Assembly: GCA_022705905.1 (NCBI GenBank)
Contig: JAKJDO010000002.1
Span: forward strand, 8,872 to 72,871
Length of the DNA stretch: 64,000 nucleotides
Direction: 5' to 3'
DNA from: Patescibacteria group bacterium
GTDB lineage: Bacteria > Patescibacteriota > Patescibacteriia > Patescibacteriales > UBA12075
The notes under the pieces were generated by a model. It worked only from the letters and a program-made list of their open reading frames with translations. It did not search any database and was not told the DNA's origin. This document shows, piece after piece, positions 1 to 64,000 of this stretch; positions within the stretch are counted from its first letter, which is position 1; every line of letters begins with the position of its first letter. Position numbers and translations under genes: made by a program.

Positions 1-477
1 CAAGAAGGTATTTTCGTTTACGATTTCCATGATCCGAATTTTCACGAGAAGTTAGTCGCCAGCGACGAATTAAAGAAAAAAGTTTGGCAACCGACAGAGA
101 TTTATATGTACCCTCATAATATATTGCTCAATTTTTGGAGTGAGTTGGGGCTCGTTGGAATGCTATTGTTTGTTTGGATATTTATTAAATTCTTTTGGGT
201 TTTAATTTCGAATTTGATAATCGAAAAAAGATATTTTTGTCATCCCCGCGAAAGCGGGGATCTAGAGCCTACTTGTAATAAGAATGAGATTCCCGCCTGC
301 GCGGGAATGACAAGAAGGTATTTTATTAATTTAGGATTATTGTGCGCAATGATAGTAATAGTAATTCACGGACTAGTTGACGTTCCGTATTTTAAAAATG
401 ATTTGTCGGTGATGTTTTGGATAATGGTAGCGATGCAGAGTTTAATAAATTTGCAAACAAAGAATAAAGAGATTTAA
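1..477 (+). CDS. O-antigen ligase/Wzy_C-like membrane protein, C-terminal part (5' end outside window)
   Basis: Frame 1 is open from base 1 into track ORF 106..477. The YPHNILLNFWSELGLVGMLLF loop is typical of Wzy_C ligases, with TM segments. An in-frame GC-rich repeat lies at 238-312. Confidence 0.55.
   Translation, partial: QEGIFVYDFHDPNFHEKLVASDELKKKVWQPTEIYMYPHNILLNFWSELGLVGMLLFVWIFIKFFWVLISNLIIEKRYFCHPRESGDLEPTCNKNEIPACAGMTRRYFINLGLLCAMIVIVIHGLVDVPYFKNDLSVMFWIMVAMQSLINLQTKNKEI
238..312. repeat. GC-rich double-hairpin mini-repeat (TGTCAT...ATGACA termini), copy inside a CDS
   Basis: tgtcatCCCCGCgaaaGCGGGGatc ... gatTCCCGCctgcGCGGGAatgaca. Read through in frame as FCHPRESGDLEPTCNKNEIPACAGMTRR. 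Confidence 0.8.
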
Positions 478-484
478 ATTTTGT

Positions 485-1213
485 ATGAAAATAGTTTTGC
501 AAAAGTATATAGCTGATTCCGGGCATTGTTCGCGTCGGCAAGCCGAAGAATTAATAAGAAACAAAAAAGTTGTAGTAAACGGAAAAACGTCAGAATTAGG
601 AATGAAAGTAGACGACCGAGATAAAATTCAGGTAAATAATAAAAACATTGCAGCTCAAAAAGAAAAAGTATACATTATATTAAATAAACCCAGAGGTTAT
701 ACTTGTACGAATAGAAAATTTACGGGTGAAAAAAATGTTTTTGATTTAGTTAACACACCCCGGCCTGCGGCCGCCCCTCTCAAGAGGGGAATAGAAACTA
801 GGTTGTTTGTGGTGGGAAGATTAGATAAAGATAGTCGAGGATTGGTTCTGTTGACTAACGATGGTGATCTGTCGTTAAAAATGACACATCCAAGATATGG
901 ACATGAAAAAGAATACATAATTACAATTTCTAATTTTAAATTTCTAATTTCTAAACAATTTATTAATGAATTAATTTTAAAATTAAAAAAAGGAGTTGAC
1001 ATTGGCGAAGGTGATGGGGTGGTAAAAGTCAAAGATGCCAAATATTTAGGAGACAATAAGTTTAAAATTATTTTGACCGAGGGGAAGAAAAGGCAGATTA
1101 GGAGAATGTTTAAAGCGATTGGTTGCGAAATAGAAGATCTGGTGAGAGTAAGAATCGGCAGAATAGAATTAGGCAATTTAGCGCAAGGTAAATTTAAAAA
1201 AATAAAAATATGA
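485..1213 (+). CDS. Pseudouridine synthase, RsuA/RluB family (S4 domain plus catalytic domain)
   Basis: S4-like N-terminus (KYIADSGHCSRRQAEELI) and the VVGRLDKDSRGLVLLTNDG catalytic motif. Ends with TGA at 1211-1213. Confidence 0.85.
   Translation: MKIVLQKYIADSGHCSRRQAEELIRNKKVVVNGKTSELGMKVDDRDKIQVNNKNIAAQKEKVYIILNKPRGYTCTNRKFTGEKNVFDLVNTPRPAAAPLKRGIETRLFVVGRLDKDSRGLVLLTNDGDLSLKMTHPRYGHEKEYIITISNFKFLISKQFINELILKLKKGVDIGEGDGVVKVKDAKYLGDNKFKIILTEGKKRQIRRMFKAIGCEIEDLVRVRIGRIELGNLAQGKFKKIKI
757..790. repeat. Short GC-rich twin-hairpin insert translated in frame (PRPAAAPLKRGIE)
   Basis: cggccTGCggccg and ccccTCtcaaGAgggg hairpins in an otherwise AT-rich CDS, just upstream of the GRLD motif. Confidence 0.5.
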
Positions 1214-1214
1214 T

Positions 1215-1550
1215 ATGACAAAATTTTTAGCTTTTTCAAGCGCAATATTACTAGGCTTAATCACTGTATTTGGTGATTATTTAATTAAAAAAGGAAGTTT
1301 GAAAATTAGTTTTTCTGGTTGGTAATATTTATTGGCAGGTTGTATAATCTATGGTTTAACTGGAGTTGGTTGGTTTTTTGTTTTTCGGAGAATTGAAATA
1401 TCTGATGTCGGCGCCATATATTCAATGACCTGCATTGTGGCGCTAGCCATGCTCGGCGTTATAGTTTTTCACGAGAGATTAAGTCCGGGAGAGATTTTAG
1501 GTATTGTTTTTGCGATAGCTTCCGTTATTCTGCTCTATAGATTTTCATAA
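1215..1550 (+). pseudogene. SMR/EamA-like small 4-TM transporter interrupted by an in-frame TAA (1323-1325)
   Basis: ATG at 1215 is in the same frame as track ORF 1332..1550. The combined product (about 111 aa, MTKFLAFSSAILLGLITVFGDYLIKKGS...W*YLLAGCIIYG...) reads like one small multidrug/ArnE-like protein. Confidence 0.45.
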
Positions 1551-1565
1551 ATATTTTTAAAATAT

Positions 1566-1880
1566 ATGAACAACAAAGATATAATAAAATGGAGTTTAAT
1601 TAATTCGTTGGGCGTTGTAGTTTATGTAGCATTGGTGTCAACAGTAATGCAGAATGGGGAAAAGATATTTGGCGAGATGAAAAATTATGTCGGACCGATG
1701 GCTTTTTTGTTGCTATTCGTTTTTTCTGCGCTAGTTACTGGGCTTCTTATCTTAGGTCGTCCCGTTTATTTATTTTTAGACAGTGCCAAGAAAGAAGCGG
1801 TAAAGATGCTAATTTATACCGTCGGTTGGATGTTCGTAATTATTATCTTGATGTTGGTAGTAAATATGTTATTGAAATAG
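1566..1880 (+). CDS. Small membrane protein, unknown function
   Basis: Track ORF, three predicted hydrophobic helices. Confidence 0.5.
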   Translation: MNNKDIIKWSLINSLGVVVYVALVSTVMQNGEKIFGEMKNYVGPMAFLLLFVFSALVTGLLILGRPVYLFLDSAKKEAVKMLIYTVGWMFVIIILMLVVNMLLK

Positions 1881-1887
1881 AACTAAG

Positions 1888-1977
1888 GGAGAGGTGCTAG
1901 AGTGGTTGAATAGGACGCTCTCGAAAAGCGTTGGGCTCGCAAGAGTTCCGGGAGTTCGAATCTCCCCCTCTCCGCCA
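1888..1977 (+). tRNA. tRNA-Ser (anticodon CGA), CCA encoded
   Basis: Acceptor ggagagg/cctctcc, anticodon stem acgct/agcgt with loop CTCGAAA, long variable arm, T-loop ttcgaat, 3' gCCA. Confidence 0.9.
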
Positions 1978-2007
1978 GTTGAATTTTTATAAAATATTTT
2001 TTATTTT

Positions 2008-2937
2008 ATGTTAAATTTTATCTTTTTTATCATTTCACTTTTTTTAGTTATTAAAAGCGCTGACTATGCCATTCATTATTCTTCTTGTTTGGCTGAAGGT
2101 TTAAAATTTTCAAAGTATGTAATCGGGTTTTTGTTGGTCGCCTTTATTTCTATCATTCCCGAAGCTTTTATTTCTATCGCTTCGGCTATGCAGGGGGCGC
2201 CAGCTTTTGGTTTAGGGACGATTTTTGGTTCCAATGTTGCTGATTTAACTTTGGTATTCGCAATCGTCGCCTTTGTTGCTTCCGATCATATTAAAGTTGA
2301 AAGCAAAATTATAAAAAATAGCCTGCCTTATATTTTAATAATGTCTACACCTATAATTTTTGGATTGAATGGGCACTATTCTAGAATAGAAGGAGCAGTT
2401 TTGGTTTTAATTGGCGTTTCTTTCTATTATTTAGTTTTAAGAAAAGAAAAGAGGGAAAATATCGTCGAGAAACGCTGTTTTATCTGGAGGCATTTTTTAC
2501 TATTGCTAATTAGCATGGTCGTTTTGTTGTTTGCTTCAAATATGACGGTAAAATTCGGAGTGTCTTTAGCTAACTTTCTTCAAATCAACCCAGTTTTAGT
2601 GGCTATGCTGTTTGTCGGTTTAGGCACAACTTTACCGGAATTATTTTTTTCTATCAAAGCAGTTAGAAATAATCACGACAGCTTAGCTATGGGCGATATT
2701 TTGGGTACTGTAATAACCGACGCTACTATTATCGTAGGTATTTTAGCCCTAATAAATCCATTTATTTTTGATCAAAAAATTATTTACGTTACTGGAATGT
2801 TTATGATTTTTGCTGTTATTTTACTACTTCATTTTATGAAAACTGGAGCGGTTTTAACAAAAAAAGAAGGATTATTTCTGTTGTTTTATTATTTGGCTTT
2901 TGTTTTAACCGAATTTTCTATTAACAACTTATTTTAA
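2008..2937 (+). CDS. Ca2+/Na+ antiporter family (CaCA, YrbG-like) membrane protein
   Basis: Two alpha-repeat motifs, GSNVADLTL and GTTLPELFFS; about 10 TM segments. Confidence 0.8.
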   Translation: MLNFIFFIISLFLVIKSADYAIHYSSCLAEGLKFSKYVIGFLLVAFISIIPEAFISIASAMQGAPAFGLGTIFGSNVADLTLVFAIVAFVASDHIKVESKIIKNSLPYILIMSTPIIFGLNGHYSRIEGAVLVLIGVSFYYLVLRKEKRENIVEKRCFIWRHFLLLLISMVVLLFASNMTVKFGVSLANFLQINPVLVAMLFVGLGTTLPELFFSIKAVRNNHDSLAMGDILGTVITDATIIVGILALINPFIFDQKIIYVTGMFMIFAVILLLHFMKTGAVLTKKEGLFLLFYYLAFVLTEFSINNLF

Positions 2938-3126
2938 ATTGTAAAATACTTGGTCTTCTGGAGAAAATAGCAAACCTAAAAAACAAGAAAAAGGCAGCGA
3001 GTGGGCACTCGTTTTTTTATTTAGCCAGTCAGAAAAATAGCTTCACTTTTTAGCATTAATTTGCTATTGTAATAGTAGGAAAATGGCAAAGAAATAAATT
3101 TTTATAGGTAAATTTAGCGAGATATT

Positions 3127-3948
3127 ATGTTCATAATTGGCAGCAAATTCAGTAGAATTATGGAGATTTTAAAGCTAGACAAGCCCTTGGTTATTTTTGA
3201 TATTGAAACTACGGGTCCTAATATTAGTATTGATAAAATTGTAGAAATTGCTTATATAAAAATTTGGGAGAATGGGAAGATGAAAAGAGACGATATATAT
3301 ATAAATCCAGAAGTAACGATCGGCAAAGAAGTTAGCGCCATCCATGGCTTGGATAACGAAAATTTAAAGGACAGACCAACTTTTCAACAGAAGTCTCAGG
3401 AGTTGTTTGATGTTTTTAGCAATTGTTTTTATGGCGGTTTTAATATCATTAATTTTGATTTGCCGGTCTTGCGCCGAGAATTTGTCCGGGTGGGCATGGA
3501 TTTAGAATATAGCCCAAGTCAGATTATCGACGCTAAGGAAATCTTTAAATTTTTAGAGCCAAAAAATTTGTCAGCCGCCTATTCTCATTATTGTCATAAA
3601 GAGATTAAGCAGAAGCCGGGAGCGATGGGTGACTCAGAAATAGCTGCCGATGTTTTGCTGGCGCAAATGGAAAAATATCAAGACTTAATGAATGTTGATT
3701 TTATAAAAAGAATTTATCACCCAAATTACGGTACCTTCAAAGATAATTCGCAAAAATTTTATTGGCGCAAGGGAGAAACATATTTATCCTTTTCCAAATA
3801 TAAAGACCGACCTTTGTCAGAAGTAGCTAAAGAAGATCCTTCTTTTTTAGAATGGATGTTAACTGCTGAATTTTCTAATGAAGCTAAGGACATTATCAGG
3901 ATGATTTTAAATAACAGTAAAAATAATAAAAAAACAATTGTAATGTAA
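3127..3948 (+). CDS. DEDDh 3'-5' exonuclease (DnaQ/PolIII-epsilon-like) with C-terminal extension
   Basis: VIFDIETTG ExoI motif, HGL and FDLPVL motifs. The start may be the internal ATG at 3160. Confidence 0.75.
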   Translation: MFIIGSKFSRIMEILKLDKPLVIFDIETTGPNISIDKIVEIAYIKIWENGKMKRDDIYINPEVTIGKEVSAIHGLDNENLKDRPTFQQKSQELFDVFSNCFYGGFNIINFDLPVLRREFVRVGMDLEYSPSQIIDAKEIFKFLEPKNLSAAYSHYCHKEIKQKPGAMGDSEIAADVLLAQMEKYQDLMNVDFIKRIYHPNYGTFKDNSQKFYWRKGETYLSFSKYKDRPLSEVAKEDPSFLEWMLTAEFSNEAKDIIRMILNNSKNNKKTIVM

Positions 3949-3975
3949 ATATCAAGGAAGTTGTTTGTAAAACTT

Positions 3976-4995
3976 ATGAGCGATGACAGAATAATAAGCG
4001 GAAGTGAAACGAATGATGACGGAGTTTTAGACGTGGCTTTGCGCCCTAAAAAAATGGATGAATATATCGGGCAAAATAACGTCAAGGCTAATTTGAAGAT
4101 TGCTATCGAAGCTGCTAAAAAGAGGGGCGAGCCGATAGAGCACGTTTTGCTTTATGGCGCTCCAGGTTTAGGCAAAACGACTCTAGCTCATATTTTAGCT
4201 AACGAATTAGGCGCTAATATAAAAATTACCTCCGGACCAGCCATTGAAAAAAGCGGGGATTTAGCTGCGATTTTAACCAATTTAAGCGAGGGCGATATTC
4301 TTTTTATTGACGAAATTCATCGTTTGAATAAAGTGGTGGAAGAAATTCTTTATCCGGCTATGGAGGATTATGCTTTAGACATTATTATAGGCAAGGGTCC
4401 ATCAGCCAGAACTTTGCGCATTAATTTGCCTCGCATCACTATTATCGGCGCTACGACTAAAATGAGTTTGCTTTCCGCTCCGTTGCGAGATCGTTTCGGC
4501 ATGGTTTTTCATTTGAATTTTTACGAGCAGGCTGATATTGAAAAGATAATTAACCGTAATGCGAAAATATTAAAAATTGATATCGTCCAAGATGCTGCCC
4601 AGGAAATTGCTAAACGGTCACGCCGCACGCCAAGAGTCGCCAATCGTTTACTTAAACGCGTTCGTGATTATTGCGATGTTAAAGATGACGGCGCTATTAA
4701 AATAAACACTTGCCAGAGCGCTTTTGCCATGCTGGAAGTAGACGAACTGGGTCTGGATTGGGTAGACAGAAAAATTTTAGAAACTATTATTGAAAAATAC
4801 GATGGCGGTCCAGTCGGCTTAAATACTATTTCTGCCGCTACTGGCGAGGATATGGCAACAGTTGAAGATGTTTATGAGCCTTATTTGATGCAGCTCGGCT
4901 TTTTAGATCGCTCGCCGCGCGGCCGCATCGCCACAGATAATGCTTATAAGCATTTAGGCAGGGAGAGGAGGGGTGGGCAAAATAAGCTAGTTTAA
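3976..4995 (+). CDS. ruvB: Holliday junction branch-migration helicase RuvB
   Basis: [13 protein letters not shown] Walker A, DEIHRL Walker [16 protein letters not shown]. The ATG at 3976 is preferred over the TTG at 3961. Confidence 0.95.
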
Positions 4996-5120
4996 TTTTT
5001 AAATTTTGTAATTTTTGTTTTTTAAAAAATAATTAAATTTTAAATGTTTCAAAAATTATTAATTCAGGACATTAGAAATTATTTTAAAATTTAAAATTAG
5101 AAATTAAAAATTTTAAAGCT

Positions 5121-5369
5121 ATGGCTATTCAATTAGCGCTTTTTCTCTATATTTATTACGGTTTTCTCGTTATCTGGGCTTTGTTGTTTTTGGCTGTGAT
5201 TTACCATATGTTGAAATTCGGTTTAAAGAGTTTCGCCACATTTTTATTGACATTTATATTTATTGCCGTTGCCATTTTATTGTTAAATGTTTCATATATC
5301 TATCTTTCACAAGTAGATTGGAGCAAGATGATTGTAATTTGGGGAAATTTTTCCAGTCCGCTTTTTTAA
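5121..5369 (+). CDS. Small membrane protein
   Basis: Track ORF, two or three TM helices. Confidence 0.4.
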   Translation: MAIQLALFLYIYYGFLVIWALLFLAVIYHMLKFGLKSFATFLLTFIFIAVAILLLNVSYIYLSQVDWSKMIVIWGNFSSPLF

Positions 5370-5372
5370 TAT

Positions 5373-5888
5373 ATGCTATCGAAATATAGACTGCCAAATC
5401 AACAAGAAGGCGAGGAAATTATAAAAATAATCAGGCGAGATTTTTTTATTCTAGTAAAAAAGATTGTTCTTTTTTTACTTCTCAATTTATTGCCTCTGAT
5501 TTTTTTCTATTTAGCCTCGCTTAATTTTCCGACTATGCTAGTTGGGGACATTTCCCCGCCCTTGTTAATTTTGGGGGCGAGTATTTATTATTTATTTATG
5601 TGGTTATTATTCTTTTTCTCTTTTGTTGATTATTATTTAGACGTTTGGATCGTAACCAATAAACGTATAATCGACATTGAACAGCGAGGTTTGTTTTCCA
5701 GAGTGATCTCCGAACAAAAATTGTATCGCGTGCAGGACGTGACTAGTGAAACCCACGGATTCTTTCCGACGATTTTTGCTTACGGCAGTGTTTTAATCCA
5801 AACAGCCGGCGAAAAAGAACGCTTTCATTTTAAACAAATACCGGATCCTGATAAAGTTAGAGATGTAATTATAAAATTAGCTGAGTAA
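5373..5888 (+). CDS. Membrane protein with bacterial PH (bPH_2/YdbT-like) domain
   Basis: Two N-terminal TM helices followed by a soluble beta-rich domain (TNKRIIDIEQRGLFSR...). Confidence 0.5.
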   Translation: MLSKYRLPNQQEGEEIIKIIRRDFFILVKKIVLFLLLNLLPLIFFYLASLNFPTMLVGDISPPLLILGASIYYLFMWLLFFFSFVDYYLDVWIVTNKRIIDIEQRGLFSRVISEQKLYRVQDVTSETHGFFPTIFAYGSVLIQTAGEKERFHFKQIPDPDKVRDVIIKLAE

Positions 5889-5942
5889 AATAAAAAAGAA
5901 GAAAAAATTAAAGATGATGTTTAAAAAGTTAAATATAAAATT

Positions 5943-6341
5943 ATGTCAGAAAAAAAATATTTTGAAAAAATTGGTAGTCAAATGCCTGAAGGCACAAGAG
6001 AAAATATGCTTCCCAACGGCAAGGTAGAATTTGATTTAGCAGACGTTGATAATGAGAAGAGCATGGATCAAAGAGCGCGCGAAGAGGTTGCTATAAAGCC
6101 AAGACAAGCCAGAGAAACAGAGTTGCACACCATTGTTAAAAGATCGCCGGATATTTTAAGAACTCGACAAACGTTATCTGAAAAACAAAATGCAATTTTT
6201 GGAAGTCGAGAAAGAAACTTTAATAAGTATGGCCTTAAGAAGGAATCTAAAGATAGGTTTTTAAATTCATTGGCTAGAAAGTTTAAAAGAAGTGTTGGTA
6301 GAGAAGTACCAGAAGATGATGCGTCAGATGTTAATATTTAA
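5943..6341 (+). CDS. Hypothetical charged protein
   Basis: Track ORF only. Confidence 0.4.
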   Translation: MSEKKYFEKIGSQMPEGTRENMLPNGKVEFDLADVDNEKSMDQRAREEVAIKPRQARETELHTIVKRSPDILRTRQTLSEKQNAIFGSRERNFNKYGLKKESKDRFLNSLARKFKRSVGREVPEDDASDVNI

Positions 6342-6357
6342 GTTACCCCTTCAGCTT

Positions 6358-7458
6358 ATGAAGCTTAGTGATTTTGATTATAATTTACCGAGAGAATTAA
6401 TTGCGCAAAAACCAGCAAAACCGCGAAATCATTCGCGGCTTTTGGTTTTAGATAAAAAATCTGGCAAAATTGAACATAAACATTTTTATAACATCATTGA
6501 TTTTTTGCAAGCCGGTGATGTTTTGGTTTTAAATAATTCTAAAGTTTTTCCAGCGCGTTTAATCGGCAATAAGAAAGAGACTGGTGGAAAGATGGAAGTA
6601 TTTTTGCACAGACGACAAAATGATTCTGTTTGGCAGTGTATGCTTGGCGGCCGCGGTGCGAAAGTTGGTTTGATGGTCGTGTTTAACAAAGGTTTAGAAG
6701 GAGAGGTTATAAAAAACAATAACGACGGAACTTGGGAGGTTAAATTTAATAAAGCCAGAGAGGCGATGATAAAAGTTGTTAACCAAATTGGGCAAGTGCC
6801 ATTACCGCCTTATATTAAACGGCATAATTCTAAAAAAAGCGACGTTGATAACTATCAAACTGTATATGCAGATAAAATTGGATCAGTGGCGGCGCCTACG
6901 GCCGGTTTGCATTTTACGCCGAGTTTGCTCAAAAAAATAAAATCCAAAGGCGTTAAAGTTTTGTATGTAACTTTGCATGTCGGTTTGGGGACTTTTTCGC
7001 CAGTTAAAGTTGATGATTTAACGAAACATAAAATGCATGCTGAGTGGGTCGAGATTAAAAAAGAAACCTTGCAAGAAATAATTAAAGCCAAAAAAGAAAA
7101 GAAAAGGATTGTTGCCGTAGGTACTACATCGGCCAGAACACTAGAATCATTTTTTAGTGTCATTCTGAGCGTAGCGAAGAATCCCGAAAATTGGCGCATC
7201 AATCATGGGATCCTTCGTCTTGATAAATCAGGACTCAGGATGACAGATTATTCTGGTTGGACCGATATTTTTATTTACCCTGGCTATAAATTTAAAGTTG
7301 TCGATTCTTTGATCACTAATTTTCACTTGCCAAAATCTAGTTTAATCATGCTTATTTCCGCCTTGGCTGGCAGTAATAAAATTAAAAAAGCTTATCGGGA
7401 GGCTATTAAGAAGAAATATAGATTTTATAGCTACGGCGATGCGATGTTTATTTATTAA
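6358..7458 (+). CDS. queA: S-adenosylmethionine:tRNA ribosyltransferase-isomerase QueA
   Basis: MKLSDFDYNLPRELIAQKP start, VAVGTTSARTLES, TNFHLPKSSLIMLISA, YRFYSYGDAMFIY C-terminus. Contains an in-frame repeat at 7158-7245. Confidence 0.9.
   Translation: MKLSDFDYNLPRELIAQKPAKPRNHSRLLVLDKKSGKIEHKHFYNIIDFLQAGDVLVLNNSKVFPARLIGNKKETGGKMEVFLHRRQNDSVWQCMLGGRGAKVGLMVVFNKGLEGEVIKNNNDGTWEVKFNKAREAMIKVVNQIGQVPLPPYIKRHNSKKSDVDNYQTVYADKIGSVAAPTAGLHFTPSLLKKIKSKGVKVLYVTLHVGLGTFSPVKVDDLTKHKMHAEWVEIKKETLQEIIKAKKEKKRIVAVGTTSARTLESFFSVILSVAKNPENWRINHGILRLDKSGLRMTDYSGWTDIFIYPGYKFKVVDSLITNFHLPKSSLIMLISALAGSNKIKKAYREAIKKKYRFYSYGDAMFIY
7158..7245. repeat. GC-rich hairpin mini-repeat inside queA
   Basis: tgtcattctgagcgtagcgaagaatccc...gggatccttcg...ctcaggatgaca. 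Translated as SVILSVAKNPENWRINHGILRLDKSGLRMT between the LES and TDIFIYPG motifs. Confidence 0.8.
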
Positions 7459-7540
7459 CTTGACGTAGATAGCATTTTTAGTTTATACTTAAATTGTAAT
7501 TTTGTATTTTTAATAAATAATTTTATAGTTTTTCCTTTTT

Positions 7541-7741
7541 ATGACAATTCCTAAAAAGAGGCACACCAGCAGCAAAGTTGCTAGACGAAGGTCGCATCAT
7601 GCACTTAAAAAAGTTAAATTAACTGCTTGCAAGAAATGTGGCAAAGCAATTATGCCGCATCGAGCCTGTTCATTTTGCGGAAGTTATGACGGCAAAGAAG
7701 CGATTAAAATAAAAACAGCTAAAGCAAAGGGCAAAAAGTAA
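7541..7741 (+). CDS. rpmF: 50S ribosomal protein L32
   Basis: MTIPKKRHTSSKVARRRSHHALK N-terminus, CxxC...CxxC zinc ribbon. Confidence 0.9.
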   Translation: MTIPKKRHTSSKVARRRSHHALKKVKLTACKKCGKAIMPHRACSFCGSYDGKEAIKIKTAKAKGKK

Positions 7742-7775
7742 TTCTTTTTGCTCTTTTGTTATTTAAATTTTGATT

Positions 7776-8219
7776 ATGTCCAATAGACATTTGGGTCGCA
7801 CCATCGCTATGCAAGCTCTTTTTCTTTGGGATTTTCAAGGTAAGAGCGGAAGTATGAGCGAAATTACACGAATGGTTTTAGAAAAATTTAACCAGAATTT
7901 CGACGATCAGGCTTTTGTTAAGCATTTGTTAGAAGGTGTTATCGGCCGCTTGCCAGTGGTTGATAAATATATTATTAAGTATGCAACTGAGTGGCCGTTA
8001 GACCAAATTACAATAGTCGATCGCAATATTTTACGTATTGGTGTTTATGAATTGGTTTTTGACGATGACATACCGGCAAAAGTTGCCATCAACGAAGCTA
8101 TAGAAATCGCCAAAACTTTTGGCTCCGAATCTTCCGGTAAGTTCGTTAACGGTGTCTTAGGAGCAATTTATAAGGACATTCTTAAAGAAAAGGGAGAAGC
8201 AATTAATAGCACTAAATAA
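7776..8219 (+). CDS. nusB: Transcription antitermination factor NusB
   Basis: Size and the [11 protein letters not shown] ... [10 protein letters not shown] motifs. Confidence 0.85.
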
Positions 8220-8299
8220 TAATTTTAAATAATTGCTTAATTGTTAAATTGCTAATTAAAGCGGTAGCGATTTGCCAATGCAGCAATGTCTTTAAAGGC

Positions 8300-8992
8300 A
8301 TGAAAGATTTCTCTAAATTAGAAAAGGAGATTGGTGTAAGATTCAATGACATCAATCTACTTAAACAATCCGTTGTTCATCGTTCTTATTTAAATGAGCA
8401 TCCTAAATTTGAACTAGGTCACAATGAACGTTTAGAATTTTTAGGTGACGCAGTTTTGGAGATTGTAGTTACAGAGCATTTATTTCGCACTTTTCCCGAC
8501 ACTCCGGAGGGGGATTTAACTAACTGGCGCGCTAGTTTAGTCAATGCTAATATGCTAGCAGAGGTGGCTCATGATATTAAATTAGGAGACTTTCTCTATT
8601 TGTCAAAAGGAGAGGCGAAAGATTCTAATTCTAAAGCGCGACAATATATTTTAGCTAATGCCGTTGAAGCTTTAATTGGTGCTATTTATTTAGACCAGAA
8701 GATAAGCGTGGCCAGAAAATTTATTCTTGGTAAGATAGTTTCAAAACTAGACAATATTTTAACTCATAAATTATATCTAGATCCAAAATCTAGATTTCAG
8801 GAAAAAGCCCAGGAAATTTACCGAGTGACCCCGCATTATAAAGTATTAAAGGAATCAGGACCAGACCATGCTAAGATTTTCGAAGTCGGGCTCTACATCG
8901 ACGATAAGTTAATCGCTCGTGGCAAGGGTTCGTCGAAACAAGAGGCGCAAGTTGATGCGGCTGCCAAAGGGATAAAAAAAGAAAATTGGTAA
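8300..8992 (+). CDS. rnc: Ribonuclease III
   Basis: NERLEFLGDAVLE signature, C-terminal dsRBD (KSRFQE...GKGSSKQEAQ). The ATG at 8300 is preferred. Confidence 0.9.
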   Translation: MKDFSKLEKEIGVRFNDINLLKQSVVHRSYLNEHPKFELGHNERLEFLGDAVLEIVVTEHLFRTFPDTPEGDLTNWRASLVNANMLAEVAHDIKLGDFLYLSKGEAKDSNSKARQYILANAVEALIGAIYLDQKISVARKFILGKIVSKLDNILTHKLYLDPKSRFQEKAQEIYRVTPHYKVLKESGPDHAKIFEVGLYIDDKLIARGKGSSKQEAQVDAAAKGIKKENW

Positions 8993-9005
8993 TAATTATT
9001 ATATC

Positions 9006-9084
9006 GTCATGCTGAGCCAGTGGGCGAAGCATCCCGAAAATAGCACATAAGACAAGGGATCCTTCGCTGACGCTCAGGATGACA
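9006..9084. repeat. GC-rich hairpin mini-repeat (intergenic rnc/pilT)
   Basis: gtcatgctgagc...gcgaagcatccc...gggatccttcgc...gctcaggatgaca, the same family as 7158-7245. Confidence 0.8.
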
Positions 9085-9094
9085 GACATATACT

Positions 9095-10147
9095 ATGGAT
9101 ATCAAGGAGCTATTTAAATTAGCAGCCCAAAAAAATGCATCCGACCTACATTTAGTTGTCGGATTGCCGCCTTTATTGCGCATTGACGGCGATTTGTCTT
9201 ATGTCGAGGGTGAAAATGCATTGGACGAAAAGGATATGGAGAAGATTGTTGATTCTTTAACGACCGAAGAAGAAAAGAAAAGATTTTTGGCAACCCGCGA
9301 ATTGGATATCGGCTGCGCGATTGATAATTTTCGTTACCGTATTAATTTGCATTTTGAAAAGAACAATATTGGCTTGGTAGCTCGTGTTATTAGCGACAAG
9401 ATGCCGAGTTTAGAAGAAATTGGTATACCTAAAATTATTTATAATTTGCTTGATTTAAAACAAGGATTGATTTTAGTCACTGGTCCAACCGGCTGCGGTA
9501 AATCGACAACCCTCGCCGCTATGATTGATTATATAAATAATAATCGTTTTTGTAATATCATAACTTTTGAAGATCCGATAGAATATTTATTTAAACCAAA
9601 GAAAAGCGTGATAGTCCAACGCCAGCTAGGAACCGATATGTTGTCTTTTGCTTCTGGCCTTAAACATGCTTTACGCCAAGACCCGAATGTTATTATGGTC
9701 GGTGAAATGCGCGACTTAGATACGATTGCTGCGACGATTACACTCGCCGAGACTGGGCACTTAGTGCTCGCCACTTTGCATACATACAGTGCCGCCCAGA
9801 CAATAGATCGTATAATCGACATCTTTCCCCCACACCAACAAACTCAAGTACGCATGCAACTTTCTATGACGTTAGCTAGTGTTATCTCTCAGCGCTTGGT
9901 TAGCAAAAAAGATGGTGGCAGGATTGCGGCTCGTGAGATTTTACTTAATACCCCGGCAGTCGCCAACATGGTTCGTGAAAATAAGATTGCGCAAATCAAA
10001 ACCGTTCTACAGACCAATATGAAGGAAGGCATGATTAGCCTCGATCAGGATCTCATCAGACTTTATAAAGACAAGACAATAGAAAAAGAAACTGCGCAGG
10101 TGTATATGGAAAATCCGGAAATGCTAGAAAAATTTAAGCTTATATAA
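9095..10147 (+). CDS. pilT: Type IV pilus retraction ATPase PilT
   Basis: GPTGCGKSTT Walker A, VGEMRD, ATLHT motifs; 350 aa. Confidence 0.85.
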   Translation: MDIKELFKLAAQKNASDLHLVVGLPPLLRIDGDLSYVEGENALDEKDMEKIVDSLTTEEEKKRFLATRELDIGCAIDNFRYRINLHFEKNNIGLVARVISDKMPSLEEIGIPKIIYNLLDLKQGLILVTGPTGCGKSTTLAAMIDYINNNRFCNIITFEDPIEYLFKPKKSVIVQRQLGTDMLSFASGLKHALRQDPNVIMVGEMRDLDTIAATITLAETGHLVLATLHTYSAAQTIDRIIDIFPPHQQTQVRMQLSMTLASVISQRLVSKKDGGRIAAREILLNTPAVANMVRENKIAQIKTVLQTNMKEGMISLDQDLIRLYKDKTIEKETAQVYMENPEMLEKFKLI

Positions 10148-10369
10148 CGCATAACATTAAACACGTAACATATGAAAAGAAAAGTTTATTAATTGATTGA
10201 TTGTTCTAGAATATTACTGAAAGAAACTGTATTCTGTGGAAGAACTGTTAATATGAGAAATGTTTAAAAGTTAGACAAGAGAAAAATTTAATGATTTTTA
10301 ACAAAAAAATGCTAATTTTAGTTAATAAAGATAATGTGTAAGCGTTAAAAATAAAAGAGGGCCTAATTC

Positions 10370-10397
10370 TTGACAGAAATTATAAATACTGTATAAT
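10370..10397 (+). promoter_or_regulatory. Strong sigma70-type promoter (TTGACA, 16 nt, extended TGTATAAT)
   Basis: ttgaca at 10370-10375, tgtataat at 10390-10397. Confidence 0.6.
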
Positions 10398-10426
10398 ATA
10401 AGCACGTGTAAAATTCGATAAAAAGT

Positions 10427-10518
10427 ATGAAAAAAATCAGAATAACTACTAAATATAAAAGCGGTTAATTACTTGCCTAATTAGGTGTTGTAAAGCAACC
10501 GCTGAAGGGCGGTTTTTT
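10427..10518 (+). promoter_or_regulatory. 13-codon leader ORF plus antiterminator/terminator switch upstream of the 23S rRNA
   Basis: ORF MKKIRITTKYKSG (10427-10468). agcggtt (10460-10466) and gcggtt (10509-10514) both complement aaccgc(t) (10497-10503). T6 run at 10513-10518. Confidence 0.4.
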
Positions 10519-10675
10519 GTTTCTTTAAATAAGGCAGTTTGGAAATTTAATGTTGGAAGTTAAAGTAATTTAATTTTCAACTGCAATTTCTAAGAGAAGC
10601 TGAACTTTGACAATTTAAGAGAGCATCTAAAAATATAAGAACCAATAATAAGATTATTAAAATCAATAATGTGAG

Positions 10676-13945
<3,270 letters not shown>

Positions 13946-14001
13946 CACATTATTGGTTTTAAAAAAATTCGTTCATAGTTAAAATATAAAAAGCGCCATC
14001 G

Positions 14002-14118
14002 TTCTGGTGGTCCTAGCGAAGAGGTCACACCTGATCCCATCCCGAACTCAGAAGTTAAGCTCTTCAGCGTCGATGATACTTGGGCCTGAGCCCTGGAAAA
14101 GTAGATCACCGCCAGAAC
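14002..14118 (+). rRNA. rrf: 5S rRNA
   Basis: ttctggtggtcctagcg...cccatcccgaactcagaagttaagc...caccgccagaac, followed by a T-run. Confidence 0.9.
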
Positions 14119-14256
14119 AATGGTGCTTTTTTTGTACTTATATTTTAGCATAGTTATTTGCCAAAGATGTTCAATAATATAATATTGATTATTTTTTTTA
14201 TTTTGGTATAATTAAAATGAGATGCAATATAATAGTTAATTAATAACTTATTAATT

Positions 14257-14664
14257 ATGAAGAATCCTTTAGAGATGTTTCAAAAACCAAAACCATATTC
14301 AAGAGATGAATATGACAAAAAGGCAAAAGCTATAGAGGAAAAACAAGAAGAAGTTGAATTGGCAAGACACTCAGTAATAAGACAAGTTAAAATTTCTAAG
14401 ACAGGTGAATTGCTAATGCGTGAAGGCACCTTTACACCGAAATATTTTGAACAAGCCATTGAAGAAATAAAAAAAGAGCAAGGTAGTTTAAAGAAATTGG
14501 AGGGTCAGGCTCAAAGTGAAGCGCTTGATCTCAATCAAGAATACGATGCGTTGTTAGAAAGAGCCAAAACTGCAAATTTAGAATTGTTAAAATTTCAACA
14601 AGAAAAACTTGGCATGAGAGTTGGGGGAGATGAAATTGAAGCGAGACAAGACAAGGCGGCTTAA
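14257..14664 (+). CDS. Hypothetical coiled-coil protein
   Basis: Track ORF; hairpin terminator at 14685-14720. Confidence 0.45.
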   Translation: MKNPLEMFQKPKPYSRDEYDKKAKAIEEKQEEVELARHSVIRQVKISKTGELLMREGTFTPKYFEQAIEEIKKEQGSLKKLEGQAQSEALDLNQEYDALLERAKTANLELLKFQQEKLGMRVGGDEIEARQDKAA

Positions 14665-14741
14665 ATTATTCAAATTTTTAATACAAAAACCTATGGTGAA
14701 AGAATCATCATAGGTTTTTGTATTTTTACTCAATGAAATAA

Positions 14742-14846
14742 TTAGTTCATCAAAAAGGCTGCTACGGCCACCATGGTGAATCCGCCCATGGCCATGCCGA
14801 TGAAAATTGCCCAGAAAATTATTGAGTAGACGTCAACTTGTTTCAT
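14742..14846 (-). CDS. Possible 34-aa single-TM peptide (MKQVDVYSIIFWAIFIGMAMGGFTMVAVAAFLMN)
   Basis: Hand-translated; locally GC-richer than its AT-rich surroundings; below the track length cutoff. Confidence 0.3.
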   Translation of the reverse strand: MKQVDVYSIIFWAIFIGMAMGGFTMVAVAAFLMN

Positions 14847-15248
14847 AGCTTAAGCCTAATTTATTTATTTTTAGTTAACTAATTTTTAGTATGTGGATGA
14901 ATTAATTTTATTATAACATAATTTTTATTTTTTGGACAGAAAATATATAAAAATATTTTTTATTTTTTAGAAAAAGAAAAAAATGTGGATAACTTATATT
15001 TTTATCAAAAGAATATTGACAAAAATAATATTAAATTTTATTTAATATTAAATAAAATAAGAAAATAATAATATTTTTGTAGAAAAAATATTGACATTAT
15101 TTAATATAGCATTATAATAACAATAAGATCATTCCAACATAGAAAATGCCTAAAAGATGGCTAAAAAAGTCATCTCAAAGCTTTTTAAAAAATAACAAGC
15201 CAACCAAAAACAACGGGGAGTTTTTACAGCTCCCCTCAACTTATTTTT

Positions 15249-15992
15249 ATGGATATCAATATTTTTAAAAAATTAAATTTATCAGAAAAAGAAATAACGG
15301 TTTACTTAAGCTTGCTAAGAAGTGGCGGCGCTTCAATTAGAAATTTAGCGGAAGCATCTAATTTGAATCGAGGCACTGTTTATGATGTTTTAAAAAAACT
15401 ACAAGAAATCGGTTTGGTAAGTTTTTATCATCAAGACACGAAGCAAAAATTTGTAGCTGAGGATCCAGAAAAAATTACTGAGCTAATCCATCTGCGCGAA
15501 CAAGAGCTAAAGCAATTAGAAGTTAAAGTGCAGGAAATTATTCCAGAACTAAAATCATTGCAGGAAAAAGGCGGCGAAAGGCCAGTCACAAAGTTTTATG
15601 AAGGCAAGCGCGGCATTCATTTTATTTTAGAAGACATTCTTGAGCAAATGAAAAAGAGCCACGAAAAAGATTATTATATTTATTCCGCTGTTGGCGTGCG
15701 CGAAGATGTTTACAGCGCTTACCCAGATTTTAACAAAAAAAGAATTAAAAATAATATAAGCGCCAAAACAATTTCTTTGTCTCCTGGCGGCGGTACTTAC
15801 GGAATGGACGATCGCAAATGGTTGAATGTAAAAAGTGAAAGCGAGGGCATGACTTATATTTTAATTTATGATGGTCATTGTGCCTTTATATCTAGAGATG
15901 TTAATAGCAATCCAGTGGGGGTAATTATTGAAAATAAAATGATTTACGAAACGCAAAAGACTATTTTTTTGCAACTTTGGAAATTATTATAA
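15249..15992 (+). CDS. TrmB-family transcriptional regulator
   Basis: N-terminal winged HTH (LSEKEITVYLSLLRSGGASIRNLAEASNLNRGTVYDVLKKLQEIGLV). Confidence 0.75.
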   Translation: MDINIFKKLNLSEKEITVYLSLLRSGGASIRNLAEASNLNRGTVYDVLKKLQEIGLVSFYHQDTKQKFVAEDPEKITELIHLREQELKQLEVKVQEIIPELKSLQEKGGERPVTKFYEGKRGIHFILEDILEQMKKSHEKDYYIYSAVGVREDVYSAYPDFNKKRIKNNISAKTISLSPGGGTYGMDDRKWLNVKSESEGMTYILIYDGHCAFISRDVNSNPVGVIIENKMIYETQKTIFLQLWKLL

Positions 15993-15996
15993 TTTT

Positions 15997-17820
15997 ATGT
16001 GTGGTATAGTCGGCTATGCCGGGAAAAACGAAGCTCGACTAGTTCTTTTAGAGGGACTAAAGAGGTTAGAATATCGCGGTTACGATTCTGCTGGTATAGC
16101 TATTTTAGGCGATGGCATTATTGTGAAAAAGGCGGTTGGCAAAATAAGAGAATTAGAGAGTAAAATAGATGGAGTCAATTTATCTGGCAACTTAGGTATA
16201 GCTCATACTCGTTGGGCTACTCATGGGCAACCTTCAGAAGCTAACGCCCATCCTCATTCTGATTGCACTGGTAAAATTTGGGTAGTGCATAATGGTATTA
16301 TCGAAAATTACCAGACTTTAAAGAAGTGGCTGGAAGAACGAGGGCATGTTTTTAAATCAGAAACAGACACTGAAGTTGTCCCCCATTTGTTAGAAGAATT
16401 TTACGAAGGTAGTATTACCAAAGCCCTGCAACGAGTTGTGAAGATGTTGCAAGGAGCTTATGGCTTAGCTGTTTTACATCAAGACGAACCCCAAAAATTA
16501 ATAGCTGTTCGCTATGGCAGTCCGCTGGTAATCGGTTTAGGCGACGGAGAAACTATTGTCGCCTCCGATGTTTCGGCAATAATCAGATATACTAAACAAG
16601 TTATTTATTTAAATGATGGCGAGATAGCGGAAATTAATAGTTCAGGATTAAAAATTTTAGATTTTGATTTCAATGAAATAAACAGAGAGGCACAAAAAAT
16701 AGAGTGGGATGTCAGTCAAGCAGAGAAAAACGGTTTTTCTCATTTTATGCTTAAAGAGATATTTGAGCAGCCCAAAACAATTTCTGATAGTATTAGGGGT
16801 CGATTGGTAATTAAAGATGGGAAAGTTAAATTAGGCGGCCTCGACAATGTTATTGATAAAATACGTAGTATTGAAAAAATAATAATCGTCGGTTGTGGAA
16901 CTGCCCGCAATGCAGGGTCAATAGGTGAGTATATGCTGGAAGAATATGCTGGCGTCGCCACTGAAGTTGAATATGCCAGTGAATTTCGCTATCGCAAACC
17001 AGTACTAGATAATAAAACGGCCATTATCGCTATCAGCCAATCAGGAGAAACCGCCGATACTTTAGCCGCAGTTAAAGAAGGCAAAGAAAAAAATATTTTA
17101 ACCTTGGGCGTCGTTAATGTTGTTGGTTCGACGATTGCTCGCACCACTGATGCTGGCGTTTATAATCATATCGGTCCAGAAATTTCTGTTGCCTCAACTA
17201 AAGCCTTTACTTCCCAGGTGGCAATTTTAGCTTTAATCACTATCTTGTTTGGTCGTCAACGCAATTTATCTTTGGCTGTGGGAAAAAGAATAGAAGAAGA
17301 ATTATTAATCTTGCCAGATAAAATTGAGAGCATTACCAGACAAAGCGAGAAAATAAAAAAGATAGCTGAAAAATACTGCCATTTTAATAATTTTATTTAT
17401 TTAGGGCGCAAGTACAACCAGCCGGTCGCTGCTGAGGGTGCCCTAAAATTAAAAGAAATTTCTTATATTCATACTGAAGGATTGCCGACTGGCGAGATGA
17501 AACATGGCTCAATTTCTTTGATTGACAAAAACTTTCCTTGCCTATGCATTGCGCCGCAAGACAGTGTTTATGAAAAAAATGTCAGCAACATTGAGGAAAT
17601 AAAAGCGCGTAGCGGTAAAGTAATCGCCATAACTACCGAAGGTAATGATCAGCTAAACAAATTGGTTGATGATGTAATTTTTATCCCCAAAACCTTAGAG
17701 ATGCTAACTCCAATTTTGTCGGTAATTCCGCTACAACTTTTTGCTTATCATGTAGCGGCTTTGCGCGGTTGCGATATTGATAAGCCTAGAAATTTAGCTA
17801 AAAGCGTAACTGTTGAATAA
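15997..17820 (+). CDS. glmS: Glutamine--fructose-6-phosphate aminotransferase GlmS
   Basis: MCGIVGY N-terminal nucleophile, two SIS domains, KPRNLAKSVTVE C-terminus. Confidence 0.95.
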   Translation: MCGIVGYAGKNEARLVLLEGLKRLEYRGYDSAGIAILGDGIIVKKAVGKIRELESKIDGVNLSGNLGIAHTRWATHGQPSEANAHPHSDCTGKIWVVHNGIIENYQTLKKWLEERGHVFKSETDTEVVPHLLEEFYEGSITKALQRVVKMLQGAYGLAVLHQDEPQKLIAVRYGSPLVIGLGDGETIVASDVSAIIRYTKQVIYLNDGEIAEINSSGLKILDFDFNEINREAQKIEWDVSQAEKNGFSHFMLKEIFEQPKTISDSIRGRLVIKDGKVKLGGLDNVIDKIRSIEKIIIVGCGTARNAGSIGEYMLEEYAGVATEVEYASEFRYRKPVLDNKTAIIAISQSGETADTLAAVKEGKEKNILTLGVVNVVGSTIARTTDAGVYNHIGPEISVASTKAFTSQVAILALITILFGRQRNLSLAVGKRIEEELLILPDKIESITRQSEKIKKIAEKYCHFNNFIYLGRKYNQPVAAEGALKLKEISYIHTEGLPTGEMKHGSISLIDKNFPCLCIAPQDSVYEKNVSNIEEIKARSGKVIAITTEGNDQLNKLVDDVIFIPKTLEMLTPILSVIPLQLFAYHVAALRGCDIDKPRNLAKSVTVE

Positions 17821-17837
17821 AATTAATTTTATAAAAT

Positions 17838-18176
17838 ATGACAATTAATGAAAAACAAGTAGGTTGTTCAAACTGCAAGGGCACTAAAATTTTTATAGAG
17901 AAAAATGATGAAGAAGTTGCTCGCGCCTATCTTTACTTTATACAAAATGATTTACGATCGGAGCGCTATGGCTTAATGGAAGATTTATTCGTTGACGAAA
18001 GTTTGCGCGGGCGCGGCATAGGAACAAAATTAATAAAAAAAATTATCAGATTGGCCAAAGAATACGATTGTTATAAATTAATTTGCACTAGCAGGTACGA
18101 GAATGAGAAAGTTCACGCCATTTATGAACGTTTAGGTTTCAAAGATCATGGAAAAGAATTTAGAATTGATTTTTAA
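17838..18176 (+). CDS. Small GNAT-family N-acetyltransferase
   Basis: RGRGIGTKLIKKII acetyl-CoA P-loop-like motif, YERLGF. Confidence 0.75.
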   Translation: MTINEKQVGCSNCKGTKIFIEKNDEEVARAYLYFIQNDLRSERYGLMEDLFVDESLRGRGIGTKLIKKIIRLAKEYDCYKLICTSRYENEKVHAIYERLGFKDHGKEFRIDF

Positions 18177-18177
18177 T

Positions 18178-19146
18178 ATGCAAAAAAAACAAAAAATAGT
18201 TACTATTGGTGGGGGTAGCGGACAGTATGTGCTGCTTTCCGGCTTGCGGGATATAAAAAAAATTGATATTACTGCGATCGTTTCAATGGTTGATAGCGGA
18301 GGTAGTACTGGCAGGTTGCGAGACGAATTCGGCATTTTGCCTCCTGGCGACATTTTAAAATGTACGATCGCTCTTTCGTTTTATCGTGAAGCAGCTCGAC
18401 AAATATTACAAAAGAGGTTTGCAAGTAATAATCGTTTGAATGGTCATGTGGCCGGCAATATGCTTTTGACTATTTTATCTCAATATACCGGTAGCTTTCC
18501 AGAAGGCGTAAAAGCATTGGGTGAAGCTATGAATATTCGAGGGCGGGTTTTGCCGGTGACTACTGACAAGGCTACTTTAGTCGCAGATCTAGATGATGGG
18601 ACTACTTTGTATGGTGAGGGCGTGATTGACGTTCCTAAGTCAGGAAGGAGAGGGAAAATAATTAAAACTTTTTTAGTGCCGCATCACAGCGACAGTATTA
18701 ATGTTTATCCTCCGGTTATCAAGGCGATAGAAGAAGCGGACTTGATTATAATCGGTCCCGGAGATTTATACACCAGCATCACGCCTAATTTTTTAGTCGC
18801 AGGAGTTAAGGAGGCTTTAAAAAATAGTAAAAGTAAAATTATTTATATTGTAAACATAATGACAAAATTTGGCGAGACTGATGATTTTACCGTCAAAGAC
18901 TTTATTTTGAACTTAGAAGGTTTTCTTGGACGCAAGATAAACGTAGCTATTGTGAATTCAAAAAAACCAAAGGGTAAAATGGCCAAAGAATACGAAAAAC
19001 AAAAAGCTGGATTTGTTAAGATAGATGTCGCTGGTAATTGGCAGGGCAGAAAAGTCATAAGAAGAGATTTGCTGAATACAAAAGGCGATTTGGCCAGACA
19101 TGACGCTAAGAAGCTAGCTAATTTTATTAGTCAGTTAATAGATTGA
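18178..19146 (+). CDS. YvcK/CofD-like (UPF0052, gluconeogenesis factor family) protein
   Basis: IVTIGGGSGQYVLLSGLR, VSMVDSGGSTGRLR. The ATG at 18178 directly follows the GNAT stop codon. Confidence 0.8.
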   Translation: MQKKQKIVTIGGGSGQYVLLSGLRDIKKIDITAIVSMVDSGGSTGRLRDEFGILPPGDILKCTIALSFYREAARQILQKRFASNNRLNGHVAGNMLLTILSQYTGSFPEGVKALGEAMNIRGRVLPVTTDKATLVADLDDGTTLYGEGVIDVPKSGRRGKIIKTFLVPHHSDSINVYPPVIKAIEEADLIIIGPGDLYTSITPNFLVAGVKEALKNSKSKIIYIVNIMTKFGETDDFTVKDFILNLEGFLGRKINVAIVNSKKPKGKMAKEYEKQKAGFVKIDVAGNWQGRKVIRRDLLNTKGDLARHDAKKLANFISQLID

Positions 19147-19147
19147 T

Positions 19148-19762
19148 ATGATAATAATTTTTGATCTTGACCACACGTTGATGAATTCGGAAAAATTTAA
19201 AAATTGTTTGCCTGGGATTTTTAAGTTGACTAAAAAAAGATTTTTGTGCGAGATTGACATTTATTTTAAAGGTAAAAAAGATTTATACAGCCCCTTAAAA
19301 CATGCCGTATTAAGATATAAGAACGGTAAAATTAATAAAAAAAGTTATGTAAAAACGAAAAACAAACTTTTTTATTTAGCCAAGTCCACAAATTCATATG
19401 TTTATTCAGACGCCGATCGGCTATTAAAAAAATTGCGTCAAAAAAATAATTATTTATTGCTTTTATCGCACGGAAATTGTCAGTGGCAACGACTTAAAAT
19501 TAAGGGTTTACATATCAAGGGGTATTTTGATAGAATAATTATTACGGATAAGAAAAAAACAGCCGCTTTAAAATTTTTAAAGAATAAGAAAGAGGATATT
19601 CTGATTGTTAACGATAGTTCGCTAGAAAATAAAGAAATGCTTGATTTTTTAGGAAGAGGAAGGGCAATTTTAATAAAAAGTACTCATAGTTACGAGATTA
19701 AACACAATTATAAGTTGCACAGTTTTAAACAAGCAACTAAAGTTATAATGAATAACTTTTAG
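19148..19762 (+). CDS. HAD-superfamily hydrolase-like protein
   Basis: FDLDHTL motif I; LLSHG and VNDS motifs. Confidence 0.5.
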   Translation: MIIIFDLDHTLMNSEKFKNCLPGIFKLTKKRFLCEIDIYFKGKKDLYSPLKHAVLRYKNGKINKKSYVKTKNKLFYLAKSTNSYVYSDADRLLKKLRQKNNYLLLLSHGNCQWQRLKIKGLHIKGYFDRIIITDKKKTAALKFLKNKKEDILIVNDSSLENKEMLDFLGRGRAILIKSTHSYEIKHNYKLHSFKQATKVIMNNF

Positions 19763-19775
19763 CATCGACAAAATT

Positions 19776-20510
19776 ATGATAAAAGTTGTTATTTTAGCCG
19801 CCGGCAAAGGCACGCGCATGAATCATAAATTACCGAAAGTATTAGTGCCAATTAAAGGCAGGCCAATGATTGAATACTTGTTGCAAGCGATTGTTGATTC
19901 GGGTATTAATGGTCGGCCGATGATAGTCGTATCTCCTGATAATAAAGATATAATGCAAAAAAATTTAGCCAATTACGATTGTGATTATGCCATTCAATAT
20001 AAACAATTAGGAACTGGCCATGCTTTGTCTTGTGCTCTGTCTGAAATTGATGAGCCAATTGATCATGTCGTTTCTTTTTATGGAGATCATCCTTTTGTTC
20101 ATCCAGAAACTATAAAAAGGCTAGCTGAATATGAAAACGGCGCCTTGACACTAATGACGACAACTGTATCTGACTTTGAAGATTGGCGAAAAAATTTTTA
20201 TCATTGGGGCAGAATCGTTCGTCATCATGAAAAAGTGGAAGCGATTGTTGAATTCAAAGATGCAACTGATGAAATAAGAAATATAAAGGAGGTAAATCCA
20301 GGTTTTTATTGTTTTGAATATAGTTGGTTGAAGAAAAATATAGATAAGCTAGAAAATAAAAATGCCCAACAAGAATATTACATTACTGACTTAGTGCAGA
20401 TTGCTTGTAGCCAGAACATTGAAGTTGGCACCATTTCAATTGATCCACGTGAAGCAGTCGGCATAAATAGTAAAGAAGAGCTAGAGATAGCTGAGAGTCT
20501 GATAAAATAA
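19776..20510 (+). CDS. Sugar-1-phosphate nucleotidyltransferase (GlmU N-terminal-domain-like)
   Basis: VILAAGKGTRM...LPKVL signature, QLGTGHAL. Confidence 0.75.
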   Translation: MIKVVILAAGKGTRMNHKLPKVLVPIKGRPMIEYLLQAIVDSGINGRPMIVVSPDNKDIMQKNLANYDCDYAIQYKQLGTGHALSCALSEIDEPIDHVVSFYGDHPFVHPETIKRLAEYENGALTLMTTTVSDFEDWRKNFYHWGRIVRHHEKVEAIVEFKDATDEIRNIKEVNPGFYCFEYSWLKKNIDKLENKNAQQEYYITDLVQIACSQNIEVGTISIDPREAVGINSKEELEIAESLIK

Positions 20511-20522
20511 AATTTTTAGATA

Positions 20523-20591
20523 ACAAAAAATCAACTTGTGATTTAGATAGACCTTTTTTAGATCTACCTAAGAAATAAGTTGATTTTTTGT
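20523..20591 (+). terminator. 15-bp perfect inverted repeat hairpin after the nucleotidyltransferase gene
   Basis: acaaaaaatcaactt (20523-20537) pairs with aagttgattttttgt (20577-20591). Confidence 0.5.
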
Positions 20592-20895
20592 TGATGTGTT
20601 GTGTTGATTGTTGATTTGCATTCCGTTTGCTATAAAACGGAGGCATCGAAAGTTTGAAAGAGCGTGGTTGTTTGGGAAAAGAAAAGGGTGTGTGGGTGAT
20701 ATGTTGTTATAATAACAATTATTTTATTGAGCGTCAAATTAAATTTTTTATACTAATTTTAGCCATTTATTAGAAATGTTCAAGTTTTTTTAGATTTTTA
20801 AAAATAAATGTGTGGAAAACTTTTTTTATTTTTTTGATGTTTGTCTTTAAGTTTGATAGGTGATAAAATAAAAGTACTAGCAATAATAAAAAAAC

Positions 20896-21870
20896 ATGGC
20901 AAAAATTAATTATAAAATGATAAAAGAGATAAAAGAGCAACCGCAAGTCATGGAAAAAATCATTAATAAGCATATTAAAGGTAGTGAGATAGTGTTTGAT
21001 GAATTTAAAAAGATGGCTCGCGATTTAAAGAAAATAAAAAGATTTATTTTTTTAGGTTGCGGCTCTTCTTTTCATTCGGCTGTTTATGGCAACTTAGTTT
21101 TTGAAGAAATAACTGGTCTAAATTGCGAAGTTGACTTCGCTGATGAATTTAATAAACGCAACCCGGTAGTCGAGACGCAGACCGTTGTTATAGTTTTAAG
21201 TCAATCGGGAGAGACAAAAGAAGTTATAAAAGCGATTAAAACAGCCAAACAGAAGAAGACATTCGTAATTGGTATTACGAACAATAAAAAATCAAAAATT
21301 GCAAAATTGGTTGACGTCCATATAGACCAAGAAGCTGGTAAAGAAGTGGCTGTGCCAGCAACCAAAACTTTTTCTAGCCAGTTGTTGATTTTATTTTTAC
21401 TGGCTTTATTTATAAGACAAGATGTTAAACGCGGTTTGAAAATAATAAATGATGTGAAAAAAATACCAGCGTTGATAAAAAAAAGTTTGACTGACGAGAA
21501 GGTAATTAAAAAATTGGCGATTGAAATTAAAAACAAACATAAGTTCATTATTTTAGGCCACAAATATAATTACCCCCTGGCTTTAGAGGGAGCTTTAAAA
21601 TTGAAAGAAGCTGCTAATGTTTTTGCTGAGGGCATAACTACGGTCGAATTTGATCACGGACCCAAAGCCTTGCTTAATAAAGTCGAATTGATAAAAATAG
21701 ATAAAAGAATTTTAGAAATTAATAAAAAGAAAATAATAACACCATTTGCGCCAGAGGCAATATTACCGATTGTGTCAGTAATTCCATTGCAGCTTCTAGC
21801 CTTCAATTTAGCTATACAAAAAGGGATAAATGTCGACAAGCCGCAAAATATAAAAAAAATTGTTAAATAA
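20896..21870 (+). CDS. Double-SIS-domain sugar isomerase (GlmS isomerase-domain-like, AgaS/GlmD-type)
   Basis: IKEIKEQPQV, GCGSSFHS, LSQSGETKE; the C-terminal KPQNIKKIVK parallels the GlmS C-terminus. Confidence 0.75.
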   Translation: MAKINYKMIKEIKEQPQVMEKIINKHIKGSEIVFDEFKKMARDLKKIKRFIFLGCGSSFHSAVYGNLVFEEITGLNCEVDFADEFNKRNPVVETQTVVIVLSQSGETKEVIKAIKTAKQKKTFVIGITNNKKSKIAKLVDVHIDQEAGKEVAVPATKTFSSQLLILFLLALFIRQDVKRGLKIINDVKKIPALIKKSLTDEKVIKKLAIEIKNKHKFIILGHKYNYPLALEGALKLKEAANVFAEGITTVEFDHGPKALLNKVELIKIDKRILEINKKKIITPFAPEAILPIVSVIPLQLLAFNLAIQKGINVDKPQNIKKIVK

Positions 21871-21877
21871 ATATTTA

Positions 21878-21990
21878 TGCCATTCCCGCGAAAGCTTGCC
21901 TGCCGGCAGGCAAGCGGTAATCTCCACCCGAACGGCTGGCATTCAGTCGGGCAGACAGAAGTGGATTACGGCTCAAAGTCCGGGATGACA
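21878..21990. repeat. Composite GC-rich repeat (nested hairpins) fused in frame to the 5' end of the next ORF
   Basis: ccattcccgcgaaagc[ttgcctgccggcaggcaa]gcggtaatc ... cccgaacggctggcattcagtcgggcag ... gattacggctcaaagtccgggatgaca. Confidence 0.75.
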
Positions 21991-22002
21991 AGAGCAATAG
22001 AC

Positions 22003-23259
22003 ATGCAGCAAATAGCCGACCTACATATTCATTCTAAATACTCCCGCGCTTGTTCGCGGGATTTAACGCTTCCCAATATTGATAGAACTTGCCGTATTAA
22101 GGGAGTCGACATCATTGCTACTGGTGATTTTACATTTCCGGCTTGGTGGCGCGATATAAAAAAATTGTTAGAAGAGACGACGTTTGGCTCTGGTTTATAT
22201 AAATTAAAAGAGACTGGCGATGATAATGTAAAATTTATACTTTCCACGGAGTTAGCGTTAATTTATAAAAAAAATGATAGGGTAAGGCGCATTCATATTG
22301 TTGTTCATGCACCTAATATCGAAGCAGTCGAGGAGCTAAATAAATTTTTAGATAGTAAATATAATATCAAGTCAGATGGTCGGCCAATTTTAGGTATGCC
22401 AGCCGAAGATTTAATAAATACATGCCTAGCTATTCATCCGCAATTTTTAATTTATCCGGCGCATATTTGGACGCCCTGGTTTTCGGTGTTTGGTTCTAAG
22501 TCAGGCTTTAATTCGATGGAAGAATGCTTCGGTGATTTCACTAAAAATATCTATGCTTATGAAACAGGATTATCAAGCGATCCGGAAATGAATTGGCGCT
22601 TGTCAGCGCTAGACAAATTAACGTTACTTTCCAACTCCGACGCCCACTCTTTACCTAATATCGCCCGTGAAGCTAACATTTTTGATCTGAAGGAGGCAAC
22701 TTATAAAGAATTATATGGAGCTATCAAAAATAAAGATATAAAAAAGATAAAATATACAATTGAGTTTTATCCAGAAGAGGGCATGTATCATTACGATGGT
22801 CATCGCGATTGTCGTGTTAGGTTTTCTCCAGAAGAATCAAAACTACATAAGAATATTTGTCCGGTCTGCAAAAAGCCTTTGACGATTGGCGTGATGAATA
22901 GGGTCGACGAACTAGCTGACCGTCCTATGGGGTTTGAGCTGAAAAGTTTGCCTGGTTTTATAAAATTAGTAGAGCTGGACAAGATTATCGCTGAAAGTTT
23001 GGGTATAAAAAGCCGCCATTCGTCCAAAGTGCAGAAGGAATACAATGCTTTAATAGAGAGGTTTGGCAGCGAAATGGACATATTGATAGATAGGGCAGTT
23101 GAAGATTTAGAACAAGCTACTTTACCAAAAATCGCTGAAGGAATAAGGCGAGTTCGAGAAGGTAAGTTGATAATTGAACCAGGATTTGATGGTCAGTACG
23201 GAATAATAAAAATATTTGATCGCGAGGAGGCGGCTAGCCAGCAGTCCAGTCTGTTTTGA
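22003..23259 (+). CDS. Endonuclease Q-like PHP-domain nuclease (TIGR00375 family)
   Basis: IADLHIHSKYSRA, YPAHIWTPW, LSNSDAHS, zinc finger CPVCKKPLTIGV, C-terminal GFDGQYGIIKIF. Collinear with archaeal and Bacillus EndoQ as I recall them. Confidence 0.7.
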   Translation: MQQIADLHIHSKYSRACSRDLTLPNIDRTCRIKGVDIIATGDFTFPAWWRDIKKLLEETTFGSGLYKLKETGDDNVKFILSTELALIYKKNDRVRRIHIVVHAPNIEAVEELNKFLDSKYNIKSDGRPILGMPAEDLINTCLAIHPQFLIYPAHIWTPWFSVFGSKSGFNSMEECFGDFTKNIYAYETGLSSDPEMNWRLSALDKLTLLSNSDAHSLPNIAREANIFDLKEATYKELYGAIKNKDIKKIKYTIEFYPEEGMYHYDGHRDCRVRFSPEESKLHKNICPVCKKPLTIGVMNRVDELADRPMGFELKSLPGFIKLVELDKIIAESLGIKSRHSSKVQKEYNALIERFGSEMDILIDRAVEDLEQATLPKIAEGIRRVREGKLIIEPGFDGQYGIIKIFDREEAASQQSSLF

Positions 23260-23281
23260 AAAGTTTTTACAGACAAATAAC

Positions 23282-23316
23282 AAAGGCACTGACTGTAAAG
23301 TCAGAGCCTTTGTTTT
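23282..23316. terminator. Bidirectional intrinsic terminator
   Basis: aaaggcactgac tgtaaa gtcagagccttt, flanked by A/T runs. Confidence 0.7.
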
Positions 23317-23335
23317 AAAAGAAATGCTTACGCAA

Positions 23336-23422
23336 TTATTTTTTCTTCTTTTTTGCAGCTTTTTTCTTTTTTGGTGCAGCTTTTTTTGCAACTTTCTTTT
23401 TGGCTGCTTTCTTCTTTGCCAT
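23336..23422 (-). CDS. Possible 28-aa Lys/Ala-rich basic peptide (MAKKKAAKKKVAKKAAPKKKKAAKKKKK)
   Basis: Hand-translated; the terminator lies immediately downstream; weak RBS. Confidence 0.35.
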   Translation of the reverse strand: MAKKKAAKKKVAKKAAPKKKKAAKKKKK

Positions 23423-24001
23423 GGAAATTCTTTCTGGCTTTACAAATTGGTAAACCAATTTTTTAAGCCTTATTTTTTAAGAATTATTATATATAATAGT
23501 TATCCACTATTTATATTTTACAATAGAAACTGAATAAGCGCAAGTATTTTTGTCAAAAAAAATAAAGTTTGTGAAAATAGTTAATAAATATACTTTCGAG
23601 AGAGATAAAAATAATTAGCAGAGATGTCATCTGCAATGTGAAGTTAAAATTTCGACAAGAATAATTTTTTATTTGCTTTCAAAATATTTTTTGTGATTAG
23701 AAGATTAAATTTAGGAGAAAATTAAAAATTTTTGAAAAAGCTAGTTGCTTTTTTGCAAAAAAGGCGGAAGAAGAAAGAAGTCTTTGGGATATTTTATTGA
23801 TCTGAGTATTAAGGATTATTATTTTTTAATAATTCATTAACAATAATTTGCTAATATAAAATTACTAATATTGTATTATTGTTTATTTTATTTTTTTGTC
23901 TAATATTAAATAAAAATTTGGTTGTAAAAAAGTAGACCTTGACAAGCTCGTAAATTTGTGATAGGATGTAAGGTCATTTAAAAAACAAAAAGTTTTATAA
24001 A

Positions 24002-24126
24002 AAAAGACCGCTTTGAGCGGGCTAGGCACGACAAGCATGGGGATTTTTCTGTAAGGGCTATTTCGGTTCTAGAACTAAAATTCTCCTTACAAAAATTTCT
24101 TGCCTACCCGCTTAAGTCGGTCTTTT
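24002..24126. terminator. 125-nt imperfect hairpin (about 26-bp outer stem) abutting the VanW stop codon; possible sRNA
   Basis: aaaagaccgctttgagcgggctaggca (24002-24028) pairs with tgcctacccgcttaagtcggtctttt (24101-24126). Inner stem tgtaagg/ccttaca. T-runs on both strands. Plus-strand promoter TTGACA-17-TAGGAT at 23939-23967. Confidence 0.5.
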
Positions 24127-26011
24127 AATTTTGTCCGGTGGTGCTAGCTGAACCGCTGCCGGCAGCTGCCGAGCTGGAAGCTATTTGATGATCTGACAAT
24201 TTTTCAACTCCCAAGAGACACACCTCTTGCCAAGGAACGTAATGGGAGATAAATTTCTCTTCTTTAATTTCGCCGCCTGGATATTTAACTGTGTAAAAGA
24301 AATAAGCATCGGCGCCATTATGAGACGTTTCTGTGCATTTTTTTACTCCTGGTTTTAAATCTAGAGTCTCTATTATTTTAGTGGGCGGTGGTTTTTTAAT
24401 ATTATATATTTTAGGATAAGTTGTTGTTGCTTCTCTCCCATCTTTTTTCCCCCAAAAATCAAAGTATAAATTGTCCCCCTCTATACGTGATTGAATCAAA
24501 ATATAATTATCGGTGTCGTTTATAAATTTTAGATCCGGCCAAGGATCGTAAATAGTGGCGTCAGTGCCAGCTGGTTCGTAATATTGAACGCGGTAGGAAT
24601 GATTTCTTCTCTCGGTAATAGGCAGGCCGGAAGCCAGAGCGGTTCTAAACATAGTAGTACCGATTTGACAAAGTCCCCCGCCATATTCCGGAATTGTTTT
24701 GTTTTGCTTAATAACCAGTTCGGGCAGATAGCCAGTAGAAGCGTCAATCGGAACCAGTGATTTCATAACTGCAAATTCTTCCCCTGGTTTTATCAGCATT
24801 CCATTTAAGGTGTTGGCCCCTGTTTTTATGTTGTGGCGTCGATTGGCAGGCGAACCAGCAAAGTTAGAGTGGCCAGTGCCGATAATTTCTTCAATTTTTA
24901 ACTCGTTAACATCATCATCTCCAACCTCGCTTTTTATAGTGTTGATTACCAGTTCAACGTCTTTTTGATTTTTTATCAAAGCCTCTTTAATTTTAACAAT
25001 ACTTGCCTCGACATCTAGCTCAATTCCGTCTCTACTAGTCTGAAACTCGGTTACCCTTCCATTTTTAATTGTGAATTTTGAATTTTGAGGTTGCTTATCG
25101 ACTTCTGTTGATACAGCTTTTTTTAAATAGTTTTTAATTAATTCCAGCGCCAGATCAACGGCGATTTTATCATTACTGTCTTTATTAGCAACTAGTTCCA
25201 GCCATTCAACAACAGTGTTCGTTCCTATCGTTTTATTTTTTCCATCGTATTTTAAAATTAGCGGCATTTTATTTAAAACAGCGTTGGCCTTTTCTTCAAT
25301 GTTCTGACAGTCTCTCTGGTAAACAACCGGATATTGATTTTGGCTTTTAAGCACAATAATCGAATTGTCAAAGCTGGCTAGGTTTTGTTTTAATTGCTGT
25401 ATTCCCGAATCATAATCAGCAACAACTCCGTTTTTTTCTTCAGTGATATTGAAAGTATATTTATTTTTATTTTTGTCGTAATTATAAGTTAATCCAGCGT
25501 TTTTAGCCGGCGTTTCGTAAATTGAGAATTCGTCAGTCAGAATTTCTTTTATTTTTTCTTGATTGATTGTTATTTCGACCGATGTTTGTCTGTTTTTTCT
25601 GCCGTCCCATAATCTATTTTTTATATTTATAAGCGCATTTAAGCCGCGGCCGATATCGTAAGCCCTGTCAACAGTTTTTTCTAAGTCAAAATTAATTAAT
25701 TGATAGGCGACCTCTCCTTGTGGTGATGCGGCAATGGTCATTAAAACAGTTTTATGATCTAGGTAGCTGAAAATAATACCATTTTGGTTTATGATGTCGG
25801 CGCGTTTTTTTAGGGTTTGCACAGCTTCTTCTTTAGTAAGCCCACCTATATTGTCTTTTCCGACATATATCCCCGGATAGATTCTGTCTCGGTACTCTTT
25901 AGTAAATTCATAATAAACAACTCCCACTAAAATAACCGCAATTAAAAAAATGGCTATGATAATAATTAGCCACTTCCAATCAACTTTTTGTAGTATCGCT
26001 CGCGAGTCCAT
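24125..26011 (-). CDS. VanW/YoaR-family cell-wall protein with N-terminal TM anchor
   Basis: GGGLCQIGTTMFRTALASGLPITERRNHSYRVQYY VanW core. Confidence 0.8.
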   Translation of the reverse strand: MDSRAILQKVDWKWLIIIIAIFLIAVILVGVVYYEFTKEYRDRIYPGIYVGKDNIGGLTKEEAVQTLKKRADIINQNGIIFSYLDHKTVLMTIAASPQGEVAYQLINFDLEKTVDRAYDIGRGLNALINIKNRLWDGRKNRQTSVEITINQEKIKEILTDEFSIYETPAKNAGLTYNYDKNKNKYTFNITEEKNGVVADYDSGIQQLKQNLASFDNSIIVLKSQNQYPVVYQRDCQNIEEKANAVLNKMPLILKYDGKNKTIGTNTVVEWLELVANKDSNDKIAVDLALELIKNYLKKAVSTEVDKQPQNSKFTIKNGRVTEFQTSRDGIELDVEASIVKIKEALIKNQKDVELVINTIKSEVGDDDVNELKIEEIIGTGHSNFAGSPANRRHNIKTGANTLNGMLIKPGEEFAVMKSLVPIDASTGYLPELVIKQNKTIPEYGGGLCQIGTTMFRTALASGLPITERRNHSYRVQYYEPAGTDATIYDPWPDLKFINDTDNYILIQSRIEGDNLYFDFWGKKDGREATTTYPKIYNIKKPPPTKIIETLDLKPGVKKCTETSHNGADAYFFYTVKYPGGEIKEEKFISHYVPWQEVCLLGVEKLSDHQIASSSAAAGSGSASTTGQN

Positions 26012-26038
26012 AAAATATGATATTTATACTAGCGCAAT

Positions 26039-26251
26039 TTAGACTGTTTCTTCTACGTCCAAAATTTCATTAAGAATATCTTTGGCTGTCTTTTGGTCGC
26101 CGTTTCCGCTGTTGACAGCAAAAGCAAGCAAGGTTCCTTCCTTGACGTCTTTCGGCAATTTAGCGCGAGGCCAAATAACCATATCATTATCTTCCGACTT
26201 TAAGATTGCCTTGTCTTCTTCCAGCTTATCAATTTTAAGCTCGATAATCAT
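26039..26251 (-). CDS. DUF3006-like small protein
   Basis: Pattern ...EEDKAILKSEDNDMVIWPRAKLPKDVKEGTLL... Confidence 0.5.
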   Translation of the reverse strand: MIIELKIDKLEEDKAILKSEDNDMVIWPRAKLPKDVKEGTLLAFAVNSGNGDQKTAKDILNEILDVEETV

Positions 26252-26256
26252 ATTTT

Positions 26257-26748
26257 TTATCTCTCCTTGACTTTGATAGAGATTTGTTTGGCGCTTTTAG
26301 CTTTTGGTAAAACGACAGTTAAAACGCCGTTTTCTAAGTAGGCTTCGATTTTTTCCGCCTCAACTTCTACCGGTAAAATAATAGAACGGGAAAAAGAGCC
26401 CCAATAGCATTCGCGGTATAAATAATTTTCCTCCCTGATTTTTTCCATCATTTCTCGGCGACCACGGATAGTTAGAAGGTCGTTATTGATAGAAATATCA
26501 ATATCTTCCGGTTTAACTCCGGCAATAGTTGATTTTACGACTATGGTATCAGGAGTCTGGTAAACATCAATAGAAAGTTGACCCTCTTCGTAATCGGTCT
26601 GCATCCATTTTTTTTCTTCCTCGTCAATTGCTAGCAGACTGTCTTCGTTGTCTTTAAAATATTCTTCAGCTTCTTCAGCCAGCATTTCTTCTTCGTCCAT
26701 TTCTTTGTTTTTATCAAAACCAGATAATTTTTTTAGTATGCTGTTCAT
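26257..26748 (-). CDS. Hsp20/alpha-crystallin small heat-shock protein
   Basis: Alpha-crystallin domain (DVYQTPDTIVVKSTIAGV...GVLTVVLPK). Confidence 0.85.
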   Translation of the reverse strand: MNSILKKLSGFDKNKEMDEEEMLAEEAEEYFKDNEDSLLAIDEEEKKWMQTDYEEGQLSIDVYQTPDTIVVKSTIAGVKPEDIDISINNDLLTIRGRREMMEKIREENYLYRECYWGSFSRSIILPVEVEAEKIEAYLENGVLTVVLPKAKSAKQISIKVKER

Positions 26749-26869
26749 AGAATTTTATAAATGTAATTACACCCTCCTTTAAAGAGTGGTTTTAATAGTT
26801 TTATTATAAAATTTTTTATAATATAATGCAAGCAAAAAAGAAAATGGCTAAAAAGCCATTTTATAATAG

Positions 26870-26943
26870 TGGACATAAGAGGACTCGAACCTCTGGCCTC
26901 CACGATGTCAACGTGGCGCTCTAACCAACTGAGCTATATGTCC
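26870..26943 (-). tRNA. tRNA-Val (anticodon GAC), CCA not encoded
   Basis: Minus strand: ggacata-ta-gctc-agttggtt-agagc-g-ccacg-TTGACAT-cgtgg-aggcc-agagg-ttcgagt-cctct-tatgtcc-a. Confidence 0.9.
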
Positions 26944-26969
26944 AGTATATAAAAATATTTAAGATAATT

Positions 26970-27040
26970 AACGTGGCGCTCCCCGCCCGACTGAACGATG
27001 ACAGTCGTTCGGGCGGGTAACCAACTGAGCTATATGTCCC
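26970..27040 (-). pseudogene. Degenerate 5'-half copy of tRNA-Val with a 36-nt GC hairpin in the D-loop
   Basis: gggacatatagctcagttggtt[acccgcccgaacgactgtcatcgttcagtcgggcgggg]agcgccacgtt; identity with the real gene stops inside the anticodon loop. Confidence 0.6.
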
Positions 27041-27120
27041 TACTTCGCCAAGTCTACATGGGGCAAGCTAAAACTTTCCGTCAAAAGATTGCTTGTCATC
27101 CGAAGCTTAAGCGTAGGATA
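27041..27120. repeat. GC-rich repeat fragments between the tRNA genes
   Basis: cttcgccaagtctacatggggcaag (compare 49643-49670) and tgtcatccgaagcttaagcgtaggat. Confidence 0.55.
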
Positions 27121-27121
27121 G

Positions 27122-27194
27122 TGCGCTAGGATGGATTTGAACCATCGACCCCCGCTTTATAAGAGCGGTGCTCTAACCACTGAGCTACTAGCGC
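27122..27194 (-). tRNA. tRNA-Ile (anticodon UAU)
   Basis: Minus strand: gcgctag-ta-gctc-agtggtt-agagc-a-ccgct-CTTATAA-agcgg-gggtc-gatgg-ttcaaat-ccatc-ctagcgc-a. Confidence 0.85.
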
Positions 27195-27220
27195 AGTTAA
27201 TTTGTACAACCGACTTTGGC

Positions 27221-27308
27221 GAGCGGTGCTCCTCGCTCGACTGAGCGATGACAGTCGTTCGGGCGGGTAACCACCGAATCTGCCTGCGCAGGCAGACTAC
27301 TAGCGCCC
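27221..27308 (-). pseudogene. Degenerate 5'-half copy of tRNA-Ile with two GC hairpin insertions
   Basis: gggcgctagtag[tctgcctgcgcaggcaga]ttcggtggtt[acccgcccgaacgactgtcatcgctcagtcgagcgagg]agcaccgctc; homology ends at the anticodon loop. Confidence 0.6.
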
Positions 27309-27385
27309 TGCTACATTTCTAACAAAAAAAGGACTTACATCCTGATTTTTAATATATCATTGTCAATGGTTTTTTTCAAGATATT

Positions 27386-28558
27386 TTACAGAGGCATTTG
27401 TCGTAACTGTTCTTTAATTGTTTCACTCACTTCTTTTTCAGCATCAAAAATATTTTTATTCAATGTTATTTTGACTAATGATTTCGTACCAACTGGGTGC
27501 CATTTTTTAGCTAGTAGTAAAGAATTGATATTGCGGATAGAATAAATTAAGGCTTTAGTAATAGTCTCTTCCGACTCCTGGTTATCATCAATATTTTTTT
27601 CTAGAGTTTCATAAAATAGGACAATTACTTTAGCTTGTGGTATGTTGATAATTAATTCGTCTATGACCTCGTTTAAATCTTCTTCTTCTGAACCGGTTTT
27701 GCTAAAATCGGCGGAAGTTAAAACTGACCAGATTAAAACATTATCTAAGTCGCCAGTTAATCGCGCCAATACTCGCCCCCAAAGTTTTAGAACATTAAGT
27801 GGACGCGAACGATAAAGATGATTAACGATTTCCTCGCGGCGCGCTCCCATCGCTATTAATTGCGCGGAAGCTGATAAAGAATTAGGCGTAATATTTTGTG
27901 TTTTAAAACTTTTAGTTTTAGAAATAATACCAGCTAAAAGGCAAGTAGCAATGTCTTCATCGATTAAATCCCTAGAGTATTCTGAAAATAAATTGAAAAG
28001 AATTTCGGCGGTGGCAATGGCTGTAATTTGGACATTATTAATTTGGCCATATTCTTCGTTTTCGGAATGATGATCAATATTAATAATCGGTACTTGATAG
28101 AAGAACTCTGTGTCATTGTCATAAATAGAGCCAAGCGATTCTAAATCGGGTGTATCCAGAGTAATAATTAAATCATATTTAAAACTACCGGCGTGGGTAG
28201 TTATGTCTTCTTTGGTAAAAAAACCTTCTTTTGGCGAGATAATGAAATTTAAAGTGTTAGCTTCAGCTTGGTATTTTATTTTTTCAACCTTAGCATTAGT
28301 CGTATCTAAAGAAATGACAAATTTACGCAAGTTGTTAAACGAATTGCTAATTTTGCTGAAGGCTGGTAAAAATTGGAATAATTTACCATGGTCAAGCTGT
28401 TCAGCTACCACATCAACATTTTTATCCATCTTTTTCAAAATCAAATACATAGCTAAAGCCGAGGCCACAGCGTCACCATTCCAAAGTTTATTAAAAGTAA
28501 CCACGATATTGTTAGCTTTTTTTATTTGTTCAAAAATTTGTTGGTTTTGATCTAACAT
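27386..28558 (-). CDS. DHH/DHHA1 phosphoesterase (NrnA-like)
   Basis: DGDAVASALA, INIDHHSENE (DHH), GGH-like region. Confidence 0.75.
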   Translation of the reverse strand: MLDQNQQIFEQIKKANNIVVTFNKLWNGDAVASALAMYLILKKMDKNVDVVAEQLDHGKLFQFLPAFSKISNSFNNLRKFVISLDTTNAKVEKIKYQAEANTLNFIISPKEGFFTKEDITTHAGSFKYDLIITLDTPDLESLGSIYDNDTEFFYQVPIINIDHHSENEEYGQINNVQITAIATAEILFNLFSEYSRDLIDEDIATCLLAGIISKTKSFKTQNITPNSLSASAQLIAMGARREEIVNHLYRSRPLNVLKLWGRVLARLTGDLDNVLIWSVLTSADFSKTGSEEEDLNEVIDELIINIPQAKVIVLFYETLEKNIDDNQESEETITKALIYSIRNINSLLLAKKWHPVGTKSLVKITLNKNIFDAEKEVSETIKEQLRQMPL

Positions 28559-28727
28559 AATTTGTCGCTCCTTGTCGTTCGATTTACAACTTTATTATCA
28601 TATCAAGCGCGGGGAGAAAATGCCAGCTATTAAATATATCTGATAATTACTCACGTGTCAATAGATGTAACTTTTTTGTTTTTAATTCAATTTTAATTTA
28701 ATGTTAGCACTGATTTTAGTTATTTCC

Positions 28728-28884
28728 TTGACATTAGCGAATTGAAGATTTAATATTCAGACATTCTTCTCCTTTAGGTTGGAAAACGTCAATTTGGGAA
28801 CGGCCCCCTTATTAGTTTTCCAGAATAAAGGCGTTTTCTGTAAAAAGAATAGGCGACATTAAAGAAACAAAAAATAAGGGGGCC
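28728..28884 (+). promoter_or_regulatory. Promoter (TTGACA-17-TAATAT) plus structured 5' leader of about 140 nt with interleaved stems
   Basis: ggcccccttatt (28802-28813) pairs with aataagggggcc (28873-28884). ggaaaacg (28781-28788) can pair with gttttcc (28815-28821) or cgttttc (28832-28838). Confidence 0.35.
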
Positions 28885-28904
28885 ATTTTAAAAAGGAGGA
28901 AAAG

Positions 28905-29312
28905 ATGAAAAGGAGAAAGCACGTCCCAAGGGGTTACTACGATGCTATAAATTATTCAGTTTCGTGGGGGGATATATTACGCATCGTTGGGATTACTACC
29001 AGTCTTAAAGCTAATCCAAATCCAGTTCGCTATTTAAAATTGAAATGTTGTTTCCATAAAGAACGAACACCCTCTATGTATTTGTATGAAGGAGGGACTT
29101 TTAAGTGTTATAGTTGTAATGTTATAGGGGATGTTTTTGGCTTCGTTATGAGACTTAAAGGATTTGACTACTGGAAGACGGTAGATTTCTTTAAGAAACA
29201 TTTTAAAATTACGCCCGATAACTTCCAAAAGTTTATCGAGGACAGAATCAAAGAAGTTAGAGAACAAGTGGTAGTTAAGAAAGACGATGGTCTTGACACC
29301 TTGCCTTTTTAA
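28905..29312 (+). CDS. Stand-alone CHC2 (primase-type) zinc-finger protein
   Basis: CCFHKERTPSMYLYEGGTFKCYSCNVIGDVFGF matches the zf-CHC2 pattern of DnaG/TraC primases. Strong SD AAAGGAGG. Confidence 0.65.
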   Translation: MKRRKHVPRGYYDAINYSVSWGDILRIVGITTSLKANPNPVRYLKLKCCFHKERTPSMYLYEGGTFKCYSCNVIGDVFGFVMRLKGFDYWKTVDFFKKHFKITPDNFQKFIEDRIKEVREQVVVKKDDGLDTLPF

Positions 29313-29407
29313 TGTGAGGTGTCTTTTTTTTCTTGTAAAAATTGGCTAATTCTGGTAAAGTAAAGCTACAAATACAGTGAATTAAAATTATAAAAATTGA
29401 TTATATT

Positions 29408-32032
29408 ATGAAAAAAGAGATTCCAAAAGCTTATGAACCGGATAAATATGAAGATGATATTTACACTTCTTGGGAGAAGTCAGGCTATTTTAATCCAGAT
29501 AATTTAGATTTGCCAGAAAATGCTCATACCTATACCATTGTCTTGCCTCCACCAAATATCACTGACAAACTGCATTTAGGACATTCATCAATGCTTGCGA
29601 TAGAAGATTTAATGATTCGTTATCATCGTATGAAAGGTGATCGTACGCTTTGGATTCCAGGCACCGACCACGCGGCTATTGCTACGCAAAATGTAGTTGA
29701 AAAGAAACTACTAAAAGAAGAAGGTTCGAGTCGACATAATTTAGGTAGAGTTAAATTTTTAGAAAAAGTTTGGGAGTTTTTGAATGTAACGCAAAGTACA
29801 ATTTTGCATCAGACACGAAAAATGGGAGCTTCACTTGATTGGTCGCGTCAAGCCTTTACTTTAGACGAGCAAAGAGAAAAAGCAGTAAGAAAAATGTTTG
29901 TTGATATGTATAATGCCGGGATTATTTATCGTGGAGAACGAATAGTAAACTGGTGCCCGAGATGTAAGTCGACTTTAGCAGACGATGAAGTCGAATACAA
30001 AGAGCAGAAGACAATGCTTTATACTTTTAAATATAGTAAGGATTTTCCAGTTACTATTGCGACGACTCGACCGGAGACAAAATTGGGTGATACAGCCGTA
30101 GCCGTTAATCCTAAGGACGAACGCTATAAAGATTATATTGGCAAGACCTATGAAGTTGATTTCGTTGGTGTATCTCTTCAATTAAAAATAATTGCTGATT
30201 GGCAGGTTGATCAAAATTTTGGTACAGGCGCTTTGGGCGTAACTCCTGCACACGCTATGGTTGATTGGCAGATGGCGGGAGCTAATAATTTGCCGATTAT
30301 AAAAGTTATTGACGAAGACGGGAATATTCATAAGGGCTTTGGCGAATATTCTGGCAAAAAAGCCGTTGAAGCAAGAGAAATGATTTTGGGAAAGTTAAGG
30401 GAAAAAGGACTTTTAGAAAAAGAAGAAGAAATAACTAATAATCTATCACTTTGCTATCGTTGTGAAACCCCCATAGAGCCTTTGCCGTCGAAACAATGGT
30501 TTGTAGCTATTGATAAAGGTTTAGAGCATCTAGGTGGCAGATCGCTCAAAGCTAAGGCTATAGAAGTAGCCGAAAAGGGGGAAATCAAATTTATTCCCGA
30601 TAGATTTAAAAAACGATATTTAGATTGGATGAATAGTCTTCACGATTGGTGCATCAGCCGTCAAATTTGGTTTGGTCATCGTATTCCTGTTTGGTATCGC
30701 GGAGAAGAGGTCTTTGTCGGAGAAGAAGAGCCTGAAGGTAAGGGCTGGGAGCAGGATCCCGATACTCTTGATACGTGGTTTTCTTCTGGCATGTGGACTT
30801 TTTCGACTCTAGGTTGGCCCGATAATTATAAAGATAAAAAGAAGATTGGCGATTTAGCAAAGTTTCATCCGACACAAATACTTGAAACCGGTTACGAAAT
30901 TATTACACTTTGGGTTTCGCGTATGATTATTATGTCACTTTTTGCTTTAAGCGAAATTCCGTTTGAGAATGTTTATTTACACGGCATGGTCCTAGATAAA
31001 AACGGTAAAAAAATGAGCAAGTCAAAAGGCAACGGCATCGATCCAATTGATGTTATCGATAGGTTCGGTACCGATTCAGTACGTTTGTCATTATTAATCG
31101 GCAATACTCCTGGCAACGACCTGAGATTATCCGAAGAAAAGATTGCCGGTTTTAGGAATTTAGTTAATAAAATTTGGAACGTAGCGCGATATATAATTAC
31201 GAATTACGAATTAACAATTACGAATTACGAATTTGATGGGGGAGAGTTAACTTTATCAGAACAGTGGATCTTATTAAAGCTTAATCAATTAACAAAAGAA
31301 GTTAGTGAAGATATTGCTAATTATCGTTTTTCGCCGGCCGGAGAAAAGTTACGCGAATTTACTTGGGACTGTTTGGCTGACTGGTTTTTGGAAACGACTA
31401 AATTTGAAGATAGTAAAGAAAAAGAAAAAGTATTAAGCCATATTTTAACTACTATTTTGAAGCTTTGGCATCCTTTCATCCCGTTTATTACGGAAAAAAT
31501 CTGGCAGGATATTGATAGCGGTAAATTTTTAATGGTAGAAAAATGGCCTGAAGAACTAAAAATAGAAAAGCCAAATAACGATTTCGAAATTATTAAGGAT
31601 ATTATCATTGCCATTCGCAATGCGCGGGCAGAAAATAAAGTTGAGCCGGCTAAAAAAATAAAAGCTATAATTTATGCCGGCAGTAAAAAAGAGCTGATAG
31701 AAAGTCAGACGACTTTAATAAAAAGTTTACGCACCGGCATAGAAAACTTAGAAATAAAAGAAGGTGGAGGAAAAATTGACAACGCGATATATGCGACCAC
31801 CAATGGAATGGAAATATATTTGATTGGCGCGATTGATACGGCTAAAGAAAAAGAGCGCTTGCAAAAAGAAATAGCTAATTTAGAAAAGATGGTAAAAAAT
31901 ATAGAGACAAAATTAGCTAACGAAGAATTTATCGTCCGTGCGCCGGAAGAAATTGTTAATCAAGAAAAAGAAAGATTAGAAAAATATAAAGAAGAATTAG
32001 AAAAGCTGAAAGATAGATTTGAGAAATTATAA
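29408..32032 (+). CDS. valS: Valine--tRNA ligase
   Basis: PPPNITDKLHLGH (HIGH), KMSKSKGN, C-terminal coiled coil. Confidence 0.95.
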   Translation: MKKEIPKAYEPDKYEDDIYTSWEKSGYFNPDNLDLPENAHTYTIVLPPPNITDKLHLGHSSMLAIEDLMIRYHRMKGDRTLWIPGTDHAAIATQNVVEKKLLKEEGSSRHNLGRVKFLEKVWEFLNVTQSTILHQTRKMGASLDWSRQAFTLDEQREKAVRKMFVDMYNAGIIYRGERIVNWCPRCKSTLADDEVEYKEQKTMLYTFKYSKDFPVTIATTRPETKLGDTAVAVNPKDERYKDYIGKTYEVDFVGVSLQLKIIADWQVDQNFGTGALGVTPAHAMVDWQMAGANNLPIIKVIDEDGNIHKGFGEYSGKKAVEAREMILGKLREKGLLEKEEEITNNLSLCYRCETPIEPLPSKQWFVAIDKGLEHLGGRSLKAKAIEVAEKGEIKFIPDRFKKRYLDWMNSLHDWCISRQIWFGHRIPVWYRGEEVFVGEEEPEGKGWEQDPDTLDTWFSSGMWTFSTLGWPDNYKDKKKIGDLAKFHPTQILETGYEIITLWVSRMIIMSLFALSEIPFENVYLHGMVLDKNGKKMSKSKGNGIDPIDVIDRFGTDSVRLSLLIGNTPGNDLRLSEEKIAGFRNLVNKIWNVARYIITNYELTITNYEFDGGELTLSEQWILLKLNQLTKEVSEDIANYRFSPAGEKLREFTWDCLADWFLETTKFEDSKEKEKVLSHILTTILKLWHPFIPFITEKIWQDIDSGKFLMVEKWPEELKIEKPNNDFEIIKDIIIAIRNARAENKVEPAKKIKAIIYAGSKKELIESQTTLIKSLRTGIENLEIKEGGGKIDNAIYATTNGMEIYLIGAIDTAKEKERLQKEIANLEKMVKNIETKLANEEFIVRAPEEIVNQEKERLEKYKEELEKLKDRFEKL
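31195..31234 (+). repeat. Tandem attacgaatt-type repeat inside valS (translated ITNYELTITNYEF)
   Basis: aattacgaattacgaattaacaattacgaattacgaattt. Confidence 0.8.
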
Positions 32033-32053
32033 TTTTTTATTAACATTTAAAAT

Positions 32054-33838
32054 ATGGCCTCCGATCCTAGACAAGAAAAAATACTTTGTATAGATTTAGA
32101 AAGGGCATGTAACGATCCTTCAGTACCAGAGGAAGAAATTTTTTCAAATACTCCTTTTGATGCAAAAAAAAAGAATAAAAATTCGGCAAAGAAGGAAGAT
32201 GCAATACAAAGTATTGAAAAAAGAAAGGAGACAGAAGAAAAGTCTAGAATTCGTGCGATTCAAGAAGCACAAGAAGCACAAATTAGAAGCGAGCTTGAAC
32301 AATTAACCAAGATTAGAGCTTTATCGAGCGAGACAGCTAAAGAATTGCCAGATAAAAAAAATCAAGCAAGCGAGCAGCAACCCCAAGACGACGGAATGAC
32401 TCGACGAGGGTTTTTGCTGACTGGTTTAAGTATCGCAGCTGCCTGGGCTTTTAGTAAATTTAGAAAGGAGAGTAAAGGTGACGCAGTGCACATTGAGATT
32501 GAAGGCCACAACGATCAAGAAACTGAAATTATAGAACCTGACATAGAAGTGGTGCAAGAGCGATATTCTGAAATGTTTAAAACCCTAGGTCTCGATAAAG
32601 ACGGAGAAATACAATTAGATCTAGACAAAATGGTTGAGGTGAAAGATTTGATAAAAAAGCAGATGATAACTCGAGAAAACCTTTACTCTGGATATGAGCA
32701 GGCAACTTATCGAATGGGTGGTTGGGAAGATAGAATAAAAGCTGAATTCAGAAAAGCAGGGGTACCAGAAAAATATGTTAATCTGGCTATTATTGAATCG
32801 CATATGATTTGTCGAGCAAAATCGAAAACCGGGGCAGTCGGGCCTTATCAATTTATGCCAGATACAGCCAAAGAACATGGTTTAAGATTTCAGGAACCTG
32901 ACGGAAAAGGAAATTTTGTTTTTGACGAAAGAAGAAGCCCAATAGCTAGCGGGAAGCAATGTGCAGTTTATTTGAAAAGACGCCAGAGAATTTTTAAAGA
33001 TTGGATGTTGACGCTTAGTTCTTACAACGGAGGATATGCCTCGCGATACAGAAAAAAAGCATTGAAAAATAATGAGGAAGTAAATTACGCAGGCTTTGTT
33101 CCTTATATGGCAGATCTTATAAATGATAAGAAGGTAAGTATCGAGCGAGCGGGTGTATATGAATATAAAGTTGAAGCCGGTGATACCCTTAGTAAAATTT
33201 CAAAAAAATTCGTAGTGACGGAAAAAGAACTCTGTGAACTAAATCATATTTATATTACGAGTACTATTATAGAAGGATCGAGGTTAACCATACCCTTTAA
33301 AGAAGACAATAAGCAAGAAGTTTTAGCAGATGCTTTGTCTGGCGAGTTAGAAAATTTATTGTATGCCCAGAAATTTCAAGCTTACCAAGAGTTAAGTGAA
33401 GAAGGAGTTTTTGCAAAGAAACGAGAAGCTTATGATTTAGACGAAGAGAGAATAAAAAGAAATGAACGTAAATTTATCGGATACCAAGTGGAGCCTGGCG
33501 ATACATTATACGGAATAACTCATAGAAAGTTTAGAGAATATTTTCCTGATCAAAAAAATGCCGTTGCTATGCTACAGGCACAAAATAAACATATTGGTTC
33601 GACAATCGGGCCGAAAGATAAAATAAAAATACCGACTAATCAGCTCGAAGATGTGACAATCGGTAAAGTTGTGAGAAACAGAATAAGACAGAAGCATGAA
33701 GGACAACCAATATCGCACAAACAAATAACTCAAGAAATAAACTATTTAACAAAAGAATATTTAGAAGTAAACCCTGCTGTTAGTGGCACTAACGTAGCTT
33801 TGCCTGACGGCTATGTGCTAATGCACCCTAGAGCTTAA
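32054..33838 (+). CDS. Lytic transglycosylase (SLT domain) with LysM repeats
   Basis: IIESHMICRAKSKTGAVGPYQFMPDTA, SSYNGG, and two LysM-like YKVEAGDTLSKIS / YQVEPGDTLYGIT segments. Confidence 0.8.
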   Translation: MASDPRQEKILCIDLERACNDPSVPEEEIFSNTPFDAKKKNKNSAKKEDAIQSIEKRKETEEKSRIRAIQEAQEAQIRSELEQLTKIRALSSETAKELPDKKNQASEQQPQDDGMTRRGFLLTGLSIAAAWAFSKFRKESKGDAVHIEIEGHNDQETEIIEPDIEVVQERYSEMFKTLGLDKDGEIQLDLDKMVEVKDLIKKQMITRENLYSGYEQATYRMGGWEDRIKAEFRKAGVPEKYVNLAIIESHMICRAKSKTGAVGPYQFMPDTAKEHGLRFQEPDGKGNFVFDERRSPIASGKQCAVYLKRRQRIFKDWMLTLSSYNGGYASRYRKKALKNNEEVNYAGFVPYMADLINDKKVSIERAGVYEYKVEAGDTLSKISKKFVVTEKELCELNHIYITSTIIEGSRLTIPFKEDNKQEVLADALSGELENLLYAQKFQAYQELSEEGVFAKKREAYDLDEERIKRNERKFIGYQVEPGDTLYGITHRKFREYFPDQKNAVAMLQAQNKHIGSTIGPKDKIKIPTNQLEDVTIGKVVRNRIRQKHEGQPISHKQITQEINYLTKEYLEVNPAVSGTNVALPDGYVLMHPRA

Positions 33839-33869
33839 TATTATATTAGAAATATTTTGTAAAAAGTAG

Positions 33870-33912
33870 AACGACCCGGAAGGATTAGAACCTACACGGG
33901 TCGTTTTTTTTT
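33870..33912 (+). terminator. Intrinsic terminator
   Basis: aacgacccg...cgggtcgtt followed by T9. Confidence 0.8.
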
Positions 33913-33927
33913 GCGGAGCATAGATTC

Positions 33928-34269
33928 CTAGGTTGGCCTCCTCTTTTTCGTGAGGAAGGCCTCTCGGATGATCAGCCATAACGCCCTGATCATCGCCGAG
34001 AGCCATCCACAAAGGATTCCCACCAGGAACCCCCTGTAGACACCTCCGGGTATGGCGTTCTGGGTCTCACTGAACGAAGGGAGCAGCCCCGTCATGAAGG
34101 GACCGATCCAGCTCAGCAAGATCCAAAAACCGAATGCTGTCGCAACGACAGCCACTAGGACCAAGCTGTGCCAGAGAAATCCAAAGATAAAGTTCCATAT
34201 TGCCCCCAGATTCCGACCGAAGTCCTTTGCATCGTTTATCATGTTTTGGACCATTACGGGTGTTTGCAT
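33928..34269 (-). CDS. GC-rich orphan membrane protein (113 aa, about 3 TM)
   Basis: SD aaaaggag before the ATG at 34269. Own promoter TTGACA-17-TATGAT on the minus strand (34320-34352). Composition is clearly GC-richer than its neighbours. Confidence 0.55.
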   Translation of the reverse strand: MQTPVMVQNMINDAKDFGRNLGAIWNFIFGFLWHSLVLVAVVATAFGFWILLSWIGPFMTGLLPSFSETQNAIPGGVYRGFLVGILCGWLSAMIRALWLIIREAFLTKKRRPT

Positions 34270-34437
34270 TGTAGTCTCCTTTTCTTTTTTTTGTTTTTGC
34301 GCATTTTTTTTGCGCAAATCAGAATATCATAACTTAAAAGTGAAAACTTGTCAATAGTAATAAGCTGGACAAAATTAAAGATATGTGCTATTATATAGGG
34401 TTATTTGCAAAGATTAATAAATAACCTTTTATTTTAC

Positions 34438-35067
34438 ATGAAAAAAGCATATATTCAGCAGATAGTAATTTTGGCTATTTTTAGCCTTATTTTATTGTTT
34501 AGTACAGATAATAAAATAGGCCAAAATAATGCCCAGGAAGAGATAGTTAAAGCGGCTCTAGCCGAAGAAAATATAGATAATGACGGGTTTGACGCCGATG
34601 GCTGGAAAACCTATATAGTTAAGTCGGGCGATAGTTTGGCAAAAATCGCTAGACCTAATTTAGTAAGCGTTTATCAGCTTCGAGAATGGAATGGCTTAAA
34701 CGAATATTCGGTTTTACGGCCGGGTATGGAAATAAAAATAAAGAAAATAGAATACGAAGCTTACGAGGGTATGGCTAGCTGGTATGGTCCTGGTTTTCAT
34801 GGCCGACCAATGGCCAATGGCGATATTTTTAATCAAAACGAAATTGTGGTCGCTCATAGAACTTTCCCCTTGGGCTTAAAAGTGAAAATTACTAATTTAG
34901 AAAACGGTAAAAGCATTGTCGCACCGGTTTTGGATCGCGGTCCTTACGTTAAAAATAGCAAAGGCCAATATACTCGCGAAATCGATTTATCTAGCGCCGT
35001 TGCTGATGCTTTAGATACGAAGCATAAGGGCGTAGTGAAGGTTAAAATCGAACCGATCAATATATAA
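34438..35067 (+). CDS. rlpA: RlpA-like DPBB lytic transglycosylase with LysM domain
   Basis: ASWYGPGFHGRPMANGDIFN...LDRGPY; LysM segment YIVKSGDSLAKIA. Confidence 0.8.
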   Translation: MKKAYIQQIVILAIFSLILLFSTDNKIGQNNAQEEIVKAALAEENIDNDGFDADGWKTYIVKSGDSLAKIARPNLVSVYQLREWNGLNEYSVLRPGMEIKIKKIEYEAYEGMASWYGPGFHGRPMANGDIFNQNEIVVAHRTFPLGLKVKITNLENGKSIVAPVLDRGPYVKNSKGQYTREIDLSSAVADALDTKHKGVVKVKIEPINI

Positions 35068-35139
35068 GTTGGAAAAAATAATGTAGTGTGATATAACATA
35101 GAGACAGGTTAATAGCCTGTCTCTATCTATGTAAGAGTT

Positions 35140-36165
35140 ATGAAGATAAAAGAATTAGAAAAATTTATTGCGGCCAATAATTTACCGAAATATCGTTTGC
35201 AACAGATTGTTAAAGCGATTTATCAAGAAGGTGTAATTTTGTGGCAGGAGATTAGTACGTTGCCGAAAGATTTGCGCGTTGAGCTGGAAAAAAGAATTGA
35301 GATTTTGTCATGCCAACCAATCAGAATGTTAAAAGCTGATAATAAGTCTTCGTTCAAAGCTTTGCTTAAAGCCGGAGATGGCTGTGTTTTTGAAACTGTT
35401 TTAATGCGCAATAAACCAGGGCGCTGGACAGCTTGCATATCTTGCCAAGTTGGTTGTCCGATCGGCTGCGTTTTTTGCGCTACTGGCCAAGGCGGGTTTA
35501 AACGAAATTTAGAAAGCGAAGAAATAAATGATCAAATTCTTCTTTGGCTTAATTATATAAAAAACAATTTTCCGAAAGAAAAATTGAATAGCATTGTTTA
35601 TATGGGCATGGGCGAGCCGTTCTTGAACTGGGAAAATGTTAAAGAGAGCATTAAGGAATTAACCAATCCAGAACTATTCGGATTCGGCGACCGCAGTATT
35701 TCCGTTTCGACGATTGGCATTGTCGACGGATTCAAAAAGTTAGCCAAAGATTTTCCGCAGGTTAATTTAGCCGTGTCCTTGCATTGCGCTAACAATGATA
35801 AGCGTAGCGAATTGGTGCCGATAAATGATCAGTATAATTTAACTAAATTGCGCCAAGCGATTAATCAATATATCTCCTTAACAAATCGCAAGGTTTTTTT
35901 GGAATATGTTATGCTCGCCGACATTAATGATACCAAAGAAGATTCGGGATATTTGGTCGAGTATGTAAAATCTTTTGACAAGCCTTATTTACTGCACATT
36001 AATTTAATTCCTTATAATGAAACGAAAGGTAAATTCAAAATGACTAGCCAGGAAAAAGCAGACAGATTCAAAAATTATTTAGCTAAGAATAAAATTTCAG
36101 TAACGATTCGCCGCAGTTTAGGAAGAGAGATTAAAGGCGCCTGTGGTCAGTTAGCCGGAGAATAG
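35140..36165 (+). CDS. rlmN: 23S rRNA/tRNA m2A methyltransferase RlmN (radical SAM)
   Basis: CISCQVGCPIGCVFCATG cluster, GMGEP, C-terminal GACGQL. Confidence 0.9.
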   Translation: MKIKELEKFIAANNLPKYRLQQIVKAIYQEGVILWQEISTLPKDLRVELEKRIEILSCQPIRMLKADNKSSFKALLKAGDGCVFETVLMRNKPGRWTACISCQVGCPIGCVFCATGQGGFKRNLESEEINDQILLWLNYIKNNFPKEKLNSIVYMGMGEPFLNWENVKESIKELTNPELFGFGDRSISVSTIGIVDGFKKLAKDFPQVNLAVSLHCANNDKRSELVPINDQYNLTKLRQAINQYISLTNRKVFLEYVMLADINDTKEDSGYLVEYVKSFDKPYLLHINLIPYNETKGKFKMTSQEKADRFKNYLAKNKISVTIRRSLGREIKGACGQLAGE

Positions 36166-36256
36166 TTTTAATTTATAAATCAATTCTGAATATTTAGGGT
36201 TGATTTTTTTATATCCGTATTGTAAAATTTTTAAAAAAGAAAGTTGAGGAGGGGAT

Positions 36257-36625
36257 ATGTTTAGCATCGATGAAAATAGAATCAGGCATTCGTTTATTAG
36301 CTTTGGCACCAATGTTATCGGTATCAGTATTTTTCTCAAGTTTTGTCCAGATGAAATTCATGCCGCTCATAGATTTTTCAGCAATTTGCCAAAGAATGTG
36401 TGTTGCAAAAAAGCTGAAATAGCGCTTGACGATGGAGGGGTTTTTATCAAAGATGACATAGCCGACAGAGAGTTCTTTCTTTGCATTAAGAAGCTGGGCG
36501 TCGACAGCGAAAGATTTGCAGCTTTAAAAGCAAAGCTAGACGAACAAACTCCGCACTACAATATCAACAGATCGGCTGGAGATGAAATCCAAATTAGCGT
36601 TTGGACGCGAAGTTTGCGTTCCTAG
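36257..36625 (+). CDS. Hypothetical protein (uncertain; the codon-aligned antisense frame is also largely open)
   Basis: GAGGAGG SD 6 nt before the ATG; no recognisable motif. Confidence 0.3.
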   Translation: MFSIDENRIRHSFISFGTNVIGISIFLKFCPDEIHAAHRFFSNLPKNVCCKKAEIALDDGGVFIKDDIADREFFLCIKKLGVDSERFAALKAKLDEQTPHYNINRSAGDEIQISVWTRSLRS

Positions 36626-36713
36626 GCTTATAGCTTCATCGAAAAAAAATTGGTCGGCGATGTCAGTCGACCTTTTTTTGTTGAAAAATATAAAAAAATT
36701 TGTTATAATTAAT

Positions 36714-37331
36714 ATGTCTATGCAAACATTGAAGCTAGAGAGGGGCAAAAAAGCAATTGCGATCGTAGCTCATCCGGATGACGAAATAATTTTTATGGGC
36801 GGAGCGATTATGAAAAATCCGCAGATCGATTGGATGGTTTTTTCTTTATGCCGAGCGAGCGATAAGGATCGGGAGCCGAAATTTTGGCGAGTATGCAAAA
36901 GAAATAGGGTTAAGGGAATCATTGCCGACCTTGAAGATGAAGACAAAATGAGCGTCAAGCAGAGCCTGCCGATTATTGAAAAATTAATTAAGGATAATTT
37001 AAAAAGTAAGCGATACGATTATATTTTTACGCACGGAGCTAATGGCGAGTATGGCCACAAAAGACATGTTGGCGTTCATCAAAGCGTGAAAAAGCTAATT
37101 AAAAATAAATTTTTAAAACCGGAGGCGGTTTTTTATTTTAATTACAAAAGAACTGGCAGAAAAAAGATTGAGGCTAAATCAGGAACTAATTGCCAATTAA
37201 GACTGTCAAAAAAAGAACTTCAAACTAAAAGAGAAATTGTGGGTCATATATATGGTTACGCTATGGACGGAATTGATGTCGGTTTTTGCACTAACCCCGA
37301 GACATTTATAAAAGTTGAGATAAAAAATTAA
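36714..37331 (+). CDS. PIG-L/LmbE-family deacetylase
   Basis: AIVAHPDDEIIFMGG signature, HGANGEYGHKRH. Promoter TTGAAA...TATAAT upstream. Confidence 0.8.
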   Translation: MSMQTLKLERGKKAIAIVAHPDDEIIFMGGAIMKNPQIDWMVFSLCRASDKDREPKFWRVCKRNRVKGIIADLEDEDKMSVKQSLPIIEKLIKDNLKSKRYDYIFTHGANGEYGHKRHVGVHQSVKKLIKNKFLKPEAVFYFNYKRTGRKKIEAKSGTNCQLRLSKKELQTKREIVGHIYGYAMDGIDVGFCTNPETFIKVEIKN

Positions 37332-37356
37332 TTTTTTAGCAGTCAAAGATGATTAT

Positions 37357-37438
37357 TGTCATTTCGAGCGCTAGCGAGAAATCGCTTATAGATTGTCGAC
37401 GGAGTTTAAGGGATTCCTCCCTGACGGTCGGAATGACA
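37357..37438. repeat. GC-rich hairpin mini-repeat
   Basis: tgtcatttcgagcgctagcgagaaatc ... gggattcctccctgacggtcggaatgaca. Confidence 0.8.
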
Positions 37439-37452
37439 GTAAAAATAATTGT

Positions 37453-38598
37453 ATGAAAATAGCAGTTTTATTTGTTCATCCGGTGGAGGCAGATGGTTTA
37501 AGTATTCAAGGCAATTTACTTTATCATGGTCTAAAAGATATGGGCGTTGAAGTAATGCCTTGCCATTATTTCTCTAGTTTTCAAAAACAATGGTTGCTTG
37601 ATGTTTGGAAACCGGATGTAGCTATCGGTATTGGCTGCTGGACCTATGCGCCGGATATAATTTTTAGTCCGCAGCATGCCGGCGTGACACCGGTGCCGTG
37701 GTTAGTGGCTGATGGCTGGGTAGCTAATTATCAAAAAGAAATTGGTGATTTGCCATTAGTTTTTTCAACCAGTGATTGGGTGACTCAGACTTATAAGCGT
37801 GATGGCGTGGATACTAAAAATTTTAGAACTTTGCCGATCGGTTTCAATCCGAAAGAAATTTTCCCCGTATCTAAAAGCGATCCGCAAATAAAAAGATTGC
37901 GCGAGATGCTAGATATACGTCCGCATGAAAAAATGATTTTGACTGTTGGCGGCGATGTTACCAGTAAGGGCGCGCAAGAGATGCTAAAAGCGATTGCGGA
38001 AATCGATAAGGATTTTAAGGATTGGAAATATGTTTTAAAGCATTGGGATTCAGAATCAGCCGAAGTTCATGGTCGGGAAGAAGAGGTGCTAATTGAAAAT
38101 TTAGGTTTAGATAAAAATCGTGTTCGTTATTTATCAGGAGCTTTTTCTCATGACTTTATGTCGTATTTACTTTCGGCCGCTGATATTTATGCCGCGCCAT
38201 CGCGACTTGAAGGTTTTGGCATGATTCAGATGGAAGCGGAGGCTTGCGGCGTACCGGTTGTTTCTATTAACGTTGGCGGACCAGTTGACACGATTGTCCA
38301 CGGCGAAACTGGATTTTTAGCCGAAGTCGGAGATGAAGTGAAATTAGAAGAAGAATGGGCTTACGAACATATGGGCTTTGACGCTGATCATAAACGAAAG
38401 TTTGATGAGCCCAAAACGTTTGCTTATCGAGCCAGTATTCCAGATTTAGTAAAGTATACCAAAATGCTTTTAACCGACGACAAATTACGCGAAGAGATGG
38501 GTAAGAAGGCGCACGAGCATGCCATGGCCAATTTTCAGTATACGGATGTAGCTAAAAAAGCATTAAAGATGATTGGAGATAATTTAGGATTAAAGTAA
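37453..38598 (+). CDS. Glycosyltransferase family 4 (GT-B)
   Basis: EGFGMIQMEAEACGVPVV, GETGFL. The ATG at 37453 lies downstream of the repeat-encoded extension. Confidence 0.8.
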   Translation: MKIAVLFVHPVEADGLSIQGNLLYHGLKDMGVEVMPCHYFSSFQKQWLLDVWKPDVAIGIGCWTYAPDIIFSPQHAGVTPVPWLVADGWVANYQKEIGDLPLVFSTSDWVTQTYKRDGVDTKNFRTLPIGFNPKEIFPVSKSDPQIKRLREMLDIRPHEKMILTVGGDVTSKGAQEMLKAIAEIDKDFKDWKYVLKHWDSESAEVHGREEEVLIENLGLDKNRVRYLSGAFSHDFMSYLLSAADIYAAPSRLEGFGMIQMEAEACGVPVVSINVGGPVDTIVHGETGFLAEVGDEVKLEEEWAYEHMGFDADHKRKFDEPKTFAYRASIPDLVKYTKMLLTDDKLREEMGKKAHEHAMANFQYTDVAKKALKMIGDNLGLK

Positions 38599-38607
38599 TC
38601 TTTATAT

Positions 38608-38635
38608 TGTGTCATTCCCGCGCAGGCGGGAATCC
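38608..38635. repeat. Half-copy of the GC-rich repeat
   Basis: tgtgtcattcccgcgcaggcgggaatcc. Confidence 0.75.
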
Positions 38636-38728
38636 ATAATTTTTCAATGCTCGCACCGTTCTAGTTCAGTAATTTAAATAAAAAAAGAAGGCAAAATGCT
38701 TTGACCTTCTTTTTTTGTATTGATTCTA

Positions 38729-39193
38729 TTACAATTGAGTAATGAACTGATTTATTTTTTCTTCTGCCTGATCTTTTGTAACTTCTACGGTTTTTAGACC
38801 TAGCGTCGCAGTTGGTTGGGTGCCGACTAAATCACCCATTCGTTTAAAAGTTTTTTCAAGACCGCTACCACCATAGGTGACTAAAAAGGCAACTTTTTTT
38901 AGTTTATCTTTTTGATTCGTTATATAAGTTCTGACCGCTGGTGTCATATTTGACGCCCAATCCGGTGTACCGATAATTACTAAATCATAATCGACTGGAT
39001 TTTTTTCTATTGGTTTTATTTCTGTTAAAATTTCTTTCATAGCGTCGCGGCCGCCAGTAATATAGCCAATAGGACCTTTACGATCTTTGATATCAATTAT
39101 TTCTTCGATATCACAGTTTAGTTTTTGTTTTAAAATTTCCGCTACTTTTTTAGTTGTCCCTGTACGGGAGTAATAGATGATTAATGTTTTCAT
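38729..39193 (-). CDS. Flavodoxin-family protein
   Basis: MKTLIIYYSRTGTTKKVAE FMN-binding N-terminus. Confidence 0.8.
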   Translation of the reverse strand: MKTLIIYYSRTGTTKKVAEILKQKLNCDIEEIIDIKDRKGPIGYITGGRDAMKEILTEIKPIEKNPVDYDLVIIGTPDWASNMTPAVRTYITNQKDKLKKVAFLVTYGGSGLEKTFKRMGDLVGTQPTATLGLKTVEVTKDQAEEKINQFITQL

Positions 39194-39207
39194 ATTTTTG
39201 TCGTTTT

Positions 39208-39299
39208 TGTCATCCCGGGCCTGACTTGGGATCCATTTCTGACTGCCCGGCTGAATGCCAGTCTTTCGGGCGGGGATTCCTGCCTGCGCGGGAATGACA
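39208..39299. repeat. Composite GC-rich repeat (TIR halves plus a ggctgaatgccag core)
   Basis: tgtcatcccgggcctgacttgggatcc ... tctgactgcccggctgaatgccagtctttcgggcgg ... ggattcctgcctgcgcgggaatgaca. The core is the inverted form of the 21878-21990 core. Confidence 0.8.
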
Positions 39300-39307
39300 A
39301 AAAGAAA

Positions 39308-40459
39308 TTAGAAATGCAATACTTTTTTTCTTTTTGAGCACTCATAAGCATATAAATACATACCGGCGCTCCAGGCTTGATATGGTTCACCTTTCGGTTT
39401 GCCAACTTTACCGTCAAGCCATTCATTAAATTCGTATCCTTTTTTCATATCGCGAATTTGTAATTTTTGCAGATTAGCCTTAGCTAATGATTCTAAAGCT
39501 AATTTAGCTTTTTTATATTGTTTGGTTTTTACTAAAGCTGTGGCATAAAGTCCGCCGATGAAGGGCCAAATGCCAGCGTTTAAATAATGATAAGGTTCGC
39601 GCGCATCGCAAAGTTCAAAATAATTACGCCATTCTTTGTCGCCCTTTTTAATCGGTGGCCAAATAGCCTTGCAAGGGAAGGGTTTATTTATTTTGTTTTT
39701 CTCAATATAATTTAAAATATTTTTAGCGATTTTATCTGTCGCCAATCCGGTAATAATAGCCAATAAATTGCCGGCCGTGTCAAACCATTCTTCATGTTCG
39801 CGAATATTGTCATGATTTTTCCAACCCCACGGATAATAATAACCTAGTTTTTTGTTGTAAAGTGAGGCATAAGTATGGCCATCGCCATTAATTATTTTTT
39901 TTAAGTTGGCTGCCTTTTCATTTTCTCCCATCAACATTAAAACTGAATAAAAAAGAGCGTTGCAGTGAATCGTGTAGCCATATTTATGCGGAAAGGCATC
40001 TTCCCAGTCATTCGTTGGCTGCTGGGCTAAAAGTCCTAGATTGTCAGGATCTTGTGCACGTAGCCACCATAAAGTTTTTATTAGTTGCTTACTGTATTTT
40101 TTTAGTAGGCTTCTGTCTTTAAAATTTTCAGCGTAAACAAAATTACCAATAATAAACCAGAGCGAAGAATCAACGCTATTAAAAGTGACAGCTGATTTTC
40201 GATCCAGGTTATAAGAGCCAATACAGTTAGGAATCTGTCCCATCTCCGCTTGATTTTTAGCGAGCAAGCTAATGCTTTTAGCAATGACATTTTTAAACTG
40301 ATCGCCAACTAACGACGCACCAAGACTGGTAATCATAGAATCGCGCGCCCAAGTTGCTTCATAGCCGCCTTTTAAACCAGAGGCATAAAGACCAGTTGGT
40401 TTTGAGCAGGCAGTTATAACGTCAATCGCTTTATTGTATGCGAGTTGTTTTGTGTTCAT
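39308..40459 (-). CDS. Six-hairpin (alpha/alpha toroid) glycoside hydrolase, amylo-alpha-1,6-glucosidase/GDB1-like
   Basis: YEATWARDSMITSLGA, NDWEDAF, YHYLNAGIWPFIGG. The ATG at 40459 is preferred. Confidence 0.7.
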   Translation of the reverse strand: MNTKQLAYNKAIDVITACSKPTGLYASGLKGGYEATWARDSMITSLGASLVGDQFKNVIAKSISLLAKNQAEMGQIPNCIGSYNLDRKSAVTFNSVDSSLWFIIGNFVYAENFKDRSLLKKYSKQLIKTLWWLRAQDPDNLGLLAQQPTNDWEDAFPHKYGYTIHCNALFYSVLMLMGENEKAANLKKIINGDGHTYASLYNKKLGYYYPWGWKNHDNIREHEEWFDTAGNLLAIITGLATDKIAKNILNYIEKNKINKPFPCKAIWPPIKKGDKEWRNYFELCDAREPYHYLNAGIWPFIGGLYATALVKTKQYKKAKLALESLAKANLQKLQIRDMKKGYEFNEWLDGKVGKPKGEPYQAWSAGMYLYAYECSKRKKVLHF

Positions 40460-40547
40460 ATAAATCACGCAACACATAACATTGAGCACACAACAAATTT
40501 GTTTAATATTTTTTTGTTATGTGTTATGTGTTACGTGTTATATAAAA

Positions 40548-42758
40548 TTAATTGTAAACATTTTTAATTGCTAGTCTGGCCAAGAAGTATGACAGAGTCG
40601 ATTCCGCTCCTTGGTTAAAATTTAAAGAAAAACGACCTAGACCGTCGTAGCAGCCACCAGTGGCCTCGTCGTAGACCATTTGATTTAAGTGATTTTTGCC
40701 AAGAAACCATTCAAAAGCTAATTTTGCCTGGTTTTGATATTTTTTATTTTTTGTAATTTGATATGCAGCGACTAAAGTCTCAACAGCCGATGATGCATCT
40801 TCTGGTTGCTGGTCAAAGTAGGCGCGCTTGCCATTACGGAAATACCAGCCGTCTTGACCGATGGGTGAGAAATATTCCGGTTTTTCAAAGGTCACTCCTG
40901 ACAAGAAGTCTAGAGTTTTAATGGCTATCTCTAAGTAGGTTTTGTTGCGCGTGACTATGTAGGCTCGAAATAAAGCTTCGGGTAGTTTGTAATTTGAATA
41001 AGTTAAACAATCTTCAAACCAGCGCCAATCATCGCCAGTGTGCTCGCGATAATGTTTAATCAATTTTCCAGCTAAATCGTTGATAATATTAACAAGCTGC
41101 TCGTTGGTTTCTTTTTCGGCAACATGGCTCAAGCCAATAGCAGCGAAAGAAATAGCGCGCAAAGACTCCAGTTCATCCGCCCATTTTAAAGCCTTTTTTA
41201 AAATAGTATTGGCTTGTTTTTTAAAATTTTCCGGGATATAGTCGCGCGACAGTAAAAAACCTAATGCCCAAATAGCTCTGCCAAAAGAATCTTCACTTTC
41301 GGTTTGGTCAATAAATGTTTTTTGATAGCTGACGAAGTTATGGAAACGGCCATTTTTTTTCTGGACGAATTTGATGAAATTAAGATAAATTTCAATAGAA
41401 TCTAAAACTGATTGTTTCTTCTTTTTAGCGTAAAGTTCGGTAAAGCCGATTAGCGCGCGCGCGTTGTCGTCCAGACAGTAGCCGGAATGAGGATCGGGTT
41501 TAGTATGGTTGGCGAATTGGATAATTCCGAATTTGTCGGATAAATTTTTAATATATCTAATATCAACCGGTAGTATCTTATCTTTTTTCTTGGGAACAAT
41601 TTTAGCGAAATTGTTAAACAAATTAAAATATGACAAGGAGACATTTTGCCAGGTCATGTGGCGAGTATAAAAATAAGTGTTCTTGCTCATTTCTTTGCGC
41701 ATTTTTTTATCAGCAATCATTTCTAGAAGCGCTTTTTTAATATCGTTGGAATTACGAAAACGAACTAAGGTGCCACGCTCACGATTAATAACGCTTTGCG
41801 CATATTGGCTAGCGGTCGCGATTGTCGGGCAGGCGCAAGACATAGCGTCGGATAGAGAGCCGCTAGAAGCCTGTTCTTTACTGAGCATCGGATAAATATA
41901 AATATCAGTGGCTTTTAGAAATTCGGTTATTTCCCACTCTTCCAGATAGCGATTATAAAATTTAACATACTCTTCCAGTCCTAGCTGGTTTACCATTTTT
42001 ATTAATCTATTGCGATATTTTTCGCCTTCTCGTTTTAAAATTAACGGGTGAGTGGCGCCAATGACCAAGTACAAAATATTAGGATGCTGTTTAACGACTT
42101 CCGGCAGAGCCTGGATGGCATATTCAATGCCCTTATCGCGGCTAATCATGCCAAAAGTAGAAATAACGAAACGATCGTTTAAGTTTAAAGACTTTTTAGC
42201 TTTTGTTTTGGACGGAAAAGGAACGTGAAAAACGCCATGAGGGATTAAATGAATTTTATTCTTTTTTACTCCATAAATTTCATGCAAAATATTTTTGGCC
42301 GTATGATTCATGACAACAATCGCATCGCATTTTTCCGAAATAGTTTTGGTTATCTTCTTCATTTTTTCTTCCGGCCGAGGGAGGGTGGTGTGCATGGTAA
42401 CTACACAAGGCTTTTTTAATAATTCCAAAAAGAAAATTAAATATTCGCCTTGATCGCCGCCGAACAAGCCGAACTCATGTTGGATATTAACTAGTTTTAT
42501 ATTGGGAGAATGATTTATTTCGTTGGCGCGATTAATATAATCTTCAATTTCCTCTTCGTTAATTTGCGCAACAACTTTGCGCGGGTAATTATAAATTGAA
42601 GTATCGCTGTCGTTGATCGCTAAAATTTTACTTTTAATTTCTGGATTAAATTCTTTATCAAAAGAATCAGTTAGACGTTTAGTAAAAGTAGCAATGCCAC
42701 ATTCGCGCGGGGGGAAGGAGCTCAAGAATAAAATGGACGGACTATTAGGTTTGGCCAT
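40548..42758 (-). CDS. Fusion protein: N-terminal GT4 glycosyltransferase plus C-terminal alpha/alpha-toroid-like domain
   Basis: GT-B motifs (FPPRECGIATF, EQASSGSLSDAMSCACPTIAT); C-terminal half with repeated helical WxxA motifs. Confidence 0.75.
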   Translation of the reverse strand: MAKPNSPSILFLSSFPPRECGIATFTKRLTDSFDKEFNPEIKSKILAINDSDTSIYNYPRKVVAQINEEEIEDYINRANEINHSPNIKLVNIQHEFGLFGGDQGEYLIFFLELLKKPCVVTMHTTLPRPEEKMKKITKTISEKCDAIVVMNHTAKNILHEIYGVKKNKIHLIPHGVFHVPFPSKTKAKKSLNLNDRFVISTFGMISRDKGIEYAIQALPEVVKQHPNILYLVIGATHPLILKREGEKYRNRLIKMVNQLGLEEYVKFYNRYLEEWEITEFLKATDIYIYPMLSKEQASSGSLSDAMSCACPTIATASQYAQSVINRERGTLVRFRNSNDIKKALLEMIADKKMRKEMSKNTYFYTRHMTWQNVSLSYFNLFNNFAKIVPKKKDKILPVDIRYIKNLSDKFGIIQFANHTKPDPHSGYCLDDNARALIGFTELYAKKKKQSVLDSIEIYLNFIKFVQKKNGRFHNFVSYQKTFIDQTESEDSFGRAIWALGFLLSRDYIPENFKKQANTILKKALKWADELESLRAISFAAIGLSHVAEKETNEQLVNIINDLAGKLIKHYREHTGDDWRWFEDCLTYSNYKLPEALFRAYIVTRNKTYLEIAIKTLDFLSGVTFEKPEYFSPIGQDGWYFRNGKRAYFDQQPEDASSAVETLVAAYQITKNKKYQNQAKLAFEWFLGKNHLNQMVYDEATGGCYDGLGRFSLNFNQGAESTLSYFLARLAIKNVYN

Positions 42759-42781
42759 AAATCATTGCTAGAAGAATTATA

Positions 42782-43846
42782 CTATTTCTTTTTTGTTCTT
42801 GTTTTTTTAACCTTGTATTTTAATAGTTCTTTGAGTAGACTTTTAAAATTAACACTGGCCGCAGCAACATAATTGTCAGCGGCGCCATAATAAATAAACA
42901 GCCTGTCTTTAAATAAGGCGGTACCGGTCGGGAAGACAACATTATTAACTTGCCCGCGATTTTCGTATTCTTCATCTGGGCGCAATATTGGATAAGGTAA
43001 TTTAGCTATAATTTTTTTTGGATCTTTTAAATCAAGCAAGACCGCGCCGGCGTTATAAATTCTGCCCTTATTGCGTTCAGCGGCTCCATGGTAAATTAAA
43101 AGCCAACCGTGTTTAGTTTTAATTGGTGGCGCGCCAGCGCCGACATGGCGTTCTTCCCAGCCAAAAGTTTTTTCCAGCACCACGTGCTTGCCGATATGAT
43201 GCAAATGGTTGTGCCAGTATTCAGCATTTTTATACATTTCAAAATTATCTACGCGCGCTTGTTGTATGTCTGGTAAAATTCTATGTAATAAAGCAAATTT
43301 ACCGCGAATTTTTTCCGGGAAAAAAACTCCATCTTTTTCCCAAATTAACACTTTATCGCCAGCGTATTTTTCGTAATAAGAAGCAAACCAAAAATAATCA
43401 TCTTTGATTTTAGAAAAACTCATTAGTTTAGCTGCGCGCTTATAGGTGATTTGGGGGCTAATTATACCTCCGCGTTTTAAGTCAAGAATATTAGAGCCCC
43501 GCATATAGGCGATTTGAGCATTTTTACCGTCATGAGCAACATAGGTCATTAAAAGTTCATTACCAAATTTGGTAATCCGCGGATCTTCCAGCCCTTTTTT
43601 CTCATAAGTGTATTGGGGTTTAAATATCGGTTTTTTCCAACGCTCAACAACCTCCATAGGACCTTTTAATTTAGCATAGCCGATGGAAGAGATATTCTTT
43701 TTATTGACCGCTCGATAAAGAATGTGGACGTAGTCGCCTTCTTGGTAAACTCCAGGGTTTAAGACCGCCAAATTTTCAAAAGTTTGTTTAGTCGGATGCA
43801 AAATTACACCTTCACGTTTTACTTTTAGCATAAGGGGAAAATCCAA
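42782..43846 (-). CDS. GH130-family glycoside phosphorylase/hydrolase (DUF377)
   Basis: VLNPGVYQEGDYVHILYRAV, EDPRITKF, YYGAADNYV. Confidence 0.8.
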   Translation of the reverse strand: MDFPLMLKVKREGVILHPTKQTFENLAVLNPGVYQEGDYVHILYRAVNKKNISSIGYAKLKGPMEVVERWKKPIFKPQYTYEKKGLEDPRITKFGNELLMTYVAHDGKNAQIAYMRGSNILDLKRGGIISPQITYKRAAKLMSFSKIKDDYFWFASYYEKYAGDKVLIWEKDGVFFPEKIRGKFALLHRILPDIQQARVDNFEMYKNAEYWHNHLHHIGKHVVLEKTFGWEERHVGAGAPPIKTKHGWLLIYHGAAERNKGRIYNAGAVLLDLKDPKKIIAKLPYPILRPDEEYENRGQVNNVVFPTGTALFKDRLFIYYGAADNYVAAASVNFKSLLKELLKYKVKKTRTKKK

Positions 43847-44077
43847 CGCACCTAACCTATTTTTCTAATCTTTTTTGGAGACAATAGCCGATCTGTTAAA
43901 CAAAAATATGGCCTAACTCTCAGTATTTTAGGTGAGGTGGTGAATCAATAATTATAGTAAAATTATAGCAAAATCTATTCAGATAAGCAATCTGTTTGTT
44001 ATAAAATAGACTATCTGCGAACGGCACAGATAGTCTTAAGTGCATTTAATTTTTACAGCTTGAGAAAGAGCAATGGC

Positions 44078-44701
44078 CTAGATAACTTTATGAGCGAAAA
44101 TTTCGCCGATTTCATAGCAGGCATCGCCATACCACGAGCTGACTAAGATCCTGTTGCAGACACTGCCAACGTAGATAGGATTGTTTCTACAGAAATCAGC
44201 TGAGTTGAAACACATCTTTTTGGGTAGAAAGTCGCCAACAGCGGCATAAGACAAAACGTTGGCTGGCGCCCTACCTTGGTCAGTTCTCAGGACCGAACAG
44301 AGGCGCTTGAATATTGGAAGATTGTCTTTGGTGACAGGCGCCTTGCCCAGTAGCCACCAGGCAATTTGGCCGCGATCAAGAGCGAAATTCCGTCCACGGC
44401 AATAATGATCAAAGGCGTAATTGTCGAAAGCGCCTGGAGTTGATTCTATCTGCATTTCGCAGATTGATTTTGGCAGAAAAGCCACCAAGTTGCAGTGTTC
44501 AGCGCACTCTTTCAGCTGTTCTTCGGAAAGATTAATGTAGTTAAGGAAAGATCTTTCCGGTTGACTCGGACTTGTCCTAAGAAGACGAATGGCCGTTTCA
44601 ATCCCCAATACGTTATCCCTCCCGAAAATCTGCATTGCACGATTTCGTGATGTGACCCAGCTTCCTCTTTCCTGACAAGGAGACAAAAAACCTCTAGACA
44701 T
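44078..44701 (-). CDS. GC-rich orphan protein (207 aa, Cys-rich, no recognised family)
   Basis: SD GGGAGG 5 nt before the ATG at 44701. About 50% GC in the sampled row 44101-44160. Confidence 0.55.
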   Translation of the reverse strand: MSRGFLSPCQERGSWVTSRNRAMQIFGRDNVLGIETAIRLLRTSPSQPERSFLNYINLSEEQLKECAEHCNLVAFLPKSICEMQIESTPGAFDNYAFDHYCRGRNFALDRGQIAWWLLGKAPVTKDNLPIFKRLCSVLRTDQGRAPANVLSYAAVGDFLPKKMCFNSADFCRNNPIYVGSVCNRILVSSWYGDACYEIGEIFAHKVI

Positions 44702-44912
44702 GAAAACCTCCCATAAAGTTGTTTTGCTCAATGCGCCCGAGCAGACGGCCTGCTTATTTTGGGTAGGCCTTTTACATAGGCGTTCTGGCTGTGATTAGGC
44801 TGTGATTAGTTAGAAAGGACGACTCAAAATAAAGCGAAAGCTTTGAGCGAAAAACAAAACGCGCTCAAGGCGCTCGCTTCATTAGAATGAGTTTGACCTA
44901 AAAAGGCCAACC

Positions 44913-44942
44913 ATAATATACCGCTAAGCGCATGATTGTCAA
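44913..44942 (-). promoter_or_regulatory. Promoter (TTGACA-16-TATATT) giving a 5' UTR of about 200 nt for the 44078 gene
   Basis: Reverse complement of ccataatataccgctaagcgcatgattgtcaa. The UTR holds the tandem 11-mer taatcacagcc x2 (44787-44808) and several GC hairpins. Confidence 0.45.
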
Positions 44943-45124
44943 GGGGTCGAATTTTTTTTCCTTGTGGACAACATACTCGGACCCATATGGGCTAGACGCG
45001 GACTAAGGCTGACGAATTTTTTCCCTCTTTAGATAAAGAGGGAGGTGGAGGTGAGACGAAGAAATAAAAGAGCCACAGTCCTTGCGAGACTGTGACTTGG
45101 CTGAAATATTATCTAGCTAAAATA

Positions 45125-45580
45125 TTATTTACCTTTTTCTTTAAAGGTTACAATCCATCTTGCAGCTGACTCCATTTGGAATGGAACAAATCCTTGCAAT
45201 GTGAATTTACATCCCTTATCCCAATCCATTGGATCAATCCATCCACTATAAAAAATTTTGGCTAGTCCGCTATCATCGAGGATGGGGTGATTTCTAAAAC
45301 CATAAGGATCATTGTTTTCGCTACTTAGTTTTCCATCGTCAATTAGCTTTGCTATTATTCCTTTGGAGTTTTCTTTTACATATCCGTCATATTTTGGCAA
45401 CTCTTCTTTAAAAAATTTTTCAACTTCTTCATACTGTTCAGTTCCCTTTGTGTAAGGATTTCTTTTTTCCAAATTTATCGAGACATCTTCGATATTCATT
45501 TCTCTGGCTTCTTGAGCCATCTCCTCAGCCTTTTCAGCTTCTTTTTTCGATGGAACATATTGAAGTGTTTTTTCTTTCAT
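45125..45580 (-). CDS. Hypothetical protein
   Basis: Track ORF; terminator cacagtc...gactgtg downstream (45075-45100). Confidence 0.5.
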   Translation of the reverse strand: MKEKTLQYVPSKKEAEKAEEMAQEAREMNIEDVSINLEKRNPYTKGTEQYEEVEKFFKEELPKYDGYVKENSKGIIAKLIDDGKLSSENNDPYGFRNHPILDDSGLAKIFYSGWIDPMDWDKGCKFTLQGFVPFQMESAARWIVTFKEKGK

Positions 45581-45733
45581 AGTTTTTGTTTAATTCATAT
45601 TATTTATTTAGCTATTTCTATTTTACCCCCCCCCTATGTCAATTTGTCAATTTTAACGAAATAAGGGCATTTGCTAAAAACAACAAAATAAATTAAAATA
45701 GAAGAATAAAACAATAAAAATTATAACAATAAT

Positions 45734-46966
45734 ATGGCTAAAGTTATTACAGATAATAAAAAAATTGAAGAAATATTAAATAGAAGTATTGCAGAAATTT
45801 TACCAAGCAAACAAGCATTCAGAGAAGCGCTATTGTCTGGGAAACAGTTAAAAGTTTATATTGGCGCCGATGCTACGGGGCCGGCTTTGCATTTGGGGCA
45901 CGCCACTAATTATATGGTTCTTGAACGTTTGCGTCAGCTTGGGCATAAAGTGGTTATTTTAATCGGTGATTTTACTGCCAGAATCGGTGATCCGACTGAC
46001 AAGTTAGCGGTGCGCCAACAGTTGACCAGAGAAGATGTGAAAAGAAATGTAAAAACGTGGTTAAAACAACTGCAACCAATAGTTGATTTAAAGGATAAAG
46101 ATAATCCAGTTGAAATAGTTTATAATCATAGCTGGCTGTCAAAATTAAATTTTGAGAATATCATAAATTTAGCATCAAATTTTACCGTACAGCAGATGTT
46201 GGAGAGAGACATGTTCGAAAAAAGAATGGTTGAAGGAAGGCCGATATATTTGCATGAGTTTTTTTATCCATTAATGCAAGGTTATGACAGCGTTGAATTA
46301 GACGTAGATGCAGAGATGTGCGGGACCGATCAAAAGTTTAATGCTTTGGTTGGTCGCTCTTTGATGAAGAAGCTTAAAAATAAAGAAAAATTTGTTATCA
46401 TTACGACGCTTTTAGAGAACCCAGTTACTGGAGAAAAGATGATGTCAAAAAGTTTGGGAACAGGAGTGTTTTTAAACGAATCAGCTGAAAATATGTATGG
46501 CAAATTAATGGCTCAGCCAGACGAGAATTTGCCCCAGTTATTTATTGATTGCACTTATGTTTATACGGAAGAGATAGAAAAAATAAAAAAGGATTTAAAG
46601 AGTAACGCTGTTAATCCGCGCGACATAAAAATGCGTTTAGCTTACGAAATAACAAAAATTTATCATGGTGAAATAAAGGCGCAAGCTGCTCAGGAAAGTT
46701 TTGTTAACACTTTTCAGAAGAAAGAGATTCCGAATGAGTTGGAAGTTTATGAGGTTAATAAAGTTGGAAGCATTAATATTATAGATTTGTTGAGTGAGTC
46801 AGGATTGGTAAATAGTAAAAGCGAGGCGAGAAGATTAATTGATGAGAAAGCAATAAAGGTTGACGGTGAAGTAATTAGCGACACAAATAAGGAGATAAAG
46901 ATTACTGAAAAAGGATTTGTTTTGCAGAGAGGAAAGAAACAGTTTAAAAAAATTATAAAAGTATAA
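45734..46966 (+). CDS. tyrS: Tyrosine--tRNA ligase
   Basis: GPALHLGHATNY (HIGH), KMMSKSLG (KMSKS), C-terminal S4 domain. Confidence 0.9.
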   Translation: MAKVITDNKKIEEILNRSIAEILPSKQAFREALLSGKQLKVYIGADATGPALHLGHATNYMVLERLRQLGHKVVILIGDFTARIGDPTDKLAVRQQLTREDVKRNVKTWLKQLQPIVDLKDKDNPVEIVYNHSWLSKLNFENIINLASNFTVQQMLERDMFEKRMVEGRPIYLHEFFYPLMQGYDSVELDVDAEMCGTDQKFNALVGRSLMKKLKNKEKFVIITTLLENPVTGEKMMSKSLGTGVFLNESAENMYGKLMAQPDENLPQLFIDCTYVYTEEIEKIKKDLKSNAVNPRDIKMRLAYEITKIYHGEIKAQAAQESFVNTFQKKEIPNELEVYEVNKVGSINIIDLLSESGLVNSKSEARRLIDEKAIKVDGEVISDTNKEIKITEKGFVLQRGKKQFKKIIKV

Positions 46967-46970
46967 CCTT

Positions 46971-47038
46971 TGTCATCCCCGCGAAGGCGGGGATCTAAAA
47001 ATAAGGAAATAGATCCCGGCTCGGAGGCCGGGATGAAA
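46971..47038. repeat. GC-rich hairpin mini-repeat
   Basis: tgtcatccccgcgaaggcggggatc ... gatcccggctcggaggccgggatgaaag. Confidence 0.8.
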
Positions 47039-47049
47039 GTTTACAAAAA

Positions 47050-48750
47050 ATGTATACCTTAGAAAAAGTAAAAAATGAAATAGTTGAAAAACTAAATAAG
47101 AAATTTGGCGAGAAAAGCGTGCAAGTTTCCGATATTGTTTATCCGCCGGACGTAATTATAGGAGATTTAAGTCTGCCCTGTTTCGGCCTATCAAAAAAGT
47201 TGAGCAAAGCGCCAGCCGAAGTGGCTTGCATGGTCGTCAGCACTGTAAAGCCAGAAGGATTAATAAAAGGTATAAAAGCCGTTGGCCCATATGCCAATTT
47301 TACTTTAAATAAACAAGAGCTAGCCAAAGGTGCCATCAGTGAAATTAATAAGCAGGGGGGCAAATATGGGAGTAATAAAATTGGCCGCAGTAAACGGGTA
47401 ATGCTCGAATTTTCTAACGGCAATACCCACAAAGAATTGCACGTCGGACATTTGCGCAATATTTGCCTTGGTGATTCGTTAACCAAAATTTTAGAAGCGA
47501 ATGGTTTTGAGAGCATCCCCGTTTCTTATATAAATGATTTCGGGATTCATGTTGCTAAAACTATTTGGGCGCTACAGGAATTTTATAAAGACGAGCAGCT
47601 ACCAGAAAATAGGGGTTGTTTTTTGGGAAAGATTTACGTCCGCGCCTGCCAAGAGTTAGAAAAAGATTCGGCTGGAAAGGCAACAGTGAATTTTATCATG
47701 AAAAAAATTGAAGAGAGAAGGGGCGGGGAATACAAACTTTGGCAAGAAACTAGAAAATGGAGCATTGAACAATTTGATAAAATTTATAAAGATTTAGGAG
47801 TTGATTTTCAATATACATTTTATGAAAATGAAGTAATTGACAAGGGTAAAAAAGTCTCAGCCAAGCTTTTAAAGTCAGGTATTTTAGAAAAAAGTGATGG
47901 AGCAGTTATCGCTAATTTAGAAAAATATAATTTGGGAGTTTTGGTTTTTTTTCGCTCGGATGGAACAGCGACCTATCCGGTGGCCGACTTGGCTTTAGCC
48001 GAAGAAAAATTTAAAAAGTTTAAAATAGATAAGTCAATTTATATCGTTGACGTCCGCCAGGCTTTATATTTCAAACAATTATTCAAGATTTTGGAGTTAA
48101 TGGGCTATAAAAAAGAAATGATCCATCTGGGCTATGAATTTTTAAAGTTACCGACCGGCATGATGTCTTCGCGAACCGGACAAGTCATTACTTTTGAGGA
48201 ATTGCGCGACCAGATTTTTGCTAAAGCTCAAGAAGAGACTAAAGCGCGACATCAGGAATGGGATGAAGAAAAAATAAACGAAGTTGCTAGAATTTTGGCG
48301 CTCGGGGCGATGAAGTTTGAGATGATAAAAGTCGGAGCTGATCAAGTAATTACTTTTGACATTGAGCAAGCTTTAAGCTTTTCTGGTTTTACAGCCGCTT
48401 ATTTACAATATACTTATGCGCGGCTAGATAGCATAATCAGAAAAGCAGGCGAAATAAAAAATAAAGTTGAATATAGCTTATTGACTGAAAATAAGGAAAA
48501 TGAGATAGTGATGATGCTGGCTAAATTTCCAGAGACCATAATGCGCGCCGGCAAAGAATATAACCCATCCGAAATTGCCAAATATTTATTTGAACTAGCG
48601 CAAATGACCAACGATTATTATCATCAGATTCCAGTGATGAAGGCCGAGGAAGATATAAAACAGGCGCGCCTGTCTTTAATCAGCTCAGTTAACCAGGTTA
48701 TTGAAAGTGGTTTAGAGATGCTGGGGGTAGAGATTTTAAAAGAAATGTAA
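47050..48750 (+). CDS. argS: Arginine--tRNA ligase
   Basis: NTHKELHVGHLRN, anticodon-binding DALR C-terminal domain ending LKEM. Confidence 0.95.
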   Translation: MYTLEKVKNEIVEKLNKKFGEKSVQVSDIVYPPDVIIGDLSLPCFGLSKKLSKAPAEVACMVVSTVKPEGLIKGIKAVGPYANFTLNKQELAKGAISEINKQGGKYGSNKIGRSKRVMLEFSNGNTHKELHVGHLRNICLGDSLTKILEANGFESIPVSYINDFGIHVAKTIWALQEFYKDEQLPENRGCFLGKIYVRACQELEKDSAGKATVNFIMKKIEERRGGEYKLWQETRKWSIEQFDKIYKDLGVDFQYTFYENEVIDKGKKVSAKLLKSGILEKSDGAVIANLEKYNLGVLVFFRSDGTATYPVADLALAEEKFKKFKIDKSIYIVDVRQALYFKQLFKILELMGYKKEMIHLGYEFLKLPTGMMSSRTGQVITFEELRDQIFAKAQEETKARHQEWDEEKINEVARILALGAMKFEMIKVGADQVITFDIEQALSFSGFTAAYLQYTYARLDSIIRKAGEIKNKVEYSLLTENKENEIVMMLAKFPETIMRAGKEYNPSEIAKYLFELAQMTNDYYHQIPVMKAEEDIKQARLSLISSVNQVIESGLEMLGVEILKEM

Positions 48751-48772
48751 ATTTATTATTAAATTAAAAATT

Positions 48773-49444
48773 ATGAAGAAAACAATCGTCATTTCGTTAA
48801 TTGCCGTCTTTTGTTTAGCTGGTTGCAGTTTTGGAAAAAATAAAACGGAAGATGCAAAAAAAACCTCTGAAGACACAACTTTGTTAGGGCAGTTAAAAAA
48901 CAGCGAGGGGATATCATGCGTCGTTAATACTTTAAACGGTGAGGTTAATATTAAGGCTAAGGGCGACAGCATCAGAATTGAAGGAGTATCTTATGTCTAT
49001 GACCAGACAGCAACAGCTGATATGACCAGTCCCCAGACTAATTTAGGCACAATGTTGTCAGTCGGCGACGAGCAATATATTTGGAGTGGTCAAAAAGGCA
49101 CAAAATTTAACGCTAAGGAATTGAGCAAAATGACGGGCGAGCAAACCGAAATTGAGACGGCAGCTAAAGATTGGCAATCCACTATTGGCGAGTGGCAGCA
49201 GGCCGGATTTAATTATCGATGCGAAAAAGAGAATTTGTTAGACGATATATTCACCCCACCGAGCGATGTGGACTTTACCGATTTAAATGAGACGTTGCGC
49301 CTTTTACAAAATTTAAATCAGCCGACATCTAATGATATAGGTTCTGATGGTATAATTTCTGACTTAGTAAGTGATTCAGCGGGCATTGCTCTGCCAGTAA
49401 ATATTCCCGCCCTGACTGAAGAGGGTGACGTTGAAAACGAATAA
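48773..49444 (+). CDS. Lipoprotein, unknown function
   Basis: Signal peptide with lipobox LAGC. Confidence 0.6.
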   Translation: MKKTIVISLIAVFCLAGCSFGKNKTEDAKKTSEDTTLLGQLKNSEGISCVVNTLNGEVNIKAKGDSIRIEGVSYVYDQTATADMTSPQTNLGTMLSVGDEQYIWSGQKGTKFNAKELSKMTGEQTEIETAAKDWQSTIGEWQQAGFNYRCEKENLLDDIFTPPSDVDFTDLNETLRLLQNLNQPTSNDIGSDGIISDLVSDSAGIALPVNIPALTEEGDVENE

Positions 49445-49505
49445 GATATAAAAAGTGAAGATAAAAAGGCGACCTGTAAGGTCGCCTTTTGGTATGATAA
49501 AAAAA

Positions 49506-49726
49506 TTGACAAAATACCAGTGAGAGTTATAATATAAAAAGCAGCTTAAGAGGAGATTGGCACCTCATTTAAAATAGCTACTACGATTAAGAAGCCTTTC
49601 AAAGATTTTGGAAGGAAGCTAGATGGAACCGCGGGGCACCCGCCTTCGTCAAGACTACGGCGAGGCAAAGGAAACCTCGTTCTAGCAACTTAAATTTTAT
49701 TTAGGTTGTCAGAACGAGGTTTTTAA
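49506..49726 (+). promoter_or_regulatory. Promoter plus T-box leader (probable Gly specificity) with a GC-rich repeat in the antiterminator loop
   Basis: TTGACA-16-TATAAT at 49506-49533. Antiterminator gctaga[TGGAACC]gcgggg ... cctcgt tctagc (49618-49686). Competing terminator 49672-49724 plus T5. UUGGCA at 49557-49562. Confidence 0.7.
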
Positions 49727-49736
49727 ATTATCAATT

Positions 49737-50312
49737 ATGAATATTGAGTACGAAGCTACTTTTACTAATGTGGACAAAAACGAAATACGGACAAAATTAA
49801 AATCTATCGGCGCCCAATTGATTAAGCCAGAATTTTTAATGAAAAGAACTGTTTTTAATTTGCCGGCTGGCCACGAGATAAATGGTGGCTGGTTGCGCGT
49901 TAGAGATGAGGGAGATAAAATAACAATGAGCTTAAAGGTGGTTGAAGCTGGCAAAATTGAGAATCAAAAAGAAGCTTGTTTGATAGTTGATGATTATCAA
50001 AAGGCTGCAAATTTTTTAGAACATATTGGTTGCGCCAGAAAATCATATCAGGAAACAAGGAGAGAGTTGTGGATTTTTGATGATGTTGAAATTACCATCG
50101 ATGAATGGCCATTTTTAGAACCATTTGTTGAAGTAGAGGGAAAAAGTGAGGACGAAGTTAAGAGAATAAGTGAAATGCTCGGCTTTGATTATAATCAGGC
50201 ATTGTTTTGCGCAGTTGACACTTTGTATAGTCAAAAGTACGGAATTTCAGAAAAAGCGGTTGATAAAGAGTCCTTAATAATTTTTAATAATTCTAACCCA
50301 TTCATTAAATAA
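49737..50312 (+). CDS. CYTH-domain protein (CyaB/thiamine-triphosphatase-like triphosphate tunnel enzyme)
   Basis: N-terminal EYEATF (ExExK-like) and beta-barrel repeat pattern; 191 aa. Confidence 0.7.
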   Translation: MNIEYEATFTNVDKNEIRTKLKSIGAQLIKPEFLMKRTVFNLPAGHEINGGWLRVRDEGDKITMSLKVVEAGKIENQKEACLIVDDYQKAANFLEHIGCARKSYQETRRELWIFDDVEITIDEWPFLEPFVEVEGKSEDEVKRISEMLGFDYNQALFCAVDTLYSQKYGISEKAVDKESLIIFNNSNPFIK

Positions 50313-50317
50313 GTTAT

Positions 50318-51697
50318 ATGTCAAAAGAAAAAGAAAACGATCTCATGCAAAAAATAGTATCTTTATGTAAAAGAAGGGGTTTTATTTTTCCGGCTTGTGA
50401 AATCTACGGCGGTTTTGCTAATGCTTATAGTTACGGTCCTTATGGCGCGGAATTAAAAAATAATATCAAAAAGTTGTGGTGGAAAATGTTTGTGCAAGAG
50501 CCGGAAGAAATGATTGGTATTGATGGTCCGATCTTGCTTCATCCGAAACTTTGGGAAGCATCCGGCCATACAGAAGGATTTAACGATGCCCTGGTTGACT
50601 GCAAAGAATGTAAAATGCGTTTTCGTGCTGATCATTTGGTTGAAGAAGCTACGGGCAAAGATTTAGAAGGAAAGTTGGAAGAGATGACCAAAATATTGAA
50701 AGAGGAAAAAGTAAAATGTCCTAATTGCGGTAAAAGTAATTGGACTGATGCGCGTTTTGTAAACATGATGTTTCATACAGAAATGAACAGCTACGAAGGT
50801 ACAGTTTATCTGCGCCCAGAAACAGCTGGCGCTATTTTTGTTGAATTTAAGAATATAATCGATGCTATGCACCCTAAATTACCTTTCGGTATTGGCCAAA
50901 TTGGTAAAGCTTTTCGCAACGAAATAGTGGCGCGAAATTTTATTTTTAGAATTAGGGAGTTTGAGCAAATGGAGATTGAATACTTTTTTAATCCTCAAGA
51001 AAAGTGGGAACCGATATTTATGGATTGGCTAGAGAGACAGGAGAAATTTTTTTACGCCCTAGGATTAAAAAAAGAAGATATTAGACTGTTCGAACATCCG
51101 AAAGAGAAGCTATCTCACTATTCAAGAAAAACTGTAGATATTGAATATAATTTTCCTTTTGGTTGGGGAGAGCTTTCTGGATTAGCGCATCGCGGTGATT
51201 TCGACTTGACCCAGCATTCTAAATTTTCTAATACTAAACTTGAATATTTAGATCCGGTAAGCGGAGAAAAATTTGTACCGCATGTTATCGAGCCAACTTT
51301 TGGTTTAGATAGGACTATTTTGGTCGCTCTGTTAGCAGCTTATCATGAAGAAAAGGTTGAAGGCGAAGAGCGAGTAGTGATGAAGTTTCCTTTAGCAATT
51401 GCTCCAATAAAAATTGCAATTTTTCCGTTATTAAAAAATAAACCGCAACTAGTAGATAAAGCCAAAGAAATATATAATTTATTAAAGCAACAATATACGT
51501 GCGAATTTGATGATAATGGCAATATCGGTAAGCGCTACCGTCGGCAAGACGAAATTGGCACACCTTTCTGTATTACCGTTGATTTTGATAGCTTGGAAAA
51601 TAACGATGTAACGATACGCGACCGAGACACTATGAAGCAGGAGAGAATAAAGATTGATGAACTAAAAGAATATTTTGAAGGGAGATTTAACAAATAA
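50318..51697 (+). CDS. glyQS: Glycine--tRNA ligase (homodimeric GlyQS type)
   Basis: RRGFIFPACEIYGG, YLRPETAGAIF, GKAFRNE, EPTFGLDR. Confidence 0.95.
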   Translation: MSKEKENDLMQKIVSLCKRRGFIFPACEIYGGFANAYSYGPYGAELKNNIKKLWWKMFVQEPEEMIGIDGPILLHPKLWEASGHTEGFNDALVDCKECKMRFRADHLVEEATGKDLEGKLEEMTKILKEEKVKCPNCGKSNWTDARFVNMMFHTEMNSYEGTVYLRPETAGAIFVEFKNIIDAMHPKLPFGIGQIGKAFRNEIVARNFIFRIREFEQMEIEYFFNPQEKWEPIFMDWLERQEKFFYALGLKKEDIRLFEHPKEKLSHYSRKTVDIEYNFPFGWGELSGLAHRGDFDLTQHSKFSNTKLEYLDPVSGEKFVPHVIEPTFGLDRTILVALLAAYHEEKVEGEERVVMKFPLAIAPIKIAIFPLLKNKPQLVDKAKEIYNLLKQQYTCEFDDNGNIGKRYRRQDEIGTPFCITVDFDSLENNDVTIRDRDTMKQERIKIDELKEYFEGRFNK

Positions 51698-51750
51698 TAT
51701 TTTTACATTATCATTTTTAACTTTGATTTTTTAATTTTAAATTTTTTACA

Positions 51751-53127
51751 ATGGAAATTAATATCAAATATTTATCAATTCAAAATCCTTGGTGGTTGGG
51801 TGGTACTTTAAAATACGACCCGATTTTAGAAAATTACGACCAGCAAGACGTAAAATTTCGTCCTAAAATTTTAGATGAGATAATTTTGGATAAGAATTTG
51901 ATTTATATTTTGCGGGGTCCGCGCGGCTGCGGCAAAACGATTATCCTAAAATTAATTATCCAGAATTTAATTGAACGTCATGCTGTCAATCCGAAAAATA
52001 TACTATATTACTCTTGTCACAATATTAGCTCCTACGAGCAATTGAATGAAATTATTAAGGTTTTTTTGTCTGAATCTAAAGCCCGTGATAATAAGGATCG
52101 CCTTTACATTTTTATTGATGAAATTACTTTGGTTAAAAATTGGGAAAAGGGCATTGAGTATTTGCGTCGCGCCGGCTTGTTCAGTAATGCTGAATTGGTA
52201 TTATCCGGTTCTATGTTGTCCGACTATAAAGTTAGCTCCGAGTTTTTAGACCACAAATCCTATCGCCAGTTAATTGTGCCCACCTCATCTTTTCGCGAAT
52301 TTTTGGAGTCCCTTAACCCTGATTGGGAGCAGAATTTTGAAAAAGAAAAAATTAGTGTCAACCAACTAACTAAGCTTGATTACTATCTGGATATTTATTT
52401 TTTAACCGGAGGATTTTTAGGCGCTATCGACAGCTATAAAAAACACACCGCTGTCAAACAATATATCTATAGCAATTTTATTTATTGGCTAATTGCCGAC
52501 GTCGCTAAAATGGGACGAGACTTGGTTTTATTCCGGCAAGTATTAGAAAAGGTAATTTTTAACTTAGGCAAACCGTTGGGTTACAAGACGATTACGCACA
52601 AAACTAAAGCCAAGACGCATCTGACTGCCGAGGAGTATATAAATATTTTAGAAAAGATGTTCGTTTTAAAAGTCGTTTATCAGGCCGGTGATGGTGGCGT
52701 GCGCAAAAGTAAAGCCAAAAAAATATTTTTTCTTGACCCATTTCTTTTTTGGACTTTTTATTCATATATTTATGGCTCACTGAGCTATTGGCAGTTCAGC
52801 CGTATTTCTTTATATCAAGAAGAAACATTTTTGAATTTGGTAAAAAATTTGGTTTTTTGCCACTTGAATCGCAAAAGCCATGAAGATTTGACTAGTATAA
52901 CCTTTTGGCGCGACAATATTAAAAAAAGCGAGATAGATTTTATAGTAAAAATTGATCGGAGAACGACACCAATTTTGGTCCGTTATGGTCAAGAAATAAT
53001 CGAACAAGACAGGAAAATTTTTGCTCGAGCTGGCTTTGAGGAGGGCGTTGTTGTCAGTAAAAATAAGATGGATTTAGAAGGAAAAATAAAAATAATGCCA
53101 TTAAATTATTTTCTTTTATATTTTTAA
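51751..53127 (+). CDS. AAA-family ATPase with DUF4143-like C-terminal domain
   Basis: GPRGCGKT Walker A, IFIDEI Walker B. Confidence 0.7.
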   Translation: MEINIKYLSIQNPWWLGGTLKYDPILENYDQQDVKFRPKILDEIILDKNLIYILRGPRGCGKTIILKLIIQNLIERHAVNPKNILYYSCHNISSYEQLNEIIKVFLSESKARDNKDRLYIFIDEITLVKNWEKGIEYLRRAGLFSNAELVLSGSMLSDYKVSSEFLDHKSYRQLIVPTSSFREFLESLNPDWEQNFEKEKISVNQLTKLDYYLDIYFLTGGFLGAIDSYKKHTAVKQYIYSNFIYWLIADVAKMGRDLVLFRQVLEKVIFNLGKPLGYKTITHKTKAKTHLTAEEYINILEKMFVLKVVYQAGDGGVRKSKAKKIFFLDPFLFWTFYSYIYGSLSYWQFSRISLYQEETFLNLVKNLVFCHLNRKSHEDLTSITFWRDNIKKSEIDFIVKIDRRTTPILVRYGQEIIEQDRKIFARAGFEEGVVVSKNKMDLEGKIKIMPLNYFLLYF

Positions 53128-53184
53128 TAATAGTTCCCCAAAAAATGTAGAAGCTCCGGACCAAAGCCCGGAGCTTTTTAACGA

Positions 53185-53691
53185 CTACTTCTCTTTTTTG
53201 CCCCGACGATTATTAGCCCTTCGCCAAGTAGTTGACATCTTTTTCCATTTTTCCTGACACAACTTAAGGTCGGACTCATGACAGAAAGCAGTCTTGTCGA
53301 GTATGGGACTGTCGAACTGTCTGCTGCCGATTTTTTTGACAGCATAATAGGCATAGTGTTCGTCTCTATACATCGGCGCGTTGATATCGGCGCCGAACAT
53401 GACCAAGATATCAGGTAGAATTTTGCGGAAATTGCCTTGAGAACCAGACCATAATTCACTGCCACCTAAAATAGTGCAGACACCTACCGGAGCCCAAGTG
53501 CACTTAGCGACTTTGAGAACAATGCCGCTCGTCATTCGACAAGCAAGCGGGTTGACGATTACATGTCTATTTCTAGCCAGAAAATGATCGGGCTTGTTCA
53601 TTAAAAAATCGTGCATAATTTCAACGATTTTTTGCACCAGACTATATGTCATATATTCGAGGTCGCTGTAATTTTTGCCCCCTTCCTTCAT
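53185..53691 (-). CDS. GC-richer orphan protein (168 aa, basic C-terminal tail)
   Basis: SD AAGGAGGG before the ATG at 53691. Bidirectional terminator 53150-53178. Confidence 0.5.
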   Translation of the reverse strand: MKEGGKNYSDLEYMTYSLVQKIVEIMHDFLMNKPDHFLARNRHVIVNPLACRMTSGIVLKVAKCTWAPVGVCTILGGSELWSGSQGNFRKILPDILVMFGADINAPMYRDEHYAYYAVKKIGSRQFDSPILDKTAFCHESDLKLCQEKWKKMSTTWRRANNRRGKKEK

Positions 53692-53766
53692 GTCGCCCTC
53701 CTTATTTTTTATTATATATTACCAAAAAAATATGAAAAGTAAATTAAAATTTGATATAATTTAGTT

Positions 53767-54627
53767 ATGATAAAAAAGATATCCATAATTATATTTTTAG
53801 GCGTTTTGCTAGTTTTTTTTTCTGTTGTTGGCTATGGTTTGTTATTACAACGACAAGTAGGATTAGAAATTATTTTTTTAGATATCGGGCAGGGCGATGC
53901 TACGTTGATAAAAACGCCATTTGGGCAAAACATTTTAATTGATGGCGGACCAGATAGCGCAGTTTTGAAAAGATTGGGAAAAAATCTGCCGTGGTGGGAC
54001 AAAAAAATTGATTTAATGATTTTGACTCATCCTCACGATGACCATATAGTGGGATTGAATGAAGTAATAAGAAGATATGATGTGCAAATGATAATTTACA
54101 CCGGTATAATATATGATTCTCCTGCTTATGAAAATTGGCAGGAGCTAGTAAAAAAATATCAAATTTCTACAATTGTTGTTGATCGGCCACAAATAATAAA
54201 TTTGGGCGATAATTGCGACTTAGAGATTTTATATCCGCGGCAGGCTATTTACGGCCAAGGCATTGACAATTTGAATAATAGTTCAATCGCTTCTAGATTA
54301 ATTTGTGAAGGAACTAAAATTTTATTAATGGGAGACGCGGAGCGGGAAGAAGAAAAAGAATTATTAGCAACAAACATTGACCTGTCGACCGATATACTTA
54401 AAGTCGGACATCACGGTTCAGATACGGCGTCTAGCCAAGAATTTTTAGATAAAGTCCAGCCAAAATACGCAGTTATTGAAGTCGGCGAAAATAATTTTGG
54501 CCTGCCAAGTCTGCGCGTAATAAAAAGACTGGAAAGATCGGGGGCAGTAGTTTATCGGACCGATCAAAACGGCGCCATCAAAGTAAAAAAAGATAGCCAA
54601 AACGTAATAATTTTATTTGAAAAATAA
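53767..54627 (+). CDS. MBL-fold metallo-hydrolase (ComEC C-terminal-domain-like) with N-terminal TM
   Basis: LDIGQGDATLIKTP, LTHPHDDH, VGHHGS. Confidence 0.8.
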   Translation: MIKKISIIIFLGVLLVFFSVVGYGLLLQRQVGLEIIFLDIGQGDATLIKTPFGQNILIDGGPDSAVLKRLGKNLPWWDKKIDLMILTHPHDDHIVGLNEVIRRYDVQMIIYTGIIYDSPAYENWQELVKKYQISTIVVDRPQIINLGDNCDLEILYPRQAIYGQGIDNLNNSSIASRLICEGTKILLMGDAEREEEKELLATNIDLSTDILKVGHHGSDTASSQEFLDKVQPKYAVIEVGENNFGLPSLRVIKRLERSGAVVYRTDQNGAIKVKKDSQNVIILFEK

Positions 54628-54711
54628 TTTTGGACGGCGTCTTGTTTAATTTAAAATAATTGCTATAATTATTTAAGATATTGGTAAATTAATAATTTAA
54701 AAGTTATATTT

Positions 54712-55089
54712 ATGGCAGAAAAAACAATTTTGATTGTTGAAGATGACGAATCCATCAGCAATATGTATCAGACCAAGTTAAAACAGCTAGGTCTAAATAT
54801 TTTAACAGCAACTGATGGCGCCAACGGCCTAGAGGCAGCCAAAAAAGAAAAACCTGACTTGATATTACTAGACGTGATCTTACCGCAGCTGGATGGATTT
54901 TCAGTCTTAGCAGATTTGAGGAAAGGCAAAGACACGGCCAAAATTCCAGTGGTGATGTTAACTAATTTGAGCACCACTGAAGACCAGGAAAAAGCCAATA
55001 AATTAGGCGCCAATGGTTATATTGTAAAAGCCAGTGTGACTCCAGCAGAAGTTTCGGGAATAGTACAAAAATTGTTAAATTTAAAATAG
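54712..55089 (+). CDS. Single-domain response regulator (CheY-like receiver)
   Basis: ILIVEDDE, LILLDVILP, MLTN, KP-type motifs. Confidence 0.85.
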   Translation: MAEKTILIVEDDESISNMYQTKLKQLGLNILTATDGANGLEAAKKEKPDLILLDVILPQLDGFSVLADLRKGKDTAKIPVVMLTNLSTTEDQEKANKLGANGYIVKASVTPAEVSGIVQKLLNLK

Positions 55090-55130
55090 TTAACTAGACG
55101 GCTTATAAAAAAGAGTCGCAAAATAATTTT

Positions 55131-55742
55131 ATGGAACATCCAAGCAAGGAAAGAACCTTAGTAATTATTAAGCCAGACGGAGTTCAGCGTTCGTTGATTG
55201 GCGAAATTGTCCGTAGATACGAGCGCACCGGTTTAAAATTAACCGGTTTAAAAATGGTAATTCCAACCGAAGAATTAGCAACTAAGCATTACTATGAAGT
55301 AGGCGGCGATGCCTGGATAGAAGAAGTTGGCCGTAAAGCCCGAGCTTCTTACGAAAAAAAAGGTTTAACTTCGCCTTATAAAACTAACTCCGAAAATGGT
55401 TGGGCGGTCTTAAAATCTAACGCTAAATATTTAAGCTCCGGTCCGGTAGTTTGTATGATTTGGCAAGGCAACCAGGCAGTGGCCTTAGTTAGGAAAATAA
55501 CCGGCGGCACCGAACCGTTAACATCAGATGTCGGCAGCATCCGTGGTGATTTTACTTTAGATTCATATTCAATTGCCGACACCGATCAACGTAGTGTCCG
55601 CAATTTAATCCATGCTTCCGGCGCTACCGATGAGGCTGAAAAAGAAATAGCGATTTGGTTTAAAAAGGATGAAATTTCTCAGTATAGGCTAATTGCCGAA
55701 AGTATCCTTTATGACGTTAACTTAGACGGAATAAAAGAGTAA
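55131..55742 (+). CDS. ndk: Nucleoside diphosphate kinase (long form with internal insertion)
   Basis: ERTLVIIKPDGVQR, NLIHASG. About 50 aa longer than typical Ndk. Confidence 0.85.
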   Translation: MEHPSKERTLVIIKPDGVQRSLIGEIVRRYERTGLKLTGLKMVIPTEELATKHYYEVGGDAWIEEVGRKARASYEKKGLTSPYKTNSENGWAVLKSNAKYLSSGPVVCMIWQGNQAVALVRKITGGTEPLTSDVGSIRGDFTLDSYSIADTDQRSVRNLIHASGATDEAEKEIAIWFKKDEISQYRLIAESILYDVNLDGIKE

Positions 55743-55797
55743 TACTTGGCGCGTCGTTATGGAAAAACGGACTTTTGACTTTTAAGTTCGTTTTTTA

Positions 55798-55990
55798 TTG
55801 ACAAAGCCCTTACTTTGGTATAAGATATTGTTATATGGAAAAAGCCATACTCAAAATTCAGAATGTATTTACCATTATTTTAGTCGTATTGGTCGGCATT
55901 ATTATGCCGGAATTTGAGATGGTCAAGAAAGTATAAGGTAAAAAAATAACATAGATTATAAAGGGCCATCTCAACCGAGACGGCCCTTTT
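55798..55990 (+). promoter_or_regulatory. Module U1: promoter, tiny ORF 55835..55936 (MEKAILKIQNVFTIILVVLVGIIMPEFEMVKKV), alternative hairpins, terminator
   Basis: TTGACA at 55798. ctcaaaattc (55850-59) pairs with gaatttgag (55910-18). gagatggtc (55916-24) pairs with gggccatctc (55963-72), which otherwise pairs with gagacggccc (55977-86) followed by T4. Confidence 0.5.
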
Positions 55991-56006
55991 AGTTTGTTCT
56001 TTGACA

Positions 56007-56296
56007 GTCCTTGCTAAACTCTAGCTTTAGAGGAATGGGGAGAAACATAGAATTTTTTTAAACAGCTTAGGGGGTGTAAATCTTATGGATACGGGCATTA
56101 ACGGAACAAACAGAAAAACGAATATAATCAAGAGCAATATCCAGTCCTTAAACGGCAGGCTGGAAATTGCCATAACAAGGGGTGACGAACATGATGCGAG
56201 ACTTTACCGATTTCAGCTGAAACAGGCCTGGACAGGACTGAGCCGTTTGGAACCGGCAGAGTTTCCTGAGACTTAAAACAGAGAGTTAGCAAGGAC
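56007..56296 (+). repeat. 16-17 nt inverted repeat bracketing ORF 56085..56276
   Basis: gtccttgctaaactct (56007-56022) versus agagagttagcaaggac (56280-56296), starting 4 nt after the stop codon. Small terminator at 56298-56319. Confidence 0.6.
56085..56276 (+). CDS. Island ORF A, 63 aa, unknown
   Basis: Track ORF; a purine-rich gggggtg precedes the ATG. Confidence 0.45.
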   Translation: MDTGINGTNRKTNIIKSNIQSLNGRLEIAITRGDEHDARLYRFQLKQAWTGLSRLEPAEFPET

Positions 56297-56395
56297 GAGT
56301 GGCGTTAGTCACTATTTTTCGGAGACTAGGATACCGTCCTACTCCATTCGGGGGTCTTACCCAGATCCCCTTATTTTCCTAAAAATAATTTATAT

Positions 56396-56527
56396 ATGAA
56401 AAATTTTCAGAAAAATTTAAACATTATTATTATCGTTATTATTATTTTAAATAATGTTGTTTAAGTTTTTTTGAAGACAAAAAGAAAATAAAAGAGGGCG
56501 GTCTTTAAAAGAATGTCCGCTTTTTAG
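56396..56527 (+). promoter_or_regulatory. Module U1b: tiny ORF 56396..56464 (MKNFQKNLNIIIIVIIILNNVV) plus AU-rich hairpin and weak terminator
   Basis: Seven Ile codons in a run of eight. aatttaaacatt (56414-25) pairs imperfectly with aatgttgtttaagtt (56453-67). gggcgg/ccgc stem followed by T5 at 56496-56525. Confidence 0.35.
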
Positions 56528-56570
56528 ACAAAACAAAAACGCTCTTATTAAATTTTTTAAGGAGGATAAT

Positions 56571-56846
56571 ATGACAGACGAGACTTCATGCGGAATTTTT
56601 TCAGGCGTATTTCTCAATGAAGATGCAGTGAGAAGTTCTTTACAGGAGCAACACGCTATCGTCGGCGTTATTTTGTTAGACGGAAGAGTTGCTACCTATT
56701 TAGATTCCCAGTCTGATCACGGTGGATGTGTCAGAAATAGGTTGAATAACAGGATGTCAATTGTTAGAACCATTTGTGACTGTAAGCGAATTTCCCATGC
56801 GGGGATAAAGATTATCAGCACCAACGATGATTTGGCGGCAAAATAA
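56571..56846 (+). CDS. Island ORF B, 91 aa, unknown
   Basis: SD AAGGAGG 6 nt upstream. Confidence 0.5.
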   Translation: MTDETSCGIFSGVFLNEDAVRSSLQEQHAIVGVILLDGRVATYLDSQSDHGGCVRNRLNNRMSIVRTICDCKRISHAGIKIISTNDDLAAK

Positions 56847-56874
56847 CCCAGACTTGAAAAAAAAGGAGAAGACC

Positions 56875-56931
56875 ATGAACCTGAAAGAATATTTTATCGA
56901 CAATGACGACAAAGACCAAAGAGTATTTTAA
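56875..56931 (+). CDS. Possible 18-aa acidic peptide (MNLKEYFIDNDDKDQRVF)
   Basis: SD AAAGGAG 6 nt upstream; hand-translated. Confidence 0.3.
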   Translation: MNLKEYFIDNDDKDQRVF

Positions 56932-56958
56932 GATATACTCTTGGAGAAGAGTGGAAAA

Positions 56959-57222
56959 ATGCCAGTTGGTTACTGTGCAGTGTACGGTTTTGACAATGGT
57001 GCGGCGTACATTATAGATGAACCCAGCGAGACAAAGAAGTCTTTCTCATATTTTGAGAGCTTAACTAAGCGAGAAGCTTCTTTAGGAAAAGACTCCGGTA
57101 TAGTTATCAGGTCGAATGGCGTGCCATTTTTAACTGTTGGCGAACCATTTGAGAAATGGCTCAGGGCTTATAAAATGCCTGGGCATGACGTATTTGTCCT
57201 GGAGGGGAAAGACGGAACCTAG
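56959..57222 (+). CDS. Island ORF C, 87 aa, unknown
   Basis: Track ORF 56941..57222; the ATG at 56959 is preferred. Confidence 0.5.
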   Translation: MPVGYCAVYGFDNGAAYIIDEPSETKKSFSYFESLTKREASLGKDSGIVIRSNGVPFLTVGEPFEKWLRAYKMPGHDVFVLEGKDGT

Positions 57223-57242
57223 ACCGTCAGCGAGTATTGCTT

Positions 57243-57290
57243 GCTCCTCGCCATATACCTTTTCAATTATTGGCGAGGAGCTTGATTTTT
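57243..57290 (+). terminator. Intrinsic terminator after ORF C
   Basis: gctcctcgcca...tggcgaggagc followed by a T-run. Confidence 0.8.
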
Positions 57291-57464
57291 CTTATTAATG
57301 TGTTAATATAAAAACAGTATGATACAAGCTAAGCAACAAGCATTGTTATTAGGTTTATTGTTATTACTACCTTCGCGGGTGGCTTGTTTTCATGTAAAAA
57401 ATAGGTAAATAAGATTTACATAAAAACGCAGAATGGCTGCCCGCATCAAGCGGGTAGTTTTTTT
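57282..57464 (+). promoter_or_regulatory. Module U2: promoter, tiny ORF 57319..57408 (MIQAKQQALLLGLLLLLPSRVACFHVKNR), alternative hairpins, terminator
   Basis: TTGATT-16-TAATAT. atgatacaagc (57319-29) pairs with gcttgttttcat (57382-93). gcgggtggc (57375-83) pairs with gctgcccgc (57436-44), which otherwise pairs with gcgggtag (57450-57) followed by T7. Confidence 0.5.
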
Positions 57465-57492
57465 GTGATCAAAAGGAGGAGGTTCATTCAAG

Positions 57493-57777
57493 ATGAGTAA
57501 ATTACAAGCACAAACATCTGACAAACAATTTTCGTGTATCGGCGGTTGTGGCGACCTCGTGTATAGCAAAGGTGAAAAGTGTGCTTCCTGCCAAAGAGCA
57601 GAAGCGACTGTAACTTTTTTGATCAAACAAGGAGGGGGTGAAATAAGAGACTGGGAAAGTTGCCCAACATATCAAAGGATCGAGCAACCGTGTGAAAATG
57701 AGTGCTCCGGTTGCATGAGGGCCTGGAGTATAAAAGAGACGAGAAGACAAGTCGGCGCAGCAATAGTCAATGCCTAA
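57493..57777 (+). CDS. Island ORF D, 94 aa, Cys-rich (two zinc-ribbon-like clusters)
   Basis: SD GGAGGAGG. CIGGC...CASC and CPTYQRIEQPCENECSGC. Confidence 0.55.
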   Translation: MSKLQAQTSDKQFSCIGGCGDLVYSKGEKCASCQRAEATVTFLIKQGGGEIRDWESCPTYQRIEQPCENECSGCMRAWSIKETRRQVGAAIVNA

Positions 57778-57797
57778 ACGATACAAGGAGGAGCTCT

Positions 57798-57947
57798 ATG
57801 AAAAATTCTATGGAAGATCGTGTTTGCCGTTGCTCCAATCCGCATTACAGAGGCGGAGTATGTATAACTTGCGGCGGGAAGTTTGTCGTCAAGTCAATTC
57901 GGCCGCTTTGTTGCCGAGTACCAATTCCGCCCAAGCCGCCTAGGTGA
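57798..57947 (+). CDS. Island ORF E, 49 aa, zinc-ribbon-like
   Basis: SD AAGGAGG. CRC...CITCGG. Confidence 0.5.
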   Translation: MKNSMEDRVCRCSNPHYRGGVCITCGGKFVVKSIRPLCCRVPIPPKPPR

Positions 57948-57972
57948 CAGTCGGATCAATGCTCTCTTGTTC

Positions 57973-58005
57973 GAGGGGTGGCTTTATGTCCACCCCGCTT
58001 TTTTT
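57973..58005 (+). terminator. Intrinsic terminator after ORF E
   Basis: ggggtgg ctttatgt ccacccc followed by T7. Confidence 0.8.
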
Positions 58006-58034
58006 ATTAAAATTAGGTAAAAAATAGGACATGC

Positions 58035-58237
58035 TTGCATTTTTGTGTAATTTTGGTATAATTATCCACAAGAGTAAAGATATGATTAAAACATCACTAA
58101 GAAACAATTTCTATTTTGGCTTTTATTTTAGTCTCCAGGGGAGATCGTTTCTTAGTGGTGTTTTGACGAAATAGTAAAAAACAAACACCATTAGGGAAAA
58201 CAAAACGAGCCTCCCCGTAAACCGGGGAGGTTTGTTT
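58035..58237 (+). promoter_or_regulatory. Module U3: promoter, tiny ORF 58082..58174 (MIKTSLRNNFYFGFYFSLQGRSFLSGVLTK), 18-bp hairpin, terminator
   Basis: TTGCAT-16-TGgTATAAT. aaaacatcactaagaaac (58088-105) pairs with gtttcttagtggtgtttt (58147-64). ggggag (58138-43) can pair with ctcccc of the terminator cctccccg/cggggagg (58210-30). Confidence 0.5.
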
Positions 58238-58261
58238 ATTAAGAAAAATAGTTTAAATAAC

Positions 58262-58389
58262 ATGAAAAAGATATTACAAACAACGAGCTTCTATTTCTAC
58301 CTTTACTTTTTTAGATAAAGGCTGGTTGTTTGTGATATTTTAAATCACAAAAAGAAAAAGAACCGGCCTTGAAGAAAGTCCGGTTCTTT
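58262..58389 (+). promoter_or_regulatory. Module U4: tiny ORF 58262..58318 (MKKILQTTSFYFYLYFFR), 14-bp hairpin, terminator-like stem
   Basis: atattacaaacaac (58271-84) pairs with gttgtttgtgatat (58325-38). ctggttgtt (58322-30) can pair with aagaaccgg (58358-66), which otherwise pairs with ccggttctt (58380-88). Confidence 0.45.
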
Positions 58390-58448
58390 AATTATATAGA
58401 TCTTTAGCAATTATCTTAACTATCCTACATCAGGGAGGAAGACGACAG

Positions 58449-58667
58449 ATGGGAAAAGAGCTTATTTGGGTTGGAGAAAAGTGTCATCAGCTAGTAACAA
58501 TCGCTAGTAACGACAAGCACGAGGGGGTGTGTCCAGAGTGCGGTAACGTAGAGTACGCGATACGCGGGTTTTTACATTCCGATGGCACTATTGAAGAGGC
58601 AACTATCGACAGCGTCAGTCGGTGGTTAAGGGAAAAGGTGCAAGAAGCAGCAGCAAAAGCTGCTTAA
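58449..58667 (+). CDS. Island ORF F, 72 aa, zinc-ribbon-like (CH...CPEC)
   Basis: SD GGGAGG; track ORF. Confidence 0.55.
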   Translation: MGKELIWVGEKCHQLVTIASNDKHEGVCPECGNVEYAIRGFLHSDGTIEEATIDSVSRWLREKVQEAAAKAA

Positions 58668-58686
58668 TACGAGGAGGTTTGAAACC

Positions 58687-59037
58687 ATGAAAGAAACACA
58701 GACACAGACGATAATTTCAGGCGCGATGTTTTTCCGGCTCGGCGGTTACTTTGAGGACGACACCCATCTTCAGTGGCTCAGAAAAGCCCTTGAGGAAAGG
58801 GGTGTTATGCTGATCGATACAGAGCCGTTGCCTTTGAAGCCGCATCTCAATCAGAAGCCGACAGGAACCCAGGTCTCAATCGAGGCCGGCATACTCGAAC
58901 CGCTTGAAGTGACGGAACTGATGTGTCCGGCATTGAGAGCAAGAGTCCTCGGCTTCTCTTGGACGGCTGAGCCCGACCCTGAGCATTCGGAAAGGATCGA
59001 TTCTGTCGGCACCAAGTCGCAGGAAGCTGCGAGGTGA
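58687..59037 (+). CDS. Island ORF G, 116 aa, unknown
   Basis: SD GAGGAGG; about 52% GC in the sampled row 58801-58860. Confidence 0.55.
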   Translation: MKETQTQTIISGAMFFRLGGYFEDDTHLQWLRKALEERGVMLIDTEPLPLKPHLNQKPTGTQVSIEAGILEPLEVTELMCPALRARVLGFSWTAEPDPEHSERIDSVGTKSQEAAR

Positions 59038-59041
59038 CGAC

Positions 59042-59209
59042 ATGGACGAACAGGCAGTAGGAGAATACAACTTCTTCACTTATGATTCAGGCGACAAGGG
59101 CGACCACCAGCCGGCAGAAGGGGAGACATCCAGTTCTTCTCCATCATCAACAACAGCGCCTTCAGAACAGAAGCGCATCAAGTACCTCTTCTCAGATGTG
59201 GGGAGGTAG
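59042..59209 (+). CDS. Island ORF H, 55 aa, acidic/Ser-rich
   Basis: ATG 4 nt after the ORF G stop codon; hand-translated MDEQAVGEYNFFTYDSGDKGDHQPAEGETSSSSPSSTTAPSEQKRIKYLFSDVGR. Confidence 0.4.
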   Translation: MDEQAVGEYNFFTYDSGDKGDHQPAEGETSSSSPSSTTAPSEQKRIKYLFSDVGR

Positions 59210-59249
59210 CAAAGCCCGATAGCAAACGGGGAAGGAGGTAGTCAGATTA

Positions 59250-59290
59250 GGTCCGGGGAACGTAAGTACCTGGACCTTCTTTTTATTTTT
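59250..59290 (+). terminator. Intrinsic terminator closing the F-G-H unit
   Basis: ggtccgg...cctggacc followed by a T-rich tract. Confidence 0.7.
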
Positions 59291-59359
59291 AAAACTTGAC
59301 AATTTTTAAAACTTATGCTATACTTTTTAAACAAAAAATGCCCTTTGAAAGGAAAAACA

Positions 59360-59713
59360 ATGGACAAAAAGCATATATTGGTTCTTGATGACGAGCCAGA
59401 ACTTACAAATTTTTTGTCAGATTGCCTTGACAGCTATGAAGTCAAGCAGTGCACCAAAACCGACGAAGCTATCGACGAGTTAAAAAACAGCCCAGAGAAA
59501 TATTTTGGCTGCATAATTGACAACGATATCGATGAAGTTGGTGGTGGCGTAAGGTTTGCCAAAACGATAAAGAGCCTAAAGATCGTAACCACGATCGTTA
59601 TGTTCACGGGCAAACCTTTGCAAAAAGAGGAAGAAGCGGTAATCAGGAATACGGTTGATCGGTTAGAAAAGAAGCCGGTCTCTGTCAAAACAATCAGAAC
59701 AATATTCCCTTAG
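59360..59713 (+). CDS. Divergent stand-alone receiver (REC) domain protein
   Basis: ILVLDDEPE, IIDNDI, MFTG, EKKP pattern. Promoter TTGACA-17-TATACT at 59296-59324. Confidence 0.6.
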   Translation: MDKKHILVLDDEPELTNFLSDCLDSYEVKQCTKTDEAIDELKNSPEKYFGCIIDNDIDEVGGGVRFAKTIKSLKIVTTIVMFTGKPLQKEEEAVIRNTVDRLEKKPVSVKTIRTIFP

Positions 59714-59724
59714 AGGAGGAAGAT

Positions 59725-60006
59725 ATGGACGTGATAGTTTTCTGGATTATTATTTTTTTTGTCAGTGTACTTTCTGGTATTTTATTTTGGGGTATGAGCA
59801 ACAACAAAGGACAGTCAATCGCGATGTTCATCTTGAGTGTTGCACTCATGTTTCTCGGGTTATTCTGGTTCCTTCCTGCCCTTAATCTTCAGAGGGAGCC
59901 GGGAGCAATCATTGTGGTCGGCTTCATTGTTCTTTGTATTTCATTTGTGTCGGGAGGCCTTCAGTCTTTCGTTGATTGCAATAACAGGAGAGTAAATAAA
60001 GCCTGA
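59725..60006 (+). CDS. Small 3-TM membrane protein
   Basis: Track ORF; the start is coupled to the upstream stop codon via GAGGAGG. Confidence 0.5.
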   Translation: MDVIVFWIIIFFVSVLSGILFWGMSNNKGQSIAMFILSVALMFLGLFWFLPALNLQREPGAIIVVGFIVLCISFVSGGLQSFVDCNNRRVNKA

Positions 60007-60032
60007 GCTAGTTAATAAAATAGCTCTGGCGG

Positions 60033-60072
60033 CCCTCGGTCCACCGTTTCACGGACCGGGGGTTGTTTTATT
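60033..60072 (+). terminator. Intrinsic terminator
   Basis: ccctcggtcc...ggaccggggg followed by ttgttttatttt. Confidence 0.75.
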
Positions 60073-60076
60073 TTCT

Positions 60077-60102
60077 GGATTCCCGCCTGCGCGGGAATGA
60101 CA
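60077..60102. repeat. Half-copy of the GC-rich repeat
   Basis: ggattcccgcctgcgcgggaatgaca, identical to the right half of the copy at 238-312. Confidence 0.8.
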
Positions 60103-60134
60103 ATGTAAAGTATATTTTGCTATAATAAGGTTAT

Positions 60135-60725
60135 ATGAAAATAATTTTTGCCACACACAACCAGGGAAAATTAAAAGAGATGAAAGAATTGTTGTCTGGA
60201 TTTGAAGTAATGAGCGCGGAAGAGGCCGGGGTTTCCGATGACGTTATTGAAGACGGAATGACGTTTAGAGAGAATGCTTTAAAAAAAGCGCGGTTTGTTG
60301 CAGGTAAAACTGGAGAATGGGCAGTCGCGGATGATTCTGGAATTTGCATTGATGTTTTAGATGGTGCGCCAGGGGTTATGTCAGCGCGTTGGGCAAAAAG
60401 CGATGAAGATAAAATTAATTTAACTCTAAAAAAATTAAAAGGTGTGCAGGATAGTGAGAGAGGTGCTTCTATGGAAGTAGTTTTGGCTTTAGTCGCGCCT
60501 GACAGACGCGAGTGGATTTTTGGCGGGCGTGTTAAAGGTAAAATTGCGCTTGACCCCAAAGGTGAAAGTAAAAAAAGTCTACCGTACGATAAAATTTTTG
60601 TACCCAAAGGTTATACTAGAACTTTTGCGGAAATGACGTCTGAAGAAAAAAATGCCCTGAGTCATCGCGGCAAGGCATTCAAAAAGTTAAAAGGATTTTT
60701 AGATAAAAAGCTATGGCAAGAATAA
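60135..60725 (+). CDS. rdgB: Non-canonical purine NTP pyrophosphatase (RdgB/HAM1)
   Basis: [36 protein letters not shown]. Confidence 0.85.
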
Positions 60726-61216
60726 AAATTATTCAAGGCGATATTACTGAGATTAAGGTTGACGCAATAGTTAACGCGGCAAATAATAGTCTACTGGGTG
60801 GAGGTGGTGTCGACGGCGCTATTCATCGCGCTGCTGGACCGGAACTACTAGCTGAATGCAAAACTTTAGGCGGCTGTGAGACTGGAGATGCAAAAATTAC
60901 CAGAGGATATTTACTACTGGCAAAGTACGTAATTCATACCGTTGGGCCGGTTTGGCACGGCGGTAAAAATAATGAAGAAGAATTATTGATTTCATGTTAT
61001 CGGCGTTCGCTGGAAGTAGCAGCAGAAAATAATATACAATCAATTGCTTTTCCAGCAATTTCAACTGGCGTTTATCATTTTCCGAAAGACAGGGCTGCGC
61101 AGATTGCAATTAGTACGGTAAAAGAATTTTTAGAAAAAAATAATGATATTGAAGAGGTTGTCTTTGTTTTATTTTCTGAAGATGATAAAAAGATATACGA
61201 AGAACTAATCCAATAA
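60713..61216 (+). CDS. Macro-domain protein (O-acetyl-ADP-ribose deacetylase, YmdB-like)
   Basis: [36 protein letters not shown]. Confidence 0.85.
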
Positions 61217-61314
61217 ATACTTTTCAAAATTAAAGAAGAGCGGGTCTGATAAAATTCTGCTTGTTGCTTAGAATTTTATTTTTCCCGCTCTTTTCTGTGT
61301 CGAATCCACGAATC

Positions 61315-61770
61315 TTACGACTGATGAATTCCGCTTTTCTCGTCGATACTCTCCAACGAGCAGGAGAATGACAACGATTTATGTCGCCCCTCGTTGTTGA
61401 CCCCTAGCTTTTCTAGAACGATTTCCAGTATTTCGATCGACCGACGATGAAAGTCGTCTTTGTGCATTAAGTCGAAGTTAAAATTGAACGCAGAGCCGTC
61501 ATTAAACACTCCGTATACACTTGGCACGTTTGTAAGGAGATCTAGTATCTCCTGGAGTCTCGCAGCTGGCTGACGAAATCCCTGTAATATAAACATCTTA
61601 AAAAACACCTTTTGTCCGTTGGGCATAAGCTTCGTCTGAATCTTGTCGACTAGATAATGCCTCTCGTCTTGTCCTTTAATTCTTTCCAGGATATCTACCT
61701 CGAATTTTGTCCTCCAACCTTCCGGGCCTATGTTCCAAACCATAGTCCAGCCACGCAGTCCATTGTCCAT
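61315..61770 (-). CDS. GC-richer orphan protein (151 aa)
   Basis: SD GAGGAGG 7 nt before the ATG at 61770. Long bidirectional hairpin terminator at 61238-61293. Confidence 0.5.
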   Translation of the reverse strand: MDNGLRGWTMVWNIGPEGWRTKFEVDILERIKGQDERHYLVDKIQTKLMPNGQKVFFKMFILQGFRQPAARLQEILDLLTNVPSVYGVFNDGSAFNFNFDLMHKDDFHRRSIEILEIVLEKLGVNNEGRHKSLSFSCSLESIDEKSGIHQS

Positions 61771-62005
61771 TGAGACTCCTCCTCGGCTGCTCATATTTTT
61801 TTCCAATCATATGACTGGTTTTTGGCAGCGCCTCTAAGTTCATAGAAACTCAAAAGTACTGCCAAAATTTTAAAAAGAACTTCATCGAAGAGTAACATAT
61901 TATTGATCTTTAGTCAATATTATCTAAAGTGGATAATTGACTTTCGGAGTAAGAAATGCTAATAATATGGATATTTGAAAAAAAGACGAAAAGGAGGAAT
62001 AAACA

Positions 62006-62332
62006 TTGAAAAGAAAACAGCAGAAAAACTACAAAGCAAGAAAGGTTTTCGTCAGAAAGGATAGCGGCGACAATCTTCAGGCGGCAACTTTCGAGGTCAG
62101 ACCTCGTTTGGTGCTTTTTCTCGAACAGCCCCAGAGCATCAGACCCTGTAGTCTAAGAGGTTTTTTACGAACATACAAGAAGATGTTTGAGGTTCTTGAG
62201 AACATACCTCTGAAGGTTTCTGATGTCTATTATCGGAAAGGGAGAGCCATGATCAGGGCTAGGTTCGGTTGTGGTCGCAACTTCGCCGAACTTACTTTGC
62301 CAGCGGCGGCTTTCTGCCGTCGGAAGAGGTAA
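62006..62332 (+). CDS. GC-richer orphan, very basic 108-aa protein (TTG start)
   Basis: SD AAGGAGG 8 nt before the TTG. Terminator agcggcgg...ccgccgct at 62349-62381. Confidence 0.5.
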   Translation: MKRKQQKNYKARKVFVRKDSGDNLQAATFEVRPRLVLFLEQPQSIRPCSLRGFLRTYKKMFEVLENIPLKVSDVYYRKGRAMIRARFGCGRNFAELTLPAAAFCRRKR

Positions 62333-62412
62333 TAAAGCTGTTTCCAGAGCGGCGGTTGTCTTCAGACACCCGCCGCTTCACCATTTTTAGAAAATAAGTT
62401 ATAGTTTTATTG

Positions 62413-62976
62413 ATGAATATTTCTATGCCCACACCTATTGCCCATACCGCAGTCTCCATAGCTCTCTACAAAACCATCATTAAAGATGGCAAGGGTTTTA
62501 AAATCTTTTTTTGGTCGGTTTTTTGCGGAATTATTGCCGACCTTGATTTAATCGGATATTTTTTAAATGTGCCAGTAGAGAATTTTTGGGGACATCGCGG
62601 CTTTACTCATTCTATTTTTTTCTCCGGTTTTTTAGCCTTTTTTGTTTGTTTTGCTTTTTTCCGCCAGCACAATATAAAAGATAAAAATTTTTGGTTCTTG
62701 TTTTTTAATTTTTGTCTGATAGGCGCGTTGCACTCTTTTCTCGACGCTTTAACGAGTCGATATTACGGCACAGCCCTCTTTTTACCTTTTAGCAATCATC
62801 GTTTTGTTTTTTTTGGTTCGCCGATTAATGACAATATCGGCGCGAATGATTTTTGGGGGTATTATTCTACCTGCGGTCTAAATTTGATTGTGGTTGAAGG
62901 AGCTATAATTATTCTTGCTTTGCTTTGGCTATGGTTAATAAACAGGCGAGGCAGGAATTGTTTTGCAAAAAAATAA
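62413..62976 (+). CDS. Membrane-bound metal-dependent hydrolase (DUF457/YdjM-like)
   Basis: N-terminal PTPIAHT, HRGFTHS motif, multiple TM segments. Confidence 0.65.
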   Translation: MNISMPTPIAHTAVSIALYKTIIKDGKGFKIFFWSVFCGIIADLDLIGYFLNVPVENFWGHRGFTHSIFFSGFLAFFVCFAFFRQHNIKDKNFWFLFFNFCLIGALHSFLDALTSRYYGTALFLPFSNHRFVFFGSPINDNIGANDFWGYYSTCGLNLIVVEGAIIILALLWLWLINRRGRNCFAKK

Positions 62977-62996
62977 TAATTCGGAAAATTTAATTT

Positions 62997-63104
62997 ATGA
63001 AAAAAACAGCTATAATTTTGTTAATAATTTTTCTTTTGATTGTTTTGGCCACTATTTATATAGTTTGGTTTATTTTTAAAGACCTCCTTTTGCTAGTTAA
63101 ATAA
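62997..63104 (+). CDS. Possible 35-aa single-TM peptide
   Basis: Hand-translated MKKTAIILLIIFLLIVLATIYIVWFIFKDLLLLVK. Confidence 0.3.
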   Translation: MKKTAIILLIIFLLIVLATIYIVWFIFKDLLLLVK

Positions 63105-63255
63105 TTTTGGTCAACTAATAAAAACTGCTGGGTGCCAGCTTTTAATTTTTTATTAATAAAAAATTAATTAATAATTAACTATAAAAAATTATAATATTTA
63201 TATAATAAACTTTTAACTAATTTAGCATAATTATTATTAATTAATTTTAAAATTT

Positions 63256-63468
63256 ATGAAAAGTTTAAATGTTTTTGATTGGACGGCGCTGGTGTTGGTA
63301 ATTGTCGGCGCTTTAAACTGGGGCTTGGTTGGTATATTTAAGTTTGATTTAGTGGCGGCCTTATTTGGCGACATGTCCATTCTTTCAAGAACTGTTTACG
63401 CTCTAGTTGGCGTTGCTGCAATTTATTTAGCGGTTATTGCCATGAATTTACAAAAAAGAAGCGCTTAA
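63256..63468 (+). CDS. DUF378-family small membrane protein
   Basis: ALVLVIVGALNWGLVGIFKFDLVAALFG pattern. Confidence 0.7.
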   Translation: MKSLNVFDWTALVLVIVGALNWGLVGIFKFDLVAALFGDMSILSRTVYALVGVAAIYLAVIAMNLQKRSA

Positions 63469-63619
63469 AGCCAGCATAGATTTTTTAAAGAGGGGCGCCT
63501 AAAACAGCCTGTTTTGGGCGTTTTTACATTTTAAAAAGATGCGTTATGTGCTACTATTAAGATTAGTTGTTACCTATCTTTAAGTTTTTCGTTATTTATT
63601 GTGGTGGCATAAAATTTTT

Positions 63620-64000
63620 ATGGACAACGAAAAAGATATTATTGTCTCTTGCCAGCAAGGAGATTTAGAAAAATTTTCCTGGCTCTACGATAAGTATATT
63701 AAAAAGATATACGATTTTATTTATTTTAAAACTACTCATAAAGAAACCGCCGAAGATTTAACGAGTCAAACTTTTTTTAAAGCTTTGGAAAAAATAAAAA
63801 CCTTTAATTCTGACAAGGGTACATTTTCCGCTTGGCTTTATCAGATTGCCCGCAATACCGTGATTGACCACTACCGTACAAGGAAAAAAACTGTTGACAT
63901 TGATGATGTTTGGGATATGGCTGAAGATCAAGACATTGAGCGCGATATTGACGTACAAGAAAAATTAAAATCAGTTGAAAAACATTTGGCTAAATTAAAG
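63620..64000 (+). CDS. ECF-type sigma-70 family RNA polymerase sigma factor (3' end outside window)
   Basis: Hand-translated open frame from the ATG at 63620 to the window end, with region 2 motifs (YDKYIKKIYDFIYFKT, FSAWLYQIARNTVIDHYR). Absent from the ORF track because no stop codon lies in the window. Confidence 0.8.
   Translation, partial: MDNEKDIIVSCQQGDLEKFSWLYDKYIKKIYDFIYFKTTHKETAEDLTSQTFFKALEKIKTFNSDKGTFSAWLYQIARNTVIDHYRTRKKTVDIDDVWDMAEDQDIERDIDVQEKLKSVEKHLAKLK

Follow-up and report, generated by a model that had tools for sequence, protein, structure and literature searches.

Tandem phenylalanine-codon leader units as probable transcription attenuators upstream of small orphan genes in a Patescibacterium

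The window (the whole stretch of 64,000 nucleotides analysed here) contains two tandem leader units, U3 and U4, followed by three small genes, F, G and H (Table 1). A single promoter upstream of U3, TTGCAT-16-TGgTATAAT, had been proposed in a first-pass annotation; its coordinates could be reproduced, and the arrangement CTTGAT/CTTGCA-N17-TATAAT is kept 5′ of ~40 U3 homologues. The consensus promoter scan does not have this promoter among its listed sites, and it gave no promoter-like site on the + strand of 58063-58448. Judging by the sequence, U3, U4 and ORFs F-G-H appear to be served by this promoter only. The motif TTATCCACA, which we take to be identical to the DnaA-box consensus, directly adjoins the −10 hexamer. 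Of the 40 distinct family members, 33 have it in perfect form and 4 with a single mismatch; in 4 members a second, inverted copy is located upstream of the −35 element. The 64-kb window contains only 2 perfect copies. This motif may be an operator or a conserved 5′ end of the transcript.

Table 1. Coordinates of the predicted features of the U3/U4 locus in the window.
Feature	Position	Strand	Description
Promoter, sigma-70-type, predicted	58035-58062	+	-35 TTGCAT 58035-58040, 16-nt spacer, extended -10 TGgTATAAT 58054-58062
TTATCCACA	58062-58070	+	candidate operator or conserved transcript 5′ end
U3 leader ORF	58082-58174	+	30 codons, MIKTSLRNNFYFGFYFSLQGRSFLSGVLTK
U3 regulatory codon run	58109-58129	+	F10-Y-F-G-F-Y-F16; proposed ribosome stalling site
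U3 region 1	58086-58112	+	5′ arm of 1:2 hairpin, codons 2-11; MFE fold
U3 region 2	58138-58166	+	GGGGAG + CGTT + 3′ arm; partner is region 1 or region 3 (antiterminator)
U3 region 3	58183-58217	+	conserved CAYTAGGGAAAAC box and terminator 5′ half 58203-58217; inverted repeats
U3 region 4	58223-58240	+	terminator 3′ half 58223-58237, then U-tract TTTGTTTATT
U3 stem	58088-58105 / 58147-58164		one G-U; lengthens to 58086-58112 / 58140-58166 in the MFE fold
U3 terminator stem	58203-58217 / 58223-58237		
U4 leader ORF	58262-58318	+	18 codons, MKKILQTTSFYFYLYFFR; aromatic run 58289-58312; stop 58316-58318
U4 region 1	58268-58296	+	5′ arm of 1:2 hairpin; MFE fold, z = -6.7
U4 region 2	58319-58341	+	AAGGCTGGTTGTTTGTGATATTT; mimics terminator 3′ half AAGTCCGGTTCTTT
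U4 regions 3 and 4	58343-58396	+	ATCACAAA, terminator 58357-58370 / 58376-58389, tail TTCTTTAATTAT
U4 stem	58271-58284 / 58325-58338		58268-58284 / 58325-58341 in the MFE fold
Gene F	58449-58667	+	72 aa, zinc-ribbon-like, GGAGG-type Shine-Dalgarno; presumed regulated
Gene G	58687-59037	+	116 aa, orphan, GGAGG-type Shine-Dalgarno; presumed regulated
Gene H	59042-59209	+	55 aa, ends ...YLFSDVGR, GGAGG-type Shine-Dalgarno; presumed regulated
Probable operon end (weak call)	59249-59290	+	hairpin GGUCCGGGG...CCUGGACC then UUCUUUUUAUUUUU; fold z only -1.8
Next promoter	from 59296		promoter scan

Each unit combines a short leader ORF, a long hairpin and a terminator. The U3 ORF, its 18-bp stem with one G-U pair and its terminator were recovered as first annotated, and so were the U4 ORF, stem and terminator, the last of which spans 58357-58370 / 58376-58389. 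The 3′ arm of the U4 stem indeed lies outside the U4 ORF, and the stop codon of this ORF is located directly 5′ of U4 region 2. On the other hand, the claim that the stem arms of the two units are completely different and share no sequence could not be upheld. The stems of U3 and U4 can be aligned and are ~65% identical, with ~11-13 of 17-18 positions per arm identical in register, and they differ by 4 compensatory double changes and by G-U transitions. By this alignment the two stems are homologous rather than unrelated. The folds are far more stable than those of shuffled controls (z = -7.6 for U3, -6.7 for U4 and -10.7 for both together), and since G-U pairs are present on the + strand only, the strand of the RNA is fixed as +. 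The loop motif common to U3 and U4 matches at just these two sites in 64 kb, with 0.08 matches expected.

Homologues of U3 were found at ~45 related loci in Patescibacteria MAGs and metagenomes. A covariance model seeded with U3, U4 and four relatives matches 4 Patescibacteria MAG loci and 42 of the 45 metagenome loci with 86-181 bits; the other three (L055, L074, L080) were discarded as chance hits of a pattern scan inside coding or unrelated sequence. Copies of the region from the same species are 99.4-100% identical in 17 loci and thus carry no covariation information. The species is present in anaerobic-digester and sewage samples (e.g. the sources of GCA_002069505.1). In sister strains, a SNP (58301 C>T) turns Leu14 of the U4 ORF into Phe. 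Exact-protein look-ups returned matches from the same species only, and ORF G was dropped as a route to homologues since it is an orphan, with relatives in its own species only among 5.8 billion proteins. In L076, L056 and L052 the second of the tandem units has a U4-type ORF (MNKILRTTSFYFYFYFFR, MNKILKTTSFFFIYFYFFR); such second units comprise 18-19 codons, have their stop right after the aromatic run and recur in the clade of the window. A scan of the whole window at Rfam gathering thresholds yielded only rRNA and tRNA and nothing in the U3/U4 region, and an E-value scan of 57200-58500 gave matches at chance level (mir-186, L20_leader, Phe_leader, 17-21 bits). Hence, by these scans, the U3/U4 element appears to belong to no Rfam family.

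The leader ORF is kept in ~42 of 46 distinct homologues at a length of 27-33 aa, with frame, start and stop maintained and with the ATG aligned in a single column in almost all of them. The distance between the hairpin arms falls into length classes of 23, 26, 29, 32 and 38 nt, each of which equals 2 mod 3, so that the frames are kept in relatives and indels are in frame. Synonymous differences in the loop include TTT/TTC, TAT/TAC, AAT/AAC and AGT/AGC. Within codons 9-17, 5-8 residues per 8 codons are aromatic, mostly Phe, and the run begins at codon 9-10. For the best 8-codon window the family mean is 6.5 aromatic residues (F 4.3, Y 1.9, W 0.3); the protein background of this genome is 4.4% F and 4.3% Y. 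Of all peptide features, only this run persists in the divergent paralogues, by which we mean the U4 type, the second units of L091, L088 and L075, and L031 and L032 with their different RNA. Both ends of the peptide, MIKT.QKT and VFCGVLT, show good conservation in the family. This could reflect a function of the peptide, even though it is the paired arms that encode them. The conserved frames suggest that the leader ORFs are translated. The GGAGG Shine-Dalgarno sequence is absent before the U3 ORF, and no Shine-Dalgarno sequence precedes the U4 ORF, although neighbouring genes have strong GGAGG sites. Translation of the leaders would thus need near-leaderless or A/U-rich initiation.

Both helices covary strongly among the homologues. 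In the 1:2 hairpin 13 of 24 pairs are changed on both sides, in the terminator (3:4) 8 of 9, and over all helices 23 of 35; the observed values were reached by 0 of 500 shuffles. Paired cells amount to 94% in the 1:2 hairpin and to 94.5% over all helices, compared to 42-58% in a control in which the partner was slid. Essentially all members, and both units of the window, have a GC-rich stem with a U-tract behind it, the terminator of the second unit in L076 being the one degenerate copy.

With its 5′ part, region 2 imitates the 3′ half of the terminator, and the two co-vary, which is the behaviour expected of an antiterminator (2:3). Matched pairs of region 2 and terminator comprise GGAGAGCGG/CCGGCTCTCC, GAGGAG/CTCCTC, GGGGAG/CTCCCC, GCGGAAGAGCAG/CTGGCTTCCGCC, AAAGGTCG/CGACCTTT, GGAGATCGTT/AACGATCTCC and AAGGCTGG/CCGGCCTT. 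RNAduplex energies of the 2:3 pairing are -23.4 kcal/mol for U3 and -21.6 kcal/mol for U4, within ~-14 to -32 kcal/mol across the U3-type units and U4 of the window. RNAalifold on a plain MAFFT alignment recovered only 8 pairs for regions 2-3, because the pairing register and the tops of the terminators shift between clades; an alignment-free duplex test of cognate against non-cognate partners was used instead. The apical part of region 2 pairs with the top of its own terminator at -11.7 kcal/mol and with those of other members at -8.25 kcal/mol, and 0 of 20,000 permutations were as good (p ~5e-5, in a statistic that ignores shared ancestry).

The RNAs were also folded with codons 10-13 masked by a ribosome and with the transcript ending before region 4. 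In U3, 10 of the 15 bases of the terminator 5′ half then pair with region 2 (0 in the free RNA), and in the masked fold of U4 11 of 13 are sequestered (0 in the free RNA). This is in line with the earlier proposal that the 3′ arm of U4 can also pair with the 5′ half of its terminator, which the 2:3 duplex supports as well. Across the family, ~72% of these bases pair with region 2 if the mask is applied and region 4 is absent. In equilibrium folds of the full-length RNA with the ribosome mask, the terminator still ranks first in most members, both units of the window among them. Hence, the switch would have to be kinetic, which is the accepted picture for classical attenuators.

Genes downstream of the element are always on the same strand and often start 7-60 nt past the U-tract, which leaves no room for a promoter (e.g. 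L052, GGTCTTTATTATAAGGAGGACGCAGTCATG). The next gene encodes prephenate dehydratase with an ACT domain in L051 (+48 nt) and L068 (+107 nt), and DAHP synthase in L084 (+52), L058/L053 (+63) and L077 (+112). Either enzyme thus follows the element directly in five lineages, which ties it to the supply of phenylalanine or aromatic amino acids. Other cargo comprises an ATP-grasp protein, a GNAT-like protein, a pilin-like protein and many tiny proteins; among the latter, H-like and F-like proteins recur 3′ of the leader at other loci. In the window itself, F, G and H are small, have no recognisable function and are not genes of the aromatic pathway, and no significant Pfam family was found for the small proteins. 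The first-pass annotation had placed attenuators in series before F-G-H as sensors of aromatic amino acids; the placement in series is supported, with the correction that these are not genes of aromatic biosynthesis.

Based on this dataset, we propose that U3 and U4 are ribosome-mediated leader-peptide transcription attenuators in series which sense charged tRNA-Phe and, to a lesser extent, tRNA-Tyr. We assign a probability of roughly 0.78 to this reading. The homologues, the covariation, the maintained frames, the antiterminator pairing and the prephenate dehydratase and DAHP synthase genes downstream all speak for it, as had been suspected when the units were first described as duplicated sensors of aromatic amino acids. 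Translation of the leaders, ribosome stalling, a kinetic switch and Phe as the signal are what we infer from them. Transcription would start at the single promoter, and the short leader ORF would be translated while transcription is ongoing. With Phe-tRNA plentiful, the ribosome would pass the F/Y codons; in U3 it would continue over region 2, and in U4 it would park on the stop codon abutting region 2. Region 2 would then be masked by the ribosome, the 3:4 terminator would form, and transcription would stop at the U-tract. If no ribosome is present, the long 1:2 hairpin would form, and the 3:4 terminator as well. With Phe-tRNA scarce, the ribosome would be expected to stall at codons 10-16 in the hairpin loop, so that region 1 is held apart and region 2 is free to pair with the emerging region 3; the terminator would come too late, and the polymerase would read through. 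U4 has no promoter of its own, and hence the two attenuators would act in series. F-G-H would be made only after read-through of both, which should keep basal expression low and make the response steeper. The location of the F/Y codons in the hairpin loop, outside region 1, counts against this reading.

An anatomy of this kind might also serve a signal other than the charging of Phe- or Tyr-tRNA, such as an arrest peptide, general translation capacity or a ribosome-targeting compound. The targets in the window are not biosynthetic, the cargo elsewhere is varied, conservation outside the run is rather good, and leader ORFs controlling non-biosynthetic genes are known from mgtCBR (PMC3641672), bmrCD and mef/mel. 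We nevertheless regard such a signal as unlikely, given prephenate dehydratase or DAHP synthase as the next gene in five lineages. What is conserved is a class of residues (F > Y > W, at alternating positions) and no exact arrest sequence, and sister units on the same scaffold carry runs of Leu, Ile or Val, which fits codon-specific sensing. The units may alternatively be ordinary genes for small aromatic-rich peptides (membrane-active or beta-hairpin) with terminators of their own and independent downstream genes, the hairpin serving only in mRNA stabilisation or as a throttle of translation. Such genes would account for an ORF with in-frame indels, for the conserved N- and C-terminal residues and for the strong terminator, and leader peptides with functions in trans are known (peTrpL, PMC7298713). 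However, the residues encoded by the arms differ by compensatory changes between clades (TSLRNN/SFLSG vs TIQKTV/AVFCG), which argues that the RNA pairing, not the peptide, is the thing that is kept. U4-type peptides have only 18-19 aa and end at the aromatic run, and such genes would leave the link to prephenate dehydratase and DAHP synthase without an explanation. A free-standing small-peptide gene fits poorly, since the co-varying 2:3 pairing would be idle and the downstream genes, with no room for promoters before them, would lack promoters of their own; we consider it quite improbable.

Non-coding small RNAs, acting by base pairing or protein binding with their long hairpin, U-rich loop and terminator, would make the ORFs incidental. 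The terminated transcripts of ~170 and 135 nt are sRNA-like and their folds very stable, a Shine-Dalgarno sequence is missing, and small RNAs derived from attenuators are known (rnTrpL, PMC7968998). We judge this very improbable: start, frame and stop are kept in ~42 of 46 homologues, loop length changes in multiples of 3, loop substitutions are often synonymous, and distant relatives keep the aromatic codons and not the sequence or structure of the RNA. A small-peptide or sRNA gene family had been offered as the alternative to attenuation; of these two, a pure sRNA fails on the conserved ORF with in-frame indels. A type I toxin-antitoxin system, in which an antisense RNA transcribed from the minus strand restrains a structured mRNA for a small toxic peptide, would agree with the small size of the peptides and with an initiation region buried beside a long hairpin. 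A promoter-like site is present on the minus strand at 58419-58391 (10/12 matches), and the U3 terminator scores on that strand too. However, this site is not conserved in L052, L056 and L076, with L052 having no room for it, the minus-strand fold is weaker (-87.5 vs -110.3 kcal/mol) due to the G-U pairs, and the peptides contain no hydrophobic stretch of transmembrane length, the aromatic core being just 7-9 residues. As the gene contexts also favour a cis-regulatory leader, such a system appears hardly credible to us.

The proposed attenuation by U3 and U4 resembles pheL-pheA of E. coli and gamma-proteobacteria, and its geometry matches the model for that system, in which a pause hairpin (1:2) and an attenuator (3:4) are accompanied by an alternative antiterminator (PMC3082878). 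Both comprise a Phe-codon leader ORF with a 1:2 hairpin, a Rho-independent 3:4 terminator and an antiterminator, the last a candidate in U3 and U4 (Rfam Phe_leader RF01859 for pheL-pheA), and the elements in L051 and L068 precede prephenate dehydratase, the enzyme activity of PheA. In contrast to pheL with ~15 codons, the ORF has 27-33 codons here, Phe does not form FFF runs but takes turns with Tyr, Ser or Gly, the regulatory codons are located in the hairpin loop, the U3-type ORF crosses region 2, and there is no Shine-Dalgarno sequence. The hosts are Patescibacteria, and the targets in the window are orphan mini-proteins. Neither in sequence nor by covariance model are the two alike: the RF01859 model scores 58132-58240 at 19.9 bits and 58272-58393 at 17.2 bits (E = 2-8), below its gathering score of 55. 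The pheM leader of pheST in E. coli has a mixed Phe/Tyr run and controls a non-biosynthetic, Phe-related operon by attenuation. Its RNA is unrelated, and pheST is downstream in no locus examined.

In mgtCBR of Salmonella, two leader ORFs sense different signals, ATP and Pro-tRNA (PMC3641672). As in that system, two ORFs and attenuators follow in series, and codon runs control genes outside the pathway of the respective amino acid; unlike there, U3 and U4 are paralogous, seem to address the same class of amino acids, and each comes with a complete intrinsic terminator. Beyond Proteobacteria, classical attenuators are known from Actinobacteria (PMC1262725). Similar to these and to the Leu/phe leader of Lactococcus, the U3/U4 element is a lineage-specific find of comparative genomics upstream of amino-acid genes. 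The Lactococcus leader is Rfam RF01743, for which no match at E <= 10 was obtained; the RNA families differ. The trpL attenuator of Sinorhizobium gives rise to the trans-acting rnTrpL and peTrpL (PMC7298713, PMC7968998). By analogy, the terminated U3/U4 transcript and its peptide may have additional roles in trans, and the ends of the U3 peptide are conserved. In the literature searched, we found no description of leader-peptide attenuators for Patescibacteria. Most likely, the element is a new family of known, pheL-like attenuation in a lineage with no prior report; leader-peptide attenuation is textbook knowledge, and the mechanism itself is thus not new.

If our reading is true, no attenuator family would have been described for Patescibacteria/CPR before this one, to judge from the literature searched, and it would mean that transcription and translation are tightly coupled in these ultrasmall cells. 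It would also be a clean natural case of paralogous attenuators with exchanged codon runs, with two copies in series. A sensor on tiny uncharacterised proteins, in the window and in many relatives, would make Phe starvation an experimental handle on these orphan genes and on how nutrient-dependent symbionts perceive the supply of amino acids. Patescibacteria are described as host-dependent, and the amino acids of this one are presumably obtained from outside. The covariance model could annotate hundreds of unannotated intergenic regions of CPR genomes.

Further leader units are located in the same 3.5-kb island, with codon runs for Leu (57319-57408), Ile (56396-56464) and Ile/Leu/Val (55835-55936). 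Tentatively, and with considerable doubt, U3 and U4 might be part of an amino-acid sensor array. Its scaffold (promoter, ORF in a hairpin, antiterminator and terminator) would have been copied with the codon runs swapped, with Phe/Tyr represented twice by U3 and U4, and in this bacterium with its reduced genome it would be wired to a fast-evolving set of tiny zinc-ribbon and orphan proteins rather than to biosynthetic operons. Such an array might read the charging of several tRNAs, with an output in starvation or host interaction and with a promoter perhaps gated by the DnaA-box-like TTATCCACA. For the hydrophobic units at 55835-55936 and L022:11335, a type I toxin or a small membrane protein was considered and rejected, since runs of Ile/Leu/Val, Ile and Leu occur on the same hairpin-plus-terminator scaffold.

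The tandem units U3 and U4, each composed of a Phe/Tyr-rich mini-ORF within a long hairpin (regions 1:2) and a subsequent terminator (regions 3:4), are best read as attenuators, with a probability of roughly 0.78. This reading, which the first-pass annotation had offered next to a small-peptide or sRNA gene family, is supported by covarying helices, a conserved reading frame, a predicted alternative antiterminator pairing of regions 2 and 3, and prephenate dehydratase or DAHP synthase genes downstream of related leaders. The earlier observation is essentially correct, and inspection of sequence, ORFs and inverted repeats reproduced all of its coordinates; its statement that the stems of the two units are unrelated, however, was overstated. 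In register, about two thirds of the positions are identical; the remaining differences are four compensatory double substitutions and G-U transitions.

Each long stem contains one G-U pair, and each GC-rich stem runs into a T-rich tail. Relative to dinucleotide shuffles, fold z-scores are -7.6 for U3, -6.7 for U4 and -10.7 for both together. The plus strand folds at -110.3 kcal/mol versus -87.5 kcal/mol for the opposite strand, where T:G pairs turn into A·C mismatches; the RNA is therefore assigned to the plus strand. A GGAGG ribosome-binding site, present in every neighbouring gene, is absent from both mini-ORFs. The U4 stop codon abuts region 2, so that a terminating ribosome would mask it; the U3 ORF instead crosses region 2. 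U4 has no promoter of its own, and hence polymerase must read through two successive attenuators to reach the small downstream ORFs F, G and H. Strain groups differ at only three sites in 491 nt (58033, 58254 and 58301). The C>T change at 58301 in sister strains converts Leu14, the single Leu of the U4 run, to Phe (FYFYLYFF to FYFYFYFF). The U4 terminator has the better U-tract on the minus strand.

Coordinates of features in the window
Feature	Position	Strand	Remarks
23S rRNA match	10673-13948		3276 nt vs 2925-nt model
TTATCCACA, other perfect copy	14984-14992	-	
tRNA-Ile	27121-27194	-	anticodon UAU
ndk	55131-55742		
Ile/Leu/Val unit	55798-55989		ORF 55835-55936, MEKAILKIQNVFTIILVVLVGIIMPEFEMVKKV, ...TIILVVLVGII...; terminator 55960-55989
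Inverted repeat GTCCTTGCTAA / TTAGCAAGGAC	56007-56017 / 56286-56296		perfect, 11 nt; flanks 63-aa ORF 56085-56276
Ile unit	56396-56530		ORF 56396-56464, MKNFQKNLNIIIIVIIILNNVV, ...NIIIIVIIIL...; in inverted repeat 56406-56431/56450-56475
Leu unit	57319-57470		ORF 57319-57408, MIQAKQQALLLGLLLLLPSRV..., MIQAKQQALLLGLLLLLPSRVACFHVKNR; terminator 57435-57459
Cys-rich ORF	57493-57777		94 aa
U3/U4 promoter	58035-58062	+	TTGCAT-16-TGgTATAAT
TTATCCACA	58062-58070		
U3 ORF	58082-58174	+	stop 58172-58174
U4 ORF	58262-58318	+	stop 58316-58318
Promoter-like site	58419-58391	-	TTAAGA-17-TATAAT (10/12 matches); faces U4 terminator
ORF H	59042-59209		
Probable terminator after F-G-H	59249-59290		
Direct repeat ATTTTTAAAACTT	59285-59314		13 nt, two copies, 17-nt spacing
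Response-regulator promoter	59296-59324		strong, TTGACA-17-TATACT; overlapped by ATTTTTAAAACTT repeat
Response-regulator gene	from ~59315		

BLASTn of the island around U3/U4 against 31 NDK-anchored loci yielded U3 homologues with 70-76% identity in L019, L021, L022 and L023 (L numbers denote related loci in Patescibacteria MAGs or metagenomes), and these four, together with U3 and U4, served to build a covariance model. After one metagenome pattern scan, this model delimits a family of 51 matches, 46 of them distinct, at 61-181 bits. U3-type members share the order promoter (conserved as CTTGAT/CTTGCA-N17-TATAAT), 9-mer, ATG, ORF, hairpin, box and GC-rich terminator with U-tract; the ORF of 27-33 codons contains both arms of the long hairpin, and the conserved box is CAYTAGGGAAAAC. 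The 9-mer TTATCCACA, directly 3' of the -10 hexamer and without mismatch in 33 of 40 members of the family, is identical to the DnaA-box consensus; the 64-kb window contains only two perfect copies. The L054/L068/L067/L085 clade carries an additional copy in inverted orientation, TGTGGATAA, just 5' of the -35, and to judge from sequence the two look like an operator pair on both sides of the promoter. Another possibility is pairing of the RNA 5' end (UCCACA) with UGUGGU, which is invariant in region 2. A U4-type second unit follows directly behind the first in close relatives of the window (18-19 codons in L076 and L056, 32 in L052), with the stop right after the aromatic run, and another clade (L091, L088, L075) carries a different aromatic second unit. 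In L059, L082, L072, L054, L068 and L067 only 9-11 nt separate the -10 hexamer from the leader ATG; these ORFs may be leaderless or nearly so, which may explain the family-wide absence of a Shine-Dalgarno sequence.

About 42 of 46 sequences retain the ATG column and the stop behind ...GVLT(D/N/K/S); the others are 5'-truncated contigs or have starts moved by one codon. Inter-arm distances fall into five classes (23, 26, 29, 32 and 38 nt), all equal to 2 modulo 3, and several loop differences among homologues are synonymous. Such conservation of the reading frame speaks against a pure sRNA, which is very improbable. Residues encoded by the arms change between clades by compensatory base changes (TSLRNN...SFLSG vs TIQKTV...AVFCG), so in the arms pairing rather than the peptide is under selection. 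What the peptide conserves, by residue class, is its aromatic run (codons 9-17), where on average 6.5 of 8 residues are aromatic (F 4.3, Y 1.9, W 0.3), against a background of 4.4% F and 4.3% Y in the proteins of this genome; a stalling leader with a signal other than Phe-tRNA retains an outside chance. An aromatic mini-ORF also persists, on a different RNA, in more remote NDK-linked loci (L031 ...NYWFYFYF..., L032 ...NYFAFWFF...).

Regions 1:2 and 3:4 covary strongly: 94.5% of cells hold a standard pair versus 42-58% with partners slid, in an alignment that, being fitted to the model, leans towards structure but is identical in the slid controls. Pairs changed on both sides number 23 of 35, compared with a mean of 13.1 in 500 shuffles, none of which matched the observed values. 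In every lineage the 5' part of region 2 mimics the 3' half of the terminator, and both change together.

Region 2 and the terminator 5' half across lineages
Lineage	Region 2, 5' part	Terminator 5' half
L023 type	GGAGAGCGG	CCGGCTCTCC
L021 type	GAGGAG	CTCCTC
Window U3	GGGGAG...CGTT	AACG...CTCCCC
L052/L056	GGAGATCGTT	AACGATCTCC
L054 clade	GCGGAAGAGCAG	CTGGCTTCCGCC
L084	AAAGGTCG	CGACCTTT
Window U4	AAGGCTGG	CCGGCCTT

The 2:3 duplex amounts to about -14 to -32 kcal/mol in U3-type units and window U4 (RNAduplex). Among 23 distinct terminator tops, cognate pairing averages -11.7 versus -8.25 kcal/mol for non-cognate pairing, an advantage equalled in none of 20,000 permutations by a statistic that ignores phylogeny. 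When stalling was modelled with a transcript ending before region 4 and a ribosome footprint masked on codons 10-13, region 2 paired with about 72% of the bases in the terminator 5' half; in the window these were 10 of 15 (U3) and 11 of 13 (U4), compared with 0 for both without the ribosome. Full-length equilibrium folds do not displace the terminator; a switch, if there is one, would thus have to be a kinetic one, like that of classical attenuators.

Genes downstream of the leaders are always on the same strand and often begin 7-60 nt past the U-tract, too close for a promoter to fit in between. By Pfam, the gene next to the leader encodes an aromatic amino-acid synthesis enzyme in five distinct lineages: prephenate dehydratase with ACT (L051, +48 nt after the leader, E 2e-40; L068, +107 nt, E 1e-34), class I DAHP synthase (PF00793; L084, +52 nt, E 7e-88), or DAHP synthase (PF00793) with a ferredoxin-like FXD domain (L058/L053, +63 nt, E 6e-66; L077, +112 nt, E 5e-70). 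It is very unlikely that chance put these two enzymes directly behind 5 of some 33 independent leaders. Other leaders precede small proteins that recur between loci: a ~60-aa family (7 loci, among them L077, where it follows DAHP synthase), zinc-ribbon proteins resembling window F, and mini-proteins of ~50-55 aa resembling ORF H (L023, L060, L072, L081, L069), which contain DMLYNMS and end in ...(R/K)xxYFSDVGR. A ~85-aa family is likewise recurrent, and none of these four families matches Pfam. ATP-grasp, GNAT-like or pilin-like proteins occur occasionally. The window targets are the zinc-ribbon-like F, the orphan G, and H.

A free-standing micropeptide gene is unlikely, since on that reading nothing would explain why regions 2 and 3 pair and co-vary, why downstream promoters are missing, or how prephenate dehydratase and DAHP synthase come to be linked. 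A type I toxin-antitoxin pair is scarcely credible: it is contradicted by the properties of the peptide, and the antisense promoter-like site facing the U4 terminator is not conserved in L052, L056 and L076.

The logic of U3/U4 is that of the pheL-pheA attenuator, with its 1:2 pause hairpin, 3:4 attenuator and alternative antiterminator (PMC3082878), and leader composition in the family resembles pheL and pheM. By model, the element is no member of Rfam Phe_leader (17-20 bits vs a threshold of 55), and no other Rfam family matches it. Tandem leader-ORF attenuators are known from Salmonella mgtCBR (PMC3641672); full-text searches on Patescibacteria/CPR combined with attenuators or leader peptides returned nothing relevant. 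Given the known logic, the missing Rfam match and the missing literature report, we regard U3/U4 as a new family within a known class of regulators, from a lineage for which the searched literature describes none. Attenuation itself is classical; what merits experimental follow-up is the lineage, the arrangement in series, the targets outside biosynthesis and the apparent array for several amino acids.

Three further units of the island, which together with U3/U4 would make up this array, show the layout promoter, short ORF, hairpin and terminator with other codon runs. The Leu-unit terminator directly precedes the Shine-Dalgarno sequence of the Cys-rich ORF. By eye, CGCGGGTGGCT (57372-57382) mimics its terminator 3' half GCGGGTAGTT, and homologues in L020 and L022 keep LLLGLLLLL with a covarying terminator; this unit is probably a leucine attenuator. 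The Ile and Ile/Leu/Val units each lie upstream of small orphan ORFs, and the U3/U4 model weakly matches 56399-56530 in the former (22.5 bits). In related loci, units on the U3/U4-type scaffold (L087:2169-2310, minus strand; L022:11336-11482; L021:6355-6500) carry Ile runs (MKLLQRIARIIISIIIINDDFCCPLKT; L087 ...RIIISIIIIN...) or Ile/Leu/Val runs (MKSIKLQNTYLLSAIILVVVVVGLLEISLL; L022:11335 ...IILVVVVVGLL...) and score 33-40 bits. Their recovery by a Phe-type model suggests that they are attenuator paralogues whose regulatory codons were exchanged, one scaffold having diversified by codon-run change.

U3/U4 sit in a 3.5-kb island between ndk and the response-regulator gene, whose genes are all very small and without Pfam domains; at least one (ORF G) has no relatives beyond its own species. 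GC is 0.42-0.44 at 55750-60000, between ndk and the Ham1/Macro genes, versus ~0.30-0.40 in most of the window. The locus is 99.4-100% identical in the MAGs GCA_002069505.1, GCA_020047475.1 and GCA_035388145.1 and in digester and sewage metagenomes. Used as a query, the neighbouring NDK protein places the host among Patescibacteria, the closest named relative being a Candidatus Moraniibacteriota MAG. With ~37% GC, a 23S-5S rRNA pair and tRNAs, the window represents a segment of a low-GC bacterial chromosome, and the length of its 23S rRNA match suggests ~350 nt of insertions.
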